64,000 nt of DNA from Dehalococcoidia bacterium (GTDB taxonomy: Bacteria; Chloroflexota; Dehalococcoidia; GIF9; AB-539-J10): NCBI GenBank assembly GCA_040766535.1, contig JAXGQG010000002.1, positions 64,521 through 128,520 of the forward strand, in the 5' to 3' direction. Shown here piece by piece: positions 1 to 64,000 of the stretch. Numbering within the stretch: position 1 is the first letter of the stretch; each line of letters opens with the position of its first letter. The notes beneath the pieces were generated by a model. That model made no database searches, had not been told where the DNA came from, and saw nothing but the letters and a program-made list of their open reading frames with translations. The position numbers and the translations under genes are program-made.

Positions 1-235
1 TCGCTCCGGAGAGCGATACAACCGCCACGGCCAACATGATGGCCGGGAGCAAAGGGACTCCCCAGGCGCACAGGCTCACGGTAATCATGCCGCCCAGCAT
101 GACGAACTCGCCCTGCGCGAAGTTGAGAACTCGGGTCACCCCGTAGACAACATACAGGCCCAGCCCGAGTGCAGCGTAGATGCACCCGAGCGTGAGCCCG
201 CTTATGAGAGACTGCAGTACGGTGGAAGCCTCCAA
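1..235 (-). CDS. Branched-chain amino acid ABC transporter permease (LivH-type), N-terminal part; gene runs off the window start
   Basis: Manual minus-strand translation from TTG 235 gives LEASTVLQSLISGLTLGCIYAALGLGLYVVYGVTRVLNFAQGEFVMLGGM, a typical LivH/BPD permease N-terminus. It lies directly downstream of the Liv-type binding protein. No ATG or GTG start is available. Confidence 0.7.
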   Translation of the reverse strand, partial: MEASTVLQSLISGLTLGCIYAALGLGLYVVYGVTRVLNFAQGEFVMLGGMITVSLCAWGVPLLPAIMLAVAVVSLSGA

Positions 236-246
236 CGATCCTGCTC

Positions 247-1448
247 TCAGTCCGTCATCGTCTTCACGAGCACCTTCGCGCCATCACTGAAGGTCACCAG
301 CACTTCCTTGTGCACCACCCGGCCGTAGTGGTCGGCAGGTGTCATCGTGTGCGTGCCCATGAACAGACTCAGATCAGCCGTCGTTTCGAACGCGTCGCGG
401 ACCTGCCCCCTCGCCTGCTGGGTATCTCCGAGGCCGGGATTCGCGCGCTCGATGCCGTCGGCGATGAACATGACGAATTGTGCGCCGATCGCGTCCCACA
501 TACCCGGCGCGCGATCGTACCGCGCCATGAAGTCCTCAGTGAACTCCCGACACATCTGTTTGTCCGGATCAGTGTCGGGCAACTCGGCCCACATCGTGAG
601 TTTCGAACAGTGCACACGAGCGATGGTTCCATCTCGTAGTAGGTACGGAAGGACTCGTAGTATGCGGGCGAGTTCTGGGCGGGAGTCGTGACGATGGGCA
701 CCATTATGCCCATCTCGCGCGCCTGTTTGACAGCGAGTGCCCCGGCGGGACCGCTGCCCCAGATGAAGATGGATTGTGCCCCTGAAGCCTTGATATTCGC
801 CAGTTGCGGCGTCATGTCCGTGGCGCCGGGATCGAAATGCTGGTACGTGACGAAATCGACGCCTGCACCCGGGGCGATCTCTTTCAGATAGAACTCGCCT
901 CCCTCTCCGTAGCCGCTGTTCTCGATGAGTCCAGCGCAGGTGGCCAGTCCGAGGTCGTCAGTGAGGTATCCAAGAGGAAGCGGGATATAGTCCTTCTCAC
1001 TGGAAGTCGGTTTGAAGGCCCACGCGCCAAGCGTCTTGTCAACCAATCCGGTCCCTGACATGATGAGGCCGGGGATCTCGTTATCATTCACCACGGCGAT
1101 CATGCTGTGGGACAGACCCGTCGCCGAGATACACGCCACGGCCACCACCTGATCCACCTCGATGGCTTTCTGCGCGGCGAGGGCCGTCTCTGTGCTGCTG
1201 CCCTTGTCATCGTAGTACAGCAGTTCGAGTTGCTTGCCATGAATGCCCCCCGCGGCATTGATCTGATCGGCCACCAGACGTGCGCCATCGATCGCGGGCA
1301 GTCCCAATGCGCTGTAGGGGCCCGTCTGCGAGGCGATCACGCCGACACGGTAGGTATCCGGGGTCTTCTGTCCGGAACACCCCGTGGGCAGGCCGCCCAG
1401 CACGGCGACCATCAGCAGGAGTGCCAATACCTTTCTCAGAACTCTCAT
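247..1448 (-). pseudogene. ABC transporter substrate-binding lipoprotein (Leu/Ile/Val-binding LivK family) with one frameshift
   Basis: ATG 1448 is preceded by GAGGAGG. Signal peptide plus lipobox (LGGLPTGCSG). ORF 369..1475 carries the N-terminal about 280 aa. The C-terminal about 120 aa (WAELPDTDPDKQ...VLVKTMTD) continues in ORF 247..615 in another frame, so the shift lies near 615-640. Confidence 0.8.
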
Positions 1449-1563
1449 ACGCCTCCTCTTCACCGTGAAGTCCATTGGGTATATGTCGGCGGCCTAGCTC
1501 CGCCGATGAGTATCGAAGAAGGAGCGGCTGACTCGCTACCGCGAAGGCAAGGTGCAATCCACG

Positions 1564-2442
1564 TCAGTCAGCAGCGTGAAAGCCAAACGTGATGAAGCCC
1601 TCACCGTTCTGAATCGCGGTCACGGCACGCCCGTGAGACACGTGGAGGCTATCGCAGTGCATCTCGTCCCGCAGCATGTGCTCAAGGCAGGCTGCATCCT
1701 GTGCTGCGTTGATGTGGACGATAGAGCCCCGCAGTTTCCGGCCGTCAACGCGTTCCGCGGCGATCTGCACCATCTTGCGTACCAGCTGCTTCTTCGCCCG
1801 CGCGCGAGATACGAGGCTCACCGTGCCTCCGGTGGAGGAATCGACTTCTATCATCGCCTTGAAGCCGGCGCCGCTGTTGCCCTCAGCCTCGGCCCACGGC
1901 TTCGCCTTGAATATCCTTCCCCCCTTGTCGCGATAGAAGAGAGTCTCGAAGCAGAACAGGGCGCACATCGAGTCGCGCACCTTATACGCCTCGCGAACCA
2001 CCTCATCGAAACCGGCGCCATCCATCGCCAGCCTGGCGGCCTCGATGGCGATGGGCATCTCGCCTGCCTCGACGGTACGCGAGTCAATCACCTCGATCTG
2101 CATACCGGGGTGCTTCTCCAGCGCCAGTTTGCGGGCCTCAAGTGCGGCGCCATAGCCCTTGCTGAAGACCGATGTCATATGGATGGAAATCGCCGCATCC
2201 GCTCTCTGCGCCGCCCATTCATAGGCATTGAAGACCTCTCCGATGGACGGAGCTGAACTGGTGGGAACGTCACCCTTCTGGCGCAACCGGGAGAGAAGCC
2301 ATTCCATATCCACATCGGTTTCGAGGTAATCCCGGCCATCGATAACCGCATGCAGGGGCACGATCCCGATATCGAGTTTCTCCACAAGGTCCTGCGGCAC
2401 CGCCGCGGGGGCATCAACGATGACGGCAACTTTGCGTCGCAT
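1564..2442 (-). CDS. DegV family (fatty-acid-binding) protein
   Basis: 292-aa ORF with GAGGAG upstream of ATG 2442. The sequence is DegV-like throughout (VIVDAPAAVPQDLVEKLDIGIVPLHAVIDGRDYLE...TSSAPSIGEV...HMTSVFSKGY). Confidence 0.85.
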   Translation of the reverse strand: MRRKVAVIVDAPAAVPQDLVEKLDIGIVPLHAVIDGRDYLETDVDMEWLLSRLRQKGDVPTSSAPSIGEVFNAYEWAAQRADAAISIHMTSVFSKGYGAALEARKLALEKHPGMQIEVIDSRTVEAGEMPIAIEAARLAMDGAGFDEVVREAYKVRDSMCALFCFETLFYRDKGGRIFKAKPWAEAEGNSGAGFKAMIEVDSSTGGTVSLVSRARAKKQLVRKMVQIAAERVDGRKLRGSIVHINAAQDAACLEHMLRDEMHCDSLHVSHGRAVTAIQNGEGFITFGFHAAD

Positions 2443-2593
2443 GGCGCTCCTCAGCCTTCATGAGCCTCACGAACCGGAACATACCTCGGCCCGTGATACC
2501 TCGGTATGCGATATATGGTCGCGTACAAACAGCCCTTTGTCAAGAGCTTCGCAACGGTATACACTCTGCCACCTGAGGACAGGAGGGACGGTC

Positions 2594-3745
2594 ATGAAGA
2601 TGCCAGTGAGTCGCGCGCTCTCAGTGCTGCTCATGCTCGTGGTCGTAGGCACCGCGTCCGCAGGCTGTGGCGGAGAGGTGAGTTTCACAACCGCGTCCTT
2701 GAGCGACGCAACGATGTGCCTTGGCGTGGATAGCGAAGCCAAGCCACTCAATCCAACCGATGAGTTTGGAGTCAACACGCCGGAGATATTCTGTTCCGTG
2801 AAACTGTCGAACGCTCCGGACGATACAGAGATCACATCGGAGTGGGTGTACGTGAAGGGGGAAGTGCAGGGAGTGGAGGACTATGTGATCGACACGGTGC
2901 CGCTCATGGCCGACGGAACGCAGTACCTCCGCTTCTCACTGTCGCGACCCACTGATGGGTGGCCGGTAGGTGAGTACGAACTCAATCTCTCCATCGATGG
3001 CAAGAAGAAAGTCACGGTTCCGTTCACAGTGAGCCGGACGGGAGCTGCTGCCGGGCCCGGCGGCGCCTCACTGAGCGAGGCCACTATGACGCTTTCGGCC
3101 GACTCGATGTCCAGGCCACTCGAACCCACGAGCATCTTCAAGGCGGACGTTCCCGAGATCATCTGTTCGGTGCTCGTATCCAACGCCTCGGCCGGAACCG
3201 AGCTGCTGTCCGAGTGGTACTACGTGAGCGGCGAGTGGCAGGGAGTCACGAACCAGCTCATCGGCACCATCCCGGTCGATGTGCAGGGAACACAGTACGC
3301 CGCCCTTTCACTCACAATCCCCGCTGAAGGCTGGCCGGCGGGACAGTACCAGGTGAAGCTGTATCTGAACGGTGCGCTCCAGGACGCGGTTCCTTTCGAA
3401 GTCGAGTCAGCACCTATCGGCGCCGTCACCGCCATGAGCGTCGACGCCGACTACAACCCGATCAACCCGACCTCTGCCTTCCCGGTGGGCGTCGAGAAGG
3501 TCTACTGCGTCGTATACCTGCGGGACGTACCGGCGAACTCGAAACTGCTGGTGGAATGGTACGACGTCGGGTCGGCGGTTCACCGCTTCATCAACAAGAA
3601 CGCTGAGATGACGGTTCAGACGAGCGAGAAGCCCACGTGGGCGTCGATGTCAGGTGGAACCGGTGGCTGGAAGGCCGGCAGTTACGCCGTTGTTCTCTCG
3701 CTTAACGGTGAACGTGTCCTCATCGTGCCATTCACCGTCGGTTAG
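2594..3745 (+). CDS. Secreted lipoprotein with three tandem internal repeats of about 115 aa, function unknown
   Basis: ATG 2594 is preceded by AGGAGGGA (2581-2588). Signal peptide plus lipobox (VVGTASAGCGG). Three similar modules each end in VPFTV/VPFEV/VPFTV. The ORF-track start at 2420 is probably too far upstream. Confidence 0.75.
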   Translation: MKMPVSRALSVLLMLVVVGTASAGCGGEVSFTTASLSDATMCLGVDSEAKPLNPTDEFGVNTPEIFCSVKLSNAPDDTEITSEWVYVKGEVQGVEDYVIDTVPLMADGTQYLRFSLSRPTDGWPVGEYELNLSIDGKKKVTVPFTVSRTGAAAGPGGASLSEATMTLSADSMSRPLEPTSIFKADVPEIICSVLVSNASAGTELLSEWYYVSGEWQGVTNQLIGTIPVDVQGTQYAALSLTIPAEGWPAGQYQVKLYLNGALQDAVPFEVESAPIGAVTAMSVDADYNPINPTSAFPVGVEKVYCVVYLRDVPANSKLLVEWYDVGSAVHRFINKNAEMTVQTSEKPTWASMSGGTGGWKAGSYAVVLSLNGERVLIVPFTVG

Positions 3746-3915
3746 CCGATGGTTGCGGTCTCTGAGTGCGGAGGCGCGCGCCGCAGGCGCGCGCCCTCCG
3801 CTGGAGCCGGGTCCCCGCGGACAACGGACCTTGAGTCCGGCCAGCGCGTTGGGGCATACTTGTGTCGTTCGCGTTATGCTCGCCGCGCCAGCGGCGGGCA
3901 CGGACTGCCGCCAGG

Positions 3916-5394
3916 ATGAGAATCAGAAACGCACACAGCCTCTACTCACACGGCAACGTGGCGGGTAGACGGGCCATGGTCGAGATCCTCGAAGCGGGGC
4001 TACAGGCTGCCGACCCCTACTGGAATACCCGTGAACTGGTGCGGCTTGACCAGGACCGTTTGATTGTCGGCGGCAGCAGGTTTGAGCCGGAAGGATCGCC
4101 TGTCACGGGTGAGATAGTCATCGACCTCTCGACAACCCGGCGCATCATCGTCATCGGAGCAGGGAAAGGCCTCCAGCGTGTAGCGAAGGCGCTTGAAGAT
4201 GCCCTCGGCGAGCGACTTACCGCCGGTCACGTCATCGACAAGAAAGGGTACCCGGTGGTGCTGCAACGCATCGAGGTGACCCTCGGAGGCCATCCGGTGC
4301 CGGACGAAGACTGCATACGGGGATGCCGTCGCATCCTCGAGTTGACGGCGGACCTCACCGAAGACGACCTCGTGTTTACGTGCATCGGCAACGGCGTATC
4401 GGCCCTGATGACCCTGCCAGTACCCGGCGTGACGCTGGAAGACGTTATGGCAACCACTCGCATCATGCAGATCGAGCACGGGGCGCCCACGCCCGACCTG
4501 AACCCCATCCGCAACCACCTGGACATGCTGAAGGGTGGACGCATCGCACGGCGCCTGCAGCCAGCGCGCGTCATCCACCTCATTGCCATCGAACCCGGCT
4601 CCTACCGTGAGTTGATGCACGAGAACTTCTGGCTGCACACCCTCCCCGACGGCACAACGTACGACACGGCCATAGACAGTTTGCAGCGGTGGGGAGCATG
4701 GGACGAAGTGCCTTCATCCGTGCGCGAGTTCCTCTCCAGGAGAGATGCCGCCCTCAGTACCGTCAAGGCGGAGGAATACGAGGGCTTCGGCCACCGCATC
4801 TTCGGCATCATGCCGGGTCCACGGCAGACCGCGAAGCTGCCGGCCGCCATGCGCAAGGCCGAGGAGCTTGGGTTTCGGCCCTACCTGCTGGGTGAAGAGG
4901 TCTCGGCCATCGAGGCGAGCCACGCCGCCGCCTATCTCTGTGAGATAGCGCGCACGGTGGAGCGCCGAGGCCAGCCGTTCGAGCCCCCCTGTGCACTGTT
5001 CACCAGCGGCGAACTGGTGGTCACCGTCGGAAAGGATGGCGGCGTCGGCGGGCGCAACCAGGAGTTCGCGCTTGCCGCCGCGCGACGGATCGCCGGCAGC
5101 CCCGGCATCGTCGTCGCCTCAGTGGACACCGATGGCACCGATGGCCCGGGGACGCAGTTCGTACAGGGCGGGGACACGATCCCCTGTCTGGCCGGCGGGC
5201 TCGTCGATGGCCATACCCTGGAGGAAGCATCAACGGCCGGAGTGGACATCACGGACGCTCTGCGCCATCACGATGCCACGCCGGCGCTCTGGAGTCTTCA
5301 TTGCGGCGTTCTGGCCGAGCCGGGTATCAGCCTGAACGACCTCACGGTAGCGCTCATCATGCGCACGTCACCGGAGAAGGAGAGTCACACATGA
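3916..5394 (+). CDS. Glycerate 2-kinase / hydroxypyruvate-reductase-like protein (DUF4147 + MOFRL family)
   Basis: Family-typical blocks are present: ILEAGLQAADPY, VIVIGAGKGLQRVAKALEDALG, LGGHPVPDE, GNGVSALM, HLDMLKGGR and a C-terminal GGVGGRNQEFALAAA...VDTDGTDGP. The start at ATG 3916 was chosen by N-terminal conservation. Confidence 0.8.
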   Translation: MRIRNAHSLYSHGNVAGRRAMVEILEAGLQAADPYWNTRELVRLDQDRLIVGGSRFEPEGSPVTGEIVIDLSTTRRIIVIGAGKGLQRVAKALEDALGERLTAGHVIDKKGYPVVLQRIEVTLGGHPVPDEDCIRGCRRILELTADLTEDDLVFTCIGNGVSALMTLPVPGVTLEDVMATTRIMQIEHGAPTPDLNPIRNHLDMLKGGRIARRLQPARVIHLIAIEPGSYRELMHENFWLHTLPDGTTYDTAIDSLQRWGAWDEVPSSVREFLSRRDAALSTVKAEEYEGFGHRIFGIMPGPRQTAKLPAAMRKAEELGFRPYLLGEEVSAIEASHAAAYLCEIARTVERRGQPFEPPCALFTSGELVVTVGKDGGVGGRNQEFALAAARRIAGSPGIVVASVDTDGTDGPGTQFVQGGDTIPCLAGGLVDGHTLEEASTAGVDITDALRHHDATPALWSLHCGVLAEPGISLNDLTVALIMRTSPEKESHT

Positions 5395-6665
5395 AAGACG
5401 GTTCGCTCATCAAGTCCATCACCGCACTGCAGGCATGGAGCTGGCGCGGCCATCCTGCTATCGAGGCGCGGGTGACTACGCGGAATGGCGCGGTCGGCGT
5501 GGCGCAGGTTCAGGCCGGCACGTCGGTCGGCAAGCACGAGGTTCAGTTCATTCACGACGGTGGACCGCGCTGGGGCGGACTCGGGGTTCAGAAGGCGGTC
5601 GCCATGGTCAAGGAGACCATCGCGCCCGCGCTCGTGGGCATGGATGCGACGAGGCAGAGGGAAATCGACTACCGCATGTTGGAGATGGACGGCACACCCA
5701 ACAAGGCCAGACTGGGTGGCAACTGCATCGGCGCCATCTCAGCAGCGGTGCTCAAGGCGGCCGCGGCCAGCGTGCGTCTTCCACTCTACCAGTACATCGG
5801 CGGACCCAATGCGTGCGTGATGCCCGTTCCGGGTGTGCTCGCCGTGCTCGGCCCCAAGCGCTATGGCGGCGGAGAGAGGGCCGGCGAGAAACCCACGTAC
5901 TCCTTCTACTGCTACGGCTACGATTCGTTCTCGGATGCCTCGCAAGCGTGCTGGCAGGTGCGCCGCGCATTTCGACAGGTCATGCTCGAGAGAAAGGGGC
6001 TGAACACCTTCCGCATCGACCGGTTGTTCATCGACCAGGAAGGCGTGTTCGAGCACGACAGAGAGTTGTGGACGCTGATGACGGAAGCGATCGAGCGCGC
6101 GGATGGCGCCGGCCGCATCGGCATACAGGTCGACATCGCCGCCGGATGCTATTATGACAAGACCACGGGGCTCTACAAAGGTCTGTTCTCACGTGACGAC
6201 AAGACGCGTGAGGACCTGATGGCGCTCTACCGCGATGCGGTGAAGCAGTTCCCCTTCGTGATCATGGAAGACCCTCTCGATGAAGATGACTTCGAGGGGC
6301 ACGCGATACTCACCCGTGAGTTGGGCATACAGATCGCGGGAGACGACCTCTTCACCACGAGTCCGGTCCGGTTGCGACAGGGGATCGATCAGGGGGCAGC
6401 CAACTGCGTGCTGCTCAAAGTGAATCAGGTCGGCAGCCTGACCGAGGCGTTCGAGATGGTGGACCTTGCCTACCGCAATGGCTATGCGGTCATGCCGTGC
6501 AACAGCCGAGGAGAGGGCGCTGACATCGCGGACTACGCGGTCGGCCTGAAGACCGGCCACATGCGTGAGGGCGGGCTTGACGATGCCACCACGCGGCTGA
6601 TGGAGATCGAAGCCGAACTCGGCAGCCGGGCTGTGTTCCTGGGACGCCAGGGATTCAAACCGTAA
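5391..6665 (+). CDS. Divergent enolase-family protein
   Basis: ATGA start/stop overlap with the upstream kinase-like gene. Enolase-like blocks: DGTPNKARLGGNCIGAISAAVLKAAA, IMEDPLDEDD, IAGDDLFTT, LLKVNQVGSLTE, GLKTG. The canonical SHRSGETED block is replaced by PCNSRGEGAD, and the GDEGG/QEFM region is not recognisable. Confidence 0.75.
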   Translation: MKDGSLIKSITALQAWSWRGHPAIEARVTTRNGAVGVAQVQAGTSVGKHEVQFIHDGGPRWGGLGVQKAVAMVKETIAPALVGMDATRQREIDYRMLEMDGTPNKARLGGNCIGAISAAVLKAAAASVRLPLYQYIGGPNACVMPVPGVLAVLGPKRYGGGERAGEKPTYSFYCYGYDSFSDASQACWQVRRAFRQVMLERKGLNTFRIDRLFIDQEGVFEHDRELWTLMTEAIERADGAGRIGIQVDIAAGCYYDKTTGLYKGLFSRDDKTREDLMALYRDAVKQFPFVIMEDPLDEDDFEGHAILTRELGIQIAGDDLFTTSPVRLRQGIDQGAANCVLLKVNQVGSLTEAFEMVDLAYRNGYAVMPCNSRGEGADIADYAVGLKTGHMREGGLDDATTRLMEIEAELGSRAVFLGRQGFKP

Positions 6666-6971
6666 AGCGCGGGTCAGGCTGGAGCCGTCACAAAGCCTGC
6701 GGTGGACCACATGGCTTCGCGGGTCCGGTGCGGTGCGTTGCCCGTCACTCATACCCATGAGCGGCGATCGATGGGTTTCCGCTCGTTCGCCTGTGGCGGT
6801 GCCGCGATCGGCTCGTACGAACAGGCAGTGACAGCAAGCGCTCCTCCCACCTGACCAGGCATCACGATATCAACCGGCATCAACCCGTGGCAGGCCCGCC
6901 GGCGCCTTGATCCGGACTCCCATCCGCACGCGAGGGGCTCAGTACCGCACTTTCTTTCGTATTACGGGGCA

Positions 6972-7004
6972 TTGACAGCGCCGGTGTACGAAGATACAGT
7001 ACAC
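6972..7004 (+). promoter_or_regulatory. Putative sigma70-type promoter with overlapping inverted repeat upstream of tctC
   Basis: TTGACA (6972-6977), 17-nt spacer, TACAGT (6995-7000). Inverted repeat GTGTAC (6984-6989) N9 GTACAC (6999-7004) overlaps the -10. It lies about 210 nt upstream of tctC. Confidence 0.3.
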
Positions 7005-7211
7005 GGGAAGCAGCAACTGCCAGGTGCAGTCCCTTCTTCGTGGGAGAGTGTGTGGTATATGGGATGGCCTAATGTCGGTCAGCCTAATTCTGCGTGGGCG
7101 ACGTGCTCCCCGCCCTCCAACTCAGGCCTATTCTTTCCCGAGTACGTTGTCGCCCCGTAGCGTCAGGGATACCCTCGCCACCATCGAGGGAATACGAGTG
7201 GAGGTGAGTTG

Positions 7212-8207
7212 ATGAGTTCGAAGACAAGAACCCTGGCAATGTTCCTGCTGTCGGTGCTCCTGGTGGCTGCCGTCGCAGTCCCCGGATGCGCGCCCAAGCA
7301 GGCAGAGTACCCGAGCAAAGCCATCACCCTGGTGTGTCCGTGGGGCGCCGGCGGCGGCACGGACAGGATCGCACGCTATGTTGCTGACAAGCTCAGCGTG
7401 GAGCTGGGCCAGCCCGTCGCCGTGGTGAATCAGACTGGAGGCAACGGGGCCGTGGGCCACAATGCGGGAGCGCTTGCGGCGCCGGACGGATACACGCTGT
7501 GTATCTCCACGTGGGAGATGAGCATTCTCAAGCACATGGGTTGGTCCGAGATCTCTTACGAGGACATCAGGGGCGTTGCCCTCTTCAACAGGGACCCGGC
7601 CGGACTGATGGTCCACCCGGACGTTGCAGCAGCCAACGGCTGGAAGGATGCAACCGACTGGATTGACTTCGTGAAGAACAACCCGGGCCAGCAGGTTTCC
7701 GGAACCGGTACCGGCGGAGTCTGGCACGTTGCGCTCCTCGGCATGCTGATGGAGGCGGGAGTCAGCCCTGACGTCGTCGAGTGGCTCCCCAGCACCGGCG
7801 CCGCCGAAGGCATCACGTGGCTTCTCGGGCAGAACATCGACGCGGTGACGTGCAGCATCGTCGAGGCAGGGCCGCAACTCGACGCCGGCACCGTGACCCC
7901 GCTCGCGACCATGAGTGCCGAGCGCATGCCGCGCTTCCCTGACATCCCGACCCTCAAGGAGCAGGGCATCGACTGGGAACTGGGCGCGTGGCGAGGCATC
8001 ACGGTCCCCAAGGACACCCCGGATGCCGTGGTGAACACCCTGCACGATGCCATCAAGAGGATCGTCGACAGCCAGGACTGGAAGGACTGGATGAGCCAGC
8101 AGGGATTCACTGAGCTCTACCGGAACGCGGCCGATTTCGACACGTTCATGGCGGATGACTACGCGGCGGCCGAGCGGCTGCTGAAGGCCGGAGGTCTCAT
8201 CTCGTAG
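7212..8207 (+). CDS. tctC: Tripartite tricarboxylate transporter substrate-binding protein (TctC/Bug family)
   Basis: GAGGTGAG lies upstream of ATG 7212. Lipoprotein signal (AVPGCAP). Bug-family blocks: ITLVCPWGAGGGTDRIARYVA, VVNQTGGNGAVG. Confidence 0.85.
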   Translation: MSSKTRTLAMFLLSVLLVAAVAVPGCAPKQAEYPSKAITLVCPWGAGGGTDRIARYVADKLSVELGQPVAVVNQTGGNGAVGHNAGALAAPDGYTLCISTWEMSILKHMGWSEISYEDIRGVALFNRDPAGLMVHPDVAAANGWKDATDWIDFVKNNPGQQVSGTGTGGVWHVALLGMLMEAGVSPDVVEWLPSTGAAEGITWLLGQNIDAVTCSIVEAGPQLDAGTVTPLATMSAERMPRFPDIPTLKEQGIDWELGAWRGITVPKDTPDAVVNTLHDAIKRIVDSQDWKDWMSQQGFTELYRNAADFDTFMADDYAAAERLLKAGGLIS

Positions 8208-8320
8208 TCAGAGACGCAGATACGCCACACAGCAGTTGCACTGGCGTGAGAGAGGATGGCGCCTGCATCGGCAGGCGCCATCCTGCGAATGTACGTAATG
8301 CCCAGCGCATAGGGGGACCG

Positions 8321-8782
8321 ATGAACAGCAGGAGACTCGACATCGTGACAGGAACCGTCATCATCGTGTTCGCCTGCTTTGTGCTGGCCTACTCAACGAC
8401 GTTCCCACCGGCGAAGGGCACGGATTTCGGCCCCTCACTCTTCCCCAGCGTCGTCGCGGTAATGCTACTCATACTCGGCGCACTGGTGCTGTTTCAGGTG
8501 TGGAAAACCAGGGCTCAAGCGGAGGCCTGCCCACCCGGGGCAGAAGGGGACGTCGCGCACACTTCCGTGGGGCTTCGCAACGTCGCCGTGACCATCGTAG
8601 CCGTGATCGCATATATCCTCGTGGTCGACCTGGCCGGATTCATCCCAACCACCCTAGTGTTCCTGTTCGTGCTCATGAAGACGTACGGATTGACCACGCT
8701 CAAGGGCATCGCCGCAGCCTGTTTCACCACCGGATTCGTGTACGTTCTGTTCTCAGTCCTGCTGCGGGTGACACTCCCTTGA
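8321..8782 (+). CDS. tctB: Tripartite tricarboxylate transporter small membrane protein (TctB family)
   Basis: About 150-aa 4-TM protein between tctC and tctA. ATG 8321 was chosen within ORF 8246..8782. Confidence 0.7.
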   Translation: MNSRRLDIVTGTVIIVFACFVLAYSTTFPPAKGTDFGPSLFPSVVAVMLLILGALVLFQVWKTRAQAEACPPGAEGDVAHTSVGLRNVAVTIVAVIAYILVVDLAGFIPTTLVFLFVLMKTYGLTTLKGIAAACFTTGFVYVLFSVLLRVTLP

Positions 8783-8816
8783 TGACAGCGCCAACGCACC
8801 ACAGGAGTGAGTGAGT

Positions 8817-10319
8817 ATGATCCTTGACGTCATAGCTTCGATTGCGCACGTGGAAGTGCTGCTCCCATGGGTGCTGGGGATGCTCCTGGGAGTATTCATC
8901 GGCGCCATCCCGGGGCTGAGCGCTACGATGGCCACGGCCATCCTGGTACCCATCACCTATTATCTCTCTCCGATGGGCGGGCTCGCCATGATACTCGGGT
9001 GTGCCTGCGTCTCCATCTTTGCCGGCGACATACCCGCCACATATCTGCGGGTGCCCGGAACGCCGTCTTCGGGCGCGGCTGTACTCGACGGCTACGAGAT
9101 GACGAAGCAGGGGAAGTCATCGCTGGCTCTGAGACTCGACATCGTCTGTTCCTCGCTCGGTGGCGTGATCGGATTCATCTTGCTGATACTCGGCGCCACC
9201 GCCCTCGCGGCCGTGGCCCTCAAGTTCTCCTTCTACGAGTTCCTGTGGGTTTCGACATTCGGGCTGGCCACATGCGTCGTCATCTCACGCGGCACGATGG
9301 TCAAGGGAGGCATCTCGGTCGCCCTCGGGCTCTTTGTATCGACTATCGGTGTGGATATCGTCACCGGATACCCCCGGTTCACGTTCGGCAATGTCAACAT
9401 GCTCAGCGGCATCAACTTCATCCCGGCGATGATAGGGCTTTTCGGCATCCCCGTCGTCCTCAAGACCATCTTCGCTCCGAGGCGACTTGAGATGCCCAGC
9501 GTGAAGGAGACGAAACACTACTCGATAGCTGACGCGCTGCCCTTCGTCAGGCGGAGCTGGAACTTGATACTGCGCTCCTCGCTTGTGGGGACCTTCATCG
9601 GCAGTCTGCCCGGCGCCGGAGCAGACATCGCAGCCTGGGTCGCCTACGGCATGGCGAAGCGCAACTCAAAGGAGCCGGAGAAGTTCGGCACCGGCCACGA
9701 CGAAGGAGTTATCGCGCCGACAAGCGCCAACAACGCAGGCATAGCGGGCGCATGGATCCCTGCCTTGGCGCTGGGTATCCCCGGCGACTCCATCACGGCC
9801 ATCATCCTGGGGGCATCGATGATCTACGGCCTGCGGCCCGGTCCGCTGATGTTCGTCGGCGCCAGCGGCGAGCTTGTCCGGGGCATATTCGCCATCGGCC
9901 TCATCACGCAATTCATGCTCATCCCCATCGGACTGCTGTCCATCAAGGCATTCAGCAAAGTGTTCAGGCTGCCCAACAGCATCATCATGCCGATGATCCT
10001 CGTGTTCTGCATCGTAGGGTCATATGCGCTCAACTTCAGCATGTTCGATGTCGGCGTGATGTTCATCTTCGGGCTCCTGGGCTTCTACATGGAGCGCAAC
10101 GGCATACCGCTGCCTCCGCTCGTGCTGGCGATAATACTTGGGCCGCTCATCGAGAGGAACCTCCGGCTTGGACTGATGCAGACCGGCGGCAGCCTTCTGC
10201 CGTTCTTCACCAGACCGATTTCCGTCGCGGTGATCGTCGCCATCGTCCTTTTCCTGCTCTGGGGCAAGATATCGCCTCTTCTCGCCAGGATGCGGCGGAA
10301 AGGCAGCACCGCGCCGTAA
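8817..10319 (+). CDS. tctA: Tripartite tricarboxylate transporter large permease (TctA family)
   Basis: About 500-aa polytopic ORF with TctA blocks: GAIPGLSATMATAILVPITY, GTPSSGAAVLDGYEMTKQG, GSLPGAGADIAAWVAYG. AGGAG at 8803 precedes the start; GTG 8811 is an alternative start. Confidence 0.85.
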   Translation: MILDVIASIAHVEVLLPWVLGMLLGVFIGAIPGLSATMATAILVPITYYLSPMGGLAMILGCACVSIFAGDIPATYLRVPGTPSSGAAVLDGYEMTKQGKSSLALRLDIVCSSLGGVIGFILLILGATALAAVALKFSFYEFLWVSTFGLATCVVISRGTMVKGGISVALGLFVSTIGVDIVTGYPRFTFGNVNMLSGINFIPAMIGLFGIPVVLKTIFAPRRLEMPSVKETKHYSIADALPFVRRSWNLILRSSLVGTFIGSLPGAGADIAAWVAYGMAKRNSKEPEKFGTGHDEGVIAPTSANNAGIAGAWIPALALGIPGDSITAIILGASMIYGLRPGPLMFVGASGELVRGIFAIGLITQFMLIPIGLLSIKAFSKVFRLPNSIIMPMILVFCIVGSYALNFSMFDVGVMFIFGLLGFYMERNGIPLPPLVLAIILGPLIERNLRLGLMQTGGSLLPFFTRPISVAVIVAIVLFLLWGKISPLLARMRRKGSTAP

Positions 10320-10539
10320 GCCGGCTACACGGGCTCGACGTGCCGAACCGTCCGCGTGCGACACTGTCGGCGCGAATCCGCTCCGCGCTATGCCATGAAG
10401 CAGGGAGACCCTCGCCGGTAGTTCCGGCGGCTCCAGGCAGGCTCCGCACCCGGACACATGGCCGGCGCACCGCGAGCTGTTGCGCTTCGTGCAAGAGAGG
10501 TCACGCCTCATCTCCTCGTTCGCCATGCCTCTGCTGTTC

Positions 10540-11060
10540 CTGGTCATCCTCGGCGCGTCGATGATCTACGGTCTCCGCCCCGGTCCGCTCATGTTCGCCG
10601 GCGCCAGCGGCGAGCTCGTGCGGGAACTGTTCGCCATCGGCCTGCTGACACAGATCCTCATGGTCCCGGCGGGCTATCTCGCCATCAGAACCTTCGGCAA
10701 GGTCTTCAAACTACCCAACAGCGTCATCATGCCGATGATCCTCGTCTTCTGTATCGTGGGTTCGTACGCACTGAACTTCAGCGTGTTCGACGTCGGCCTG
10801 ATGTTCTTCTTCGGTCTGCTCGGTTTCTACATGGAGCGAAATGGCATCCCGTTGCCGCCGCTCGTGCTCGCCATCATCCTCGGGCCCCTGATCGAGCGCA
10901 ACCTTCGACTTGGCCTGATGCAGACGGGCGGCAGTCTGCTGCCGTTCTTCACACGGCCGATCTCCATCATCGTCATCATCGGCATCGTCGTCTTCCTCGG
11001 CTGGAATCAACTCTCCGCGCTCTGGCGAAAGCTGAAGGGCTCCGGGGGCAGTGCCACCTC
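10540..11060 (+). pseudogene. Truncated paralogous tctA fragment (C-terminal about 170 aa only)
   Basis: ILGASMIYGLRPGPLMFAGASGELV...FYMERNGIPLPPLVLAIILGPLIERNLRLGLMQTGGSLLPFFTRPIS aligns to tctA residues encoded at about 9800-10300. By eye it is roughly 80% nt identical, with many third-position differences. No N-terminal two-thirds is present. Confidence 0.7.
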
Positions 11061-11169
11061 GCAGGTGGGTCACGCGGTGACGCAGTCCCGCCGCTCCGGT
11101 GAGTGCCGCCGCCTCGTCTCGCCGGGGAGCACCGTGACATCTCCTTTCGTACGCGGTAGCATTGGCATC

Positions 11170-12656
11170 ATGAACACTGCGGCCATGTTAGAGAGGAAGC
11201 TGGAATGGCAGGAGTCTGCGTCGGCACGCACGGCCACGCTCGAGCAATACGAAGGAGCGATGGCCGAGGGTGACTACGATGTGGTGGTCATCGGCGCAGG
11301 CTTTGCGGGTCTGACCGCCGCCATCGAAGCGCACAACTGCGGCGCGTCTGTGCTTGTGCTGGAGAAGATGAAGGCTCCAGGCGGCAATTCCATCATCAGC
11401 GACGGCGGTATCGCGGCAGCCGGCACGGCGCTGCAACGGCGGCTCAACATCGAGGACTCCCCTGAATTGATGTTTCGGGACATGATGCGCGCGGGTATGG
11501 GGTTGAACCACCCGGAGCTGGTCAGGGTGGTTGCCGAGAGCTCCGCGGAGGTGGTTGACTGGTCCGTCGACTACCTCGGGGTGGAATACCTCGACCGGCT
11601 GGACCAGTTCGGTGGCCACTCCGTCGCGCGCTGTTTCACCGCCATGGGCGTCACCGGAGCGACCATCATTCGCCGCCAGGTGGAGAAGCTGCATGAACTG
11701 GGCATCGAACTGAGGCCACAGGCCTGCCTGCAACGCCTGCTCACTGACGGCGCCGGCAGGGTGTGGGGTCTTCAGGTGCGCGAGGGCTTCGTCTACGGAG
11801 ACCCTGAGGAGGGGTGCGATGTCACGCTGCGCGCCCACCGAGCCGTCGTGCTCGCCACCGGAGGCTTCGGCGCGGACATTGCCTTCCGTTCGGTCCAAGA
11901 TCCCAGGTTGACCCGGGACATCGACACCACCAACAAACTGTCGGCCACCGCTGAGGCGCTGGTCGCAGCGCTCCGCATCGGCGCGATGCCAGTGCACCTG
12001 TCACATATCCAGCTCGGCCCGTGGGCATCCCCGGATGAGAAGGGCTACGGCGTCGGCCCGCGGTTCGCTGACTACGTGGTGTTCCAGTACGGCGTGGTTG
12101 TCTCGCCCGTCACCAGTGGGCGTATCGTGAACGAGCTGGGCGACCGGAAGACGGTGGCCGATGCCATCCTCGCCGTGGGCCAGCCCTGCGTTGGCATCGC
12201 GGATGCGCGAGCCGTGAGGGAATCCGGCTGGTCTATCGACCGCTGTCTCGAGAGAGGCGTCGTGCGTCAGTTTGCGGACCTTCATGACCTGGCCACCTTC
12301 TACGAACTGGATGCCCCGGTGCTCGCGTCCACCATCGAGCGATTCAACTGCCATATGGCCGACGGCGCCGACCCGGACTTCGGCAAGCCGGTGATCGAGG
12401 CGTGGCGCCGCTGATGGAGCCACCGTACTACGCGATGCGGCTCTGGCCAAAGGTGCACCACACCATGGGCGGCGTGTGCATCGACACCTCGGCCCGCGTC
12501 ATCAACATCGATGGACAGGTGATCCCCGGCCTGTACGCTGCCGGCGAGGTCACCGGCGGGGTGCATGGCGCCTGCCGCCTCGGGAGCTGTGCCATCACGG
12601 AGTGCCTGGTCTTCGGTCGCATCGCCGGACGAAATGCCGCAGCGGAGTGGGCTTGA
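11170..12656 (+). pseudogene. FAD-dependent oxidoreductase of the fumarate-reductase/flavocytochrome-c flavoprotein type (FAD_binding_2), one frameshift near 12400
   Basis: GDYDVVVIGAGFAGLTAAIEA dinucleotide fold. The C-terminal block HHTMGGVCID...IPGLYAAGEVTGGVHGACRLGSCAITECLVFGRIAG sits in ORF 12402..12656, a different frame from ORF 10480..12414. Confidence 0.75.
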
Positions 12657-12888
12657 GGGCTGATCTGACACACCGTGGCGCCCGGACGCACTTGATGCCT
12701 TTGTCGGAGTCGCCCCTCAGTTCGGCACAAGCCGCCTCGGTGGAGACGCGGGACCGTGGCGCGAGACCGGGTGTAGTATCATGGAGCGCGCGGCGCTCAA
12801 TCGAGAGACCGGGCATATCCCTGGGCTCACGACTGCGGATGAGTGCCATGTCAGTCACATGCACTACTTGTGCGAACAGGAGGAGATA

Positions 12889-13968
12889 ATGGGAGACCAG
12901 TATCCGAAGTTCAAAGCAGCCGCAGTACAGACATCGCCTGTCTTCCTCAACCGGGAGGCGACGACCGAGAAGGCATGCCAGCTGATACACGAGGCCAGCC
13001 GCAACGGAGCCAAGCTCGTAGCGTTTCCGGAGACCTTCATCCCCGGGTATCCCTACTGGATCTGGCTCGACTCGCCGCTCAAGTACAGTGACTGGTTCAC
13101 ACGCCTCTTCAACGAGGCTGTCGAGATTCCCAGTCCCACCACGGACGCACTCTGCCAGGCTGCCAGGGCCGCCGACATCTATGTAGTCATGGGCGTGAAC
13201 GAGAAGATCGCCACCAACATGGGCACGATGTGGAACACCAACGTGGTCATCGACCGCCACGGCACTATTCTCGGAACGCATCGCAAGCTGGTGCCAACCT
13301 TCGCTGAGAAGATGATCTGGTCCCGCGGAGACGGCTCAGGCATGAAAGTCTGGAAGACCGACATCGGTAACCTTGGCACCCTCGCCTGCGGAGAGAACAG
13401 CAACACCCTGGCCCGCTACGCACTGCTGGCGCAGGGGGAGCAGGTGCATGTGGCCAACTACCCGTCGCTGGGCCTCGGCTCCAAGCTGGGGCAGAATACG
13501 TGGATACATCTCAGGGCAGGCGCCCACGCCTGCGAGGGCAAGCTGTTCACCGTGGTCTCAACCAGCACGGTGGGTCAGGACATCGTCGACGTGCTGGGCG
13601 ACACCGAGGAGCACCGCAAGTTCCTGACCGACGCCAACGCATACAGCGCCATCTACGGACCGAACGGCGAGGTGCTGGCGAGCATCGAGGGTGAAGAAGG
13701 CATCATCTACGCGGACATCGATATTGAGCTGGAGATCTCCCGCAAGCAGTGGCACGACATCATCGGGCACTACACTCGGATGGACGTCCTCTCGCTGAAC
13801 CTGAACACGGACGCCGACGAGCCGATACGGTTCCTCACTGCCCGACCCTCGGCGCCCAGTGGCGGAGCAACCGACGCCACCGCACGGCTAGCCGACAGAA
13901 CCAGGCGGAGCTGCAGGAACTGCGCAAGGCCATCGCCGAACTCGCGGCGGATGGGAGGGAGGAAGTAG
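12889..13968 (+). CDS. Nitrilase / carbon-nitrogen hydrolase family protein
   Basis: AGGAGGAG lies upstream of ATG 12889. The E-K-C triad context is present: AFPETFIPGYPYW, HRKLVPT, LACGEN. The C-terminal tail is R-rich and looks out of frame. A helical tail (NQAELQELRKAIAELAADGREE) is readable in the ORF 13749..14018 frame, so the true end may be 14018. Confidence 0.8.
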   Translation: MGDQYPKFKAAAVQTSPVFLNREATTEKACQLIHEASRNGAKLVAFPETFIPGYPYWIWLDSPLKYSDWFTRLFNEAVEIPSPTTDALCQAARAADIYVVMGVNEKIATNMGTMWNTNVVIDRHGTILGTHRKLVPTFAEKMIWSRGDGSGMKVWKTDIGNLGTLACGENSNTLARYALLAQGEQVHVANYPSLGLGSKLGQNTWIHLRAGAHACEGKLFTVVSTSTVGQDIVDVLGDTEEHRKFLTDANAYSAIYGPNGEVLASIEGEEGIIYADIDIELEISRKQWHDIIGHYTRMDVLSLNLNTDADEPIRFLTARPSAPSGGATDATARLADRTRRSCRNCARPSPNSRRMGGRK

Positions 13969-14053
13969 CGCCATCCCCATGCGCAGGAGTAGATGGGGCG
14001 CTTCGCTCAGCGCAGTAGACGTGCGGTCAGCACTACTTCGTGCGAAGGACCAT

Positions 14054-14085
14054 AAAGGGGCGCCGTCACGGGCGCCCCTTTCATT
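14054..14085 (+). terminator. Rho-independent terminator-like hairpin after the nitrilase
   Basis: AAAGGGGCGCC-GTCAC-GGGCGCCCCTTTCATT, a perfect GC stem flanked by an A-run and a T-run. Confidence 0.6.
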
Positions 14086-14128
14086 CGGCAGCGAGAACGA
14101 GCTCAAGCCCTGGCAACGGAGGAGAGAG

Positions 14129-14452
14129 ATGTTCTTCAAGTATCCGGAGGATTTCACCCGCGTCCACTACAAGCCAGGAGAAGAAGCGCAGTACGTCTGG
14201 GGAGAGGAGATGCTGCTGGGAAGAATGATCATCAACTCGGAGCCGGGACCCAGCACCCACACCTGCGCGCAAATCAGCCTCGTGCTGAAGGGAGAGTTCG
14301 ACTTGGAGATAGGCAGTGAGACGAAGCGTCTCTCGCAGGGGGACGCCTTCTACGTGCCTGCTGGTGTCCGTCACAGCGTCTCACGCGTCGTGTCCGCGCC
14401 CGTTGAGATCATCGATATCTGGCCCGTTAGCGGCCCGAACGTCCCGTCGTAG
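14129..14452 (+). CDS. Cupin domain protein
   Basis: GGAGGAG lies upstream of ATG 14129. About 107 aa with cupin-like motifs (HTCAQISLVLKGEFDLEIG...GDAFYVPAGVRHS). Confidence 0.7.
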   Translation: MFFKYPEDFTRVHYKPGEEAQYVWGEEMLLGRMIINSEPGPSTHTCAQISLVLKGEFDLEIGSETKRLSQGDAFYVPAGVRHSVSRVVSAPVEIIDIWPVSGPNVPS

Positions 14453-14599
14453 CTCCGTTAGCGCCCGAGCAGGAGGCGCTTGAATCGATGAGCGAGAGAT
14501 GAGACTACCACCACGAGACTGCCGCAAGTCCGGCAGGGTTCGGCGCAATCAGACAACCGATGCAATGCACCGACGGACCCGGGGGTGCGCGTTGTGGGA

Positions 14600-15118
14600 C
14601 TACCCGGCTTTTCTCCACACCCCAAGCTGTCTCAGCGCAACGCTCAGCAGAAGGATGAGACTGACCGAGTAGAAGATTGCGAAGCCTGTGTGGAGCGGAA
14701 CGTTCAGGCGCGCGAACGTTGCCATCGTGGTTTCGTCCGCAATCCCCATCATCACCTGGTCCTCCACCGTTCCGAAGTCGAACCCGAAGAACACCGCGCC
14801 AACCCAGAACGTGGACAGCCCGGCCACAACCGCAATCACGCGGTCTCTCTTGAGGAGGAAGGCAAACACAGTCCAGATAACGCCGGCTGCCAGGGCAAGA
14901 TACAGGAAGGAATCATAGAGGATGTGCGGGCTGCTGGCCGCGCGAAAGACTGAGAACGTCTGGCGCAGCAAATCGGCGTTGCCGGATTCTATGAACCACG
15001 TCTGGAAGCGGCCAAACATGATGGCGTGCGACGTCAGGAATCCGGCCATGAGTCCCGTGAGCGCGGTGGCGCCACACCACGATATCCAGAACAGCCTTCC
15101 AGGCACCATGCTATTCAT
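14600..15118 (-). CDS. Integral membrane protein, four predicted TM helices (possibly DUF1772-like), function unknown
   Basis: 172-aa ORF with hydrophobic segments and coding-like composition. The family assignment is only a guess. Confidence 0.55.
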   Translation of the reverse strand: MNSMVPGRLFWISWCGATALTGLMAGFLTSHAIMFGRFQTWFIESGNADLLRQTFSVFRAASSPHILYDSFLYLALAAGVIWTVFAFLLKRDRVIAVVAGLSTFWVGAVFFGFDFGTVEDQVMMGIADETTMATFARLNVPLHTGFAIFYSVSLILLLSVALRQLGVWRKAG

Positions 15119-15312
15119 CTCTGTCCCACCTCACCACCCATGATAGCGGCCGCGCCAGGTGCTGTCGATGCCCTTCCACGAGGAAACAGAAGTAGATCCC
15201 ATCCTGGAACGGAAGCACCGTATCAAGCTGAGAAGAAGCCAAGCTCCACTGTCACTGAGTAAGCACCGGATATCTAACCTGCCAGTCACATACATCAGCT
15301 CGATTGATTCGC

Positions 15313-15750
15313 TCATCGACGACGCGTCGGCTGATCAGTCTTCTTTGCGCCGGTCTGCCGCAGGAACGCATTGAGGTCGATGTAGTCTGAATTGCGAGCG
15401 ATCTTTCCATCCCGCAACTGAAGAACCGTGGCTCCTCGCACCGAGAAGCGCTTTCCTGTGGGCTCAAGCCCGGGAACGCTGCTATGCACAAATGCACCGG
15501 TCATAGTCCACTCGGTTGCCGCCCAGTCTCCAACGCCGAAAGTGGACATGGCCTCCATCTTGAAGTCTGCGAGGTCCACGAAGACGGATTGAACCAGCGT
15601 TCTCACCCGCTCCCTGCCCTGCTCGAGCCGGTTCAGAGCGACATCTTCATACACGCAGTCGTCAGTGAATAGAGACACGAGCGCTTCGGAGTCATGCGCA
15701 TTCCACGCTGCAAGGTACTCCTTCACGAGACTGGTTGGATCAGTAGTCAT
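15313..15750 (-). CDS. SnoaL-like / NTF2-fold (ketosteroid-isomerase-like) protein
   Basis: GGAGGGGGAG lies upstream of ATG 15750. The N-terminus LVKEYLAAWNAHDSEALVSLFTDDCVYED is typical of SnoaL-like polyketide-cyclase-fold proteins. Confidence 0.7.
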   Translation of the reverse strand: MTTDPTSLVKEYLAAWNAHDSEALVSLFTDDCVYEDVALNRLEQGRERVRTLVQSVFVDLADFKMEAMSTFGVGDWAATEWTMTGAFVHSSVPGLEPTGKRFSVRGATVLQLRDGKIARNSDYIDLNAFLRQTGAKKTDQPTRRR

Positions 15751-15968
15751 CTCCCCCTCCAGCGACAGCCGCCAGTCAAAGATGTCCTGTCGTCTCCCAT
15801 ACCTGCCAGGCACCCTCCACGGCTCCCGCCTCCGTGCTGGACAGGGCGAGTCCGCGGTGCAGGCGTCACTGCGGTGAGTATACTCCGGCGCAACGAACTG
15901 CGTGCTGCCGGTGCCCGCTGAGTGCAGAGAAAGGCCGGGCGCCTCAGCGCCACGCCTGTAATAGCGAA

Positions 15969-15990
15969 GGGGGGCCCCGCCGCGCCCCCC
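15969..15990 (-). terminator. GC hairpin, probable original dnaN terminator now separated from dnaN by the inserted element
   Basis: GGGGGGC-loop-GCCCCCC hairpin about 25 nt beyond the relic dnaN stop codon inside the left repeat copy. On the minus strand it is followed by TTCGCTATT. Confidence 0.4.
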
Positions 15991-16009
15991 AGTTTAGTGT
16001 TAGTCTCGA

Positions 16010-16040
16010 AATCCAACTACCACTGCACGAACATCGGCAT
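16010..16040. repeat. Left 31-bp direct repeat (att-like), duplicate of the dnaN 3' end
   Basis: AATCCAACTACCACTGCACGAACATCGGCAT is identical to 23017-23047. On the minus strand it encodes MPMFVQW-stop, the last codons of dnaN. Confidence 0.85.
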
Positions 16041-16271
16041 GTCTGCCGTTCCATGCGTACGTGACCTGTGCGGCAAGTTCAATGCTGTGAGAGCTTCATG
16101 AAAGAAGTGCAGGCTGCAGCGCCGAGAGGCAGAGTCAAGTAGACGACGAGAACAAGGAGAGGCTCGGAACAGGGTTGTCAATGGCTGGGGAGTCACCGAT
16201 GTCAGGACAGGCGAGTGCGAGGTCGACTGAAGTCGAGACCGATGCTCGGAAGGTCAAGGCTAGCTCAATCA

Positions 16272-18134
16272 TTAAGACAGCAACGAAAGCACCGATGGAA
16301 GCGGGGATGCGCATGGGTCGCACTCATGGACCTCCAGTGATTTTCGATGCGGAATTCCGTGACAGCCACAGTAACAATGCTGGGTTTCCCCCAGGTCGTC
16401 AGAGGACAAGTGCAGCGGGAAGCTCACCTGACTGCCATCGGACGGTCGGTGGCGCTTGGCATGCTTGAATGTGGTCTGCAAACCGACGGTCAGGTGCTCT
16501 GGCCGCTTGCCATCGAAGGTCTTCCACTGTGAGTATCTGTAACCTTGGGATACTTCCGGTCAGGGTACAATTCGGGCACGCAAACCAGCTCCTGCCTCCT
16601 GGACCATGGGTCGGGTCGGTTGCTCAGTGTGACGAAGACACCAATCGCCGCCTTCTCGTTCCAAGACACCTTTGAGGTCCGTATCTGCGACGCGTTGACG
16701 GCGCCGCTCTTGACCTGTACGACCACGAGCTTCGCCTGCCCGGAGTTGTCGTCGAAAGAACCGAAACACCCCGTCGATGCCGCTGTCTGCGCCCTTGCGC
16801 TTGTCGTGGGCGAGATGGGCGTCAACCATATCCACTGCCCACCACTCGAATTGGTGTCGATTCTGTTCGGCGAGGGCCTGGGCACTCGATAGGTCTTTGG
16901 GCTGGCCTATCACTTCGTATGGGGCCAACTGGCTCTGGAACGTGTCCTGAAGGCGACGTCTCATCAGCGCAATGGCCAGGTGGGTGATGTCGATGCCAAT
17001 CCACCGGCGCTTGAGACGCTCTGCCACAGCGACGGTCGTGCCGCAGCCGCAGAACGGGTCCAACACGACGTCGCCTTCATTACTGCTGGCTGTGATGATG
17101 CGCTCCAAGAAGGCCTTCTGGCTTCTGCGTGGGATAACCCAGGCGCTCGTGGTCCCTGCGATGATGGGAGGAACGTCCGTCACAGGTCCTGTAATGGCAC
17201 TCTCCTGGCATCTCGTCCAGATAGCGCTTGTACTCTGGCATTCCATCGAAGGTGTGACGCAGACGCCCCTCCAGCGCGAATCGCCGCATGTTCTCCCTTG
17301 AGAAGGCCCAGAATCGGCCTTCATGCCGGGCGCACCCCCTTGTACTCCCAATCAGGAGGCGAGGGCGCGTGTGCTCGCTGTCCAAGTCAGCTTCCCACCG
17401 TTCCTTGCGCCCAGCACGTCTCTTCACGCGCCATTCGTACTCAGTGTCTCCACCAAGGCGTGCTGCGGTAAGGTCGCCTCTCCGGAATCGGCGGTCGGTC
17501 CCCTCCTCGACAAGGCGGTAGTCCCTGCTCATGTACGATTCCTCGTACGCTGTATAGACGTCGTTCCACGTCCAGGCCTTCCCCCTGGTGTAGAAGAAGA
17601 TGACATCGTGGATGTGCCCGTGAATCCGTCGACCCTGCTTTGCGTCGCTGTGAGCGCTCGACCTCTTCCAGACGATCTCGCTCCGGTAGTTGTTCGCCCC
17701 AAACACGGCGTCCATCACAAACTTCAGGTAGTGACTTGCGGTGGGGTCACGGTGAAGATAGATACTCCCAGTCGGCTTCAGCACGCGGTGGAGCTCCCAC
17801 CAGACGCTGCGCTACCATCACCAGGTACGCCATCATGTCGTTTTTGGCCCAAGAACGTTCTGAACGCCAGAGCAAATCGGCGAGCTTTCGGGGACCGTTC
17901 GCGACCACGTGCTGATAGGCGGACTCTGAGTCGTAGCCCCAGTGCCAGGTATCTTCGAATGCCGTGATTTGTGCGGCGGAGTCCTCGCCACCCTTCTCCC
18001 GGAACAAGACGTTGTAGTTCGTTTGAGTTGAACGGAGGGTCAAGGTAGATGAGGTCGATGCTCTCGTCTGCGATGTGCTGTCGCAATATGTCGAGGTTGT
18101 CTCCGAAGTAGAGCTTGTTCTTCCAGTCCTGCAT
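16272..18134 (-). pseudogene. Beta-class N6-adenine/N4-cytosine DNA methyltransferase fused to a C-terminal restriction-endonuclease-like (Mrr-type) domain; at least 5 frameshifts
   Basis: The protein is spread over ORFs 17778..18269, 17747..18196, 17080..17784, 16560..17351, 16490..16885 and 16272..16481. Motif IV is DLIYLDPPFNSN near the N-terminus and motif I is VLDPFCGCGTTVAVAE later, which is the beta-class order. The C-terminal block is VVVQVKSGAVNASQIR...AAIGVFVTL. The left end is uncertain. Confidence 0.8.
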
Positions 18135-19699
18135 CGACACCTCCAGACAAGCGGGGAGCTTGCACTGGTTCCACATGCTTGGAGAGTACCCCTCAATAGT
18201 CAGGTGGGTCCCAACTGGGGGCTGACATGGGTTGAACGCGGATGGTAGAGTACGCGGAGTCATGGGCAAACGACGGCAGCCTGCCAGGGTGTACGGAAAA
18301 GCACGCTACTGGCCCGAGGGAGTACAGCCGTACTTGGTGGCTGCCAAGTGCGTCCATGTGGCCATCGAGCACTCGGAAGACCCTGAACGGGCGATTCCAG
18401 CGAATCGTGGATGCCTGGGGCAGACCGGGCTGCCAGGCATTCCTGAGAGAAGATTCGTGTGCCGACCGGCAGAATCATCGGCTGGTTCAAGGCAGCGAAG
18501 CAGGGAGTTCAGTACGAGCCGAAGAGGATTTCACGGCGGGACTGCGGAAGCGATACTCCCAGAGCTTGGACGTGTTGTACCTTCTGGCCTTGATTGACGA
18601 TTTCATTCGAGTAGGCTTCAACCGGCGTCATGAAGGTGAAGGTGGTTCGTGGCAACGCACCGTATCTCGAAACGGCTGTGCTTCCAGGCCACGGCGGGGG
18701 AATACCTGGGAGAGGATTCGGAATTCGGCGACGGCAGGCACCTGCAAATAGGTGACGAGTGTTCGACAGGTCGGCACTAATAGACGGCGTGACAGACCAA
18801 CGCCTGCACCGCAAGTACACAAAGGCATTCAAGCACTTCGGCATGCGGCTGACCCACGATAGCAGGATTCGACACCGCATGGTACTGGTATCAGTGCCGT
18901 GTCGTGTACTCCGGCCGGAAGAGTTCTGCATCAAGCATCAACTGAAGACAGGAATAGAGGTTCTGCCGTCCAACATCGTCAAGCTTAGTCCTCCTGCGGA
19001 CATCGCGATGGGTATCCCAGGAAAGGGCTTGGTCCACAGGCCGGCGACAAAATCAGCAACCGTGAGCTTGTCAAAGGGCTGGCATGGCTTTCTTGTACAA
19101 GAAATGTATAGTCGCTGGGCAGAGGATGACTGACAGACTGACCGCGGAAAGTGCGGCGAGCTGCAAGGTCAGCTTCAGCATTGAAGTGCGGGCAGCATCT
19201 GCGAAAACGGCAGGACAGCAAGCCTGAGCTGTTCAACAGGCTCGTCAGCGGGGCCCAGGGCCGGGGCACGTGTACAGCAGACGCGCCCCAACAGCGCCAG
19301 GTAGTACAGCGGCGCGGACAGAAGGAAGAGAGGCGGGTAGTGACCTTCGGCCTGCCGCCTGTTCCGTCTGCCACAGGCCCCGCTCCCAGTCAGGCAAAGG
19401 CACGACCACGCAGGGCCGGAAAGGAGCGGTCGTAATGGACCGGCTCCCACCCGTGTCCAGGCACGGCTCGACGCCGGGAGCGGTAGTCCCGCACGGGTGA
19501 CCGAGACCCCGGCCGGGATTGACACCTCAAACAGGCGCGACCGCCGACTGGTCAACGTGCTCCTGAGTCGGAGACCATCCCATGCGCCTCTGTCTTCAGC
19601 ATATAGGCGCATATCTCACCACTACAACGGTATGGATTTCGGGCCAAGGTGGCTGCGGTGCCAGGTGCGCAGGGCGTCGCGATGTACGGGTCCGTCGCT

Positions 19700-20290
19700 A
19701 TGAGAACGCGGGCGTCTACCGAGCACAGTCTCAGGGCAACAAGCGCGGCACCATAAAGCGTTTCTCGGCAGCGTCTGCGCGGCGTCTGTTGCTGAACATC
19801 CGGAACACCCATGGCCGCGCTGGAAACCGGTCGTTCTGACATGCCCGGGCGTCTGGTTTCCAACTGACGGTCGCAAGGTCAAGCGCGACATCGACGCCTT
19901 CCTCAAGGTCCTCCGTCGACAGGGTTTCCGTGGCGTGTGGTGTCTGGAGTTCCAGGAGCGCGGAGCACCATGCTCACGTGTACGTCTACGGCCGGGTGCC
20001 AATACAGGAGTTAGCCGGGCGTGGTGGCGCATCGTGGGGTCCGGCGATCAGACCACCGTCATGCAGGGCTCCGTGTACGTCCTGTGCGTCATGCAGGCGC
20101 CTGGCTGGGTACCTGAAGAAGTCGTACATCGCAAAGGCAACACAGAAGGACGTTACCGGGGCCTATCAATCGGTCGGGCGGTTCTGGGGCGTGTTCGGAG
20201 GGGCGCGTCCAAATGGGAGGTCATGGGCGACGGAGACACCTTCATGAGCGATATGGTCCGGATGCTGCGCAGGTACGAGTACTCAACACG
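19700..20290 (+). pseudogene. Rolling-circle-type (HUH) replication initiator remnant
   Basis: Fragments in three frames: RFSAASARRLLLNIRN, VVLTCPGVWFPTDGRKVKRDIDAFLKVLRRQGFRGVWCLEFQERGAPHAHVYVYG (an HUH-like PHAHV) and AGYLKKSYIAKATQKDV..YQSVGRFWGVFG. These resemble plasmid/phage Rep proteins. Boundaries are approximate. Confidence 0.5.
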
Positions 20291-21538
20291 ACGGGCGACG
20301 GGATGGCGCAGACCTAAGGTGCGTGACGATGGACGTCATTCGAGAGTGTCATGCAGGACCGCAGAGGGGTTACGGCGAGTGCTCGCACACTCCGAGGAGC
20401 AATGGAAGCGGGAGCAAAGGAGGCTCAATGTCTGACTACTGGTGCGAAAAGCTATCATGCAGCAAGTACCCGTGCGCGGCTGTAAGAGCCGCAATCTCGA
20501 CTCCGGAAACCCCGGAGTTCTGCGTCTGTGCGGCGCGGAGATAGAGCGCGACAAACGGGGAGGCTGGAGCCATATGTGAGGCGCTTCATCAACGGTCTGG
20601 GTTTCCGGCGGATGCATGCGGAGTGCCTCAACGATGTGCTGCGGCCGACGACCACCAACACCGAAGCAATCGAGGAACGCGGGTACCCTCCGGGAACGGA
20701 AGGGCGGACCACCTGAGCGGCTGCCAGGCTGCGTACCGGACGGCTACGAAGAGGGCGCGGCTGGCTTGTCAGGACGGCAGGCGCACCGACCGCAACGGCG
20801 ACTGCTACCATCACGGCGCCTGTGGGGCCTTCCTGCGGCGGGCCGGGCCAGTCAAGGGCACGCGTAGCGGAGCCGGGGCAGAGTCTTGACGGGGCCGGTC
20901 CCGCCGAACAAGCTCGGTTTGGTGAGATGCCGAACGGTGAGAGCATCTCTTGCAAGCGGTAGCCCAGCGCTCTTGACATCATATCGGCATGGCTGTAGCA
21001 TAGGCGCATGTGCATCGAACTGCCAGAAGCACTCGAATGCCTCCGGTGCAGGCACAAGTGGATACCTCGGAAGGCCACGCCTCCGAAGACGTGCCGCGCT
21101 GTAACAGCCCGTACTGGAACAAGCCAAAGTGGAAGGGGGTCAAGAAGAGTGGTGACCATGTGACCGAACGTGAGTTGCGGCGAGTGCTGCGCAGGGTATC
21201 CGAACAGAGCGTAGTCAGGGTTGCGGCCGTCGGGAGACGTTTGGGTGGTTAGGAACGCCGTCGGAGTGGATTGTGAACGGACTCAGGTTGTGCTGTGGAC
21301 GTGTGCCATCAGAGGCTGGCTGGAAGTGCAGGCCAGCGCCATACCTGGTGGCTGGTCTGCAAGGGAAAAGTGTGGAACTACCACACGGCATGGGGTGGAA
21401 CATGCAGGTTCTTTACAGACTAACGCAGGCAGGTTGAATGCCATTGAGAAGACGCACCACTGGGTCGTGGCTACGTGTATCATCGCCGGATTTGGACTGG
21501 CGTTCACGGTCTTAAATATCTTCGCAGGGTGATTACAG

Positions 21539-23010
21539 ATGGGCGAAAGAGCGGCAATCTACTGTCGGGTATCCACTGAAGGCCAGGGGCAAGACGGCAC
21601 TAGCCTCGACACGCAGATGGACGCCTGCCTCAAGTACTGCAGACACGGCGCTGTGAGGTGGTGGCACGGTACACAGCAGACCTTCTCGGCTTGGCGCTGG
21701 AGCGCCCACGGCTGACCGAACTGCCGCGACCTGGTGCAGTCTGAGGCGATTGAGTGCGTGGTCGTCTACAGCCTGGACCGTTTCTCCCGTGACCCGGTGC
21801 ATGGTGTGATCTGATGCAGGAACTTGAAGCAGCGTCGCGCTGGAGGCGGCGACCAGGAACCAGTCGACAACTCCGAGGTGGGCAAGCTCGTGTTCTACAT
21901 CAAGGGCTACGCGGCCAAGTTGGATGCAGGCGCAGGCGTGACGCCACCGGACGCGGCAAGAAGGCGATGCTGAAGGCGGGCAAGCTGCCACAGGGCACCG
22001 GCATCGGCTTGTACGGGTACTCCTGGGTGCGCGAGTACAAGAAGCCAATCCCCATCGAGTCGGAAGCGCGTGTGGTGCAGCGCATCTTCGAAATGGTGGC
22101 GAAGGGTCAGAGCTGCTACAGCATCGCTCAAACACTGAACAAGGAAGGCATTCCCACACGAGCCGGGAAGCGCTGGGAAGCGGTCACAGTGAGCCGTCTT
22201 GTACGGAATCCGGCCTACTGCGGACTAACCTACTTCGGCCGCACGAAGGGCGGCAACGGCGAAGGGCCCAGTACCGGAAGAGGCATGGGTGCTGTTGCCC
22301 GACACTACTGAGCCAATCGTAGAACGGGAACTCTTCGACCAGGCACAGGCGGCGCTGGCGCGCTCAAGGAGCTTCGACCGGGCAGAGCACTACACGACTA
22401 TCCACTGACCGGCTTCGCATACTGCGGCTACTGTGGCAGCCCACTCGTGGGAAGCTGTCTCGGTGATATCAGTACTACCACTGCAGGGGCACCTACAACA
22501 CGGGAGCAGGTACGGGGCTGCAAGGCGCGTTACCTTTGCTGGCAATGACGAAGAGGTGGTATGGGAAGAGGTGAAGCGGTCACAAGCCAAGCCTGAGTTG
22601 CTGCTGGCCGAAGTCAGGCACAAGTAGAGGCTGGACAGGAAGAGGTATCGACCGGCGACCTGGACCGGGAGATTGCGGCACTGGAAGCGGAAGCTGAAAA
22701 TACCCAACCCGGGCGCCATCTGCTGAGCGCCTTCTGAAACTTGGATTCACTCCAGACGTGGTGCTGGACGAAATGAATGAGACGAAACGGGAGAAGGAAG
22801 CGGATTCCGCACGCCTGGACCAACTGCTAAAGACGAAAGAGAGTCTGGCGCGGGTCAGTGACATGGAGATTCATCTGCGGGAACTGTGCAGCCGGATAGT
22901 GACCGACCTGGACAACTGCTCCGCCCAGGACAAGAAAGACGCCTTCAGTGCCTGGACATCCGGGTCACAGCTACTCAGGAAGGCGTCGTCATCAAGGGCT
23001 ACGTTCTGAG
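21539..23010 (+). pseudogene. Large serine recombinase (integrase), many frameshifts and in-frame stops
   Basis: N-terminus MGERAAIYCRVSTEGQGQDGTSLDTQ with the catalytic-Ser context. Later blocks: VVVYSLDRFSRDPVHGVI, a recombinase-domain block (RVVQRIFEMVAKGQSCYSIAQTLNKEGIPTRAGKRWEAVTVSRLVRNPAYCG), a zinc-ribbon-like CGYCGSPLVG..YYHCRG and a coiled-coil tail. Fragments lie in all three frames. The last frame reads through the right repeat. Confidence 0.8.
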
Positions 23011-23016
23011 TCCTGG

Positions 23017-23047
23017 AATCCAACTACCACTGCACGAACATCGGCAT
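23017..23047. repeat. Right 31-bp direct repeat (att-like), overlapping the functional dnaN stop
   Basis: Identical to 16010-16040. Contains the dnaN stop (TAG, complement of 23024-23026) and its last 7 codons. Confidence 0.85.
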
Positions 23048-24157
23048 TATCACGTGAACGTAGTTGTCCGTGCCGAGGGGGCGTACGACACCCGGGCTGG
23101 ACGGGGTGGTTACCTCTAGTGCAACCTGTGACTGCTTGATGACGCCGAGCACGTCGAGCAGGTATTTCACATTGAAGGCGATCTTGGCCTCATTGCCGTC
23201 CACCAGCGCATCGAGGTCGCCGGTGTTGCCGCCGACTTCCTCGGCCTGGGCTGTCACCGTGATCTTCCCGGCCTTCATGTCGCCGCCGGGAGTGACAAGC
23301 AGCCTGACGATATTGCTGGCATCCCGCGCAAACACGGACGCCATCTTCGAGACGCGCGTGAACTCGCTCACCTCGGCGACGGCCCTGGTGTCATATTTCT
23401 GCGGGATGACCTGCGAGTAGTTCGGGAACGTGCCCTGAATGAGCTGTGTCACGATCTCCGCGCTGTTCAGTCGGAAGAGCGCCTGGCTCCGCTGTTCGTT
23501 CACCGCCACGTAGACCGGTTCCTCCTGCTCACCCAGCAGGCGATGGATCTCCGTGAGCGTCCGGGCCGGCACGATGATGGTGGTCTTGCCCTCAACCGCC
23601 CGAGACAGCGGCATGCGGTAGACGGCCAGACGGAAACCATCGGCAGCGGCAAGCGTCAAACGCTCACCCTCGAATTCGAGGTTGATGCCGGTGAGCACCG
23701 GGCGAGACTCGTCAGTGGCCGCCGCCATTGCGACGCGCACGATGCCCTCGCGCAACCCATCCGCGCCGATCTCGGCGGTCATGGACTCGCCCACCTCGGG
23801 CACGGGCGGAAAATCGTCGGCGTCGATGCCATTCATGTGAGCCTGGAAGCGGCCGCAGGTGAACTGCACGGTGCGCCCGCCGGCAGGCATCTCGATGCTG
23901 ACCAGTTCGTTGGGCAGTGAATTCACGAATTCACCCAACAGCCGCGCCGGCACGGTGATGCTGCCCTCTTCCTCAACCTTCGCGCCCACCCAGCAGGTAG
24001 TGGCCATCTCGAGGTTGGTGGCCACCAGCTTGAGGCGCGATTCCTCGGCGACGATGAGGATGTTCTGGGCCACCGGCAACGTCGACCTCACCGCCACGGA
24101 CCTGCCCACCATGCCCAGACCTCGGCTCAGGTTCTCCTGAAGACACGACACTCTCAT
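23024..24157 (-). CDS. dnaN: DNA polymerase III beta subunit (sliding clamp)
   Basis: 377-aa ORF, DnaN-like along its whole length (LSRGLGMVGRSVAVRSTLPVAQNILI..., ...GTDNYVHVIMPMFVQW). Confidence 0.95.
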   Translation of the reverse strand: MRVSCLQENLSRGLGMVGRSVAVRSTLPVAQNILIVAEESRLKLVATNLEMATTCWVGAKVEEEGSITVPARLLGEFVNSLPNELVSIEMPAGGRTVQFTCGRFQAHMNGIDADDFPPVPEVGESMTAEIGADGLREGIVRVAMAAATDESRPVLTGINLEFEGERLTLAAADGFRLAVYRMPLSRAVEGKTTIIVPARTLTEIHRLLGEQEEPVYVAVNEQRSQALFRLNSAEIVTQLIQGTFPNYSQVIPQKYDTRAVAEVSEFTRVSKMASVFARDASNIVRLLVTPGGDMKAGKITVTAQAEEVGGNTGDLDALVDGNEAKIAFNVKYLLDVLGVIKQSQVALEVTTPSSPGVVRPLGTDNYVHVIMPMFVQW

Positions 24158-24191
24158 ACGTCTACCTCCTCAAATCGGGGACCTAATGATA

Positions 24192-24812
24192 CTATCGGCC
24201 CTTCGGACCGTCAATGAATCGCTGGATAACCGGACGCGCCGCCGCCGCCGCCCTGCCGCGGTGACTGAGGCGGTTCTTCACTTCCGGCGGCAACTGGGCC
24301 ATCGTGAGTCCAAGATCGGGCAACAGGAATGCCGGATCGTACCCGAAGCCACTCTCGCCGCGAGGTTCCGTCACGATGCTGCCGGGACACACTCCCGTGC
24401 AAAAGGCCACTTCTCCTGAAGGAGTGGCGATGGCGATGACACACACGAAGCGCGCGCCGCGCCGTTCGGGAGGTACTCCCCGCAACTTCTGCAGCAGATA
24501 CGCCACACGCTCGGCGTCCGTCGCGTGCTCTCCCGCGTAGCGCGCCGAGCGAATGCCCGGCTCGCCGCCGAGCGCTTCGACCTCGAGGCCGGAGTCATCC
24601 GCCAGCGTCAACAACCCGGAACGGGCCGCACACTCCACGGCCTTGATGCGGGCGTTCTCTTCGAACGTTGTGCCCGTCTCCGGGATATCGCCGTCCAGGC
24701 CGACATCGCTCAGAGACAGTAGTTCACAATCCAGCCCGTGCAACAGGGCCCGATACTCCGCAACCTTCCCTTTGTTCGCGCTCGCGATCAGCAGTCTGAG
24801 TCTATTTGCCAT
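24192..24812 (-). CDS. rdgB: dITP/XTP pyrophosphatase (RdgB/HAM1 family)
   Basis: LLIASANKGKVAEYRALL, TFEENARIKA, ADDSGLEVEALGGEPGIRSARYAG, GFGYDP, SHRGRA. The start overlaps the upstream fbp end by 11 nt. Confidence 0.9.
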   Translation of the reverse strand: MANRLRLLIASANKGKVAEYRALLHGLDCELLSLSDVGLDGDIPETGTTFEENARIKAVECAARSGLLTLADDSGLEVEALGGEPGIRSARYAGEHATDAERVAYLLQKLRGVPPERRGARFVCVIAIATPSGEVAFCTGVCPGSIVTEPRGESGFGYDPAFLLPDLGLTMAQLPPEVKNRLSHRGRAAAAARPVIQRFIDGPKGR

Positions 24813-25911
24813 CTATCGGTTCGAACCGCGACGCAAGCCTCCCGCTCACCTCGGGCATCGTAGTATATTCCATCTCATCAAGCGGCAGCCTGTGCGGCTC
24901 GAACGGGCCGATGCTGCGCAGCGTATCGGCCAATTGCAGCGCCCGATCCCGGGCTGGGTTGAAGGCAACATCTCCGAACAGATCGGTCGGCCCCACCAGC
25001 ATCCCATTGGCCAACTGGAAGCCAGCCGCGATGCAGCGGGGCGGGCCATCGAACCTGGTGCAGCGCGCATCAGCAAAGCCCACCGGCAGAAGCGGGCCGT
25101 TGTGTGAGCCACGCATCCACCCTTCCACGATGTTGACTCCCGCGAATGCCTCCAGTATCTCGCCCACCGCGGGGAACGCCCCCTGGCAACGCACGACGAG
25201 CACCGGATCGTCCTTGCCGACATAGCGGCCCGCGAGCATGCTGAGTTTCTGGGTGGATGCCGAGGCTGCGATCTGGCCCGAGTCACGGTGATACACGTTT
25301 TTCACCGCGAAATGGCCCGGCGACCCCAGATAGATGAGCATGTCATACAGTTCTTCCGGCGCGGCGAAGACTATCTTCTTCGCCTGCACCACGTCATGAA
25401 CCTCGAAACTGAATCCCCCGTGCAGGCTCGGCGCGATGACGAGCCCCGGCGTGTTGAACGGGTCGGCGAACATCCGGTACAACGGCAGGTTCCATGCCCC
25501 CGAGGCGGTCTTATCCGCCATGAACACGATGATCGTCTCGGCGTCCCGCTCCGAGACCGTCATCTCGGCAAGTCCCGGTCCCATTCCTTTCACGTTGCCG
25601 GCGAACGCATCGCAGAGCAGGTCCTGTCCTGCGCCGTGGAGCTTCAGCCGTTTGGCCAGCGCCGTGCAGTCGCTGAACACGTCCCACGCGAGATGGTGAA
25701 CGACCTCGTTGTCCTCGCCATGCTGGTGGGTCATGATGAGCTGAAGGTCATCACCGCAGTTGAGAACGCGGTAGTCCAGCACCTGTCCGCGCCCTTTAGC
25801 GGCCGCCATCAACTCATCGGCCCGTGCAAGCGTGTCGGGGTGAACGACAGAATGGCCTACCCAGCCACCGATGTCAGCCTTGATGGCACTGAGCGTGACG
25901 TTCATCGACAC
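24802..25911 (-). CDS. fbp: Bifunctional fructose-1,6-bisphosphate aldolase/phosphatase (class V FBPase)
   Basis: 369-aa ORF with the family-typical N-terminus TLSAIKADIGGWVGHS and length. Conserved blocks include MTHQHGEDNEVVHHLAWDVF, GAGQDLL.DAFAGNVKGMGPG and GWMRGSHNGPLLPV. Confidence 0.9.
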   Translation of the reverse strand: MSMNVTLSAIKADIGGWVGHSVVHPDTLARADELMAAAKGRGQVLDYRVLNCGDDLQLIMTHQHGEDNEVVHHLAWDVFSDCTALAKRLKLHGAGQDLLCDAFAGNVKGMGPGLAEMTVSERDAETIIVFMADKTASGAWNLPLYRMFADPFNTPGLVIAPSLHGGFSFEVHDVVQAKKIVFAAPEELYDMLIYLGSPGHFAVKNVYHRDSGQIAASASTQKLSMLAGRYVGKDDPVLVVRCQGAFPAVGEILEAFAGVNIVEGWMRGSHNGPLLPVGFADARCTRFDGPPRCIAAGFQLANGMLVGPTDLFGDVAFNPARDRALQLADTLRSIGPFEPHRLPLDEMEYTTMPEVSGRLASRFEPIDGK

Positions 25912-25988
25912 CTCCTCTACCCGATCTACCCAACTGCCCGTAAACAGGAGTGATGCGTTGAACGAACGATCCGGGAGCAGCTACTTGA

Positions 25989-26017
25989 AGTCTAGCAACG
26001 GCCAAACTGGGGGTCAA
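25989..26017 (-). promoter_or_regulatory. Putative promoter of the fbp-rdgB-dnaN transcription unit
   Basis: On the minus strand: TTGACC (complement of 26012-26017), 17-nt spacer, TAGACT (complement of 25989-25994). It is about 75 nt upstream of the fbp start and immediately adjacent to the 18-bp repeats. Confidence 0.4.
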
Positions 26018-26018
26018 T

Positions 26019-26069
26019 AGGCGGTCGTACGAATGTAGGCGGTCGTACGAATGTAGGCGGTCGTACGAA
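26019..26069. repeat. 18-bp tandem repeat (2.8 copies), each copy containing the 8-bp palindrome TCGTACGA
   Basis: AGGCGGTCGTACGAATGT occurs twice, followed by AGGCGGTCGTACGAA. Palindromes lie at 26025-26032, 26043-26050 and 26061-26068. The array sits between the stop of the FAD gene (26078) and the putative fbp -35. Confidence 0.85.
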
Positions 26070-26077
26070 CAGCAACC

Positions 26078-27463
26078 TCAGCCGCGTTTCAGTATCTCCC
26101 GCGCGGCTACCACTCCGGACGCCGATGCCTGTACCAGCCCGCGGCTGACGCCGGCGCCGTCGCCCACCGCGAAGAGGTTCGAGATGCCGGTCTCCAGACA
26201 CGGACTGAGCCTGAGCCGACCGGAGTAGAACTTGACCTCAACGCCGTAGAGCAGCGTATGAGGCGAGGCGATGCCGGGAACGAACCGGTCGAGCGCTCTC
26301 AGCATCTCGACTATGTCCGTCAGGTAGCGGTATGGCAGCACGAAACTGAGGTCGCCCGGCGTTGCCGACTTGAGCGACGGCCGTACCAGGCTGCGGGCGA
26401 TGCGCGCCTCCGTCGACCTGCGCCCCTCCAGCAGGTCGCCGAGCCGCTGCACCAGCACCCCACCGCTCAACAGGTTCGCCAGCCTGGCGAGGTACTTGCC
26501 GTAGGCGATAGGCTGATGGAACGGCTCCGTGAACGAGGTCGAGACGAGCACGGCGAAATTTGTGTTCGCCGTCTTACGTTCCGCATAGCCAACGCCGTTG
26601 ACGGTGACCACCGGATCGTCGCCGCCGGTCGACTCCATCACCACATCCCCGTTGGGACACATGCAGAACGTGCGCACGCGATCGTCGAACGTGGCGGAGT
26701 AGTACTCGATCTTGGCCTCGTACAGCGCGCGGCACAGTTCCTCGGTCACCGTGGCGGGAACCTCAACCCGAACGCCGACATCCACTGGATTCGCCTCAAC
26801 GGTCTGACCGAGAGAACCCGCCTGTAACGTGAGCCACTCAGCGCCCTCGCGCCCGGGGGCGCAGATGAGGTAGCGGCAGCGCAGCAGCTCGCCCGACGCC
26901 AGCCGCAGTCCCGCCACAGAACCGTGTTCGGTCACGATGTCGACCACATCAGAGCGGACTCTTATGTCGATTCTCGTGCGCAGGTGTGCCCGCATCGCCT
27001 CAAGCACACGGCGGCAGTACTCGCAGCCGAGGTGACGGATGCGCACAGGCACCAGCCTCAGGCCGGCCAGCATCGCCCTGTTGACCAGGGCGTCCACGGA
27101 CGGGTCCTCCCCGAAGAGGCGGTCAGGCGCTCCGAAGCGAACGTAGACGGAGTCCACGTAGTCGATGAGCGAACCCAATTCGCCGGGAGACAACAACGTA
27201 CCCAGGAGCCCTCCCACATCCTGCGACAGCGTCAGCTTCCCGTCGCTGTACGCCCCCGCCCCACCGAAGCCGCTGACCATGCTGCACGGACGGCAGGAGA
27301 CACACGTGCCGGACTTGCCGGCGATAGGACAGACGCGCTCTTCGAGATCGCGTCCCTTTTCCAGAAGCAGAATGCGCAGGCCGGAGTCCGCCAGTTCGAG
27401 CGCCGAGTGTATCCCTGCCGGCCCCGCACCAACGATGATAACGTCGTAGCGTTGACTGCCCAT
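26078..27463 (-). CDS. Uncharacterised FAD-dependent dehydrogenase (COG2509-like)
   Basis: MGSQRYDVIIVGAGPAGIHSALELA dinucleotide fold. Also C-x2-C-x2-C (GTCVSCRPC) and a C-terminal NLFAVGDGAGVSRG. Start ATG 27463 was chosen within ORF 26078..27532. Confidence 0.8.
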   Translation of the reverse strand: MGSQRYDVIIVGAGPAGIHSALELADSGLRILLLEKGRDLEERVCPIAGKSGTCVSCRPCSMVSGFGGAGAYSDGKLTLSQDVGGLLGTLLSPGELGSLIDYVDSVYVRFGAPDRLFGEDPSVDALVNRAMLAGLRLVPVRIRHLGCEYCRRVLEAMRAHLRTRIDIRVRSDVVDIVTEHGSVAGLRLASGELLRCRYLICAPGREGAEWLTLQAGSLGQTVEANPVDVGVRVEVPATVTEELCRALYEAKIEYYSATFDDRVRTFCMCPNGDVVMESTGGDDPVVTVNGVGYAERKTANTNFAVLVSTSFTEPFHQPIAYGKYLARLANLLSGGVLVQRLGDLLEGRRSTEARIARSLVRPSLKSATPGDLSFVLPYRYLTDIVEMLRALDRFVPGIASPHTLLYGVEVKFYSGRLRLSPCLETGISNLFAVGDGAGVSRGLVQASASGVVAAREILKRG

Positions 27464-27609
27464 CACACCCCCACCCACAGTGTCCCTCTGTCCGATTGTA
27501 GGCACCGCGAACCGTCCGGTCAATCCGCGCAAACCACGAGATGGGTACGCCCCTCACTCCGGGACAGAGGTCTCAACGCTCCAACGTGAACGTGCTAGGA
27601 TAGCCGCAT

Positions 27610-28503
27610 ATGGAGCCCGCCCCCAGAGCACCCAGCACCATGTCGCAGTTGAAAGGCGACCTGCGGCAACGGGGCTTGCGTCCCAGGAAGAGCCTGGGAC
27701 AGCATTTCCTCGTCGACCGGGGCATACTGCGAGCCATCGCCGCAGCCGCCGGCCTGAGCAGCGATGACACGGTCATCGAGGTGGGGCCGGGTACGGGACT
27801 GCTGACCACAGAGTTGCAGGCGCTGGCCGGGGAGGTTATCGCCGTTGAACTCGACCACGGGATGGTAACCCTGTTGCGTGAATCGTTCCCGGCAGATGGC
27901 AACGTGCACATCGTCGAGGGAGATATCCTGCGGCTGTCCCCGGCGGAGCTTCTGCGCGACCACAGCGCGCGGCAGGCCGGCGCGTACAAGGTGGTCGCCA
28001 ACCTGCCGTACTACATCACCTCGCCGGTTCTGCGCCACTTCCTGCACGCGGAACTCAGGCCGAGCACCATGGTGGTCATGGTGCAGGAGGAGGTGGGGAA
28101 CGCGATGAAGGCCGGGCCAGGAGATATGAGCCTGCTTAGTGTGAGCGTCCAGGCCTTCGCGCGCGTTTCCGCGGTGCGGCGAGTCTCCGCCCGCTCCTTC
28201 CATCCCCCACCGAAGGTCAACTCGCTTGTGTTGCGGCTGGATATGCGCGAATCCCCACCCATTCCACACTCGGAGGTCGACGCCTTCCTTGATTTCGTGG
28301 GAGCGGGGTTCCACTCTCCGCGAAAACAGCTGCGCAATTCCTTCGGCCACGGCCTCGGGGCGGAACGTGACCACGTGGATGCGTTGCTGTCGGCCGGGGA
28401 CATCGAACCCACCAGGAGGCCGGAGACGCTGACGGTGGACGAATGGGTACGCCTGTGGCGTATCCACACTGCCATGCCGCGCGAAGGGACGACACCATGT
28501 TGA
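27610..28503 (+). CDS. rsmA: 16S rRNA (adenine1518/1519-N6)-dimethyltransferase
   Basis: SLGQHFLVD, VIEVGPGTGLLT, VVANLPYYITSP. ATG 27640 is an alternative start. Confidence 0.85.
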   Translation: MEPAPRAPSTMSQLKGDLRQRGLRPRKSLGQHFLVDRGILRAIAAAAGLSSDDTVIEVGPGTGLLTTELQALAGEVIAVELDHGMVTLLRESFPADGNVHIVEGDILRLSPAELLRDHSARQAGAYKVVANLPYYITSPVLRHFLHAELRPSTMVVMVQEEVGNAMKAGPGDMSLLSVSVQAFARVSAVRRVSARSFHPPPKVNSLVLRLDMRESPPIPHSEVDAFLDFVGAGFHSPRKQLRNSFGHGLGAERDHVDALLSAGDIEPTRRPETLTVDEWVRLWRIHTAMPREGTTPC

Positions 28504-29351
28504 CGGTGCACGCCCCGGCGAAGGTCAACCTGGTGCTGGAGGTCCTTGGCAAACAGCATGAATACCATGACATCAGCAGCATCGCCCAGACCATCGGCCT
28601 CCATGACACGCTCACGTTCGAACCCGCAGAGGACATCATCTTCACCTGCACGGAGGCATCACTGCAGAACGACAACCTGGTGGTGCGCGCGGCGCACCTG
28701 CTTCGCGAGCGTTGCGCGGTCGCTCGCGGCGCGCGCATACACCTCGACAAGCACATCCCGTGGGCGGCGGGGCTGGGGGGCGGCAGCAGCGACGCAGCGG
28801 CAACGCTATGCGCCCTGAACCGCATGTGGGAGACCGGGCTTTCGCTGCAACAGCTTGCGGCGCTGGGCAGCGAACTCGGTTCGGACGTGCCCCTGTTTCT
28901 GCACGGAGGGACGGTCCTGGTGGAAGGCCGCGGAGAGCGAGTCAGCCCACTTCCACCCCTGAATCCCAGGCATCTGGTGCTCCTCGTCCCCACCCTCACC
29001 CCACCAGATGGGAAGACGGGACTCATGTACCGCAGTCTGCAGCCGGCGATGTTCACCCGGGGTCAGTTCGTCCGAGCTGCGGCGTTCTCCCTTGGACGTA
29101 ACGCGAGCATTCCTGAAGACCTCCTCTTCAACGTCTTCGAGAAGGTCGCCCGCACGGTCTTCCCCGGGCTGGCGGACGATTTCACCGTACTTGAGGACAT
29201 CGCCGGCGCCCGGGCGCGCCTCGCCGGCTCGGGACCGTGCCTCTACGCACTGGTGCAGTCCGAAGACGCGGCGCATCGGACGGTCACACGACTCCAAGCG
29301 TCAGGACGGCACGCCTGTGCGGCACGCACCTGCGACGCAGTGTGCCTGTGA
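28497..29351 (+). CDS. ispE: 4-diphosphocytidyl-2-C-methyl-D-erythritol kinase
   Basis: APAKVNLVLEVLGK and the GHMP kinase motif IPWAAGLGGGSSDAAATL. ATG 28497 overlaps the rsmA stop. Confidence 0.9.
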   Translation: MLTVHAPAKVNLVLEVLGKQHEYHDISSIAQTIGLHDTLTFEPAEDIIFTCTEASLQNDNLVVRAAHLLRERCAVARGARIHLDKHIPWAAGLGGGSSDAAATLCALNRMWETGLSLQQLAALGSELGSDVPLFLHGGTVLVEGRGERVSPLPPLNPRHLVLLVPTLTPPDGKTGLMYRSLQPAMFTRGQFVRAAAFSLGRNASIPEDLLFNVFEKVARTVFPGLADDFTVLEDIAGARARLAGSGPCLYALVQSEDAAHRTVTRLQASGRHACAARTCDAVCL

Positions 29352-29455
29352 CCGGACTCTCCCGTTTCCCGAGCGCGCGCATCGTGCAGCCGCACAACGA
29401 TTGACCGGCGTACTCTGTCTGCGTAGTATTGCCCCATCCCCCGGGGAGGTGCTTC

Positions 29456-31057
29456 GTGGCGCTGATGATACCGGCCGAGACGCCGGACGAGACGCAGAGT
29501 GCCGGCGAGAGGACCCTCCACCCGCTCCTGCGGGACGGCCTCGATTCACACTACACCATATTCCACTCCTTTCACACGCTGACCCCCGATGCCGCCGGGG
29601 TGCTGCACGAGGGCGAAGTGGATTTCCTCATCTTCGACCCGCGCAGGGGATTCCTCATCCTCGAAGTGAAGAGCGGCCAGGTGGTGTACGACGGCGCGCA
29701 GGGTCGCTGGTTCCTGAACGGGATGCCGATACACGACCCCTTCGTGCAGGCCAGGAACGGGAGGTACAAGATCGAAGACCTGCTGAAGCGGCGCCTGGGC
29801 AGACTCCCTCACTGCGGCTTCGCCTACGCGGTGTGCTTCCCCCACACGGTCGGCGAGCCACGAGCCCTGCCTCCACAGGCCGAACGGTCGATTCTCCTGA
29901 CAGCACCAGATCTCGACCACCTGGCCACACGCGTGCAGGAGGTCTTCTCAGTATGCGGCGTTTCGGAGCGGCCCCTGAGCGACAGGGAGAGTGAGCAGCT
30001 TCGCTACACGCTGATGCCGCTATGCGAGTTCGGCGTCAAGCTGTCCGACCGCCTCGGCATGGAGCAGAAGCAGCTCTTTGCCCTCACCGAGGAACAATGC
30101 CGCATGCTCGACTTCATACGCTTCAAGAAGCGGGCGCTCATCCGCGGTTGTGCAGGTTCAGGAAAGACCGCAATGGCCATCAAGAAGGCGCGGGAACTGG
30201 CGCTTGAGGGCAAGTCGGTGCTGCTGCTCGCCTTCAATCAACTCATCGGACGCCAGCTCGCGTCCGGAGTGGCCGACGTCGAGGGGGTCGTCGCCGGCAC
30301 CTATCACAGCTATTGCATGGAGCAGTTGCGCGAGGCCGGCCGCCTGCCCGAAGGCGAGCCGGATGGGGACTACTTCAACCGGGTCATCCCCGATGCCTTC
30401 TACGAGATGGCCAGCCCGGACGGGCAGCGCTACGACGCCATCATCGTCGACGAGGGACAGGACTTCCGCACCGAGTTCTGGGTTACCATCATGTGTCTGC
30501 TGCGGGAGGACGGACTGTTCTACATCTTCTATGATCCCGACCAGAACGTCTTCGGAACAGAGATGGAGTTCCCGATCCAGGACGCCCCCTGCCTTTTGCA
30601 GGAGAACTGCCGCAACACGAAAGCCATCTGCCGGTACACCGCACAGTACACCACGCAGCCAATGCGCTCGATGTCCAGAAGCCCGGACGGTCTTCCGGTG
30701 GAGGAGTTCGTGCACCCCTCACCCGCCGGGCGCCGGCGCAGAGTCGGCGCCATCCTGCACCACCTTGTGCACGAGGAGGGACTTTCTCCGGAGCAGATCG
30801 TGATACTCGGAGGGCACCGGCTTGAGGGCACGTCCCTGCCGCCCGGCAGCACGGTCGGCAGCTTCACCGTGGCGGATGGAGATGAGGCCGTGCCCGGGGC
30901 CATTCGGTACTACACCTACATGAAATTCAAGGGGTGCGAGGCGGACGCGGTCATCCTGCTGGATGTGGACCCCTCCGACGAGCGGTGGTCCGACCGGGAC
31001 ATCTACACCACCGCCAGCCGCGCCAGGCACCTGCTCTACGTGGTGCGGGCCGCCTAA
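29456..31057 (+). CDS. NERD-domain nuclease fused to an SF1 (UvrD-like) helicase
   Basis: The N-terminal block GEVDFLIFDPRRGFLILEVKSG is a NERD/PD-(D/E)xK-like core. Helicase motifs: GCAGSGKT (I), IIVDEGQD (II), KFKGCEADAVILLD and YTTASRARHLLYVV (VI). GGAGG lies 6 nt upstream of GTG 29456. The ORF-track start at 29429 is a TTG. Confidence 0.8.
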   Translation: MALMIPAETPDETQSAGERTLHPLLRDGLDSHYTIFHSFHTLTPDAAGVLHEGEVDFLIFDPRRGFLILEVKSGQVVYDGAQGRWFLNGMPIHDPFVQARNGRYKIEDLLKRRLGRLPHCGFAYAVCFPHTVGEPRALPPQAERSILLTAPDLDHLATRVQEVFSVCGVSERPLSDRESEQLRYTLMPLCEFGVKLSDRLGMEQKQLFALTEEQCRMLDFIRFKKRALIRGCAGSGKTAMAIKKARELALEGKSVLLLAFNQLIGRQLASGVADVEGVVAGTYHSYCMEQLREAGRLPEGEPDGDYFNRVIPDAFYEMASPDGQRYDAIIVDEGQDFRTEFWVTIMCLLREDGLFYIFYDPDQNVFGTEMEFPIQDAPCLLQENCRNTKAICRYTAQYTTQPMRSMSRSPDGLPVEEFVHPSPAGRRRRVGAILHHLVHEEGLSPEQIVILGGHRLEGTSLPPGSTVGSFTVADGDEAVPGAIRYYTYMKFKGCEADAVILLDVDPSDERWSDRDIYTTASRARHLLYVVRAA

Positions 31058-32310
31058 CAGCCACGGCCGAACAGGGTGCGAGCCAGCGCCAGCTCGTCTT
31101 CCCGTGACACGATCCCACCGCTCAGCTTCGCGACGCGCAGTGCAGCGAGAATGCGTCCTATCTCCGGTCCTTCCGGCACGCCCATCGACCGCAGCTCTCT
31201 GCCGGTCAGAGACGGCCGCACGTGGCGCAGTCTGTGAAGATACTCGGACACGTGACCGCGCGCCACAGGGCTCATTATCAGGTGTTCAGCCGCAGCGAGC
31301 GCGCCCGGGCTTCGACCCTGCAGCAACTCGTAGAGCTGATCCGGCTTCAGCGTCGCATCTTCCAGCCTTCGCTCGAGGGCAGCCAGCTCGACACAGTCGG
31401 CCAGCGGTTCCTTGACGCGCCGCGGCAGGTTGAGCCGCACATCCAACGAGTCCACCTCATCACCGGACATGGCCCAGGCGAGGACGCACCAACAGGCCGA
31501 TTCGCGCTGCGGGCCGGAGAGAACTTCACTCCTGATGCTCCCGAGAGCCCACGCCTTCTCACGACCAAACGCCAGCGTCGGATGAACGGCCGCAAGCACC
31601 CCGAGCGCATCCAGCCGCTGCAGTGCCTGCTCCGGCTCATCCTCCTCATACGTCCGTTCGAACTCGTGCCGAACCCGGTCGCCACTGATGCATCCGATGA
31701 AGTGCAGGTCGCGCTGGAGCAGCGCCAGTGTGTGCTCCTCAAAGACAAACCCGAACCGCTGCTCGTAGCGGACACCGCGCAGTATCCTGGTGGCATCATC
31801 GACGAAGCTGTTTGAGTGCAGGACGCGCAGCAACCCACGCTGGAGGTCGGCGAACCCGCCGTGCAGGTCCAGCAGCTCTCCCCGGTGGCGGCCGTCGAGG
31901 ACAAGGGCCATGGCATTGATGCTGAAGTCGCGGCGTATCAGGTCCTGTTCGATGCTTCCCGTCCGGACCACGGGCAGCGCACCGGGCCGCTCATACAACT
32001 CCGCCCGAGCCGATGCCAGGTCGATGCGGAATGCTCCGGACCTGATCGTCGCGGTGCCGAACGCCGGATGAACAACGAGAGTCTCCTCTCCCGGAACCAG
32101 GGCAGCCCGCGCCACGGCGGTGGCATCCCCGTCCACCACCACATCGAGATCGAGGCTGGAGCATCCGAGCAGAAGGTCGCGCACCGGGCACCCAACAAGG
32201 TAGGCCATGCAGTCGAGCCTCGCAGCAGCAGTTCCTACTCGTGAGAGCAGGCCGCCTACTTCGGGCGAGAGCCACCTGTCCAATTCAGCACAGAGATTCA
32301 TCGTCGTCAC
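31054..32310 (-). CDS. cca: tRNA nucleotidyltransferase / poly(A) polymerase family protein (CCA-adding enzyme-like)
   Basis: YLVGCPVRDLLLG, LDLDVVV, RDFSINAMA and LRVLHSNSFVDDATRILRGVRY are PolA-head and tRNA-NT blocks. Its stop overlaps the helicase stop on the opposite strand. Confidence 0.8.
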   Translation of the reverse strand: MTTMNLCAELDRWLSPEVGGLLSRVGTAAARLDCMAYLVGCPVRDLLLGCSSLDLDVVVDGDATAVARAALVPGEETLVVHPAFGTATIRSGAFRIDLASARAELYERPGALPVVRTGSIEQDLIRRDFSINAMALVLDGRHRGELLDLHGGFADLQRGLLRVLHSNSFVDDATRILRGVRYEQRFGFVFEEHTLALLQRDLHFIGCISGDRVRHEFERTYEEDEPEQALQRLDALGVLAAVHPTLAFGREKAWALGSIRSEVLSGPQRESACWCVLAWAMSGDEVDSLDVRLNLPRRVKEPLADCVELAALERRLEDATLKPDQLYELLQGRSPGALAAAEHLIMSPVARGHVSEYLHRLRHVRPSLTGRELRSMGVPEGPEIGRILAALRVAKLSGGIVSREDELALARTLFGRGC

Positions 32311-32477
32311 CGTCCAGAGCTACGTTCGATTATAGCACCGGCCTCGCGCTGCGAACGGTCGCCGTATCGCTGCTGGACTGTGGTCAGAGCAGCGCCTACA
32401 ATGTCTGGAACTTCATCCCGGGTGTCCGGCTCACCACGCCACGATGGGCAACCAACCTGCAAAAGAGAGGAGGCACA

Positions 32478-33627
32478 ATGAGCTTCAAAGGTTACGTGCG
32501 GAGTGACGGGAGCGTGGGGGTCAGAATCACGTCGGCATCATATCGACGGTGGCCTGCGCCAACGATGTGACGCGCTGGATCGCGGACCGCGTCCCCGGCA
32601 GCACCGCGTTCGTCCATCAGCAAGGTTGCGCAACCCGGGACCGGACATGGACCTGGTTCACCGTACCCTGGGCAGCCTGGGCGCGCACCCGAACCTGGGA
32701 GCAGTGCTTCTCGTCAGCCTGGGCTGCGAAGGCGGCATCGACGATATCAAGGAGACGATATCCCGCACCGGCAAGCCGGTCGAGAGCGTGGTGGTGCAGC
32801 AGCTCGGAGGAGCCAGCAAGGCGGTCGAGGAAGGAGGCCGTCTGGCACGCACCATGCTCGCCGCCATCTCCGGTCTGCAGCGCGAGGAGCTCGATGACTC
32901 ACGCCTCATCATCGGCGTGAAGTGCGGCGCGTCAGACACCACGCAGGGCATCATGGCCAATCCCTCCATCGGCGCGATGTGCGATCTGGTGATCAAGGCC
33001 GGAGGCACCTGCGTCTTCGGCGAGACGCCCGAGATGCTGGGTACGGAGCACATCCTCTGCCGCCGCGCGGCATCGGAAGAGATATGCACGCGCATACGCG
33101 AGATAGTGGGCGATGTTGAGAAGCGCGCCGGCATGCTGGGCGTGGACATCCGCGGCGCCAATCCCTCGCGCGGCAACATAGCCGCAGGATTGAGCACCAT
33201 CGAGGAGAAGGCGCTCGGCGCCATCGTCAAGGGAGGCACATCCACCATAATGGGCGTGCTGCAGCACGGGGAGCCGGTGAAGGGCAAGGGACTGTATCTC
33301 ATCGACAGCCCCGGACAGGAGCCCAAGGCCGTGACCGCGCTGGCCGCGGCAGGCGCCCACATCATCATGTTCGCCACAGGCATAGGGGCGCCGCAGGGCT
33401 TCCCGTTCGTGCCTGTTGTCAAAGTCACCGCGAACCCCCGCACCGCGCAGCACCTGGCGGAGCACATCGACGTCCTGGTTGACCTCTATGCGGACACGAC
33501 GCCGGAGCAGCACGGGCGCACGCTGTATGAGGAGATGCTGGCGGTCGCCTCAGGACGAACCACGAAGGCAGAAGCCCTCGGCTACAGCGCGTATCCTGAC
33601 ATCTGGGTATCGGGCGCTGTGTTCTAG
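32478..33627 (+). pseudogene. UxaA-family dehydratase large subunit paralog 1 (altronate/galactarate-dehydratase-like), two early frameshifts
   Basis: GAGAGGAGG lies upstream of ATG 32478. MSFKGYVRSDGSVGVR then shifts frame at about 32525 to (HVG)IISTVACANDVTRWIADRVPGSTAFVHQQGC. It shifts again at about 32635 to the long ORF 32503..33627 (PDMDLVHRTLGSLGAHPNLGAVLLVSLGCE...). It is colinear with the intact paralog at 33778. Confidence 0.75.
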
Positions 33628-33777
33628 AGCTGCGCCGCAGCCGAACAGGCGAGTGCCGCTCGCGGGAGAGGGCGCGCGGGGAATGCCCGCTGCGTCCAAC
33701 ATCGTATTGCCCGGCGCCCCCTCATAACCTGTGGAGTCGAGCGACCAAGAAAGAGACACGAATCACGGGAGGCGAAG

Positions 33778-34926
33778 ATGGAATTCCTCGGTTACCCTCG
33801 CGCTGACGGCACAGCCGGCACGCGCAACTATGTCGGCGTCATCCCGACCGTGGGGTGCTCCTGCGACACGGCGCGGCAGATCGCGCAGAGCGTGCAGGGC
33901 ACCGCTCTGTTCACGCATTTTCAGGGGTGTGACCACACGCCGGATGAGCTTGAGATACTGGAACGCACGCTGGTGAACCTCGGCAGCCACCCCAACCTGT
34001 CGTCCGTCATCTTCGTCAGCCTTGGGTGCGAACCCTCGGATGTGCCGCGCATCGCGGAACTGACGGCGAGAAGCGGCAAGAGGGTGGAGATGCTGGTCAT
34101 CCAGAAGGACGGTGGCACGCTCCGCACCGTGGAACGCGGCGGCAGACTGGCGCGCGAGATGGTGTCGGCGGCGCAGCGCGTCGCCCGGGAGCGTTGCCCG
34201 CTGTCGCTGCTCACCTTCGGCGCCGAGTGCGGCGGCTCGGACGCGACGTCCGGACTGGCGGCGAATCCGGCCATCGGCAACGCGTTCGACCGTTTGCTGG
34301 ACGAGGGCGGCAGCGGCATATTCAGTGAGACCCAGGAGTTCATCGGGGCGGAGCACCTGCTCGCGGCCAGGGCGGCGTCGCCGGCCACCGGTGAGCGTAT
34401 CATGCGCATGGTCGCCGCCTGCGAGCAGCGCTTCCTGGACAAGGGAGTGGACATGCGGGGCGCCAATCCGGCCCGTGGCAACATCGAGGGGGGACTCACC
34501 ACCATCGAGGAGAAGTCGCTCGGAGCCATCGCCAAGGGCGGCACCCATCCTATCGATGGCGTGGTGGAATACGGGGAGCGTCCGGCAGGCAAAGGCCTGT
34601 TCATCGTAAATGGCATGGGCATGGACACGGAGAACCTCACCTGTCTCGCCGCCGCCGGCTCTAATGTGCTCTTCTTCTCAACCGGCCGCGGCACGCCGGT
34701 GGGCTTCTCGTTCGTGCCCGTCATCAAGGTAACTGGAAATCCAGGTACGTATGAGCACATGGGGGACAACATCGACGTGCTCGTCGACCTGGGTAAGTCG
34801 GGGTCGCTGGCAGCCAGCGGACGGCAGCTGTTCGAGACGGCGCTCGAAGTCGCCTCGGGACAGAGCACGAGTGCGGAACTGCTGCATCAGTCGACGTATA
34901 ACGGGATCTGTGTGACCGGACCATAG
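33778..34926 (+). CDS. UxaA-family dehydratase large subunit paralog 2
   Basis: 382-aa ORF: MEFLGYPRADGTAGTRNYVGVIPTVGCS..., GAECGGSDATSGLAANPAIG, RGANPARGNIEGGLTTIEEKSLGAI, FFSTGRGTPVG. Confidence 0.85.
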   Translation: MEFLGYPRADGTAGTRNYVGVIPTVGCSCDTARQIAQSVQGTALFTHFQGCDHTPDELEILERTLVNLGSHPNLSSVIFVSLGCEPSDVPRIAELTARSGKRVEMLVIQKDGGTLRTVERGGRLAREMVSAAQRVARERCPLSLLTFGAECGGSDATSGLAANPAIGNAFDRLLDEGGSGIFSETQEFIGAEHLLAARAASPATGERIMRMVAACEQRFLDKGVDMRGANPARGNIEGGLTTIEEKSLGAIAKGGTHPIDGVVEYGERPAGKGLFIVNGMGMDTENLTCLAAAGSNVLFFSTGRGTPVGFSFVPVIKVTGNPGTYEHMGDNIDVLVDLGKSGSLAASGRQLFETALEVASGQSTSAELLHQSTYNGICVTGP

Positions 34927-35247
34927 ATGATGGTCCGATACGAGTATTGCGTTGACGCCGGGCCGCAGATAGAATGGACCCTTGTGCCGGTACGGTTCGA
35001 CCGCGCGAGTGGCAGATCGGCGCGTTCGAAGGCGGCATACGTGAACAGGGGCAGTATCGGGTCTCGGCCACGCTGCATCAAGGGCTAGATGCCGCGTCAA
35101 CACAAGCGCAGGAGCCTGACAACATCACCATCATCCTGCGCGTGCGAAGGGATCCGACATCCTGACTCCTGATCCACCAGCCGTTCTGAGAAGGACCGCT
35201 TCGGCAGCCCGCCCAACGAGGCAAGAAAGAAAGGGAGGTTAGGACAC

Positions 35248-36396
35248 GTGAGAAGACTGCTCGTATCCCTCATGGCCGTCCTGGCGATCGCCGGCGTAGC
35301 GCTCGCAGGATGCGCCCCCGCGGAGCCCGAACCGGGCGCCACGACCCCCACATCTCCGACCACACCCACCACCCCCACCACCCCCTCTCAGCCTGCGGGA
35401 AAGACCTACAACTGGACCTTCCTGCATGAGCACCCATCCGGAACTCCTCTGTTCAACTACTGCACTGGTGTTGCAGAGGACCTGAAGGTGGCCACTGACG
35501 GCCAGATGACGATGAAGGTCTCCCCTGGCGGTGAGATCGTCGGCGCGTATGACATCGCCGAAGCGCTGAAAGACGGCGTTGCCGAGGTTGGCTGGGGCAA
35601 CGGAACCGCGCAGGTTAAGGTCATCGGCCCGGTCGGCTACCTGCTGACCCCCACCGGCCTTCCCGGCGGCGCTGATCCCTTCGAGCTGCTTGGCTGGTAC
35701 TACACCGGCGGCGGCGACAAACTGGTAGCGGATATCTTCGGCCAGTGGGCCAATCCCGTTGGCGCGATCCCCGGCGAGGCCGAGATCTTCTGCCACGCGA
35801 ATGTCAAGCTTGAGAACATGTCCGACTTCTCGGGCGTCAAGTTCCGCACCATGGGCATGTGGGCCGAAGTGCTGAAGAACAACGGCGCCTCGGTTGTGAC
35901 ACTGTCCGGTTCCGAGATCTACGAGTCGGCGCAGCGCGGCGTCATCGATGCCTTCGAGTACTGCCCGCCCGCGCAGAACTGGCCCATGGGCTTCCAGGAG
36001 ATCACGAACTACGTGGGCGTCCCTGGAATCCACTCCCCCGGCTATCTGAGCTACGTCCTGGTCAACAATGACACCTGGACCGCTCTGCCGGCCAACCTGC
36101 AGACGATCTTCCAGGCCACTTGGAAGACGGCGGTCGTCGACCACTTCATCGCCATGCTCTACGCCGATGGTATCGCCATGAACGACTACGAAGCCTACGG
36201 CAACGAAGTCGTCACCCTGTCGAACCAGGCACAGGAAGACATCGCCAAGGCCGGTCTCGCCATCTGCGAGAAGTACGCAGCGGAAGACGCGACGTTTGCC
36301 GCGGTCTTCGAGCACCAGACGGCCTACTTCAAGACCATCCGGCGCCAGACCCAGCAGGTACAGCCCAAGTTCAGCCTGTTTGACTACGCCTCCTAG
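35248..36396 (+). CDS. dctP: TRAP transporter substrate-binding lipoprotein (DctP type) with Pro/Thr-rich linker
   Basis: AAGGGAGG lies upstream of GTG 35248. Lipobox LAGCAP, then TTPTSPTTPTTPTTPSQP. DctP-like body, followed by dctQ/dctM. Confidence 0.85.
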   Translation: MRRLLVSLMAVLAIAGVALAGCAPAEPEPGATTPTSPTTPTTPTTPSQPAGKTYNWTFLHEHPSGTPLFNYCTGVAEDLKVATDGQMTMKVSPGGEIVGAYDIAEALKDGVAEVGWGNGTAQVKVIGPVGYLLTPTGLPGGADPFELLGWYYTGGGDKLVADIFGQWANPVGAIPGEAEIFCHANVKLENMSDFSGVKFRTMGMWAEVLKNNGASVVTLSGSEIYESAQRGVIDAFEYCPPAQNWPMGFQEITNYVGVPGIHSPGYLSYVLVNNDTWTALPANLQTIFQATWKTAVVDHFIAMLYADGIAMNDYEAYGNEVVTLSNQAQEDIAKAGLAICEKYAAEDATFAAVFEHQTAYFKTIRRQTQQVQPKFSLFDYAS

Positions 36397-36477
36397 TACC
36401 GCAACCACCCGTAAACGCATCGGCGGGGGACACAGACGCTCGGCGTCGTGTCCCCCCTGCCATGGAGTAAACGCAAG

Positions 36478-36999
36478 ATGTCCGTAATTCGAAAGGTCTA
36501 CGACGGCATCGGCTGGTTCAGCGACAAAGTCGGCGAGATGTCCAAGTGGATCATCATCGCCGTCATACTCACCACCACTTTCGAAGTCTTCATGCGGTAT
36601 GTGCTGAACGCGCCGACGATGTGGGCGTGGGCCACTACTCAGATGCTGGGTGCGGCCTTCATCGCCCTTGGACTCGCCAACAACCACCGCATCAACAAGA
36701 ACGTGAGGGTTGATATCATCTCGATGCGGTTCTCGCCGAGGGTGCGCGCCGCGCTCGAGGTGATCTTCACCATCGTCTTCTTCTTGCCTCTCGCCTACAT
36801 CCTGACCCGGCTGTTCATTCAGGATGCGTTCTTCGCCCTGTCCATCAACCAGGTCGACAACACCTCGGCATGGTCGCCCATCACCTGGCCATACAAGATG
36901 GTGGTGGCGGCAGGCATCCTCTTCCTGCTGATCCAGGGTGTGGCCACGTTCCTCAAGGATATCCTCGTACTCAAGAAGGGGGGCGAAGAACCATGGTAG
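36478..36999 (+). CDS. dctQ: TRAP transporter small permease (DctQ)
   Basis: About 173-aa 4-TM protein. Its position and size fit DctQ. The stop overlaps the dctM start (ATGGTAG). Confidence 0.8.
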   Translation: MSVIRKVYDGIGWFSDKVGEMSKWIIIAVILTTTFEVFMRYVLNAPTMWAWATTQMLGAAFIALGLANNHRINKNVRVDIISMRFSPRVRAALEVIFTIVFFLPLAYILTRLFIQDAFFALSINQVDNTSAWSPITWPYKMVVAAGILFLLIQGVATFLKDILVLKKGGEEPW

Positions 37000-38333
37000 G
37001 ACTTGAACTCAGCCCCCTCGCGGTTGTACTCATCATGTTCGGCGCGCTGCTGGTCGGCGTGCTGCTTGGCTACCCGTTGTTCTACTCCCTGGGCGCGGTG
37101 GCGCTGCTCGTCGGCCTGATCACCATCGGGCCGCCAGTGTTCAAGATCCTCCATCTGCGTGCTCGGCCAGCTCTACAACTACACCTTCCTGGCCGTACCG
37201 CTGTTCGTATTCATGGGCATCATGGTGGAGAAGTCCGGCGCTGCTGAGAAGCTCTACGACGGCATTCTCATGGACCTTGGAGGCGTCCGCGGCGGGCTCG
37301 CCATCGGCACGATCCTCATGGGCACGGTCCTCGCGGCCTGCGTGGGCGTGGTGGCCGCCTCGGTTACCACCATGGCGCTCATCGCGGCTCCCACGATGCT
37401 CAAGCGGGGTTACCAGAAGGAACTGACCGCGGGCTGCATCTGTGCCGGCGGTACGCTCGGCATCCTCATCCCGCCGTCCATCATGCTGGTCATCTACGGT
37501 CCCATGGCACAGATATCCGTGGGCAAGCTGTTCATGGCCGCATTCATGCCCGGCTTCCTGCTCTCCGGACTGTACATCGTGTACATAGTCATACTCTCCA
37601 TCCTGAAGCCTTCGGTCGCACCCGTGCCCTCCAGCGAGGAGCGCCTCGATTCCTCTCGGCACGAAGCTTGTTGCGCTCACGAAGGGACTCCTTCCCCCGA
37701 TGTTCATCATCCTGGCGGTGCTCGGCACCATTTTCTTCGGCATCGCCACACCCACTGAGGCAGCAGCCGTCGGCTGTGTCGCCGCAACTCTCCTCGCGGT
37801 CGTGTACCGCAAGTTCAATATGGATATGCTCAAGAGCGCATCACGTGACACGCTGCGCATCGGCGCCATGGCCATGGCCGTCGGCCTGGGCGCCAGCATG
37901 TTCACCGGCGTCTTCCTCCGGCTGGGAGGCGGCGACGCGGTCAGCAGCCTGCTGATGGCGGCGCCTGGCGCGCGGGGCGTGTTCGCCCTGACCATGTTCA
38001 TCATCTTCATCCTGGGCATGTTCATCGACTGGATCGGCATCCTGTTCGTGATGATCCCGTTGGTCAGCCCGATCGGCGAAGCGATGGGTTTCGACCCCTC
38101 TGGTTCCCGCCATGATGATCTGCGTCAATCTGCAGATGTCGTTCCTCACTCCCCCGTTCGCGTACGCCATCTTCTACCTCAAGGGCATGGCGCCACCGGA
38201 ATGGGGCATGGAGACGGGCCACATCATCAGGGGTGTGATTCCATTCGTCATCATCATCCTGATCGGAATGGCCCTGTGCATCATCTTCCCGGACATCATC
38301 CTCTGGCTGCCGCATCAGATGATCAAGTTCTAA
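36996..38333 (+). pseudogene. dctM: TRAP transporter large permease (DctM), at least 3 frameshifts
   Basis: Colinear DctM sequence is split over four pieces: frame of ORF 36870..37247 (MVGLELSPLAVVLIMFG...), ORF 37159..37758, ORF 37700..38485 and ORF 38112..38333 (...FLTPPFAYAIFYLKG...). Shifts lie near 37150, 37660 and 38100. Confidence 0.8.
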
Positions 38334-38605
38334 GACCGGCACACTCAGGGGTGAGCACACACGCTCACCCCTACTGGTTCTCGCCCACGTACCGACGGCT
38401 GGAGGTGTATTGCATTGGAGGCACGAAACTGTTGGCTATACCTCCGGCCTGCCACACGAAGACTCGACTGCAGACCGGCGGGTAGTAATGGGCAGTTGCA
38501 CAATCCCGCGGCGACACGCCGATGCCACACGGATACCACCTCGAACCGCAATCCCATCAGCGGAACAGAGTCACTTTTCTTCACGTACAGTAAGGAGGTA
38601 CCGGC

Positions 38606-39975
38606 ATGATCAGTGTTGATGCCCTCAAGCGCATCGTTGGTGATGACTATGTCGTCACTCAGCGCGACCAGATCCAGGGCTACCTGGCGGATGAGACGTA
38701 CCTGGGCGTGCTGCCCAAACCGGCGGAGCACGTGGTGGTCGTCAAGCCCGCCAACCCTCAGGAGATCTCGGAGATACTCAAGCTGGCCAACCAGGAGAAG
38801 ACTCCCGTCTATCCGCGCGGCGGCGGCACGGGTCTTGTCGGCGCGGCCGTTCCCACGAAGGACGGCATCGTCCTCTCACTCGAGAGACTGGACAAGATCA
38901 TCGAGATCGACAAGGACAACATGATGGTGGTGGCCGAGGGCGGCGTGACCCTTGAACACCTGCTGAAGGAAGTCGAGACAGCCGACCTGCTCTTCCCACC
39001 GCACCCCGGCGACGAGGGCGCGCAGGTGGGCGGCATGATCGCCTGCAATGCGGGCGGCACGCGTGCCGTGAAGTACGGCGTGGTACGCAACTACGTCAAG
39101 GGACTCGAGGTTGTTCTGCCCACCGGCGAAATCGTCGAGATGGGCGGCAAGCTGCTCAAGAACAACACCGGCCTCGACCTGATGCACCTCATCATCGACT
39201 CCGAGGGCATCCTCGGCATCATCACCAAGGCCACGATGCGCCTGTACCCCAAGTTCGGCGCAACGGCGACCCTGGTCATCTCCTTTGACGACCGGCGCAA
39301 GGCCATCGGCATGGTTCCCAAGATCCTCCAGGCCGGCATCACCCCGCTGGCCATCGAGTACACGGAGAAGTCCTCATGGAGGAGACCGCGAAGCACGGCA
39401 ACATGACCTGGCCGGCGAAGCAGGGCACCGCGCAGATCATCGTCATCATGGCTGAGGCCAACGAGGACCAGCTCTACGGCATGTGCGAGCAGTTGTCCGG
39501 CATCGCCGAGCAGAACGGCGCAGTCGACGTCCTCATGGCGGAGACGAGTGCGGAGCAGTCGACCATTCTGAAGATCCGCAGCGAAGTGGGCAACGCGATG
39601 AAGTCCAAGATCTGCGATGCCCTCGATGTGACCGTGCCTCCAGCGGCCATACCTGACCTGCTGGACGCCATCGACAAGGTCGGCGAGAAGTACGGCATCT
39701 TCATCCCGGTGGTCGGCCATGCCGGCGACGGCAACGTGCACCCGAACATGTTCTGGGAGTACGACAAGAAAGGCCTGCTGGATGCCGCCAAGAAAGAGAT
39801 CTACGCGGCGACGGTCAAGCTGGGCGGCGTCATCAGCGGCGAGCACGGCATCGGCAAGACCAGGCTGCCCTATCTCAGCCTGGGCCTCGATCCGAAGTCG
39901 CGCGAACTGAAGCTCGGCGTTAAGAAGCTGTTCGACCCCAACAACATCATCAACCCGGACTGCGTGATTGTGTAG
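38606..39975 (+). pseudogene. FAD-linked oxidase (GlcD / D-lactate dehydrogenase family), one frameshift near 39372
   Basis: FAD_binding_4 blocks: VVKPANPQEISEILKLANQEKTPVYPRGGGTGLVG, NAGGTRAVKYG. The C-terminal half (HAGDGNVHPN...GEHGIGKTR) lies in ORF 39376..39975. The junction reads AIEYTEKS / LMEETAKHG. Confidence 0.8.
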
Positions 39976-40013
39976 CGGCAGACAACGTACCGCGGTAGCA
40001 CGTCAAGAAGAAA

Positions 40014-40042
40014 GGGGGAGGCGCGAAGCCTCCCCCCTTTTT
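40014..40042. terminator. Bidirectional rho-independent terminator between convergent genes
   Basis: GGGGGAGGC-GCGAA-GCCTCCCCC followed by TTTTT, and preceded by AAGAAA for the opposite strand. Confidence 0.7.
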
Positions 40043-40056
40043 GTCGCCGAAACAGG

Positions 40057-41169
40057 TCACCAGGATATCCGGTCCAGACCGGCAGCTTCGCGCAGCATGT
40101 TGATGAAGCGGCGGTACATGTCGAAGGGCACGTCGGGCGGAACCAGGTGGTCCAGCGACGGGAAGTAACCTCCCGATTGGAGCAGGAAGGGGACCTTGGC
40201 CATCACCTCGTCGCGCAGCACCTGCTCGTTCTTGAGGAAGGCACGCTTATCGATGTTTCCGGCCAGGATTATGTCCTTTCCGTACTGCTTCCTCAGCGCG
40301 ACGGCATCGTTCCCGGCGGCCACCTCCAGCGGCCAGAAGCCGTTGATGCCCGATTCCAGCCAGAGGGGAATCAGCGCGTTGAGATTGCCATCGCTGTCGA
40401 CGAAGATGGCGTTGATGCCTGCATCGTGCAGCAGCTCGGTCACCCGCTTGTAGCGCGGCACCATGAAGCGCTTGAACATCTTCGGCGAGATAAGTGGGCC
40501 GGTCTTGAAGCACATGTCCTCCCAGAACATGGCGCAGTCGACCTTCACTTCGGCGAGGACCTTCTTCACCACCTCGAGTTGCAGCAGGGTCATCTGCTCA
40601 AGCATGTCCTCGAACAGGGCGGGGTCGTCGTATACCAGATACAGCACCCGCTCCACACCCATCCACTCCCGGACGTAGCCGAAGAGGCCGCCCACGTTGA
40701 GCATCACCGGTTCTTCCCTGGCGTTCATGCGTTCGACAAAGATGGGCCAGTCCTCCGGCCAGCGCTCCGGCGTGGCCGGGTCCAGCCGCTTCCGGTACTC
40801 TTCCCAGGTGGCTCTATCCTTCACCGGGAAGTCCAGGTACATGGGCATCTTCTCCGGGTGTCTCTTCGAGGCGCGCAGCTTCTGCCCGCCCGCATTGACG
40901 ATGACCGCGTACTCGTCATCCTCTTCGATGATGGCAGTGTCATACTCCGGCACTACGGGAGGGATGCCGTAGACATAGGGCGCACCGTGGACATCGATGA
41001 CCTTGTCCATGAACATGCCGAGCTTGATCTCGCGAATCATGCGGATGTGATCGAGGTGGAAGTACTCTCCACGGAAACGAGCCCTCCTGATATCCGGGGG
41101 CGCGCCCTGGGAAACCCACGCGTCGAGCGTCTCGGTCCAGAAATCGTGAAAGTAGGGCGTTATCAGCAT
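40057..41169 (-). CDS. Uroporphyrinogen decarboxylase (URO-D) family protein
   Basis: 370-aa ORF with URO-D/MtaA-like C-terminal blocks: FWEDMCFKTGPLISP, NAIFVDSDGN, GINGFWPLEVAAGND. The upstream in-frame peptide ARQRFRDICSFERIGDL looks like a conserved N-terminus but is cut off from an ATG by a frame change, so the 5' end is uncertain. Confidence 0.7.
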   Translation of the reverse strand: MLITPYFHDFWTETLDAWVSQGAPPDIRRARFRGEYFHLDHIRMIREIKLGMFMDKVIDVHGAPYVYGIPPVVPEYDTAIIEEDDEYAVIVNAGGQKLRASKRHPEKMPMYLDFPVKDRATWEEYRKRLDPATPERWPEDWPIFVERMNAREEPVMLNVGGLFGYVREWMGVERVLYLVYDDPALFEDMLEQMTLLQLEVVKKVLAEVKVDCAMFWEDMCFKTGPLISPKMFKRFMVPRYKRVTELLHDAGINAIFVDSDGNLNALIPLWLESGINGFWPLEVAAGNDAVALRKQYGKDIILAGNIDKRAFLKNEQVLRDEVMAKVPFLLQSGGYFPSLDHLVPPDVPFDMYRRFINMLREAAGLDRISW

Positions 41170-41455
41170 CAGGTCGCCGATACGCTCAAACGAGCAGATA
41201 TCCCGAAACCGTTGTCGTGCGCTTCCAGGTCATGCCTGCCTCCTCTCGTGCCAGGTGCGTGCCCCATTATAGAGAATGCACCGTCCCCAACAACACCTCT
41301 ACGTCGGACACGATGTCCGCATGTGCTGTATCGCGAGAAGACTGGTGAGGGAACAGTCGCCCCATTCGCCCCAGCACCAGTCCTTGCCCGCATCAACCAG
41401 TGCGTAATGAGAATCGTTTGTGTAATAGACAGACAATCACTATGATTGCAGCACA

Positions 41456-42542
41456 ATGAGCGACATATTTGAACTCCTGCGCCTCGCCAAGCGGCGCGAA
41501 GCCTCGGACCTCCACCTCGTCGTCGGGTCGCCCCTGATGGCACGCGCATCGACGGCGCACTGCAGGTCCTTGATGGTTACGGCGAGCTGACACCGGAGGA
41601 CGTCCACAGCGCTGATCAAGATGACGTCCTCGGACCAGCAAGCGGAAGCTCGCCACCAATCTGGAACTTGACTTCGGCATGCAGTTGCCCGAGGTGGGAC
41701 GCCTGCGCCGCAACGCGGCGCGGCAGCGGGGGCACATCAGCTTCGCCATCCGGCTGCTGCCGGTGGAGATACCGACCATCGATGGTCTCGAACTGCCGGA
41801 GGTCTACAAAGAGCTTGCGATGAAGCAGCACGGACTGGTCATCGCCTCCGGTCCCACGGGAAGCGGCAAGTCCACCTCTCTGGCCACCATTGTCAACCAC
41901 ATCAACCACCACCGGACCTGCCACGTAGTGACCATCGAGGACCCCATCGAGTACACGCACACCAACATCAAGTCGGCCATCACCCAGCGCCAACTGGGAA
42001 CCGATACGCTCTCATTCGCTACCGCGCTGAAACACGTGCTGCGGCAGGACCCCGACGTGATCCTGGTGGGCGAGATGCGCGACCTGGAGACGGCGCAGGC
42101 GGCCATCACCGTGGCGGAGACAGGGCACCTCGTGCTGACCACCGGCCATGCCACCGGCGCCCCCGAGGCCATCGACCGCGTGGTGGGACTCTTCCCACCG
42201 GCGCAGCGTTACCTGGCGCAGATACGGCTTGCGGCCACGCTCATCGCGGTGCTCGGCCAGACGCTCATCCCCAGGGCCAGCGGCACGGGCCGGGTGGCGG
42301 CAGTGGAGATCATGCTGGGCAACTCAGCGGTGAAGAATCTGGTGCGCGAGGGCAAGATCCACCAGTTGCACAACGTGATCCGGACCAGTTCCCGCCTGGG
42401 CATGATGACCATGGACCAGTCCCTGGCCAAGCTCTACGTCCAGGGCATCATCAGCGCGGAGACGCTGCTGACCTACGCCCAGAACCGCGACGAGGTCGAG
42501 GAGATCGCGGGCACCAGGCTGGGAAGAGTGGCGTCGTACTGA
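41456..42542 (+). pseudogene. pilT: Type IV pilus retraction ATPase (PilT-like), two N-terminal frameshifts
   Basis: MSDIFELLRLAKRREASDLHLVVGSPLM starts at ATG 41456, with frame changes near 41545 and 41640. ORF 41679..42542 carries Walker A (SGPTGSGKSTS), IEDPIEY, Walker B (VILVGEMRD) and the His box (TGHLVLTTGHA). Confidence 0.75.
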
Positions 42543-42602
42543 CGGGGCGAGCTCAAGTCGCGGCTGCTCACTCAAGCTACGGATCATTCGAGCAGTCCAG
42601 AT

Positions 42603-43943
42603 TCAGGTTGCTGACGCAACTTCACCCCTCCCTACACCGTAGTACCGAATCCCGGCTTGCGCCACCTCGGAGGGTTCAAACAGGTTGCGGCCATCGACCA
42701 CGATCGGCTGGCCCAGTTTCGACTTCAGCCAGCGGAAATCGACTGCCCGGAATTCACTCCATTCAGTACAGATGACCAGCGCGTCGGCTCCCATCACCGC
42801 CTCTTCTCGAGTGGCGCACAGGTGCAAGTCGCCACGAGTCTCGTAGATACGCTCGGCTTCCTGCATCGCCGCAGGGTCGTACGCCTGTACGCGTGCCCCT
42901 GCAGTCCACAAGGCTTCGAGCAATTGCTTGCTGGGAGCCTCACGCATGTCGTTCGTATTCGCCTTAAAGGCTAGACCCCAGACCGCGATCACCTTGCCCT
43001 CAAGCTGTCCGTTGAGTGCATGGTTCAACTTCTCGAACAGAACGCCCTTCTGTCTCTGATTGACAGACTCAACTGCCCGCAGAATGGGGGCATCGTACTC
43101 GACCCGCCTCGCGGTGTGAATGAGTGCTCGCAAGTCCTTGGGCAGACAGGAGCCACCAAAACCACATCCAGGGTAGAGAAAGTCATAGCCGATTCGCGAA
43201 TCGGAGCCGATGCCCCTCCGCACCTGCTCGATGTCTGCTCCGAGACGCTCTGCAAGTCCGGCCAACTCATTCATCAGACTGATGCGTGCCGCCAGCATGG
43301 CGTTCGCGGCATACTTGGTCAACTCCGCCGAGCGCACATCCATAAACAGCAGTTTGTCGCGTTTCCGGTTGTACGGTGCATAGCACTCGCGCATCAGTTC
43401 GCGAACGTGCCTCAGAATCAGTGCCCACAACTATCCGCTCCGCCTTGGTGAAATCATCGATAGCCCTGCCTTCACGCAGGAACTCCGGGTTGGAGCAGAT
43501 ATCGAAGGACACTTCAAGCCCGCGCTGCCGGAGAAGGTCTGCTATCATGGCATGAACCGTGTCAGCCGTTCCCACGGGAACGGTGGATTTGTTCACCACC
43601 AGCTTGTACTCCGACATGTGCCGCCCGATGGTGCCCGCGACATTCATCACGTGACTGACATCCGCGGCGCCGCTGGTCAGATGGGGTACCCACCGCAAGA
43701 ACAGTAGCTGCCCGAATTCCACCCCCCCTCATGGGTGTCAGCGGACAGCCGCAATCGGCCAGCGGCAAAGTTTCTCCCAACCATCGAACCGAGCCCTGGC
43801 TCAACAACGGGGATACGGCCGTTGTTCAGGCCTACAATCCTCGATTCGTCCACGTCAACCGCGAACACGTGGTGACCCGCATCCGCAAGGCAGGCTGCCG
43901 CCACAAGTCCAACGTAGCCCGTACCGAAGACCGATATCCTCAT
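42603..43943 (-). pseudogene. ugd: UDP-glucose 6-dehydrogenase, two frameshifts
   Basis: MRISVFGTGYVGLVAAACLADAGHHV (ORF 43677..43943), then the middle part in ORF 43267..43722 (NPEFLREGRAIDDF). The C-terminal part is in ORF 42603..43430 (GFGGSCLPKD, GLAFKANTNDMREAP). Confidence 0.8.
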
Positions 43944-44016
43944 TCATTTCCTCCGTGTTGTTCAGCTACCCTGCATGCCTGCCCAGTTGTCTCAGGATCC
44001 ACGTCTTGCAGAGAGA

Positions 44017-45735
44017 TCAGTCTCTTATCAAGGCCCAGTCCTCCGCAGAGTAGAAAGTGCGCTCAGAAGGAGACTCTCGCGCCATAGAGTACTCGCGGTC
44101 CGTCTCTTTGGCCACCAGGTACAGGCCAGACCGTACCTCCTGCCCGAGCAGCACAACTCCAGAGGCATCGCTCAATCCATCAATGGTGTAAGTGAGGAGC
44201 GGCCCGTCACAATCTTCAAGCCAGTCGGCCATTCGCATCCTTTGGTACTCGTAATCGTACAGGTAGAACAAGTAGAGGTTGAAGCGATGCTGGTGAAAGA
44301 GGTTCCCGCGTTCAGGCAAGTCAGGATTGAAGCCAACACAGGAACCACGCTCGAAGTTGGCTCTCACGGCGTGAAGCAGGCCCGTAGGCTGACTATAGCC
44401 ACGGAACAGCTCTTCGTGAGAGTTGATCGCATTCAACGTCGACAGCACCGACATGCAGATGAGGAGAGCAAGTGCTCCGCTCTTGCCCACAGGCCCCTGT
44501 CCGGCTGCCATGAGAAACAGGAATACTCCGAGTCCGCCGATCATCATCCAGATGAGGTAGCTGGCTGCGGGAACAAGATACTGAGGCCAGAAGGAAATGG
44601 TATTGACGACTTTGTTGCTGGCTCCGGGGTCCGCAACCGAAACCAGCACCACGCCAACTAGAACCAGCGTACCCACCGTGACAAGAGCCAGTCGGCACCG
44701 AAAGCCCCCAAGACAACCGATGGCGAGGAGCGGCAAGAGCACTCCCTCCGCATAACGTGCATAGATCCAGTGGTCGATACGAGTGCGTCCACCTGCCGAA
44801 AAGGCAGCGCTGCCCAGCAGAATGACCGCAAGAAGCGCCAGCACGACAAACAGGTACATGAACCCCCTGGCATCCCATCGTTCAGTCATGCCGGAAGCCC
44901 CGCACGAGATGTCTCCTCTTGCATGACGAGCCGCTTCAACGAATCCAACAACCACGAGCCCCAGACTACTCACTGTCAGGCACGCTATCTGCCCGAGGGC
45001 ACCTGCCAATGCTTCCAACCAGAACGTGCCCCTCGTCAGGTAAGAGAGCATCTCCACATACGACGGATAGTGCTCCTGCGTGGGGAAGCCAGGCGCTGTT
45101 CCCACCTCGAGCAGCCACTGATGCACACCCTCTCCGTACGACAGAATCAGCAGGAACACCACAGCGATATGCAGCGCGAGGACACCGAGCAGTCGTCGCC
45201 TCGCACACAGAACTCCCAATGCAATCGTGGCGGCCACCACTATGCCAAGGCCAGTGGGATGGACCCAGTACAAGAACCCGACCGCCAGGCTGTAAGGAAG
45301 GACCGACCAGATGCGCCTTAGATCAACGTAGAGTGCAGCAAGCACGGACACCAGTAACACCAGAACAATGGCCGTGGTAGCAAACGCATAGCCACTCATC
45401 GCCAGCCATGTGGGGTAGAGCATCGCGACCACAACGGCCGCGATGCGGTGCGGCGATGGCCGCTCAGGCAGGACACGATCTAGAATGCGCAGCAACAGCA
45501 CGGCAGAACCGGCCCACATTGCCGCATTCAGCACAATTACGGCCCGCCAGGTTGTCATTGGCTCAGGTGAGAACCTGAACAAAGGCGCCATCAGCAGCGA
45601 GTAACCCGCGTGGTAGCTGCTTGCCCCGTCGATGGGGTACCCGGCAAGGAGTGCCGCGTGCGCCAGGTAGCCAATCTCGTCGTTCATGAAGGTGGGGCCG
45701 GTGGGATCGCTGCTGACCAACCAGAAATTCTTCAC
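44017..45735 (-). CDS. Large polytopic membrane protein, putative GT-C-fold glycosyltransferase with C-terminal soluble domain (paralog 1)
   Basis: 572-aa ORF with more than 10 hydrophobic segments. A DE-containing first loop (FMNDEIGYLAHAALLAG) resembles ArnT/PMT-type GT-C enzymes. The first TM helix (EWILAATVFC) appears in another frame just upstream (ORF 45563..45844), so the 5' end may be frameshifted. Confidence 0.65.
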   Translation of the reverse strand: MKNFWLVSSDPTGPTFMNDEIGYLAHAALLAGYPIDGASSYHAGYSLLMAPLFRFSPEPMTTWRAVIVLNAAMWAGSAVLLLRILDRVLPERPSPHRIAAVVVAMLYPTWLAMSGYAFATTAIVLVLLVSVLAALYVDLRRIWSVLPYSLAVGFLYWVHPTGLGIVVAATIALGVLCARRRLLGVLALHIAVVFLLILSYGEGVHQWLLEVGTAPGFPTQEHYPSYVEMLSYLTRGTFWLEALAGALGQIACLTVSSLGLVVVGFVEAARHARGDISCGASGMTERWDARGFMYLFVVLALLAVILLGSAAFSAGGRTRIDHWIYARYAEGVLLPLLAIGCLGGFRCRLALVTVGTLVLVGVVLVSVADPGASNKVVNTISFWPQYLVPAASYLIWMMIGGLGVFLFLMAAGQGPVGKSGALALLICMSVLSTLNAINSHEELFRGYSQPTGLLHAVRANFERGSCVGFNPDLPERGNLFHQHRFNLYLFYLYDYEYQRMRMADWLEDCDGPLLTYTIDGLSDASGVVLLGQEVRSGLYLVAKETDREYSMARESPSERTFYSAEDWALIRD

Positions 45736-46274
45736 AGAAGACCGTGGCAGCGAGAATCCATTCGGGCTTCACACGAACGGCATCGATCGCTGGTCTTGGC
45801 CTGTCACTCATTGCGTCCATCGGACCCTCTGAGATGCATCCCAATCATCCGAAGACCGAGCCGCCGGCAGGAACTAGATGATAACCAGCCAAGCGGACAT
45901 CGTCGCCTGACCCACATACACTTTGATCTCAAGATGCACCACATCATGCAGCAGGGATGTGTCCCACGAAAGCACTTCGATCTCAGAAACCGGATGTCGA
46001 CGAAATGGCGAAACGCGCGTGCTCAATCTCATTAAGACCAGACGTAACGACGACCCACGCCTCACTAACCACGGAGCGACTCCTGACACAGTCAACTCGT
46101 ATTCGCCGCGTGATTCAGTGTTACTTGGGCTGTAGACCAGCAGCCCTCTTTGCCGGTTGACACCATTCGGGCGTCTTCAAACTTGCCTACCTGAGACGAC
46201 AACCTACTCAGCTCCTCTCCCCATCGGTATACGTCTTGTTTCAGGACCATCCCACCGCAGGATAGAACGCATGC

Positions 46275-48033
46275 TCAGTTGGGTCTTCGCAGGAATCTGG
46301 AAGCCTTCTGCTCTCTCTTGGCAACCAAGGCGCACAACCCCGACCGCACCTCCTGTCCAAGCAGAACCACTCCGGACCTGACCCGCAGGTCATCTATGCT
46401 ATACGTGAAAAGCGGCCCGTCGCAGTTACTCAGCCAATCCACAACATGCATCCTGCCATATTCATAGTCGTAGTAGAACAAGTGCAGTTGGAATCGTTGT
46501 TCCTGGTAGAGCACTGCATCGACAGGCATCTCAGGATCGAATCCAACACAAGAACCAGAGCGAAACTCGCACGGACGGTATCCACCAGTCCGGTGGGGCG
46601 TTCATGTCCCACTTGTACTGGTGCCACCGAGTACACGCACATTTGACAAACACTGCGACACTGAATAGCATTAGCAGCGCTACGCACTTGCCTGCTCTCC
46701 TTCACATCGCGCCACGTTGAACAGAAAAGACTTGGTCGCCCTCTGCAGAGACATCTGGCTACAGCAGGAAGTGTGGTCGCTCAACGATGTACTGTGGCCA
46801 GAAAGAGGTCGCACTGTTATTCATCGCACTGTAGCCCAAGGGATTGGCGGCTACCGTGAGCAGTACACCCACCGCGACAGTCCCTGCCGCCAGCATCTGC
46901 AGCCATTTGCGTTCGACTCGAGCCAGAAGACCAAACGCCAAGAACGGCAGTAGCACTCCCTCGGCATACCGACCGTAGATCCAGTGGTCTACCCGAAACC
47001 GCCCACCTGCCGAAAACGAGGCGCTGCCCATGAGGATGACCCCCACCAGGCACAGAAGAAGAAGGTGATAGACATACGCTGGTACCGCAGTTCGCGAGAC
47101 ACCATCTGGTGTGGTCAGCCGACGATCCTCCCGTACCAGACGGATGAATGCAGAGACGCCGAGAACTGCCAGTCCAAGACTACTGACGGTGAGACACGCC
47201 GCCTGCCCCAGGGCGCCGACCGCAGTGTCAGCCCAGAGCTTGGGCTCACCTAACCCAGAGAGCGCGTCGGCGTATGAAAGATAGTGCTCCTGAACAGCAA
47301 AACCAAGAGGAGTCGCTGTGACTCGCAGCCATGGGTGCAGCAGCTCGGTGTAGGCCGCGATGAGCACTGCCACGAGCACAAGGTGGATGGCCAGAGCGGC
47401 GAACTGTCTTCTTGGAAAGCTCACAATGCCAAGCGCCAGCATCGAGGCAATAGCCACAGCCAGTCCAGTCGGGTGAACCCAGTACAGAAAGCCTGTGGCA
47501 AGAGAATGAGGTATGATGGTCCACGGCTGCCTCAAATCCACATGCAGGGCGAACGTCACAGAGAGCATGAACACAAAGACGATAGCAGTGGTTGAGTACG
47601 CGTATCCGGACATGGTCAACCATGTCGGATAGAGGGCGGCTACCGCCACGGCAACAAGACGTTCTGAGGCAGTGCGGTTAGGACAGAGGCTGGCCACAAC
47701 CCGCAGCAACAGGATAGTTGTGCCTCCCCACATCAGGGCGTTCAACACCATCACGCCCTGCCATATCTGGGCGGTATCCGAGAAGATCCTGAACAGCGGC
47801 GCAAGAAGCAGCGAATAGCCCGCGTGCCAACTGCTCGCACCATCGATACTATAGCCCGCCAACAGGGCAGCGTGCCCCAGATAGCCAATTTCGTCGCTCA
47901 GATACGCTGGACCTGCGTACCTCCTGCTAACCAGCCAGAACACGCAGAATACGACGACTACCATAAGCCGTTCAGGACACGCCTTTCCCTGTGTGCAGCA
48001 CGCCCACAGACCGGCTGCTCTCTTACGTATCAT
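46275..48033 (-). pseudogene. Tandem paralog 2 of the GT-C-like membrane protein, C-terminal third disrupted
   Basis: ORF 46759..48033 is colinear with paralog 1 (SDEIGYLGHAALLAGYSIDGASSWHAGYSLLLAPLF...). The remaining C-terminal region is split over ORFs 46430..46705 and 46275..46529 (QRFQLHLFYYDYEYGRMHVVDWLSNCDGPLFTYSIDDL...). Confidence 0.7.
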
Positions 48034-48084
48034 TGCTGGCTCTCGCCCCCATGGCGCTGGTCATCCTTTCATCACCAAAGACCA

Positions 48085-49056
48085 TCATGACAGACTGCGT
48101 ACCGCCTCGCGTTTGTCCACGAGGCGTCTGACTACCATTCCAGCCAAGAAGGCGACGAGATCACCCAGCGTGGTGGCGATTCTCAATGTGAAGGCCAGTC
48201 CTACGGCCACACCTGACCCTACCACGGGAGGCAACAACAACACCATCATTGCCTCACGCACTCCAACACCACCCGGAGCACCCGGTGTCAAGTATCCAGC
48301 GACCCACGCTACGGCGAACAAACACGTGAGTTGCAGCAGGTCCACATTTGCGACACCGAAGTACCATTGGGCCTGTATCTTCAATATGATGCCGGTGAGC
48401 AAGAAGCAGACAAGAAGCATCGTCGTGACAAGCACCGCAGTACGAGGTCGTGGCTCGGGTATGGTCCTGCCTTGACACGCACGCCTAATGATTTCCGGAA
48501 ACAGGTCTTTGCGAACCTGAGGCGGCCCAAGGAGCAACCATGGCCAAGGTCATAAGCAAGGCCATTCCGGCTGGACCGACAGAAGCCAACCAACCCAAGG
48601 ATGATCCGCTGGGCGAACCGCACCAATGCTGCCAGACTCAGCGCCGCGGCCGCTGCAACAATCCACAGGGACTCTATAATCATAGTGCTGACAGTAACCG
48701 CAATCGGTATGCCAATCATACGAGCTAAGGATAACGCGGCCGGCATATTGTCCAACATTGCCGGGCAGGTATTTTCCAAACTGGGCAACGGCAAATACGG
48801 CCACTGCCCGCATGCAGTCGGTTGAGATGCTGCTGTCCTTCACCAAGCGGCACCAAACCCATCCCACTATCGCAGTGCCAAGGACTACTAGCGTGATCGA
48901 GACTGCGCCGACAGCCACAGACATCCAGTCCCAATCAATGACGGGGACGTGTCTGAAGTTACGTATGGCATACCCAATGTAGAACCCGAGCGACAAGAGC
49001 ACTATTGCACCTCCGACTATCCTCTTGACGCGGATTCCAGCAATGGATTCTGTCAA
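48085..49056 (-). pseudogene. Flippase-like membrane protein (UPF0104 / LPG_synthase_TM family), at least 2 frameshifts
   Basis: Split over ORFs 48550..49131, 48381..48794 and 48085..48537. The last carries the family motif GYLTPGAPGGVGVREAMMVLLL. A candidate TTG start at 49056 overlaps the GT4 stop (TTGA). Confidence 0.6.
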
Positions 49057-50249
49057 AGTCCAGTCCTCACAGACCCAGCAACATCGTCCAGCCCACCAGA
49101 GTCCAGTACTGTGGACGCCAGTCCCTTCCACGATAATCGCGCTCTTGCCGCCTCAATGGCTCCAGAGTCGAAGTGCACCTCTCCAGCTAGAATCCTCCCC
49201 AATGGCGCAGGCGAGTTCCTCGCTGGAACCAGGATTGACCAGAACACCTGTGACGCCCTCTTCGATCACTTCCGGCAATCCTCCAACCCGTGTCGAAATC
49301 ACCGGTCTTCCGTAATGATAAGCGAGTGCCAATACTCCGCTCCCGGCTGCAGAAAGGTAAGGCAGCACCACGACGTCGCAACGCGCAAAGTACGAGGCAG
49401 CCTCCTGCATACTCACGTAGCGGGGCAGGATTTCGACCTGACGTTGGAGTCCAGCATTGTCAACATACGATGCCACCTCACCCACCCCCTTCCAGAACTC
49501 GCCAACAATCGACAAATGCACATCTTGACCCTTGAGATGGCACATCGCAGCCAGCACGTCCAGTCCTTTGTACGGCCTGACGAATCCGAAGAACAGCAGT
49601 TCCAGGCGCGATTGTCGGCAACGGTACTGCGGAGCAGGGAATTGATCGTAGACGGGATGAGGATGAACGGCGACGTGTGCCGAGGGATAAGCCTGAGCAA
49701 CCTGTCCCTGTCGGCACTGGTGTATGCGTCTACAAAACGATCCGCTGCAGAAAGGGCTCGCATGCTCAACATGCGTTTCCACAGAGCGTCTTCGTGTTCA
49801 ATAACGTTGTGACACAGGAATACGACTTCCACATCTTTGGCCTCAACTGGTTGGCAAGCCACGAGAAGGCAGATTGCCCAATACGCGTTCCACCATGGAA
49901 ATACAACGATAGAGGGAGAGAAGGCACGAGCGCATGAAAGCGCGTTGCGCCATGTCAACGGATTGACGGAGTCTATGACATATGTGACGCCCGGTTCGGG
50001 AAGTAACCTTCGAGACCTCCCTCTTTGTCTCCGACACCAGGATACAGCCAGCCAGGTACTGTCTGACAACGAGAGGGTCATGCAACTCGCCTGTGCACGA
50101 AAAGTACGATGAAGCATAGTCGTGTGGTGCGCAATGCCGCCACGATACGGCAACACCGGACCAATAATTACGATTCTCTTCGATTCTGAGCGAGTGTCAG
50201 AAGACTCAGTACTGACGCCGTCAGACCGTTCCCAAGAACTCACCATCAT
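49053..50249 (-). pseudogene. Glycosyltransferase family 4 (GT-B fold), several frameshifts
   Basis: N-terminal KRIVIIGPVLPYRGGIAHH lies in ORF 49413..50285. The C-terminal GT1/GT4 block LLFFGFVRPYKGLDVL...VVLPYLSAAGSGVLALAYHYGRPVISTRVGGLPEVIEEGVTGVLV lies in ORF 49153..49782. The tail is in ORF 49053..49247. The start is uncertain. Confidence 0.6.
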
Positions 50250-50382
50250 GAGCACCCCCAACCAATTGACATCGGAGAGCGTCACGATACGCTTGTCTTT
50301 GCGTCTTCGACGTCAATCTAATCAGATGCGGTGTCCGTGCATGCTACGAACTGCGCCTCTACATCAAGCGGATCGCCAGTCA

Positions 50383-51028
50383 TCAGGATGCCACCTTCAC
50401 ATGGTCCGGATGGTGGTTGGCGAGCCAATGGCTGACACCCCTGCCGCCAGCCAGCAAGCCTTTGTGTTGCGGAGACTTCTCAAACACAAACAACTGGTTG
50501 GCACCCAGAAGAAAGCGGCGATAATTCACGAGACTCAAACCGACAACATTTCCTGCCTTTCTCTACAGTCGCACGGTCCAACAAGCCTACGTGTTCTTCG
50601 CTGGCACTTCTGGCAAAGAGCCCGGATTCTCGCGCCCACCACGTACGCGCTTTGATAGGCGGGGTGAGGAGTTGTAATGACAAGGTGCGCTTCTGCGGAG
50701 TCGTTTAGGTACCCGGCGAGACGACCAACAAAGCCGCTGGCGGGCTCCCCACGTGTTCAAGTACAGCCAACAAGACAACCGTTTCGAAGTGCTCGCCATC
50801 GTCTACGGACGACAAGAATCTGTGCATCGGAGATAATGCTCGTGCCTTCTCAAGCACTGCCCGGTCGGGCTCGACTCCGAGGTACCGCGACGCAGGGAAA
50901 TGCCGGGCAAGTAGCCCGACTCCACAACCATAATCCAAGACTCGTCCAGTGAGATAAGGAATCACTTCCTTGAATCTCCGAACCCGAAGCAGGGTGGTGA
51001 AGACTCCTTCAGACCTGTACTCAGGCAT
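50383..51028 (-). pseudogene. Class I SAM-dependent methyltransferase, frameshifted
   Basis: GRVLDYGCGVGLLARHF (motif I) and FETVVLLAVLEHV lie in ORF 50705..51115. Downstream parts (SEEHVGLL...; AGNVVGLSLVNYRRFLLGANQLFVFEK) are in two other frames. The start overlaps the GT2 stop. Confidence 0.55.
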
Positions 51029-51977
51029 TGTGGCGCTCTTCGTCGTCCCGGCCCATCTTCGACCGAAAGCTAAGGTCTTCCAGCAGCCTCCTATTCGCCG
51101 CCAGCAGGTCGGCAAGGAACGCGGCCAGAATGGTTGTGAAGCCGCTCACCAGCAGGATGCTCGCCAGGATGAGTGACTGCACGTGGCCTGGTGACGGCTC
51201 GTGAGCCAGAAACCACAGATAACGTGCTCCAAGCGTTACGCCCGGAACAATGAGAACGGCGGCGATGGTGCCGAAGAAACGGAAGGGGCGGTAGATCGCG
51301 AAGATCCGGATGATGGTGAAGACGGATCGCCAGACATACAGCGGCACACTCTTCACAAGCCGCGACGGACGCAGATCGTCATTCACCCGCACCGGCACCC
51401 AGGTGATGGCCATGTTCTTCTGGCCGGCCTGGATAATCGTCTCAAGAGTATACGTATAGTCATTGAACACCATCAACTGCTGTGCCGCCGTGCGGCTGAA
51501 GGCTCGAAAGCCGCTGGGGGCATCGGGCACATCTGTATTGCTGACCCGTCGGACCACCCAACTACCCAGCTTCTGAAGCAACTTCTTGGCCGGAGAGAAA
51601 TGCGCAATCGTCTCGATCGGACGAGCCCCGACAACGATATCGGCACGCCCTTCAAGGATGGGCGCAACCAAAGCGGGGATGTCATCGGCGTTGTACTGAT
51701 TGTCAGCGTCTGTATTGACTATGACGTCTGCTCCTAGACTCAAGCACGCATCCAGTCCGGTCATGAAGGCGCGGGCAAGACCCTGATTGCGGGTGTGACG
51801 GACAACATGATCCACCCCTGCTTGTTTGGCGACTTCGACTGTGGCATCGTCGCTGCCGTCGTCGATCACGACCCACTCAACCTCATCGAACCCCCGAACG
51901 TGGCGCGGAAGGGCGGCAAGGGCAACACCCAGGGTTGCCTCTTCGCGGTAACAGGGGATCTGAATCACCAGTCTCAA
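51021..51977 (-). CDS. Glycosyltransferase family 2, polyprenyl-phosphate sugar synthase type (GtrB/ArnC/DPM1-like) with C-terminal TM helices
   Basis: 318-aa intact ORF with QIPCYREEATLG, VVIDDGSDDAT, NTDADNQY (DxD) and two C-terminal hydrophobic helices. Confidence 0.85.
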   Translation of the reverse strand: MRLVIQIPCYREEATLGVALAALPRHVRGFDEVEWVVIDDGSDDATVEVAKQAGVDHVVRHTRNQGLARAFMTGLDACLSLGADVIVNTDADNQYNADDIPALVAPILEGRADIVVGARPIETIAHFSPAKKLLQKLGSWVVRRVSNTDVPDAPSGFRAFSRTAAQQLMVFNDYTYTLETIIQAGQKNMAITWVPVRVNDDLRPSRLVKSVPLYVWRSVFTIIRIFAIYRPFRFFGTIAAVLIVPGVTLGARYLWFLAHEPSPGHVQSLILASILLVSGFTTILAAFLADLLAANRRLLEDLSFRSKMGRDDEERHNA

Positions 51978-52174
51978 GCGCTCGCCCTCATCATTGAGAA
52001 GTCCCTCTGACTGAAGTCGGATCGAAGAACGTCACGGGATTGGGTAGCCATCTCCAAGTCAACCCGTTTCACTCTCTCGCGAGAGGCGCATCGGACCGCG
52101 TTCTTCAGGGTATCCAGCATTCGTCTGGCAACACGCCCACCAAATCGTATCACTGCGCACAGCATCGTAGCAGG

Positions 52175-52681
52175 TCAGGTTCTTGAATATAGTGAGAAAC
52201 CCGTCCAACACGGCGTCGCAAGAGAAACCAAGAAGGGTGGGGGCCGGCGGCCGCCCCCCCCCAACCCACCACAATCCAGCCGCAGCAGGCACCATAGGTA
52301 GCGCGCCAGCGGTCTGCCGCTGCCGGTCCAGTAGATTCCCTGCCAATCTATGTTGGTTAAAATCGGTAATCTCGCCATCGGAGTTCACTTCGTACTCCGC
52401 CTTCATGGTTCCGGCATTCAGAAGATAGGTATTGGCACCCGTATCATCTGTCGGCACAGTACCAGCAGTAAACTCGTTTTCGGCCATAGCCGCGATAACA
52501 GCGGTCTGAACCTGGTGCATCTCCGTGTTAGCAGCTTCACCGTTGCCGTGGCCGATGAACTGGCCAACGTTCAGCACTACCACTGCGGCGATCACACCGA
52601 GTATGGCGATGACCACCAGCAACTGGATGAGCGCGTGAAGCCACGCTCGCCTGACGCGACTCTCCTTATGAGTCCTTTCAT
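52175..52681 (-). pseudogene. Type IV pilin-like protein (prepilin N-terminal cleavage/methylation domain), frame broken at the cleavage motif and again near the 3' end
   Basis: GAGGAGGG lies upstream of ATG 52681. MKGLIRRVASGERGFT is followed, after 2 extra nt, by LIQLLVVIAILGVIAAVVVLNVG in another frame (ORF 52059..52622). The 3' end is unresolved around a G9 run at about 52240-52262. Confidence 0.55.
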
Positions 52682-53165
52682 GTTTCGATCCCTCCTCTTA
52701 ATGCTCCCTGATCTATCTCTTCGCTTCACCAAGCGATGCGTTTCTGTTCGCATCGGCCTCCACAAGAGGCCACATACACTACATTGTTCCAAGAGTACAG
52801 GCAATACTAACGTCCGTCAAACAGTCGTCCTACCCGCTCCCGTTCTTTCGAACTAGCACCGCATAGGATCTTTGGTCAGATGGACCTGCATCAGGTCATA
52901 ACAGGCCTGATTCGCGGTTGCATACCTCCCAAGACCTTGTTAGAAAGGATATAGCGCCATACGTGATTATGCACAGAAACGAGAGGAATTCTCTGATAAT
53001 CCGGACGTACTGCCATCGTCGCGAGTCTCGATTCGGTTTCGATTCACGACCGGCAGTAATACGGCGTGTGTAGGATCCTGTCCGTCAAGACCCGTATCGC
53101 AACCGTGCTCAACTGGCTCAGTTGCCGGCCCGGTTAGGCGTTGCCTGGCCGACCGGTTTTCGCCC

Positions 53166-53535
53166 TCAGACGTCGCTCGCAGGCGACGTCACCCTGCCGT
53201 AGTCGTCTTCGATTCTGACGACGTCATCAAGCTCGGTGCCCGATACCTCGACCACGTCGGAATCGCTCTCCGCGATGAGCCGGTGTACCGTGCCGGGTCG
53301 CACCAACACCGCCTTGAGTCATGGGTTCAATCCTCGTGACGCCATCGCAGTGCACTTCCCAGCATCACACGACCGTCTTTGGAAACATGGTCTCCTGCTT
53401 GACCCGGTGATACTGCAGGCTGGTGCGACACCCCGACTGGAGATGGAGCACCTTCACGGCATACTGCTCCGTCTTCCGTAACAGCAACTCGCCGCCCCAC
53501 GGCTTGGGGGTCCATTCGGGAACGTGGTCCGTCAT
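53166..53535 (-). pseudogene. Cupin protein of the phosphomannose-isomerase type II C-terminal kind, about 3 frameshifts
   Basis: MTDHVPEWTPKPWGGELLLRKTEQYAVKVLHLQSGCRTSLQYHRVKQET starts at ATG 53535. The C-terminal PGTVHRLIAESDSDVVEVSGTELDDVVRIEDDYGR was recovered in another frame by manual translation. Confidence 0.55.
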
Positions 53536-53593
53536 GCTGCGGGCACCTCCGATCGCAGATCCCCCTGGCGAGGGGCAGAGAATGATAGCAGAC

Positions 53594-53938
53594 ACCGCCG
53601 CCGAAGCGGCGGAGTTCTGCGTTCTGTGTTCTGAGTTCTGGGTTCCGAGTTCAGCGGCAAGGCCGGAGTTCTGCGTTCGCCCGCGAAACGCGGGGTTGCG
53701 AGTCACGAGTGACGAGTGGCGAGTGCGCCGCCGAGGAGGCGGAGCTCTGAGTTCAGTGCGCGCGCTCGAGTCCTGAGTTCTGAGTTCTGAGTTCTGAGTT
53801 CTGCGTTCGCTACGCGATGCGCTGGAGCCGCGTGAGTCACGAGTGGCGAGTGCGCCGCCGAGGCGGCGGAGTTCTGAGTTCACCGACTAGACCAGAATTC
53901 TGCGTTCGCCCGCGAAACGCGGGGTTGCGAGTCACGAG
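53594..53938. repeat. Composite intergenic repeat block: GC hairpins plus heptamer (NGTTCTG / TGAGTTC) microsatellites
   Basis: Hairpins of the type CGCCGC-CGAA-GCGGCG occur three times (variants) and CCCGCG-AAA-CGCGGG twice. The module AGTTCTGCGTTCGCCCGCGAAACGCGGGGTTGCGAGTCACGAG is duplicated (about 53666-53710 and about 53895-53938). Heptamer runs lie at 53612-53655 and 53773-53807. Confidence 0.75.
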
Positions 53939-54078
53939 AGGAGTGCGCGGATGGAACCCGGAACCTTCAACCCGGAACCCGCCAACCCGCCACAGACCGG
54001 GGCCACGGAAGGAACGGGAATCGGCCCGCAGGCGCACCTGCTGGACAGGCGCACGCGCCACAGACACAATTCCCTGCC

Positions 54079-54854
54079 ATGCAGGCAGTAACTTCCATCG
54101 TCGCCGCGCTGTTCAGGCTTCACAGTCGGCAGCTTCCTCAACGTGTGCATCGACCGGCCGCCTGAGGCAATCGATCGTCACCGGTCGATCGCACTGCGAT
54201 GCCTGCAAGCGGCAGATCCGCAGCACAGACCTGATACCGGTACTCAGCTACCTGGCGCTGAGGGGCGCTGCCGCGACTGCGGCGCACGCATCCCCACAAG
54301 GGTGGTGCTGGTGGAGACCGCAACCGGGCTCATCTTCGCCCTCTTGGTGCTTGCGCATGAGGCTTCAGCCATGTCGGTTCTACTGGCCGTGTACGCCGCC
54401 ATTCTGCTGGTGGTGTTCGTCATCGACCTCGAACGGGGCCTCATCCTGAACAAGGTCGTCTTCCCGTCTCTGGCTTTCTCCCCCCCCCCCCCCCCCCTCG
54501 CTCGCGGCCGCGCCCGTCGCCCCGCCGTGGCTGGGCACGCTGTTCCCCATCCGCTGCTCAGCGCCGCGGCCGGCGCCGCGAGCGGCTTGCCCATTGTTCC
54601 TCATCGCAATCCTGGCGCGAGGCGGCATGGGCTAGGCGACGTCAAGTTCGCCTCTGCTGGGGCGGCTGCCGGGTTTCCGCTGGTGTTCGTGGCGTTGTTC
54701 TGGCGTGATGATCGGCGCCATCATCGCGGTCGTGCTTCTGGTCTCCGGCAAGAAGGGCCGCAAACAGGGGATCCCATTCGGGCCGTTCCTGGCGCTGGGG
54801 ACGATGGCCACCCTGCTCTGGGGGCCGCAGATACTGTCCTGGTACGTGGACTGA
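54079..54854 (+). pseudogene. pilD: Prepilin peptidase (A24 family, PilD-like), at least 5 frameshifts including one at a C18 tract
   Basis: Pieces in three frames: MQAVTSIVAALF.., GSFLNVCIDR, CDACKRQIRSTDLIPVLSYLALRG, RCRDCGARIPTRVVLVETATGLIFALL, GLGDVKFASAGAAAGFPLVFVALF and GIPFGPFLALGTMATLLWG...WYVD-stop. Confidence 0.7.
54480..54497. repeat. Homopolymeric C18 tract inside pilD
   Basis: 18 consecutive C (54480-54497), counted directly from the sequence. Translated as poly-Pro in the local frame. Confidence 0.9.
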
Positions 54855-54868
54855 TGTAGACAGAGACA

Positions 54869-55615
54869 GCTGCGCGCGGCCGAACACCACTCCCCACCAG
54901 CGGAGACTAGCCCTCGAATGGCCACACCCCAAGATGTCGTTCCACGACGCTGCGCGCGGCCGAACACCACTCCCCCACTAGCGGAGACTATGCCTCCATG
55001 CCACATCCCCACGATGTCGTTCCACGATACCGCCGTGCGCGGTCGCAATCCACTCCCCCCACTAGCAGAGACTATGCCCGAATGGCCACACCACGATGTT
55101 TGCCGCACGAGCCGCTGCGCAGCCGAACGCCAGCCCCCCAGTGAAGACAATCCCCTGATGGACATATCCCCTAATGATGTCGTTCCACGCGCTGCGCGCG
55201 GCCGAACACCACTCCCCCCACTAGCGGAGACTATGCCTCCATGCCATCCCCGCGATGTCGTTCCACGCATGCTGCGCGCGGCCGAACACCACTCCCCACT
55301 AGCGGAGACTATGCCCGAATGGCCAATTCCTCACGATGTCGTTTCACGACGCTGCGCGCGGCCGAACGCCAACCCCCCAGTAGTGAAGATAATCCTCGAT
55401 GGACATATCCCCACGATGTCGTCCCACGACGCTGCGCGCAGCCGAACACCGCTCCCCCCACTAGCGGAGACTATGCCCGAATGGCCACATCTCAGATGTT
55501 GCTCGGCACGACGCTGCGCGCGGCCGAACACCACTCCCCCCAATGGCGGAGACTATGCCTCCATGCCACATCCCCACGATGTCGTTCCAACACGCTGCGC
55601 GCGGCCGAACTCCCA
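54869..55615. repeat. Tandem array of about 9-10 copies of a 77-83-bp unit, three unit subtypes
   Basis: Units start with GCTGCGCGCGGCCGAAC at 54869, 54949, about 55031 (divergent), 55114, 55191, 55271, 55351, 55431, 55513 and 55594 (truncated). Bodies alternate between ...ACTAGCGGAGACTATGCCTCCATGCCACATCCCCACGATGTCGTTCCACG, ...ACTAGCGGAGACTATGCCCGAATGGCCAC... and ...CAGTGAAGACAATCCCCTGATGGACATATCCCC.... Confidence 0.9.
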
Positions 55616-55794
55616 CCTGACGTCGGCAGCCTCGGCGCACCTGACGGGTGCTCCCGGCTGACATGCCCAAGGAGAGATGGTGGACCCGTCAGTCACTTCC
55701 GTGGCGGGGCGCCGCGCTGCGCGCCCCTACTTCTTGAACAACGCGAGGAACCTGTCCTCGTACTGCTGGATAGACGCCCCAGCGGTTCAACCTG

Positions 55795-56400
55795 TCACCA
55801 GCTCCGAGGCGCGTGAGCGGTCGTCCTGCACTCCGCGGCAAAGAGCATCTCTATCTGCTGGCGCGCTGCCGCCGGAAGCCCTGACTCATCCACATTCAGA
55901 AGCCCATGGCGCTGGAAGTCCGAGTAGTTGCCTCCAGCTGCGCGCCGGGTGAGGTCGTAGATGAACATCATCACCGCAAGGTCCCATGCCTCCTCCATCC
56001 CCCGGATGATGGCGCTGAGCGGCCGGTCCTCCGATTCAAGCATCGAGTTCAGGTTGCCGATGACCACGCCAAGCGGCTCCGACACCAGGTTCATGGAGTG
56101 GGGTTCATTGCGGTAGGAATAGAAGATGCCCGGCTCATGCGGGTTCTGCTGCGCCATCATGCCCAGGAAGCGGCGGGCGCTCTCACTGAAGCCCTCAACG
56201 TGCAGCAGGTAGTATGGAGTGACGATGCGAGGCCGCTCCGCCAGCACCTTGCCTTCACGCACGGCGCTCATCTGCTCCGAGAGTTCGGTGACCACGTAGT
56301 ACTCCATCGTGGTGCTGCCGAAGGTGGCAAGCTGGCGCTTGGGCGCGCGGACAAGCTCCGTCTTGCGCATCGCTTCCAGGATCCTCTCGTCCATTTCCAT
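55795..56400 (-). CDS. Hypothetical protein (about 200 aa), no family recognised
   Basis: ATG 56400 lies within ORF 55795..56925, after GGGAGAG. Composition is coding-like from MEMDERILEAMRK onward. The upstream part of the ORF is R/G/P-rich and overlaps the MBL gene region. Confidence 0.5.
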   Translation of the reverse strand: MEMDERILEAMRKTELVRAPKRQLATFGSTTMEYYVVTELSEQMSAVREGKVLAERPRIVTPYYLLHVEGFSESARRFLGMMAQQNPHEPGIFYSYRNEPHSMNLVSEPLGVVIGNLNSMLESEDRPLSAIIRGMEEAWDLAVMMFIYDLTRRAAGGNYSDFQRHGLLNVDESGLPAAARQQIEMLFAAECRTTAHAPRSW

Positions 56401-56423
56401 AGTGGCTCTCCCGGACGGTGGAC

Positions 56424-57142
56424 CTAGAAGAACATGCGAACCATCTGGAAGTTCCGGATCACGTTGTCTCTGCCCGAGACCAGCGGACCGGCCATGCTGC
56501 TGTGGCCAGGCAGGATGTACTCGATATCCAGCTCGGAGAGCCGGCTGATGCTCTCCTTCATCCGGCTGATGCTGCCGCCCACGAAATCCATCCGTCCGAT
56601 GCTTCCCGGAAACACCATCACCGCTCACCAGTACTCCGACTCCGGCAGATAGATGCAGGCGCATCCGGGGGAATGCCCGGGCGTGATGAGTATCTCCATC
56701 CGGCATCCGTCGCAGTTGACCGCGTTGAGCGGCCCCTCCTGCAGCAGGATAGTCGGCTTGGTGGCAGGCAGCGTACCGAAAGAACCATAGAACGGATCTC
56801 CACCCCAGTGAGAAACTCATGTTCCGGTACGGAAAGGGCGACGCCAGCGCCAGTGCGGCGCACCACGTCGTCCACCGCCTGGAAGTGATCCGGATGGCTG
56901 TGAGTCCCGAACACCAGACCCACATCCTCCAGCCTCAGGCCATCCGCGGACATCGCCTGCACCAGGGAGTCCAGCGGCCGTTCTCCCATCGCGCCATACG
57001 TCATGCCGGGGTCGACGAGCATATGGGCTTCCGGTCTGTCCAGCGCGTTGGCGAGCACCACGGAACTGGAGTTGATGCCCTGACCAACCCAGAGGTAGAA
57101 GAACACCCCTTCGGTTATCTCGGCGGACCTGTGCAACACCAT
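56424..57142 (-). pseudogene. MBL-fold metallo-hydrolase, 2-3 frameshifts
   Basis: ATG 57142 gives MVLHRSAEITEGVFFYLW... with the HxHxDH motif (GTHSHPDH). The middle part (ILITPGHSPG) and the C-terminal part (ORF 56424..56621, YILPGHS) are in other frames. Confidence 0.7.
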
Positions 57143-57284
57143 TGGCTCTCCCCGAAGCGACGGATGCGCCGCGATTCGCAGACGATCCGTTCGGGTATTA
57201 TAGGTGAAAGCGCGGCAGCGTCGAACGAAGCAGGGTAGAGCCGTTCCGCTGCTGCCGGACCGCGCAACCACCGTCAGGCCACAG

Positions 57285-57544
57285 GAGCGAACTCCGCGTC
57301 CGCCCGTTGGGTTTCCCTGCATGACCGCCATCCGGCCGTGGGCGAGATGTATCTCGCCCGCAGACCATGCCCACAGAGCCGCTGGACTGTCACCACCCGA
57401 CCACACATCGCCACCATCCGGCCGTAGGCAAGACACATCTCGCCCACACCATGCCTGCAGAGCCGCTGGACTGCCACTGTCGCCACGGTCCGTCCACGCA
57501 CCGACACCTTCCGGCCGTAGGGGCGGACCCCGCGTCCGCCCGCC
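57285..57544 (+). repeat. Upstream REP-like hairpin cluster (GTAG/GTGG-hairpin on the + strand), arranged in about 85-95-bp units
   Basis: GTGGGCGAGATGTATCTCGCCC (57338-57359), GTAGGCAAGACACATCTCGCCC (57424-57445) and GTAGGGGCGGACCCCGCGTCCGCCCGCC (57517-57544). Each is preceded by C(A/T)TCCGGCC, and the first two are followed by CATGCC.CAGAGCCGCTGGACTG. Confidence 0.7.
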
Positions 57545-57620
57545 ATACACATCACCCGTCTCCTGAGAACACATAACGAAGAGATCTCCAATCGTCGCCG
57601 GCGGTGTACAATCCTGCGCA

Positions 57621-58140
57621 GTGAAGGACGCAAGCCTCCCCACACGGCATATCCTCCGTCTGCGAGGATACGATTACTCAACGCCAGGTGCCTGGCTTCG
57701 TCACACTGTGCGCTGAAGACCACAGGTGTGACTTCGGTGAAGTCAAAGACGACATTGTCGCCCTGACACCACTGGGACACATCATCCACAACACCTGGGT
57801 GGAGGCCTGTTCCTTCTGCACCGGAGTCAGCGCGGACGCGTTCGTGGTGATGCCCAACCACCTCCATGCCATCGTGCTTCTGCACAACGACACCACCAAC
57901 CGCAACGATGGCCGAGATGGGACCACGGGGCTCTCTTCCTTCATACGCCGATTCAAGACCCTCAGCACCTTCCGCGTCGTGCGGACAGCGGTGTGCGATG
58001 GAAGGTGCTACGACGCGGGCGCTTGTGGCAGAGGTCGTACTACGAGCACGTCATACGAGACGATTCCTCCCTGAGCGCGTTCGTGACTATAACATCGCAT
58101 CGAATCCGCTCAGATGGTCGCTTGACCGCGAGAACCCGGA
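57621..58140 (+). pseudogene. REP-associated tyrosine transposase (RAYT, IS200/IS605-like Y1 HUH transposase), at least 3 frameshifts
   Basis: ILRLRGYDYSTPGAW, then a shift to FVTLCAEDHRCDFGEVKDDIVALTPLGHIIHNTW...FVVMPNHLHAIVLL (HUH). A further shift gives LWQRSYYEHVIRDDSSLSA, and another gives VRDYNIASNPLRWSLDRENPES. The start (GTG 57621) and the end are approximate. Confidence 0.7.
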
Positions 58141-58228
58141 GTCCGCGGACACACCTCTCGGCTATCCGCTGAAGCGGCGGAACAGTGGATGGTCTGAGAT
58201 GACACGGACGAGGCCCCCGACGGTGACG

Positions 58229-58744
58229 GCGGGCGGACGCAGAGGTCCGCTCCTACAACAGCACTTGTGTTCCGGCCGCGATTCCGGGTCAGGAAACACC
58301 TCCGCTGCAACTGGAGACTAACGCCGATGCCCGCGGGTTCACGCGATTCACAGACACCGCACCCGCGTCGTTCCGGACGGCGGAGATGTATCTCGCCCCT
58401 ACCAACGCAGGCAGCCGACCGATTCCGGGTGTGCGACGCACCTCACCTATCAAAGCTGCGTGATTCTAGACGGCGGCGGACGCAGAGGTCCGCACCCTAC
58501 AGAGGAATCGACAGACCAAAGGCCAGACAGCAACAACGGTGGGCGTCCGACGGTACGACGGCGGGCGATGTATCCTGCCCTCACGACAATACAACGACAG
58601 TGGGCTGAAACGGCGATTGTGCGGCAGGAACGGGACAATGTAATTCCCGCTGAACCTGAAAACCGATGCCAGCGGGTTCATGCGATTCACAAACACCGCA
58701 CCCGCGTTGTTCCGGACGGCGGGCGAGATGTATCTCGCCCCTAC
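58229..58744 (-). repeat. Downstream REP-like hairpin cluster (GTAG-hairpin on the - strand), two hairpin types
   Basis: On the + strand the elements end in CCTAC or CCCTAC. Type 2, GCGGAC-GCAGAG-GTCCGC, lies at 58233-58250 and 58476-58493. Type 1, (G)GGCGAGATGTATCTCGCCCCTAC, lies at about 58376-58402 and 58718-58744. A degenerate copy is at about 58556-58584. A longer unit of about 80 bp (GATGCC.GCGGGTTCA.GCGATTCACA.ACACCGCACCCGCGT.GTTCCGGACGGC...) is duplicated at about 58325 and about 58666. Confidence 0.7.
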
Positions 58745-58886
58745 AACAGAGGCGCGTTGGTGTGTAGGTCGTCCACCTCCCATTGCAGCGGAGCTAGTCT
58801 TCCGAGCTCCCGGTTTTCGGTCCCCACTTGAAACCGCATGGCAAGGTGGTACACTAGCGCACAGGTAACGGGACGTTTGACTGGAG

Positions 58887-59573
58887 GTGGCTACAGTGGC
58901 CAAGGTGTTCATCGTCGATGAGCAGCCCATGTACAGACAGGGTATCCGGGCCGCGCTTGCCAGGACACGGGACGTGGAGATCGCCGGCGATGCAGATCTG
59001 AACGACGACGTACTCACGGCGATCGATGCGCAGATGCCCGACGTGGTCGTTCTCGGTGCCGATGTGGCATTCACCGAGAGTCTCCGCATCTGCAGGGCCA
59101 TCAAGCAGCGGGAGCCTTCCGTGTCCATCATCATCCTTTCTGGCGACGGCCACCAGGACGAGCAGGTATTCCAGGCCATCAGGGCGCAAGCCTCCGGCTT
59201 CCACGGCCGCAACGTGAATCCCGACGATCTGGCCAAATCCATTGCGAGGTGCGCGCGCGGCGAGCACCCGATCAACGAGACCATGGCCACCCACCCCCGC
59301 GTGGCGGAACAGATACTGGAGCAATTCCAGGAACTCTCCCGCGAGAGGGAGACGGCGAGCTTCATGTCTCCCCTGACCCCGAAAGAAATGGAAGTGCTCA
59401 GATACATGGCCGAGGGCTGCTTGAACAAGCAGATCGCGGACAAGCTGGATGTGACCGAGCAGACGGTGAAGAACCACATCACGTCCATCCTGCGGAAGCT
59501 CAACGCCAACGCCCGCACCCAGGCCGTGGTCATCGCCATCAAGAAGGGGCTGGTGACGCTTTCGTCCGATTAG
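58887..59573 (+). CDS. LuxR/NarL-family response regulator with atypical (probably non-phosphorylatable) receiver domain
   Basis: C-terminal HTH_LuxR: LTPKEMEVLRYMAEGCLNKQIADKLDVTEQTVKNHITSILRKL. The receiver fold is recognisable, but the acceptor position reads PDVVVLGADVAF (Gly where NarL has Asp59) and the conserved Lys position reads GFHGRN. GTG 58896 is an alternative start. Confidence 0.85.
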   Translation: MATVAKVFIVDEQPMYRQGIRAALARTRDVEIAGDADLNDDVLTAIDAQMPDVVVLGADVAFTESLRICRAIKQREPSVSIIILSGDGHQDEQVFQAIRAQASGFHGRNVNPDDLAKSIARCARGEHPINETMATHPRVAEQILEQFQELSRERETASFMSPLTPKEMEVLRYMAEGCLNKQIADKLDVTEQTVKNHITSILRKLNANARTQAVVIAIKKGLVTLSSD

Positions 59574-59725
59574 GACCTGCCCCCGCCCTTTCACCACCAC
59601 GGCTCCTTCGCTGTGCCTGCAGGCAGGCGCGACGGGGAACCAGACGACTAATTGCATTCGAGGCCGGCAGCCACCACCGATTCCGGGTAGGCAGCGTGGC
59701 TCACATCCCAGGTACGCGTCATTCG

Positions 59726-59999
59726 AGGCGGCGGGCGAGATGTATCTCGCCCCTACGACAAGGGCGGGAGATGCGCCGATCGTCCAGCCGCCACGGGGCA
59801 ATGAGCTTCCAATCAGACAGGAAGTCGCTGCCGATGCCAGGGAGTCGATCGCATTCACCAACGCCGTGCCCGCGTCCTGCCAGCCGTCGGGCGGACGCAG
59901 AGGTCCGCCCCAACAACATAACTTGTCCTACCCGGCAATTCCGTCAACAAACGCCTCAGCGTCATTCGTGACGGCGGGCGAGATGTGTCTCGCCCCTAC
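59726..59999 (-). repeat. Third REP-like hairpin group (same families, - orientation)
   Basis: GGGCGAGATGTATCTCGCCCCTAC (59733-59756), GGGCGGACGCAGAGGTCCGCCCCAAC (about 59889-59914) and GGGCGAGATGTGTCTCGCCCCTAC (59976-59999). Confidence 0.7.
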
Positions 60000-60297
60000 C
60001 CATGCAGGCAGGCGCTGAAGCGAGGCGGCGGATCCGCTGGACATCGCTCGCCACCGGACTGTGTCCCAGTGCGCCGATGAACTTGACAGTTGTAACAGCA
60101 CACGTTGACGCACCATCATACGTATGGTAGTCTAGAAACACCATGGGCGTGAGTGCGGCAGCTCGTAGCCTGCGCCTGCACATACTCGTTGCTCTGCAGA
60201 CCCAGAACCCCGCGAAGAAAAATCCCCACAATCGTTTACCTTCCCTGTTCTGCCGCGTTGTTAGTAGTGAGCCACATCCTAAGGAGGTCTGTTACAC

Positions 60298-61976
60298 ATG
60301 AAAGTGGTATCTCGATTGCTTGCAGCGCTCATGACCGCGGCGCTGATTGTCCCGGCTACGGCTGGCATAGTATCGGCTGCCGTGGACATCAACACGATGG
60401 CCGTGAAACCCACATCTGGACCCGTCGGCACCGAGGTGTATCTCGAGGGCTACGGGGATGATGATGGCAATGGCTACGTATACTTCGAATTGAGCGAGGA
60501 CGAAGAAGAATGGGTGCTCGTCCTGAGCAATAGCAGCAGCAACTGGACGTGGGACGAAGAGGAAGTAGAAGAAGATGAGTACGTCTACTACTTCGACACC
60601 AAGAAATTCGAGATTCCCGAGTGTATCGGAGGCGAGCACCGCATCGTGATCGTGGATTCCAGTCTCGGCAACAGCACCGATTACGACGATGTCACCGATA
60701 ACGACGTGGGGCCGATGCGGACCTTGAGGTTACCCCGGCAATTACGCTCACCTCAGACGACGAGGGACCAGCAGGCACAGAGGTAGAGGTAAAGGGGACG
60801 GGATTCGGAGACCGGGAGAAGATCACCATTTACTTCGATGGCGAAGAAGTGGAGCTTGTCGAGACGATCACCGCAAACGACGTCGGCACGTGGACCGGCA
60901 AGTTTGTGGTGCCGCCCGCCAGCCAGGGCGATCATGACATCACCGCCGACGGCAGCTACACCGATGAGGACGACGTCGATGCCGCCACCTTCACCGTCAC
61001 TCCCGGCATCAGCGTGTCCCCCGCCAAGGGCAAGGTCGGCTCCGAGGTGGTTGTCAAAGGCAGTGGTTTCCGCGAGAGCGAGCGCGATATCGAGATACTC
61101 TTCGACTCCAGATCAGTGAAGTCCGGCATCACAGCCGACTCCGACGGCATATTCCAGACAACGGTGATCGTACCCAACGCCGCCATGGGTACGCATGATA
61201 TCGGCGCAAAGGGCCAGTACACCTCGTCCGGCAGTGTGGATGAGGTGGAATTCGAGGTTGAGCCCACCATCACGATCGAGCCCCTCAGCGGCAACGTGGG
61301 CACGGAGATAACCGTGAGCGCCGCCGGCCTACCGGCGAACTCCGCGGTGACCGTCACCTACGATACCACCACCAAAGGGACGGGCACGACCTCGTCCGAT
61401 GGCACGCTGGCGGCTATCACCTTTGCCGCAACCCATACCCAGACAACACACACGGCTGATCACCAGGTCTGCGTGGTATTCGACTCCACCACTCTTACCG
61501 AAATATTCGTGATGGAGTCCACGGCGCCGGCGAAACCGACTCTCCGCTCTCCGTTGAGCGGAACGCGCATCGGGCTGCTGGGGAAACAGACGCCAACCCT
61601 CAGCTGGAGCGTGACAGAGGACCCCAGTGGCGTGAACTACGGACTGCAGATCTCGACCACGCCTGACTTCAGCCAGATACTGATATCCAAGTCCGGGCTT
61701 GTGGCCCAGGGCAGCGCCATCATCGTCTCGTCCTCCGGTCCGGAGATGACCTACACCCTGAGCGAGGCGGAGGCATTGCCGTTCGGCACCTATTACTGGC
61801 GCGTGAAAGCAGTGGACGGCGCCATGAACGATAGCGGCTGGAGCGCGTCCAACACGTTCAAGAGCGGACTGTTGCCGACATGGGCGCTCATCGTCGTCAT
61901 CGTTCTCGCCGCGGTACTCGTGGCCGCGCTCATCTACGTATTGATAATCCGCGACCGCGTGGGGCTCTACGACTAA
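60298..61976 (+). pseudogene. Membrane-anchored surface protein with repeated IPT/TIG-like domains, one Fn3-like domain and a C-terminal TM anchor; single frameshift at a G4 run (60708-60711)
   Basis: AAGGAGG lies upstream of ATG 60298. Signal peptide (LLAALMTAALIVPATAGIVSA). Repeated modules contain GP.GTEV.V.G.GF (GPVGTEVYLEGYG, GPAGTEVEVKGTGF, GKVGSEVVVKGSGF, GNVGTEITVSAAGL). An acidic insert is present. The C-terminus reads YYWRVKAVDGAMNDSGWS, then the TM helix WALIVVIVLAAVLVAALIYVLII, then RDR. Restoring one G joins ORF 60298..60786 to the frame of ORF 60849..61976. Confidence 0.8.
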
Positions 61977-62021
61977 TCGAATCAACACGTTCGGCGCGCA
62001 GACCGTACGGAGGTATCGACT

Positions 62022-63197
62022 ATGAAATTGGCGGTTATTGGTTTGGGACAGTGTGGCAGCCGGATTGCCGACCACTTCGCTCGGCTAAACCTCAAGGCAC
62101 AATCCGAGCGGAAGGCGACCATTGCGCCCATCGTAGTGGCAGCAAACACAGACCAGGCGGACCTCACCGGTCTGCGATTCATCAAGAACGACTACTCTCA
62201 CCGCATACTGATGGGTTTGAGACAGACGCTGGGTCACGGTGTCGGCAAGATCAATGAGTTGGGCGCCCAACTGGCCCGGGAGGACGGCGACAAGATCCTC
62301 GACTCTTTGAAGAGCGACCGCCGCTTCTACGAGACGCACGCCTTTCTCGTGATCGCGGGCACTGCCGGAGGCACTGGTTCCGGCTCCCTCCCGGTCATCG
62401 TCAGGATGCTCAAGGAGCGTTACGTCAATAAGCCCGTGTATGCCCTGGCGGTGCTGCCGTTCGAACATGAACAGTACAGCGAGGCGCGCAGCGCCTACAA
62501 CAGCGCCACCTGTCTCAAGTCCGTCTATGAGGCAGCGGATGCCGTCTTCGTGGCAGACAACCAGCGCTACGTCAAGAAGGACTCCAGCCTGGCGAATAAC
62601 ATGGAGAAGATCAACCGCGTGGTGGTGGAGCCGTTCTACGATATGATGTGCGCCGGGGAAGTCACCACACGCAAGATGGTGGGAGCGCGCACGGTCGACG
62701 CCGGCGACCTCATCGCCTCGTTCGAGGGGTGGACGGCCATCGGCATGGGCAGAACCGAACTGCCGGCATTCCGCTTCCCCTGGGAGGTGGTGAAGACCCA
62801 GTTCCGCGACAAGGCCATCGAGAGCTTCAGAGGCACACAGGCCCTCGATGCCGCCATCACCGACCTCTCCATCGCCTGCAGTCCGCGCGACTGCGCGAAG
62901 TGCATCTACATCATGTCCGGCCCCGCCAAGGAGATGAACATGGACATGGTGAAGGCGATCAGCGACCACGTGGCCGAGATGGCGCCCACCGCGCTCATCC
63001 GCGGCGGCGACTTCCCCGGAGAGAAGCACTTCATCGACCTCACACTCATCCTCTCGCAGCTATCCAACGTGCCGCGCATCGCTGAGATGTACGAGCAGGC
63101 CACGAAGTATGCCGAGGATCACAAGGGGCAGTTGCTGGACACACAGGTCAAGATTCAGCAACTGAGCGAGATAGGCAGGGAACTGCCCCTGCTGTAG
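62022..63197 (+). CDS. Tubulin/FtsZ-superfamily GTPase of the tubulin/CetZ-like type (not canonical FtsZ)
   Basis: GGAGG lies upstream of ATG 62022. T1-like MKLAVIGLGQCGSRIADHF. T4 signature VIAGTAGGTGSGSLPV. Also VLPFEHEQ..NSATCLKSV..ADAVFVADNQ and a T7-like TVDAGDL. 391 aa. Confidence 0.85.
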   Translation: MKLAVIGLGQCGSRIADHFARLNLKAQSERKATIAPIVVAANTDQADLTGLRFIKNDYSHRILMGLRQTLGHGVGKINELGAQLAREDGDKILDSLKSDRRFYETHAFLVIAGTAGGTGSGSLPVIVRMLKERYVNKPVYALAVLPFEHEQYSEARSAYNSATCLKSVYEAADAVFVADNQRYVKKDSSLANNMEKINRVVVEPFYDMMCAGEVTTRKMVGARTVDAGDLIASFEGWTAIGMGRTELPAFRFPWEVVKTQFRDKAIESFRGTQALDAAITDLSIACSPRDCAKCIYIMSGPAKEMNMDMVKAISDHVAEMAPTALIRGGDFPGEKHFIDLTLILSQLSNVPRIAEMYEQATKYAEDHKGQLLDTQVKIQQLSEIGRELPLL

Positions 63198-63220
63198 ACT
63201 GTATCGTACTGAACCACACA

Positions 63221-63247
63221 GGGGGGCCGCGCGGCGCGCGGCCCCCC
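63221..63247. terminator. Strong GC hairpin between convergent genes (terminator-like)
   Basis: GGGGGGCCGCGCG-G-CGCGCGGCCCCCC, with 13-nt perfectly complementary arms. There is no clear U-tract. Confidence 0.55.
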
Positions 63248-63273
63248 GGTCATTTCACTTACCCTGTTGCGCT

Positions 63274-64000
63274 TCAACCAGCAAGCCTGAGTACGGAGCC
63301 AAGCATGAATCCCAGCAGGGCGCACCCCGGGAATGTCAACACCCAGGTCCGGACTATGTTCCCGGCGAGGCTCCAGCGCACTGCAGAGAGGCGCCTTGTG
63401 GCTCCCACTCCCATGACGGCTGTACTGATACAGTGCGTGGTGCTCACCGGGATGCCGAGATGCGACGCCAGCTCGATAATCGTGGCCGCGGACGCCTCGG
63501 CAGCGAAACCGCTGGATGGATTCAGCGATGTCATCTTGAGTCCGACAGTCCGTATCACCCGCCGGCCACCCACAACCGTGCCAAAACTGATAGCGGTAGC
63601 GGAAGCGAGCACTGCCCATATGGGAATCTCGAATTCACCCGTGCCGCCGGCAACCATCAGACCCATGGCGATGAGCCCGATCGGCATCTGCCCATCGTTC
63701 TTCCCATGGCTGTAGGCAAGGAAGGCGGCGGAGGCGATCTCCAGCTTGCTGAAGAGGACGCGAACCGTCGCGGGCCGTCTCTTCTGGAAGAGCCACATGA
63801 TGCCAAGGAACACGGAAAAGCCTCCAGCGAATCCAAGCACCGGGGCGATGGCCACTGCGGAGAAGACCCTGCCCAGCACCGCCCACTGTATGATGCTGGG
63901 GTTGCCGTACGCCAGGGCGGCCCCTACCATGCCGGCCACGAGACCATGGGTGAGGCTGACGGGCATGCCCTTCACGGTGGCCGCGACCGACCACACGATC
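63274..64000 (-). CDS. Inorganic phosphate transporter, PiT family; C-terminal part, gene continues beyond window end
   Basis: PiT blocks: AYSHGKNDGQ, GIPVSTTHCISTAVMGVGA. The ORF is open to the window edge. Confidence 0.85.
   Translation of the reverse strand, partial: IVWSVAATVKGMPVSLTHGLVAGMVGAALAYGNPSIIQWAVLGRVFSAVAIAPVLGFAGGFSVFLGIMWLFQKRRPATVRVLFSKLEIASAAFLAYSHGKNDGQMPIGLIAMGLMVAGGTGEFEIPIWAVLASATAISFGTVVGGRRVIRTVGLKMTSLNPSSGFAAEASAATIIELASHLGIPVSTTHCISTAVMGVGATRRLSAVRWSLAGNIVRTWVLTFPGCALLGFMLGSVLRLAG

Follow-up and report, generated by a model that had tools for sequence, protein, structure and literature searches.

The dnaN locus and its direct repeats

In the window, that is, the whole 64,000-nt stretch of Dehalococcoidia DNA that was analysed, the gene of the DNA polymerase III beta clamp, dnaN, lies intact on the minus strand at 23024..24157 with all three Pfam beta-clamp domains. 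Its product ends in MPMFVQW*, and these seven codons and the stop are contained in a 31-bp sequence at 23017-23047 (attR, the functional dnaN end), which is repeated exactly at 16010-16040 (attL). No such repeat is expected by chance (0 expected), and the 31-mer has just two copies across the 1.53-Mb MAG. The left copy is an orphan dnaN end with the last seven codons, the stop and 7 further nt. It is followed by a GC-rich hairpin on the minus strand at 15969..15990 (folding GGGGGGC..GCCCCCC), the original dnaN terminator, parted from its gene by the insert. On the other side of attL, a conserved left element end on the plus strand (16041..16065, GTCTGCCGTTCCATGCGTACGTG) corresponds to the P' arm of attP; L043, L045 and L046 share this motif at their left ends, and it also occurs in the circular contig L060 and in the remnants of G002 and G012. 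The search for tRNA, tmRNA and Rfam matches within 15000-24500 gave none.

Empty sites in related genomes

The near-identical strain L044, with an identical DnaN protein (100% in L043 and L044), has an empty site. There, dnaN, its TAG, TTGGATT and the hairpin follow one another, with the same SnoaL gene 203 nt downstream, and the window attL runs on into sequence matching this site. Further empty sites were found in the congeners G004, G007 and G010, and in empty sites a hairpin of the same kind lies 25-40 nt past the dnaN stop. The segment thus has the structure of an integrative element of the type mediated by large serine recombinases (LSRs), with an insert between att repeats and an empty site in a relative.

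An earlier note, made from the letters of this DNA, had described a 7-kb insert bounded by a perfect 31-bp repeat, with the right copy supplying the last seven codons and stop of dnaN and the left copy orphaned next to what looked like the displaced terminator, and had proposed a search of related genomes for an empty site in which the hairpin directly follows dnaN. This is the arrangement now observed. That the 7 kb are instead ancestral syntenic DNA, with a repeat produced by chance or duplication and no insertion footprint, has practically no probability left: no supporting evidence was found, and it is refuted by the empty site beside an identical DnaN, by four other congeners without the 7 kb and by the repeat, which lies outside any larger duplication.

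Genes of the element

At the right edge, an LSR pseudogene was identified on the plus strand (21550..23136, aligned to P0001), whose frame crosses attR and continues on the dnaN antisense strand. An LSR was defined by N-terminal resolvase catalytic, Recombinase and zinc beta-ribbon domains in about 500 aa in total. Fragments of the window gave the Resolvase (PF00239) and Recombinase (PF07508) domains at 21539-22311, the recombinase matches phrog_95, annotated as integrase, and the intact relatives (71-80% identity) contain Resolvase, Recombinase and Zn_ribbon_recom. The domain content is therefore that of an LSR, although the window copy itself is a pseudogene. Aligned with P0001, an intact protein of 536 aa, its product shows 80.5% amino acid identity; 17 frameshifts interrupt the gene, without any in-frame stop.

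A pseudogene of an HUH rolling-circle replication initiator (Rep) lies at 19674..20436 on the plus strand, with the motifs VVLTCP, HAHVYVY and YLKKSYIAK. Assignment as HUH Rep was based on a profile score above the curated cut-off together with motif 2 (HUH) and motif 3 (Tyr). Read through its frameshifts, the gene scored 35.4 bits with PF23343 (REP_ORF2-G2P, cut-off 27.8), matched phrog_3419 at 5.9e-10 and showed motif 2 as HAHVY and motif 3 as YLKKSYIAK. This combination was obtained solely on the stitched sequence; Pfam on the raw unstitched frames gave no match at 18250-21560. The window Rep is 45-47% identical to intact proteins of 329-371 aa, and its match to Pfam RepSA was negligible (E 0.64). 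The Rep_trans-like initiator of G005 and L045 was also considered as the window's Rep and was rejected for lack of similarity.

The cargo, on the minus strand at 16419..18144, is a pseudogene combining an N6/N4 DNA methyltransferase with an Mrr-type nuclease domain in one fusion. Pfam N6_N4_Mtase (PF01555) was found in two fragments within 16560-17784, and the window ORFs show DPPFNS and DPFCGCGTT, where FCGCGTT is presumed to bind SAM. The pseudogene is 70% identical in amino acids to an intact 549-aa protein of L043. The intact homologues contain Mrr_cat and NA-iREase1; Mrr_cat was detected only there (L043, L045), and the window sequence aligns over the full length. Its classification as a beta-class methyltransferase–Mrr fusion is given by the domain, DPPF and FCGCGTT in the window and by Mrr_cat through the intact homologues. 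The recombinase, the HUH Rep remnant and the methyltransferase, all named in the earlier note, were thus recovered by profile searches.

The other two pseudogenes, both on the plus strand, correspond to conserved proteins of unknown function. The first (p304, 18234..19046) was recognised by alignment to L043 and G005, the N-terminus matching a 140-aa ORF of L043 and the C-terminus p304 of G005. The second (p170, 20424..20849) is Cys-rich and 67% identical to a 170-aa protein of G005.

Decay versus assembly error

Every gene of the element is broken by frameshifts: 17-18 in the recombinase, 10-12 in the methyltransferase, 6-8 in Rep, 5 in p170 and at least 4 in the p304-like gene, with at least 42 in about 6 kb or about one per 140 nt. 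The earlier note had reported breaks roughly every 100-200 nt next to 9 kb of intact housekeeping genes. Both statements held, with zero frameshifts in the right-hand 9 kb (23.0-32.3 kb), but a caveat has to be added for the wider flanks. Relative to a 96-98% identical short-read contig, these contain five single-base homopolymer-type frameshifts (12395, 13892, 13941, 32524 and 32631) in housekeeping genes, so the assembly is not error-free.

It was therefore considered that the element might be real and correctly placed but intact, with frameshifts introduced as consensus errors by an indel-prone assembly in a stretch of low or mixed coverage. Besides the flanking homopolymer frameshifts, this would agree with the genome being a MAG, and such coverage could arise if the insert is carried by a fraction of the population. 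It would also agree with the recombinase having no in-frame stop despite its 17 frameshifts, since about 2.7-4.4 stops are expected among 60-99 apparently neutral substitutions (P 0.07-0.01). However, the element is about 30-fold denser in indels than its flanks, and its indels of 1, 2, 4 and 5 nt are unconnected with homopolymers, unlike those of the flanks. In the recombinase, the window copy has 18 indels of its own, all of 1-5 nt and comprising 13 deletions and 5 insertions in the nucleotide alignment, compared with 0 in three of the four intact relatives and one 8-nt insertion in L060.

The substitutions gave a more direct criterion. Lineage-specific changes of the recombinase were distributed over the codon positions as 34:30:35 in the window and 14:8:35 in the intact sister (Fisher p=0.0025). 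In the nucleotide alignment, the window-unique substitutions followed 30:28:23 with a transition:transversion ratio of 45:36, that is, an even spread with no third-position excess; a noise-like ratio of 33:48 was discarded as an artefact of codon-forced alignment. The third-position count of 23 is as in the intact relatives (22-31) and the extra substitutions are confined to positions 1 and 2, which argues against random errors, since these would raise third positions too. In addition, excess substitutions outnumber indel events by an estimated 2.4:1 (81:18 for all unique substitutions), the reverse of long-read error profiles, and independent assemblies hold clear remnants at the same site (G001, G002, G003, G012 and L043). 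Consensus error is thus an unlikely explanation, and the even codon-position spread and the 1-5 nt indels favour real decay, in line with the term "decaying" used in the earlier note.

With about 6% neutral divergence, the chance of the orphan repeat remaining perfect, as it has, was estimated at about 0.1. The P arm of attR carries a 5-nt insertion. No near-identical intact copy was found (best recombinase match 77%; closest DNA 73% among 202 genomes of the order), so the indels cannot be placed against the true parent. In genome-wide frameshift scans by longest open frame and by a codon-usage Viterbi model, the element was indistinguishable from ordinary operons of this GC-rich genome.

A family of elements at the dnaN end

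Intact elements with the same gene order occupy the same site in L045, L046-48 and G005. In a survey of genome contigs, 10 of 11 recombinase homologues converge on dnaN, as do 13 of 15 in a class-wide survey (37-72% identity), and a truncated homologue lies beside dnaN in the complete genome G254. The dnaN 3' end, considered an unusual target in the earlier note, is instead the target normally used by a deep clade of serine recombinases in Dehalococcoidia.

A circular form was found for the family, not for the window copy. The 7.7-kb metagenome contig L060 has an exact 123-bp terminal overlap, which closes it into a 7.6-kb circle, and its Rep ORF is complete only when read across the terminal junction. 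Its attP reads ..TCACCATTGAACAAACATGGGCAT followed by GTCTGCCATTTCATGCGTACGT, the antisense of MPMFVQW*, and mimics the last codons of dnaN. The module shared by the family consists of p304, Rep, p170/p152 and the recombinase; in some relatives, an unrelated Rep_trans-like initiator replaces Rep and the rest is kept. A literature search gave no report of integration at dnaN, and this class-wide Dehalococcoidia family of small circular dnaN-end elements is apparently undescribed so far.

Since PF23343 Reps also serve inoviruses, microviruses and pleolipoviruses, the matches of Rep to this profile and to phrog_3419, together with that of the recombinase to phrog_95, could point to a tiny ssDNA virus, present as a decayed prophage, or to a satellite, rather than to a plasmid-like element. 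This origin is very improbable. Neither the window copy nor L045, L046, L060 or G005 contains a recognisable capsid, morphogenesis or Zot-like gene, although the argument is tempered by p304, p170 and p152, conserved proteins without known function for which a structural role is possible. Furthermore, the exchange of the initiator within an otherwise constant module fits a plasmid backbone.

Predicted crossover site and repeat length

The crossover probably takes place within about 8 bp at the Met-Phe-Val codons of dnaN, and the predicted interval (ACGAACAT) lies at 23034..23041 and also at 16027-16034. In L045, the identity between attL and attR is limited to these 8 bp, and in L046 it covers 14 bp enclosing them, the element supplying synonymous VQW* codons. 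L060 presents the inverted heptamers TACGTAC and GTACGTA with their midpoint inside the interval. The long identity, which the earlier note had found atypical of serine integrases, is real at this locus (31 bp). Relatives with 25, 14 or 8 identical bases indicate that it is not mechanistically required; it would rather be explained by attP carrying a replacement for the last codons of dnaN.

Proposed history of the element

The 7,007 bases at 16041-23047, that is, the unique insert and one repeat copy, most likely represent a small plasmid-like integrative element in fossil form. Its active form would have been a circle of about 7-8 kb with a rolling-circle Rep, presumably driving replication of the circle, two small conserved proteins, the large serine recombinase and cargo, the latter being the methyltransferase–Mrr fusion in the window copy. 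The attP at the 3' end of the recombinase gene would hold a near-copy of the last dnaN codons and stop. The recombinase would pair attP with the matching chromosomal dnaN end and catalyse strand exchange within the 8-bp interval, inserting the circle. The end of the DnaN protein would remain unchanged, being partly supplied by the element, and the old dnaN end with its terminator would be left orphaned on the far side. After insertion, the window copy would have lost function and could no longer drive its own excision.

More speculatively, and with the odds against the proposal as a whole, these elements may be the first natural small replicating and integrating plasmids recognised in Dehalococcoidia, class-wide and with a recombinase specialised on the last dnaN codons. 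The swap of the recombinase C-terminal tail between circular and integrated forms, together with antisense transcription from dnaN, might then act as a switch for the direction of recombination.

The window copy is a dead fossil, yet it points to a whole family of 7-8 kb circular elements across the class Dehalococcoidia, complete genomes included, which insert into the end of a gene essential for replication and leave that gene intact. Genetic tools are, as far as is known, lacking for organohalide-respiring Dehalococcoides and their relatives. Matched attP, attB, attL and attR, a crossover interval of about 8 bp and sequenced intact recombinases provide the parts for testing a site-specific integration system.

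Comparison with known systems

The nearest known parallels are SCCmec and the ssrA-specific genomic islands of Dehalococcoides. The islands, studied by McMurdie et al. (2011, BMC Genomics 12:287, PMC3146451), occur in the same bacterial class and use the serine recombinase DsiB. They resemble the dnaN element in several respects: a large serine recombinase of about 540 aa lies at one edge, the target is an essential single-copy gene entered at its 3' end, a short stretch of this gene end (20 bp in ssrA) is directly repeated at the far boundary, the recombinase ORF extends across att onto the target's complementary strand, and remnants pile up at the site. Besides being larger, the islands encode ParB, Mom and a further small recombinase, DsiA, and are described as devoid of replication genes; the same paper draws a parallel with SCCmec and mentions pSAM2-type elements (PMC3146451).

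The target differs, since the ssrA islands enter a tmRNA gene and the window element a protein-coding gene, dnaN, and neither integration at ssrA with its 20-bp repeat nor the six-gene island module (DsiB, DsiA, RecF-like, ParB, Mom and RNA-polymerase-domain protein) was found here. Unlike the islands, the dnaN family encodes a rolling-circle Rep and includes a 7.6-kb circle. The other LSRs of the complete genome G254 are only 25-28% identical to the dnaN clade.

In the SCCmec/CcrAB system of Staphylococcus, the circular element enters the last codons of rlmH/orfX, preserving the ORF and generating short direct repeats. By general description, it shares with the dnaN element the large serine recombinases and the end of a conserved protein gene whose ORF stays intact, but host phylum and target gene are different. 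Moreover, SCC needs two recombinases (or CcrC) and lacks a replication initiator of the dnaN-element type. The dnaN elements would be a third case, after the ssrA islands and SCCmec, of serine recombinases acting like tyrosine integrases; in all three, the target gene receives a new 3' end from the element.

Actinomycete pSAM2-type elements are also small, site-specific at a gene 3' end and provided with a rolling-circle Rep for the circular form, but pSAM2 has a tyrosine integrase, a tRNA target and transfer genes. Finally, the large serine integrases of phages (phiC31, Bxb1, A118) share Resolvase, Recombinase and Zn_ribbon_recom with the recombinase of the dnaN element, and their attP adjoins the integrase gene. 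Their attP and attB usually share few bases and the target gene is often disrupted, whereas the attP of the dnaN element mimics the gene end, so that the essential dnaN survives.

Repeat and dnaN gene end

The 31-mer AATCCAACTACCACTGCACGAACATCGGCAT occurs twice in the window, at 16010-16040 and 23017-23047, with no match in the shuffled window and no further copies in the genome (1.53-Mb MAG, 60 contigs, 72% complete). The direct repeat described in the earlier note was thus exact at both positions and a unique pair in the MAG, and its right copy is indeed the end of dnaN (23024..24157, minus strand, 377 aa, all three beta-clamp domains). This copy holds the final seven codons and the stop (MPMFVQW*). 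This C-terminus is kept in every relative examined and is therefore native to the gene. Read on the dnaN strand, TTGGATTTCGAGACT.. comes next after the left copy, and then a GC hairpin (15969-15990). Searches of the element region for tRNA, tmRNA and Rfam families found none.

Occupied and empty sites

A look-up in public assemblies gave two contigs with an identical DnaN, L043 and L044. In L044 (Logan, SRR24938616), the dnaN side is 98.4% identical to the window; directly after dnaN, the contig passes into sequence that matches the left flank of the window (16040-15665) at 94.7%. Its order is dnaN, TAG, TTGGATT, hairpin and, 203 nt downstream, the same SnoaL-like gene as in the window. Such a junction of dnaN with the hairpin is the empty site that the earlier note had envisaged, and judged from these junctions the 7-kb stretch is an insertion.

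The flanks of L043 (Logan, SRR27370447) are 93-98% identical to those of the window, and at this site the contig holds a different insert, 3.9 kb long, whose termini are those of the window element. It contains an intact 549-aa MTase-Mrr gene (DNA 77% identical to the window's) and a truncated p304 gene abutting a hairpin that resembles a terminator and comes immediately after dnaN; no recombinase was found in this insert. A 343-aa ORF adjoining the MTase-Mrr gene (L043:13751-14782, minus strand), with a nucleotidyl-cyclase-like motif (..GDGLLIV..), may be defence cargo. Upstream of fbp (window ~25989-26069), a TTCGTACGACCGCCTACA tandem repeat is 36 bases longer in the window than in L043 (indel ~26033), so its copy number is polymorphic.

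The state of the site varies within the genus: it is empty, with the hairpin directly after dnaN, in G004, G007 and G010, occupied by an intact related element in G005, and marked by remnants in G001, G002, G003 and G012, either C-terminal stubs of the recombinase or left-end motifs on their own. In the order's other 201 genomes, the window's 7 kb is absent, and only its MTase and recombinase genes find matches there, at 66-78%. Translations of the conserved left-end motif (..ACLPFHAY..) occur three times in the 1.6 kb downstream of dnaN in L024 (G001:C52:1-3000), which suggests a tandem pile-up of element remnants, comparable to the Dehalococcoides ssrA repeat arrays. Orphan fragments of the dnaN C-terminus, 26-34 codons long, are present ~18 kb from dnaN (99752-100876) in genome G032 (L026, G032:C28:81570-81665) and on a contig other than dnaN's in G031 (L027, G031:C21). 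No recombinase of the dnaN clade was detected near them, and they may represent larger or different islands at the same site.

Gene content of the insert

The insert genes were aligned to intact relatives with a frameshift-aware protein-to-DNA aligner. An N6/N4 MTase fused to an Mrr-type nuclease (16419-18144, minus strand) is 70% identical to that of L043, with 10-12 frameshifts. On the plus strand follow a p304-like gene of unknown function (18234-19046, at least 4 frameshifts, best matches in L043 and G005), an HUH Rep (19674-20436, 45-47% to 329-371-aa proteins, 6-8 frameshifts), a p170-like gene, also of unknown function (20424-20849, 67% to G005, 5 frameshifts), and a large serine recombinase (21550-23136), 80.5% identical to the intact 536-aa relative P0001, with 17 frameshifts and no in-frame stops. 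Rep gave no Pfam match in raw frames; read through the frameshifts, it scored above the curated PF23343 cut-off and also matched phrog_3419, a family assigned to rolling-circle initiation. It has more than 300 homologues and contains the motifs VVLTCP, HAHVYVY and YLKKSYIAK.

Circular form and predicted crossover

The intact relative L060 (JGI 3300009168, 7,697 bp), whose recombinase is 87% identical to that of L045, has an exact terminal overlap of 123 bp, and its Rep ORF is complete only across the terminal junction; it is therefore circular, with a length of about 7,574 bp. The sequence downstream of ..KGYV is ..CTCACCATTGAACAAACATGGGCAT|GTCTGCCATTTCATGCGTACGT, in which the MPMFVQW* antisense leads into the conserved left-end motif, and this junction is the predicted attP.

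Exact identity between attL and attR extends over 31 bases in the window, 25 in L043, 14 in L046 and 8 in L045. In L046, the orphan copy has synonymous variants of the VQW* codons that end dnaN today, so the element supplies the latter. The long identity noted earlier as atypical for serine integrases is not an enzyme requirement; the 8-31-base spread and the element-supplied codons identify it as a gene-end mimic maintained by selection on DnaN. All compared elements have the identity ACAAACAT in common (ACGAACAT in the window), and the predicted crossover therefore falls within the Met-Phe-Val codons. L060 has two inverted heptamers 52 nt apart, TACGTAC and GTACGTA, with the midpoint at the AA of this interval; they could mark the crossover centre, but this is no more than a hint, as TACGTA on its own is a palindrome.

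Probable decay of the window copy

Decay was assessed by comparative tests on the recombinase sequence. With two outgroups, window-unique substitutions by codon position were 34:30:35, against 14:8:35 in its intact sister L045 (Fisher p=0.0025). A five-way nucleotide alignment gave 30:28:23 for the window, 10:5:23 for L045, 6:13:28 for L060, 21:10:31 for L046 and 19:19:22 for G005, with 45:36 transitions to transversions in the window. The window has as many third-position changes as intact relatives, and its first- and second-position counts have climbed to match, as loss of selection predicts, whereas random sequencing error, the alternative source of the frameshifts, would be expected to add at all three positions. 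The window recombinase has 13 unique deletions (1-4 nt) and 5 unique insertions (1-5 nt); the sole unique indel among the four relatives is an 8-nt insertion in L060. The five flank frameshifts relative to L043 are all single-base, in short homopolymers, at a density about 30 times below the element's, which also speaks against sequencing error. On the other side, no in-frame stops were observed in the recombinase where decay would give 2.7-4.4, and the orphan repeat copy is still perfect. Overall, the window element has very probably decayed, and a 5-nt insertion in the attR P arm suggests that its att site is itself damaged.

The flank frameshifts (12395; 13892-13958; 32524, 32631; L043 is a short-read contig, 96-98% identical) affect three housekeeping genes: a TctA-flavoprotein fusion, a nitrilase (C-terminus) and a UxaA-type dehydratase (N-terminus). 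They represent leftover assembly errors or else genuine lesions, and the MAG annotations of these genes should be treated with care. In L058 (CAWCLJ010000004.1, 2.0-Mb contig), dnaN and the adjacent recombinase are both split into several frames; this uniform frameshifting of host genes and element is possibly an assembly-wide indel error, unlike the window.

Element family and known systems

The window copy is an ordinary dead remnant, and its interest lies in the family it reveals, with the gene order MTase or other cargo, p304, Rep, small ORF and recombinase. Intact elements of this order lie against dnaN in L045 (JGI 3300034693), L046-48 (GCA_003563175.1 and others) and G005, where the recombinase ORF overlaps the dnaN end on the opposite strand by anything from a few codons in G005 to about 145 nt in L046. 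In most intact relatives, an unrelated Rep_trans-like initiator replaces the PF23343 Rep. The window's Rep type and module order recur in ENA contig ERZ1426829 (186,973 bp; P0127 / P0094), whose recombinase (58% identical) overlaps the 3' end of a metallo-beta-lactamase-fold gene, not dnaN, so the clade has undergone a shift in target specificity.

Nothing relevant was found in the literature on dnaN as an integration site. SCCmec, too, goes into the final codons of a gene for a protein, rlmH. Of the systems described so far, the Dehalococcoides ssrA genomic islands come closest, with a roughly 540-aa serine recombinase, DsiB, whose ORF overlaps att and target, a 20-bp repeat of ssrA's 3' end and tandem remnants at the site (PMC3146451, which itself draws the SCCmec/CcrAB parallel). 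The dnaN elements share the large serine recombinase, gene-end repeat, overlapping ORF and remnants, but the ssrA islands differ in their tmRNA target and their module of six genes, and are described as having no replication genes (PMC3146451).

Among named GTDB genomes, 10 of 11 recombinase homologues converge on dnaN; all records are from Dehalococcoidia or other Chloroflexota, except one 1.9-kb contig labelled Bathyarchaeota. Class-wide, 15 of 401 sampled genomes have a homologue, complete single-contig genomes included, and 13 of these 15 converge on dnaN, in 13 genera and at identities down to 37%; in one genome the sole homologue, next to dnaN, is truncated. P0112, which represents a D. 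mccartyi cluster of 52 members, ends in ..LTIARTWA, a protein tail that would fit the antisense of a dnaN-like end. The complete Dehalococcoidia genome G254 has other large serine recombinases (L080, L084, L087), which share 25-28% identity with the dnaN clade and adjoin genes for tRNA-Asn, tRNA-Val and tRNA-Asp. Dehalococcoidia serine recombinases generally seem to occupy the tRNA-end niche usually held by tyrosine integrases.

Follow-up and report, generated by a model that had tools for sequence, protein, structure and literature searches.

The pilD locus and its neighbourhood

A tandem array occupies positions 54869-55615 of the window, by which we mean the whole stretch of 64,000 nt of contig C12 that was analysed. 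The array consists of nine units of 78-82 bp and a 22-bp stub, and it lies between the 3' ends of the prepilin peptidase gene pilD and of a converging conserved hypothetical gene. The features around and across it are as follows.

54079..54854, + strand: pilD (prepilin peptidase), broken or mis-assembled, with at least eight frame changes that use all three frames
54855..54868, + strand: linker, holding the ancestral pilD stop codon TAG (54857-59) and then 9 nt up to the first 12-mer
54918..55661, + strand: open frame of 247 aa that crosses the array and shares its phase with the pilD 3' end; not considered a gene
55616..55705, + strand: non-repeated tail of 90 nt, 87% identical to the sister contig L079 only
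55706..55727, + strand: native GC-rich hairpin GGGGCGC-CGCGCTGC-GCGCCCC, followed by the T-rich TACTTCTT on the + strand
55727..56400, - strand: converging conserved hypothetical gene, 223 aa in relatives, belonging to no Pfam family and always preceded by an MBL-fold gene

The pilD gene of the window contains a run of 18 C residues (54480-54497), and a 1-nt deletion at 54848 brings a TGA codon (54852-54) into frame. Intact homologues of 258 aa with a Peptidase_A24 domain are present in eight related contigs (L080, L083, L085, L087, L091, L095, L097 and L098). In comparison with the 89%-identical gene of contig L078, the window copy differs mostly by deletions of 1-2 nt and by a 16-nt insertion in the C-run. 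The window pilD is thus either a decaying gene or a local consensus error. The converging gene has a frame break near 55800-55830, and its open reading frame ends at 55795. Since this C-terminal break shortens the open frame, the true stop codon is that at 55727-29. An intact 223-aa version of the gene, which is 98% identical, is present in other samples (P0002). The MBL-fold gene contains one frame break near 56801; together, the two genes fill positions 55727-57142. Frame changes affect about 10 of the 85 genes of the contig and are absent from the 32 kb upstream of the window, which means that the breaks are patchy along the contig. Homology to proteins of the congener G003 switches frame in five further stretches of C12 (259-1358, 38396-39969, 41456-43943, 67262-68667 and 71818-73303 in window coordinates).

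The existence of the array and its subtype structure can be regarded as safe, whereas unit lengths (for instance, C-runs of 4-6), copy number and small indels are uncertain; for the latter two, this is because the adjacent pilD gene has so many frame breaks. Contig C12 is collinear with contig C5 of G003 across its full 144 kb, and the array insert is therefore not a chimeric join. The gap between pilD and the converging gene, which a preliminary description of this DNA had put at 940 bp, measures about 870 bp from one stop codon to the other. The distance of about 1.7 kb to the REP/RAYT block had been given correctly. This block (57235-58824) is absent from all ten same-genus representatives, in which the MBL-fold gene adjoins a NarL-type regulator; the closer contigs L076 and L079 have it.

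The 3' half of the native hairpin (55716-55727, GCTGCGCGCCCC) is the 12-mer that also bounds the repeat units. It directly adjoins the converging gene's stop codon, which overlaps the last base of the hairpin. A terminator scan scored the hairpin together with TACTTCTT as terminator-like, and a promoter scan detected no promoter within the array. As the array is located between the pilD stop codon and this presumptive terminator, it would be part of the pilD 3' UTR if pilD is transcribed. The linker upstream of the array (GATGT, 11 nt, GCTGCG) mirrors the unit junction in length. The tail downstream has no match outside L079 and no similarity to the flanks.

Structure of the array

Tandem Repeats Finder detected the array at 54869-55610 with a period of 80, 9.2 copies, 75% matches, 8% indels and a score of 761, and thereby bore out the tandem array of about 80 bp that had been noticed behind pilD. 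Higher periods were found at 159 and 322 bp. The units, all of which share one orientation, were cut at the recurring GCTGCGCGCGGCCGAAC.

u1, 54869-54948, + strand: subtype C, 80 bp
u2, 54949-55030, + strand: subtype B, 82 bp
u3, 55031-55112, + strand: degenerate C, 82 bp
u4, 55113-55190, + strand: subtype D, 78 bp
u5, 55191-55270, + strand: subtype B, 80 bp
u6, 55271-55350, + strand: subtype C, 80 bp
u7, 55351-55430, + strand: subtype D, 80 bp
u8, 55431-55512, + strand: subtype C, 82 bp
u9, 55513-55593, + strand: subtype B, 81 bp
u10, 55594-55615, + strand: stub of a partial unit

Each unit starts with the 12-mer GCTGCGCGCGGC, continues with CGAACACC, a C-run of 4-6 and a variable centre, and ends with a small hairpin, GTCGT-NNN-ACGAC. 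At the unit junction, this hairpin is directly followed by the self-complementary GCUGCGCGCGGCC, and the junction stretch reads GATGTCGTTCCACGACGCTGCGCGCGGCC. The two ends are less uniform than had been proposed. The opening GCTGCGCGCGGCCGAAC, said to be common to all units, is exact in seven of the ten unit starts, carries one substitution in another and is degenerate in u3 and u4. Only u1 has the exact ending GATGTCGTTCCACGAC with the hairpin GTCGT-TCC-ACGAC; u2, u4-u7 and u9 come close to it, and u3 and u8 have altered versions.

The proposal of three recurring centre variants was confirmed by pairwise identities. The subtype B units (u2, u5 and u9) are 90-93% identical to each other, the subtype C units (u1, u6 and u8) 82-88%, with u3 as a degenerate member, and the two subtype D units (u4 and u7) 81%. 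Across the whole array, units differ from each other by 7-36%, and subtype-specific substitutions are common to several units. The subtypes are arranged in the order C B C D B C D C B, in which B-C-D occurs twice. Since the block u2-u4 is 83% identical to u5-u7, a block of three units of about 240 bp must have been duplicated.

The array is the largest tandem repeat of the 1.53-Mb genome, which is 72% complete. A comparison of the unit with the rest of this genome, as the preliminary description had proposed, located it by BLAST and by a profile HMM only at C12:119389-120133. The boundary 12-mer has two further exact copies in the genome, which is about the number expected by chance; thus, it is not a dispersed element. 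The only other minisatellite of the genome lies outside the window (contig C8:15390-15780) and has a period of 110 bp and 3.5 copies. It consists of four tandem tiny genes, each with a strong GGAGGAG ribosome-binding site, an 18-aa Lys/Pro-rich ORF (MA(Q/S)KGQPAKPAPKPGAKK*) and a hairpin, and there is an indel in one copy.

The same spacer in related lineages

The unit is absent from 40 genomes of relatives searched by BLAST, and none of the species-representative genomes carries it. A scan of 202 genomes of the order with the junction pattern (up to three mismatches) yielded one chance match only, a GTDB-wide pattern scan 37 chance matches in unrelated high-GC genomes, none of which could be aligned to the array, and a pattern scan of JGI metagenomes one chance match. 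In ten genomes of the same genus, pilD and the converging gene are 14-45 bp apart, and the spacer contains a short GC-rich hairpin and no unit. The view of an orphan array without relatives was overturned when close homologues of the converging gene were used to find further spacers and the respective contigs were fetched. In the converging gene, these metagenome contigs are 81-92% identical to the window, and the congeners 68-78%. The spacers have the following forms.

L076-78, 22 bp: no unit; one degenerate 12-mer (GCTACGAGCAGC)
L080-82, 102 bp: GCTGCGCGCGGC, 68 nt and again GCTGCGCGCGGC; the interior aligns end to end with a window unit and ends in TTCGT-TGC-ACGAA
L083/84, 99 bp: boundaries of the L080 type; interior unrelated, though the flanks are 91% identical to L080
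L085/86, 177 bp: left 12-mer degenerate (8/12), right copy missing; a short stretch is similar to the unit's first half
L091-94, 84 bp: bounded by the 12-mer GCTGCGCGCGGC
L095/96, 82 bp: no recognisable 12-mer
L087-90, 217 bp: 12-mer boundaries; in the interior, the final ~45 nt of the converging gene and the 12-mer recur as a degenerate copy (72%, E 2e-4)
L098-103, 231 bp: three exact 12-mers; one 80-bp unit (unit HMM, E 6.8e-5)
L097 (ENA ERZ27315072), 406 bp: 3.2 units, A-B-A-B'; two match the unit HMM at E 3.6e-10 and 1.8e-9
L079 (ENA ERZ3460579), at a contig end: tail 87% identical, a u9-like unit and the start of a further unit (at least 1.5 units)

In the gene tree, L079 is the sister of the window. 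Its unit, the orthologue of u9, differs from u9 at three positions and shares the private AATGG of u9. The end of the further unit of L079 is canonical where the window u8 is altered. The copy number at the pilD spacer therefore varies by lineage from zero (L076-78) through one (L080-82, L098-103), at least 1.5 (L079) and 3.2 (L097) to 9.2 in the window. The array exists in at least two further independent assemblies (L079 and L097) with differing composition. Closer relatives have zero to three copies of the spacer module, and the window array is an expansion of this module that is specific to its lineage.

Six of the eight enlarged spacer forms are bounded by two copies of GCTGCGCGCGGC, of which the right-hand one touches the stop codon of the converging gene. 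The interiors show no similarity to the flanks or between lineages, except for the pairs window-L079 and L087-L091. The boundaries and the junction are conserved, while the interiors turn over. As L080 and L083 have unrelated interiors between 91% identical flanks, simple point divergence is not sufficient, and either replacement or the differential survival of units of an older array is needed. The closest complete spacer (L076-78) is free of units and more distant lineages have them, so that the history of the locus needs either loss or parallel gains. Two side observations concern the interiors. The interiors of about 66 nt in L080 and L083 are wholly unrelated despite the shared boundary 12-mers, which resembles the replacement of a cassette. 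Moreover, the 231-bp spacer exists as two alleles, one in L101 and one in L098-L100 and L102. The two agree fully in the first unit and in the downstream protein, and about ten substitutions between them are concentrated in 60 nt of the second interior.

Conservation and possible role of the junction

The L097 units agree with the window at all of their last 27 nt (27/27) and at 92% of their first 25 nt, whereas the identity at third codon positions of the adjacent gene is only 61%. L098 likewise retains the junction GATGTCGTTNCACGAC-GCTGCGCGCGGCC, and L080 does so with a compensated stem. Near-neutral sites differ far more between lineages than the junction does, which makes some cis role in the pilD-sense transcript plausible. 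The small hairpin of 5-6 bp is retained in 10-11 of the 15 units that were examined, with seven different loops. Changes in it include one double change from G-C to U-A in L080 and G.U variants in u2, u3 and u8; the G.U pairs work on the + strand only.

The boundary 12-mers pair with each other in the minimum-energy folds of the pilD-sense RNA of the L080, L091, L087 and L098 spacers and also within the array, and the predicted stems of the spacers enclose loops of 50-190 nt. In L083, in L087 and in the last copy of the window, the second 12-mer has been changed in a way that would break the proposed stem; thus, covariation does not support this stem. RNAalifold predicted no unit-wide consensus fold on either strand (weak energies of -4 and -10 kcal/mol, 0-1 covarying pairs). 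Folds of the whole array had z values of about -2.7 for either strand, a figure that carries no information in the case of a repeat. Rfam 15 had no match at E <= 1 over 50000-60000, and ARAGORN detected no tRNA in the window.

The strong conservation of the junction and the retention of the small hairpin argue that the module is not merely neutral. Several observations argue against a required function: the ten congeners and L076-78 manage without any unit, the interiors are replaced wholesale, the changes in the right-hand 12-mer of L083, L087 and the window would disrupt the stem, and pilD looks defective in the window. By analogy with REP clusters, which reportedly act in this way, we infer that the junction may be a cis element at the 3' end of the pilD-sense transcript that serves termination or protection. 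The extra copies of the unit would then be by-products of a repeat-prone architecture and not an adaptation.

Alternative explanations

It is highly improbable that the array is an assembly artefact, that is, a spurious expansion or a chimeric insertion. The MAG is only 72% complete, frame changes are frequent in the contig and above all in pilD, and many contigs of relatives break near the locus. However, assemblers do not invent units that differ by 7-36% and share subtype-specific substitutions, homologous units occupy the same site in the independent assemblies L079 and L097, and the flanks are collinear with those of relatives. If the local indels are sequencing errors, the frame inconsistencies could also conceal a proline-rich repeat protein encoded by the 247-aa frame (54918-55661). 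Only this frame runs through the whole array without a stop codon. It shares its phase with the 3' end of pilD, and indels of 1-2 nt are locally frequent, as pilD illustrates. Moreover, the spacings of the central motif GCGGAGACTATGCC (81, 84, 159, 78 and 162 bp) are multiples of three in five of six intervals, which is a post-hoc observation. Nevertheless, the repeat protein is largely refuted and, in our estimate, extremely improbable, as the preliminary description had already argued. A search of 5.8 billion protein clusters and an exhaustive scoring of 1.84 billion representatives recovered no relative, only the query itself, and exact-protein look-ups of the array ORF gave no match; the same was true of such look-ups with the converging gene of the window. 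The ORFs that cross the array belong to no Pfam family, and the 247-aa frame has neither a ribosome-binding site nor a signal peptide. The permutation of the unit order produced an equally long open frame in 6% of the shuffles (p = 0.06). The best-conserved DNA block of the unit, in its 5' part, is read by the frame as RCARPN, AARGR or LRAAE in different units; thus, conservation acts at the level of the DNA and not of the protein. Finally, the orthologous spacers of relatives comprise 22-231 bp with unrelated interiors, and no gene was called there. The array is almost certainly not CRISPR-like, nor is it the remnant of a mobile element (REP/BIME, MITE or IS fragment). Such readings draw on the conserved ends and variable centres that emerge when lineages are compared, and on the RAYT/REP block 1.7 kb away. 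Within the array, however, the centres are variants of one sequence that fall into three recurring, related subtypes and are no unique spacers, so that a CRISPR array can be dismissed, in agreement with the preliminary description. None of the ORFs within about 3 kb of the array is Cas-like by comparison with Pfam. The array had no blastn match in plasmid and phage collections, and of five patterns scanned against IMG/VR, one returned a single match that could not be aligned to the array and the other four found nothing. The unit is confined to one locus and lacks terminal inverted repeats, the REP hairpin beside the RAYT gene (GGGCGAGATGTATCTCGCCC) is unrelated to it, and L080 and L098 have units but no RAYT gene in the contig.

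Two further explanations assign a function to the repeated motifs. The near-palindromic 12-mer, the GTCGT-N3-ACGAC hairpin or both could be putative operators of a dimeric protein that recur every ~80 bp in a DNA-level scaffold, as in plasmid centromere repeats. The palindromic match of the 12-mer (10/12), its status as the best-conserved element in all lineages and the regular spacing would fit such a scaffold, and u6 holds GTTTCACG, which we take to be a half-site-like match to the parS consensus. We consider the scaffold very unlikely, because no partition, regulator or recombinase gene that is specific to array-bearing lineages adjoins the locus, the 12-mer occurs elsewhere in the genome only about as often as expected by chance, and the copy number varies from zero to nine among close relatives that share the neighbouring genes. 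Functional RNA modules are an unlikely explanation as well, but one with more in its favour. In this case, a precursor derived from the pilD-sense 3' UTR would be a stability or termination device or would be processed to small RNAs whose centres recognise targets. The junction conserved at 27/27 nt against 61% at third positions, the small hairpin retained with seven loops and a G-C to U-A double change, the G.U pairing of this hairpin and of the 12-mers on the + strand only and the position of the array upstream of a putative + strand terminator are all consistent with RNA modules. On the other hand, neither Rfam nor RNAalifold provided support, the unit centres are complementary to nothing in the genome, the unit-free L076-78 and ten congeners do well, and the window pilD itself looks broken. 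A stricter version of the idea holds that the junction (the hairpin, GCUGCGCGCGGCC and about 25 nt on each side) would act in cis, as an RNA element under selection, in the pilD-sense 3' UTR of a Dehalococcoidia sub-clade, and that arrays with rapidly replaced centres would be an amplifiable 3'-end module instead of neutral junk. We regard this version as doubtful. If it were true, the element would represent a new type of module for mRNA protection, for the insulation of converging transcripts or for small RNAs with variable centres.

Origin and growth of the array

The array is probably a genuine non-coding minisatellite that has arisen and grown in place. It is real, unique to its locus in the 72%-complete genome and absent from congeners, and homologous modules are found at the same site elsewhere. 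The growth of such modules at one spacer across lineages also supports the satellite reading, which the preliminary description had listed among its options. The ancestral state was probably a short GC-rich hairpin spacer of 14-45 bp between the 3' ends of pilD and the converging gene. In the sub-clade of the window MAG, a spacer bounded by two copies of GCTGCGCGCGGC would have been the seed. The 12-mer is identical to its own reverse complement at 10 of 12 positions, and two copies are therefore direct and inverted repeats at once. As inverted repeats, they could form a 12-bp stem with two G.U pairs in the pilD-sense RNA; as direct repeats, they could misalign in replication or recombination and thereby duplicate or delete the sequence between them. 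A terminator-type stem with misaligning arms may thus have seeded the first duplication, and unequal exchange may then have enlarged the array. In the window lineage, growth would have included the duplication of the B-C-D block (~240 bp), which is typical of unequal exchange. We infer slippage or unequal exchange as the mechanism of growth, and the duplicated gene end in L087, the A-B-A-B' order in L097 and the B-C-D duplication in the window fit this mechanism.

By itself, the array is one more bacterial minisatellite and thus an ordinary kind of repeat. The unusual point is that related metagenome lineages preserve the states with zero, one, three and nine units of one locus. The locus may therefore serve as a worked example of how a terminator-type hairpin with self-complementary arms, which are also direct repeats, can become a tandem array. 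It would also be a ready strain marker for this uncultured group of Dehalococcoidia. Moreover, it poses the question why the interiors are exchanged completely while the junction has changed far less than near-neutral sites.

Comparison with known repeat systems

Intrinsic (Rho-independent) bidirectional terminators resemble the locus in the short GC-rich hairpin that is present in relatives and, with its T-rich run, at 55706-55727 of the window. However, the predicted 'loop' between the arms comprises 50-190 nt in relatives and a nine-unit array here, which is far outside the norm for terminators. CRISPR arrays are likewise periodic, with a conserved and a variable part in each period, and 80 bp is within the CRISPR range. 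In contrast to them, the array has no unique spacers, virus matches or leader, its repeats carry indels, and in several species it occupies a constant position between the same two genes.

The REP/BIME clusters at the 3' ends of enterobacterial genes share with the array the clustering of GC-rich palindromes between converging genes and the location in a 3' UTR, which is predicted in the case of the array. Work by Newbury et al. from 1987 is said to have shown that REP clusters protect the upstream mRNA from 3' exonucleases. REPs are hairpins of 20-40 nt that are spread over the genome by RAYT transposases, alternate in orientation and have a GTAG-type cleavage tag. The array units, by contrast, measure 80 bp, have one orientation and occupy one locus, and the local RAYT-associated REPs differ from them in sequence; the array thus does not belong to the REPs.

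Bacterial intergenic minisatellites or VNTRs, such as the MIRU and ETR loci of Mycobacterium tuberculosis, also consist of intergenic head-to-tail units of tens of bp. Their copy number varies between related lineages through slippage or unequal exchange, and no mobility genes are needed. MIRUs form a family that is dispersed over about 40 loci, often inside operons and with short overlapping ORFs. In contrast, the array unit was found at a single locus between converging genes (in a genome that is 72% complete) and not at many loci. The array also differs from MIRUs in its three-unit higher-order pattern, and its unit can be traced to a self-complementary hairpin arm. The general traits of minisatellites, which have been counted among small variable segments (PMC2884548), are all present in the array: it is non-coding, it is built of head-to-tail units in the range of ~10-100 bp, and its copy number differs between lineages.

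Follow-up and report, generated by a model that had tools for sequence, protein, structure and literature searches.

A probable REPtron, with a RAYT-type transposase and GTAG hairpin repeats, in a Dehalococcoidia bacterium

Introduction

Do the hairpin repeats and the fragmented transposase-like gene in a Dehalococcoidia (Chloroflexota) metagenome-assembled genome (MAG) form one system, of which known type, and is the transposase truly broken? The DNA considered here is a 64-kb stretch of that MAG, referred to throughout as the window. The locus is very probably a "REPtron", i.e., a REP-associated tyrosine transposase (RAYT or TnpAREP; an HUH/Y1 single-stranded DNA endonuclease-transposase) together with its cognate REPs. 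Among described families, subclass 2.4 of TnpAREP (Quentin et al., 2018, PMC6006769), which corresponds to RAYT Group 4 (Bertels et al., 2017, PMC5581495), resembles it most.

An earlier, sequence-only reading had proposed a new REP family in the event that the host lay outside the Proteobacteria. It does, being a member of the Dehalococcoidia, but relevant systems were already known: RAYTs of subclass 2.4/Group 4 occur in non-proteobacterial phyla, including the Caldilineae (PMC6006769, PMC5581495), and GTAG REPs have been described from Chloroflexi, PVC and Cyanobacteria (Di Nocera et al., 2013, PMC3733652). The Dehalococcoidia are not named in the two subclass 2.4/Group 4 surveys (PMC6006769, PMC5581495). 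The locus thus adds to a known type of bacterial repeat system without opening a new question, and documented REP/RAYT systems now reach a lineage known almost exclusively from MAGs.

The transposase gene and its family

Three features define the layout of the locus:

57267..58825, no strand assigned: REPtron core block, comprising the upstream REPs, the RAYT (pseudo)gene and the proximal downstream REPs; missing at the empty site of contig L101
57621..58197, + strand: RAYT/TnpAREP gene; three frames needed, start uncertain, stop TGA at 58195-58197
58896..59573, + strand: NarL/LuxR-type response regulator (RR) gene with Response_reg and GerE domains, syntenic in all relatives

The RR gene does lie inside the REP field, as had been noticed from the sequence; it is a host gene and not part of the REP/RAYT system. 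The proposal that three frames together spell a RAYT-type Y1 HUH transposase is likewise upheld, with every quoted motif found on the + strand. The window encodes the RAYT motif RLRGYDYSTPGAW; the segment FVTLC...FVVMPNHLHAIVLL, with the HUH motif (NHLH) at 57856-57867 and the HUH codons at 57859-57867; LWQRSYYEHVIRD, with LWQR at 58022-58033 and WQ at 58025-58030; and RDYNIASNPLRWSLDRENPES, with the catalytic tyrosine codon at 58088-58090.

Profile searches with the reconstructed protein, suggested at the outset as a check, returned the NCBIfam model NF047646 ("REP-associated tyrosine transposase"; E 7e-16, 58 bits) and a weak match to Pfam Y1_Tnp. Intact orthologues score 60-71 bits against NF047646. 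All of these values fall under the curated cutoff of 80 bits, yet the model is still the best and essentially the sole match. Because NF047646 is an equivalog model built on better-known RAYTs, the low scores argue for a divergent subclass and not for exclusion from the superfamily. A search for homologues recovered 573 proteins, many labeled RayT. In an alignment of 36 homologues, N94, H95 and Y172-x3-N176-P177 are invariant and H97, W151 and Q152 near-invariant, giving the family consensus PNHxH, LWQRNYYEH and REYIxxNP; well-delimited copies (P0003, P0004) span 184-206 aa. A profile built from this alignment matched a single PDB entry by hmmsearch, 4ER8 (1e-5), for which the family profile was needed, as a single-sequence phmmer search of P0003 against the PDB gave no match. 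An AlphaFold2 model of the intact orthologue P0003 (pLDDT 79) also placed 4ER8_A, a TnpAREP-REP complex, first in Foldseek (E 5e-6), followed by the ISDra2 and IS608 TnpA proteins.

The published signature of subclass 2.4 comprises NH[IFV]H, WQ and YIxNNP, with a median length of ~194 aa (PMC6006769, Table 1). The family described here resembles it in its NHxH/WQ/Y-x3-NP motifs and its length of ~190-200 aa. Its REPs are of the long canonical form, carry GT[AG]G as their 5' foot and have a stem base of three G-C pairs (GGG); they include "double-foot" variants, an in-frame copy inside a transposase gene (here in L091) and more than one subfamily around one gene; a patchy non-proteobacterial distribution and low REP abundance are also common to both. 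It differs in the middle residue of HUH, which is L here and I, F or V in the published logo, in having Y[IV]xxNP in the closest relatives in place of YIxNNP, and in the long head-to-tail REP arrays beside the gene. On sequence motifs, the most likely placement is in subclass 2.4/Group 4, although these motifs would also admit subclass 2.7.

The E. coli TnpAREP (RayT/YafM; 4ER8; subclass 2.2/Group 2) is the best structural match and the sole PDB profile match. It has equivalents of the HUH motif, of W94/Q95 and of Y115-x3-N119-P120, and its gene is flanked by inverted GTAG-footed hairpins; identity, however, is only ~21%.

The REP inventory

Within 57285-59999 lie twelve GTAG-type hairpin repeats, whose stems fall into two types, A and B:

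57285..57306, + strand: upstream REP, type B; heavily eroded, lacking GTAG and with a broken stem (z -0.76); 82% match to the copy at 57505-57542
57338..57359, + strand: upstream REP, type A; perfect 9-bp palindrome, foot cut to GT(GG)
57424..57445, + strand: upstream REP, type A; GTAG foot, stem decayed with 4 errors (-2.5 kcal/mol)
57517..57541, + strand: upstream REP, type B; GTAG foot and intact 8-bp hairpin, closest to the RAYT 5' end
58231..58256, - strand: downstream REP, type B; 1 error, ~35 bp past the RAYT stop
58379..58402, - strand: downstream REP, type A; 2 errors
58474..58500, - strand: downstream REP, type B; 2 errors
58560..58584, - strand: downstream REP, type A; heavily eroded, with a GTGA foot and no stem left (z -0.57)
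58721..58744, - strand: downstream REP, type A; perfect
59733..59756, - strand: REP, type A, beyond the RR gene; perfect
59889..59914, - strand: REP, type B; foot mutated to GTTG (GTAG in the 99%-identical contig L127)
59976..59999, - strand: REP, type A; a single error, located in the loop

Four copies thus lie upstream of the RAYT in + orientation and eight downstream in - orientation, bearing out the inverted flanks first read from the sequence. The orientation of the copy at 57338 is ambiguous because its foot is reduced and its loop is that of the downstream copies; the copy at 57517 matches L001:99-124 in both position and orientation. The coexistence of two stems also stands. With up to 3 mismatches allowed, the type A palindrome GGGCGAGATGTATCTCGCCC has 10 strand-wise matches at six loci, where shuffled sequence would give 0.03, and the type B core GGCGGACGCAGAGGTCCGC has 3 exact matches against 0.07 expected. 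Intact REPs fold as 8-bp DNA hairpins with the GTAG foot unpaired (-9.4 to -10.4 kcal/mol; z -2.6 to -5.3), and decayed copies fold poorly. GTAGGGGCG...CGCCC is common to types A and B, both stems starting with GGGCG/CGCCC; the two differ in the distal stem and the loop.

Some REPs sit in longer duplicated units, previously described as about 80 bp and BIME-like. The units are real and measure ~85 bp (57320-57405 and 57406-57490; 58322-58406 and 58663-58747), but they are head-to-tail tandem duplications on each side of the RAYT and not alternating BIME pairs, which are regularly spaced by conserved linkers. A BIME was rejected since the upstream copies are on the + strand (57338 being ambiguous) and all eight downstream copies on the - strand, with no alternation. 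E. coli REPs, by comparison, run to hundreds of copies with long, bulged stems, arranged as alternating BIME/REPIN pairs. Those described here have perfect 8-9 bp stems, run head-to-tail locally, and are absent from ~70 kb of surrounding host-like sequence: no copy was found in the remaining 61 kb of the window, nor in 8.8 kb that the conspecific contig L126 adds beyond it. So few REPs around the locus are not unexpected, because Group 4 density is low, with a median of ~14 REP occurrences per replicon (PMC5581495).

Within the Chloroflexi, GTAG-tagged REPs are also on record for Thermomicrobium roseum and Roseiflexus castenholzii (GTAG-23; Di Nocera et al., 2013, PMC3733652); these occur in another class of the phylum. 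A scan of a plasmid collection returned no T. roseum match.

Synteny, intact orthologues and an empty site

An intact RAYT orthologue is present on five related contigs (L001, L002/L003, L004, L005 and L065), with 61-86% identity among the orthologues and 68-79% to the window reconstruction. In all five, the RAYT is surrounded by inverted REP flanks, with GTAG on the coding strand upstream. A further contig, L091, has upstream REPs and an in-gene copy only; in its RAYT, GGGCGGACGCAGAGGTCCGCCCCTAC is inserted in frame between MPNHLHAI and RRFKS, and this insertion is absent from the window copy. The REP-RAYT association recurs in seven loci. L001 carries five REP copies at a regular spacing of ~60 bp.

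In all three contigs long enough to show the neighbors (L001, L002 and L004), the RAYT occupies the same locus, and the gene order MBL - RAYT - RR - TIG - CetZ - PHO4, assembled from overlapping related contigs, recurs. The REP/RAYT system explains why short-read assemblies of the clade break at the locus, as in the conspecific contig L127, which starts inside the RAYT. In L101 (CAZVCS010000075.1), the site is empty: the MBL-fold gene start is ~215 bp from the RR start, without RAYT or REP, and homology to the window stops at ~57266 and restarts at ~58826, leaving out a 1.56-kb block. No tRNA gene, and thus no integration-site signature of this kind, was found in a tRNA scan.

The presence or absence of this block between related genomes, together with its Y1 transposase, could be read as an autonomous IS200/IS605-type insertion sequence that entered whole between the MBL and RR genes, with end hairpins that resemble REPs by chance. 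The TnpA proteins of that family (IS608, ISDra2) do share the HUH/Y1 fold. Their Y-x3-Q motif (PMC6006769, Table 1), dimeric state, multi-copy occurrence, same-strand end hairpins and frequent tnpB are, however, not seen here. The family has the class 2 motif Y-x3-NP instead, and its proteins score 22-23 bits against the NCBIfam IS200 model (cutoff 55), compared with 60-71 against the RAYT model. The flanking hairpins are mutually inverted and multi-copy, unlike the subterminal hairpins of IS200/IS605, which lie on the same strand; the block has no tnpB-sized ORF; and the same hairpins are dispersed without any transposase. Relatives carry 61-86%-identical RAYTs at the same site, and RAYT divergence broadly tracks that of the neighboring RR gene between loci. 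An insertion sequence of this type is therefore largely refuted and is the least probable of the readings considered.

Equally little weight, or barely more, falls on host regulatory elements (terminators or mRNA stabilizers) or a CRISPR-like array, in either case unrelated to the transposase. The repeats are GC-rich stem-loops in intergenic positions, some at gene 3' ends, and the regularity of the five L001 copies, ~60 bp apart, is reminiscent of CRISPR. The stems, however, are not followed by a T-run, Rfam gave no match across the whole window, the conserved GTAG foot is a RAYT guide feature, and the association with a RAYT in seven loci includes one REP inserted within the RAYT gene itself. 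A CRISPR array was rejected, as mutual homology links the inter-repeat segments of L001, L002 and the window, which marks tandem duplications and not unique spacers. Secondary host functions are known for E. coli REPs, and the present REPs may have such roles as well.

For the REPtron, the sequence comparisons suggest that, in this Dehalococcoidia clade, the RAYT keeps one chromosomal position, between the MBL-fold hydrolase and RR genes, and is probably inherited vertically. The local head-to-tail arrays would have arisen by tandem duplication of 85-340-bp units, with REPs apparently spreading across the neighboring RR gene.

Decayed gene or assembly error

Alignment of the window RAYT to the intact orthologue L005 locates five lesions: +1 at 57694, -1 after 58006, -1 after 58072, +3 at 58089-58091 and -1 after 58157. 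These are four frameshifts and one 3-nt insertion, which falls within the catalytic Y motif, so that the window reads Y-x4-NP and not the invariant Y-x3-NP. The earlier, sequence-only reading had described the gene as decayed. The five lesions are present in the assembly, but this description is less secure than it seemed, and pseudogene status is uncertain, because other conserved genes are frameshifted too and comparable lesions are missing in 99%-identical contigs.

It is a serious possibility, with somewhat less than an even chance, that the organism itself carries an intact RAYT and an active REPtron, the frameshifts and the insertion being consensus errors (e.g., of a long-read MAG or a strain mix). 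At least five other conserved genes of the assembly are frameshifted, namely a TIG-domain gene (60724), the MBL-fold gene, an adjacent conserved gene, an FAD-linked oxidase (~39.3 kb) and a Peripla_BP_6 gene (~0.6 kb); a Pfam check confirmed two of five candidate frameshifted ORF pairs, and a window-wide count by a GC3/ORF-overlap heuristic was too noisy. The TIG (60724) and Peripla_BP (608-611) lesions are missing in contigs L126, L127 and L249, which are 99.1-99.4% identical to the window. L127 begins inside the RAYT, where its frame stays open between the Y motif and the stop, without the -1 at 58157; it also appears to lack the 3-nt insertion, as judged on its first two bases only. Hence, none of the four comparable lesions, of which two lie in the RAYT and two in other genes, recurs in the 99%-identical contigs. 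Moreover, most lesions lie at 2-3-nt homopolymers, and all catalytic residues are still encoded.

Against assembly error as the whole cause, lesion density in the RAYT (5 in ~0.6 kb) is ~30-75 times that in the remainder of the window, as calculated from ~5 lesions in 58 kb and from 1 in the 4.4 kb of coding sequence common with the conspecifics. A 3-nt insertion is atypical as a consensus error, and no intact conspecific RAYT (>90% identity) was found among 5.8 billion clustered proteins. The neighboring REPs, several of them degenerate, are also more eroded than those beside intact RAYTs, with a mean of 1.6 errors and two unrecognizable copies in the window, compared with means of 0.7-1.0. 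The apparent decay may thus be partly an assembly artifact; if the assembly is accurate, the window would hold an inactivated RAYT copy with drifting REPs. The intact gene, the apparently broken gene and the empty site at one syntenic position provide a natural series on the fate of REPs after transposase loss.

Proposed activity and dispersal of the REPs

By analogy with E. coli TnpAREP and the IS608/ISDra2 enzymes, the latter of which act on single-stranded DNA hairpins with a short guide or foot, the RAYT is predicted to bind the REP hairpin on single-stranded DNA and to read the unpaired 5' GTAG foot. The tyrosine of Y-x3-NP would then cleave, with the HUH histidines holding the metal, and rejoining of the ends could allow REPs to be excised, copied or inserted elsewhere. 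A single enzyme plausibly serves both types, because GTAG and GGGCG...CGCCC are common to them and the differences are limited to the distal stem and loop.

Two checks had been proposed for the sequence-only reading, and both came out in its favor: the reconstructed protein matches RAYT models, and the hairpins occur beyond this locus, with the window and L126 as the host-side sequence covered. The hairpins are dispersed in other Dehalococcoidia MAGs and in other phyla, but not in the window, whose remaining 61 kb is free of them. Among the matches listed, type B with its GTAGGG foot occurs on 6 contigs of the Dehalococcoidia MAG JALNYR01 and, in four further MAGs of the Dehalococcoidia, on several contigs per MAG, mostly with no RAYT nearby. 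About three quarters of the type B core matches listed in genome contigs are without the GTAG foot and represent GC-rich hairpins, unrelated or due to chance, within high-GC genomes. Type A is found on at least 120 metagenome contigs, with a RAYT on 3 among the matches listed, and 45 of the ~131 type A elements sampled from metagenomes are "double-foot" (GTAG...CTAC). The 861-kb replicon of Vescimonas fastidiosa has a REP at 15 places.

REPs are usually taken as species- or genus-specific. Types A and B nevertheless recur nucleotide for nucleotide in Dehalococcoidia, Bacillota (Lawsonibacter, Vescimonas), Ignavibacteria and candidate division FCPU426; in Armatimonadia, type B recurs with a single mismatch in its foot. 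As a tentative and rather doubtful explanation, one RAYT lineage might have kept a frozen hairpin or be moving horizontally with its REPs, the Dehalococcoidia REPtron being a unit of gain and loss that grows head-to-tail. This cross-phylum identity of both REP sequences is the sole aspect that might interest specialists. The metagenome contigs bearing these REPs range from 36 to 76% GC.

The transposase gene and its REP field

A Y1/HUH transposase can be read across three forward-strand frames, from about 57621 to 58197, with the motifs RLRGYDYSTPGAW, FVTLC...FVVMPNHLHAIVLL, LWQRSYYEHVIRD and RDYNIASNPLRWSLDRENPES; the ORF at 57688-58074 is a recorded NCBI protein. The sequence-only reading had taken the gene for a REP-associated tyrosine transposase (RAYT) and proposed checking the reconstructed protein against family models. 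The protein joined across the three frames matches NCBIfam NF047646 ("REP-associated tyrosine transposase"; E 7e-16), and a protein search returned 573 homologues. Four of these are close and intact, namely P0001 (78% identity) and P0002-P0004 (67-68%). The intact orthologues score 60-71 bits against NF047646, all under its curated 80-bit cutoff, and the IS200 model reaches at most 23 bits. Common to 36 aligned homologues are the HUH histidines, the WQ motif and an invariant Y-x3-NP; the only PDB match of their profile is E. coli TnpAREP (4ER8). For the AlphaFold model of P0003 (pLDDT 79), too, Foldseek ranks 4ER8 first, with the transposases of ISDra2 and IS608 next. Together, these results bear out the RAYT assignment.

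The gene is flanked by hairpins of two stem types with a GTAG foot, type A (GTAGGGGCGAGATAYATCTCGCCC) and type B (GTAGGGGCGGACCTCYGCGTCCGCCC). Across the 64 kb, the type A palindrome has 10 strand-wise matches at ≤3 mismatches (0.03 expected) and the type B core three exact matches (0.07 expected); both far exceed chance. A tolerant scan placed ten copies with ≤5 errors and two badly decayed ones as follows, and none in the remaining 61 kb of the window.

57285, 57338, 57424 and 57517, GTAG foot on the + strand: four upstream REPs
58231, 58379, 58474, 58560, 58721, 59733, 59889 and 59976, foot on the - strand: eight downstream REPs
58896-59573: NarL/LuxR response-regulator (RR) gene inside the REP field

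Intact REPs fold into an 8-bp DNA hairpin that leaves GTAG free, a fold not found for the decayed copies. The region 57285-59999 therefore stands as first described: a three-frame transposase, two hairpin types, inverted flanks and an RR gene within the field. Duplicated units of roughly 85 bp, first described as about 80 bp, contain some of the REPs; the term "BIME-like" does not strictly apply, since the copies run head-to-tail.

Relatives and an empty site

The CetZ-like tubulin of the window falls in a cluster whose named members all come from Dehalococcoidia MAGs, so the host belongs to Chloroflexota, not Proteobacteria. Related contigs have a common gene order (MBL-fold hydrolase, RAYT, RR, TIG-domain protein, CetZ-like tubulin, PHO4), assembled from overlapping contigs, no single one of which covers all six genes. 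Around every intact RAYT, upstream REPs carry GTAG on the coding strand and downstream REPs are inverted, so that the flanking arrangement seen in the window recurs in its relatives, with these REP counts:

L001: 1 upstream, 5 downstream
L002: 12 upstream (170-bp higher-order array), 3 downstream
L004: 2 upstream, 6 downstream
L005: 1 upstream, 1 downstream

L002/L003 have both type A and type B REPs, as does L127, a conspecific contig. Dehalococcoidia RAYTs at a greater distance (L065 and L091; 43-49% identity) have type B REPs in a like layout, L091 with upstream REPs and an in-gene copy only. In L101, from the Dehalococcoidales MAG CAZVCS01, about 215 bp separate the MBL and RR genes, and neither a RAYT nor a REP lies in that gap; the block at about 57267-58825 is thus an insertion or deletion relative to that genome. 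Identities between loci broadly co-vary (RR 81-91%, RAYT 61-86%), a pattern that fits vertical descent with a faster-evolving RAYT.

Decayed gene or assembly artefact

Compared with the intact L005 gene, the window RAYT carries five lesions:

57694: +1
after 58006: -1
after 58072: -1
58089-58091: 3-nt insertion, changing the invariant Y-x3-NP to Y-x4-NP
after 58157: -1

The description of the transposase as decayed gains from these lesions and from the state of its REPs, which average 1.6 errors, with two further copies unrecognisable, against 0.7-1.0 around intact RAYTs. At 59912 the GTAG foot reads GTTG in the window and GTAG in the 99%-identical L127. The lesions might instead have arisen in assembly, as other conserved genes are broken as well:

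60724: TIG-domain gene, -1
about 56650-56800: MBL-fold hydrolase, apparent frameshift
about 55830: conserved hypothetical gene adjoining MBL, apparent frameshift
about 39300-39400: FAD-linked oxidase (FAD_binding_4/FAD-oxidase_C), apparent frameshift
608-611: periplasmic binding protein Peripla_BP_6, apparent frameshift

None of the four comparable lesions is present in contigs 99.1-99.4% identical to the window. The TIG (60724), Peripla_BP (608-611) and RAYT (58157) lesions are missing there, as is the 3-nt insertion from a 99%-identical contig, judged on two bases only. The two comparable non-RAYT genes are intact in 99%-identical contigs (L249; L126/L127), and in L127 the frame stays open between the Y motif and the stop. 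The absence of the frameshifts from such close contigs suggests indel errors in this assembly. However, lesions are 30-75 times denser in the RAYT than in the window background, and the REPs beside it are also more degenerate than those around intact RAYTs. Given this density, and despite the signs of artefact, a genuine pseudogene is the somewhat likelier reading, with an assembly artefact a substantial though lesser prospect.

Proposed mechanism and local growth

By analogy with E. coli TnpAREP (4ER8; PMC3479197, PMC3333891) and IS608/ISDra2, the enzyme would bind a REP hairpin on single-stranded DNA and use its WQ...EH..R region to read the 5' GTAG foot; the Y-motif tyrosine would then cleave, and rejoining would follow. 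Types A and B have their foot and stem base in common (GTAGGGGCG...CGCCC) and vary only in the distal part, so a single enzyme could plausibly serve both.

The repeat structure indicates that the field has been enlarged locally by tandem duplication, with units of 85 bp upstream in the window, 60 bp in L001 and 170 bp in L002. The window carries two copies of a 341-bp unit against one in L127 (58322-58747 versus L127:1-320): two 85-bp REP-A units bracket 256 bp in the window and L127 has a single such unit, a 341-bp copy-number difference within the REP field of near-identical strains. REPs also lie past the RR gene in the window and L127 (59733-59999) and are absent from the corresponding position of L001, indicating spread beyond that gene. 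L127 itself begins within the 3' end of the RAYT, suggesting that assemblies from short reads break at this locus.

Classification and dispersal

Among the classes of Quentin et al., the best fit on motifs and REP features appears to be subclass 2.4, with 2.7 a less likely candidate; those authors equate it with Bertels' Group 4 (PMC6006769). Pointing to that subclass (PMC6006769) are the NHxH / WQ / Y-x3-NP signature in about 200 aa, long REPs with three G-C pairs at the stem base, "double-foot" GTAG...CTAC variants (45 of about 131 type A elements on metagenome contigs, among the matches listed) and a transposase gene with an in-frame REP insertion. The last is seen in L091, whose RAYT holds a type B REP in frame after the HUH motif and before the Y motif (L091:298-323, CAZKHH010000117.1), a peculiarity reported for TnpAREP subclass 2.4.

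Genomes were scanned with the type B core and metagenomes with type A plus foot. About a quarter of the type B matches listed have a GTAGGG foot, and those are mostly in Dehalococcoidia MAGs: at least seven type B loci lie on six contigs of JALNYR01 and at least three each in JAUVZB01, JAUVYD01, CAZLPP01 and CAZVCS01. Further carriers among the matches listed are FCPU426, Lawsonibacter and Ignavibacteria, along with one Armatimonadia copy with a GTAGAG foot. Footed type A occurs on at least 120 metagenome contigs (GC 36-76%), mostly in single copy, and matches lie at 15 places in a complete Vescimonas fastidiosa replicon of 861 kb. Among the matches listed, a RAYT lies near only three type B loci and on only three type A metagenome contigs. 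Since both types are found on many contigs and in several phyla, they are dispersed repeats and not, as could have been the case, unique to this locus. For the host itself, neither the window's remaining 61 kb nor 8.8 kb of a conspecific contig beyond it has a REP copy. Low density is expected for this group; flanking 16-mers of Group 4 have a median of about 14 occurrences per replicon (Bertels et al., PMC5581495).

The sequence-only reading made the REPs a new family if the host was not a proteobacterium. This is not supported: GTAG REPs outside Proteobacteria, including in Chloroflexi, were reported in 2013 (Di Nocera et al., PMC3733652), Group 4 RAYTs are described as common in Cyanobacteria, Chlorobia and Caldilineae (PMC5581495), and several REP subfamilies per REPtron are common (PMC6006769). 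The locus therefore belongs to a known kind. The only aspect that may exceed existing descriptions is the identity of both 24-26-nt REPs between several phyla and over a GC range of 40 points.

Low-GC metagenome contigs (L144, L153, L236; GC 36-38%) each have one copy of the GC-rich type A REP, which differs widely from its surroundings in composition, a hint of recent acquisition or of a strongly constrained sequence. In Verrucomicrobiota (Opitutaceae, Chthoniobacteraceae) and Lentisphaerae, a GCGGACCTCYGCGTCCGCC hairpin has a TGGAGG-like 5' tag, not GTAGGG, and GC follows (L009, L032, L040, L050, L060, L074, L080, L086, L092, L097, L103, L119). Six identical GCGGACCTCYGCGTCCGCC hairpins lie in Planctomycetaceae L064:6942-7464, three at 42-bp spacing (7152, 7194, 7236). 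The tagged hairpin may represent a related REP family with another foot.

Other features of the window

Directly downstream of the conserved gene adjoining the MBL gene, 54869-55610 repeats an 80-bp unit 9.2 times in tandem (75% matches; higher-order periods 159 and 322 bp). The array contains no GTAG hairpin, its fold is not significant (z 0.27), and L101 and L002 lack it in their syntenic regions; the long "ORFs" that span it are likely to be spurious. A second repeat-rich intergenic region, 53577-53950, is unrelated to the REP field: GAGTTCT heptamer runs (53612-53652, 53768-53808) alternate with 127-130-bp repeated units bearing GC-rich palindromes (CGCCGCCGAGGAGGCGGAG, GCCCGCGAAACGCGGG).

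CetZ is usually treated as an archaeal cell-shape tubulin. The tubulin/FtsZ-family protein at 62022-63197 has the CetZ C-terminal domain (PF21011, 60 bits) and scores only 63 bits against FtsZ TIGR00065 (cutoff 295). Its place beside a TIG/Ig-domain membrane protein is kept in all related Dehalococcoidia contigs.
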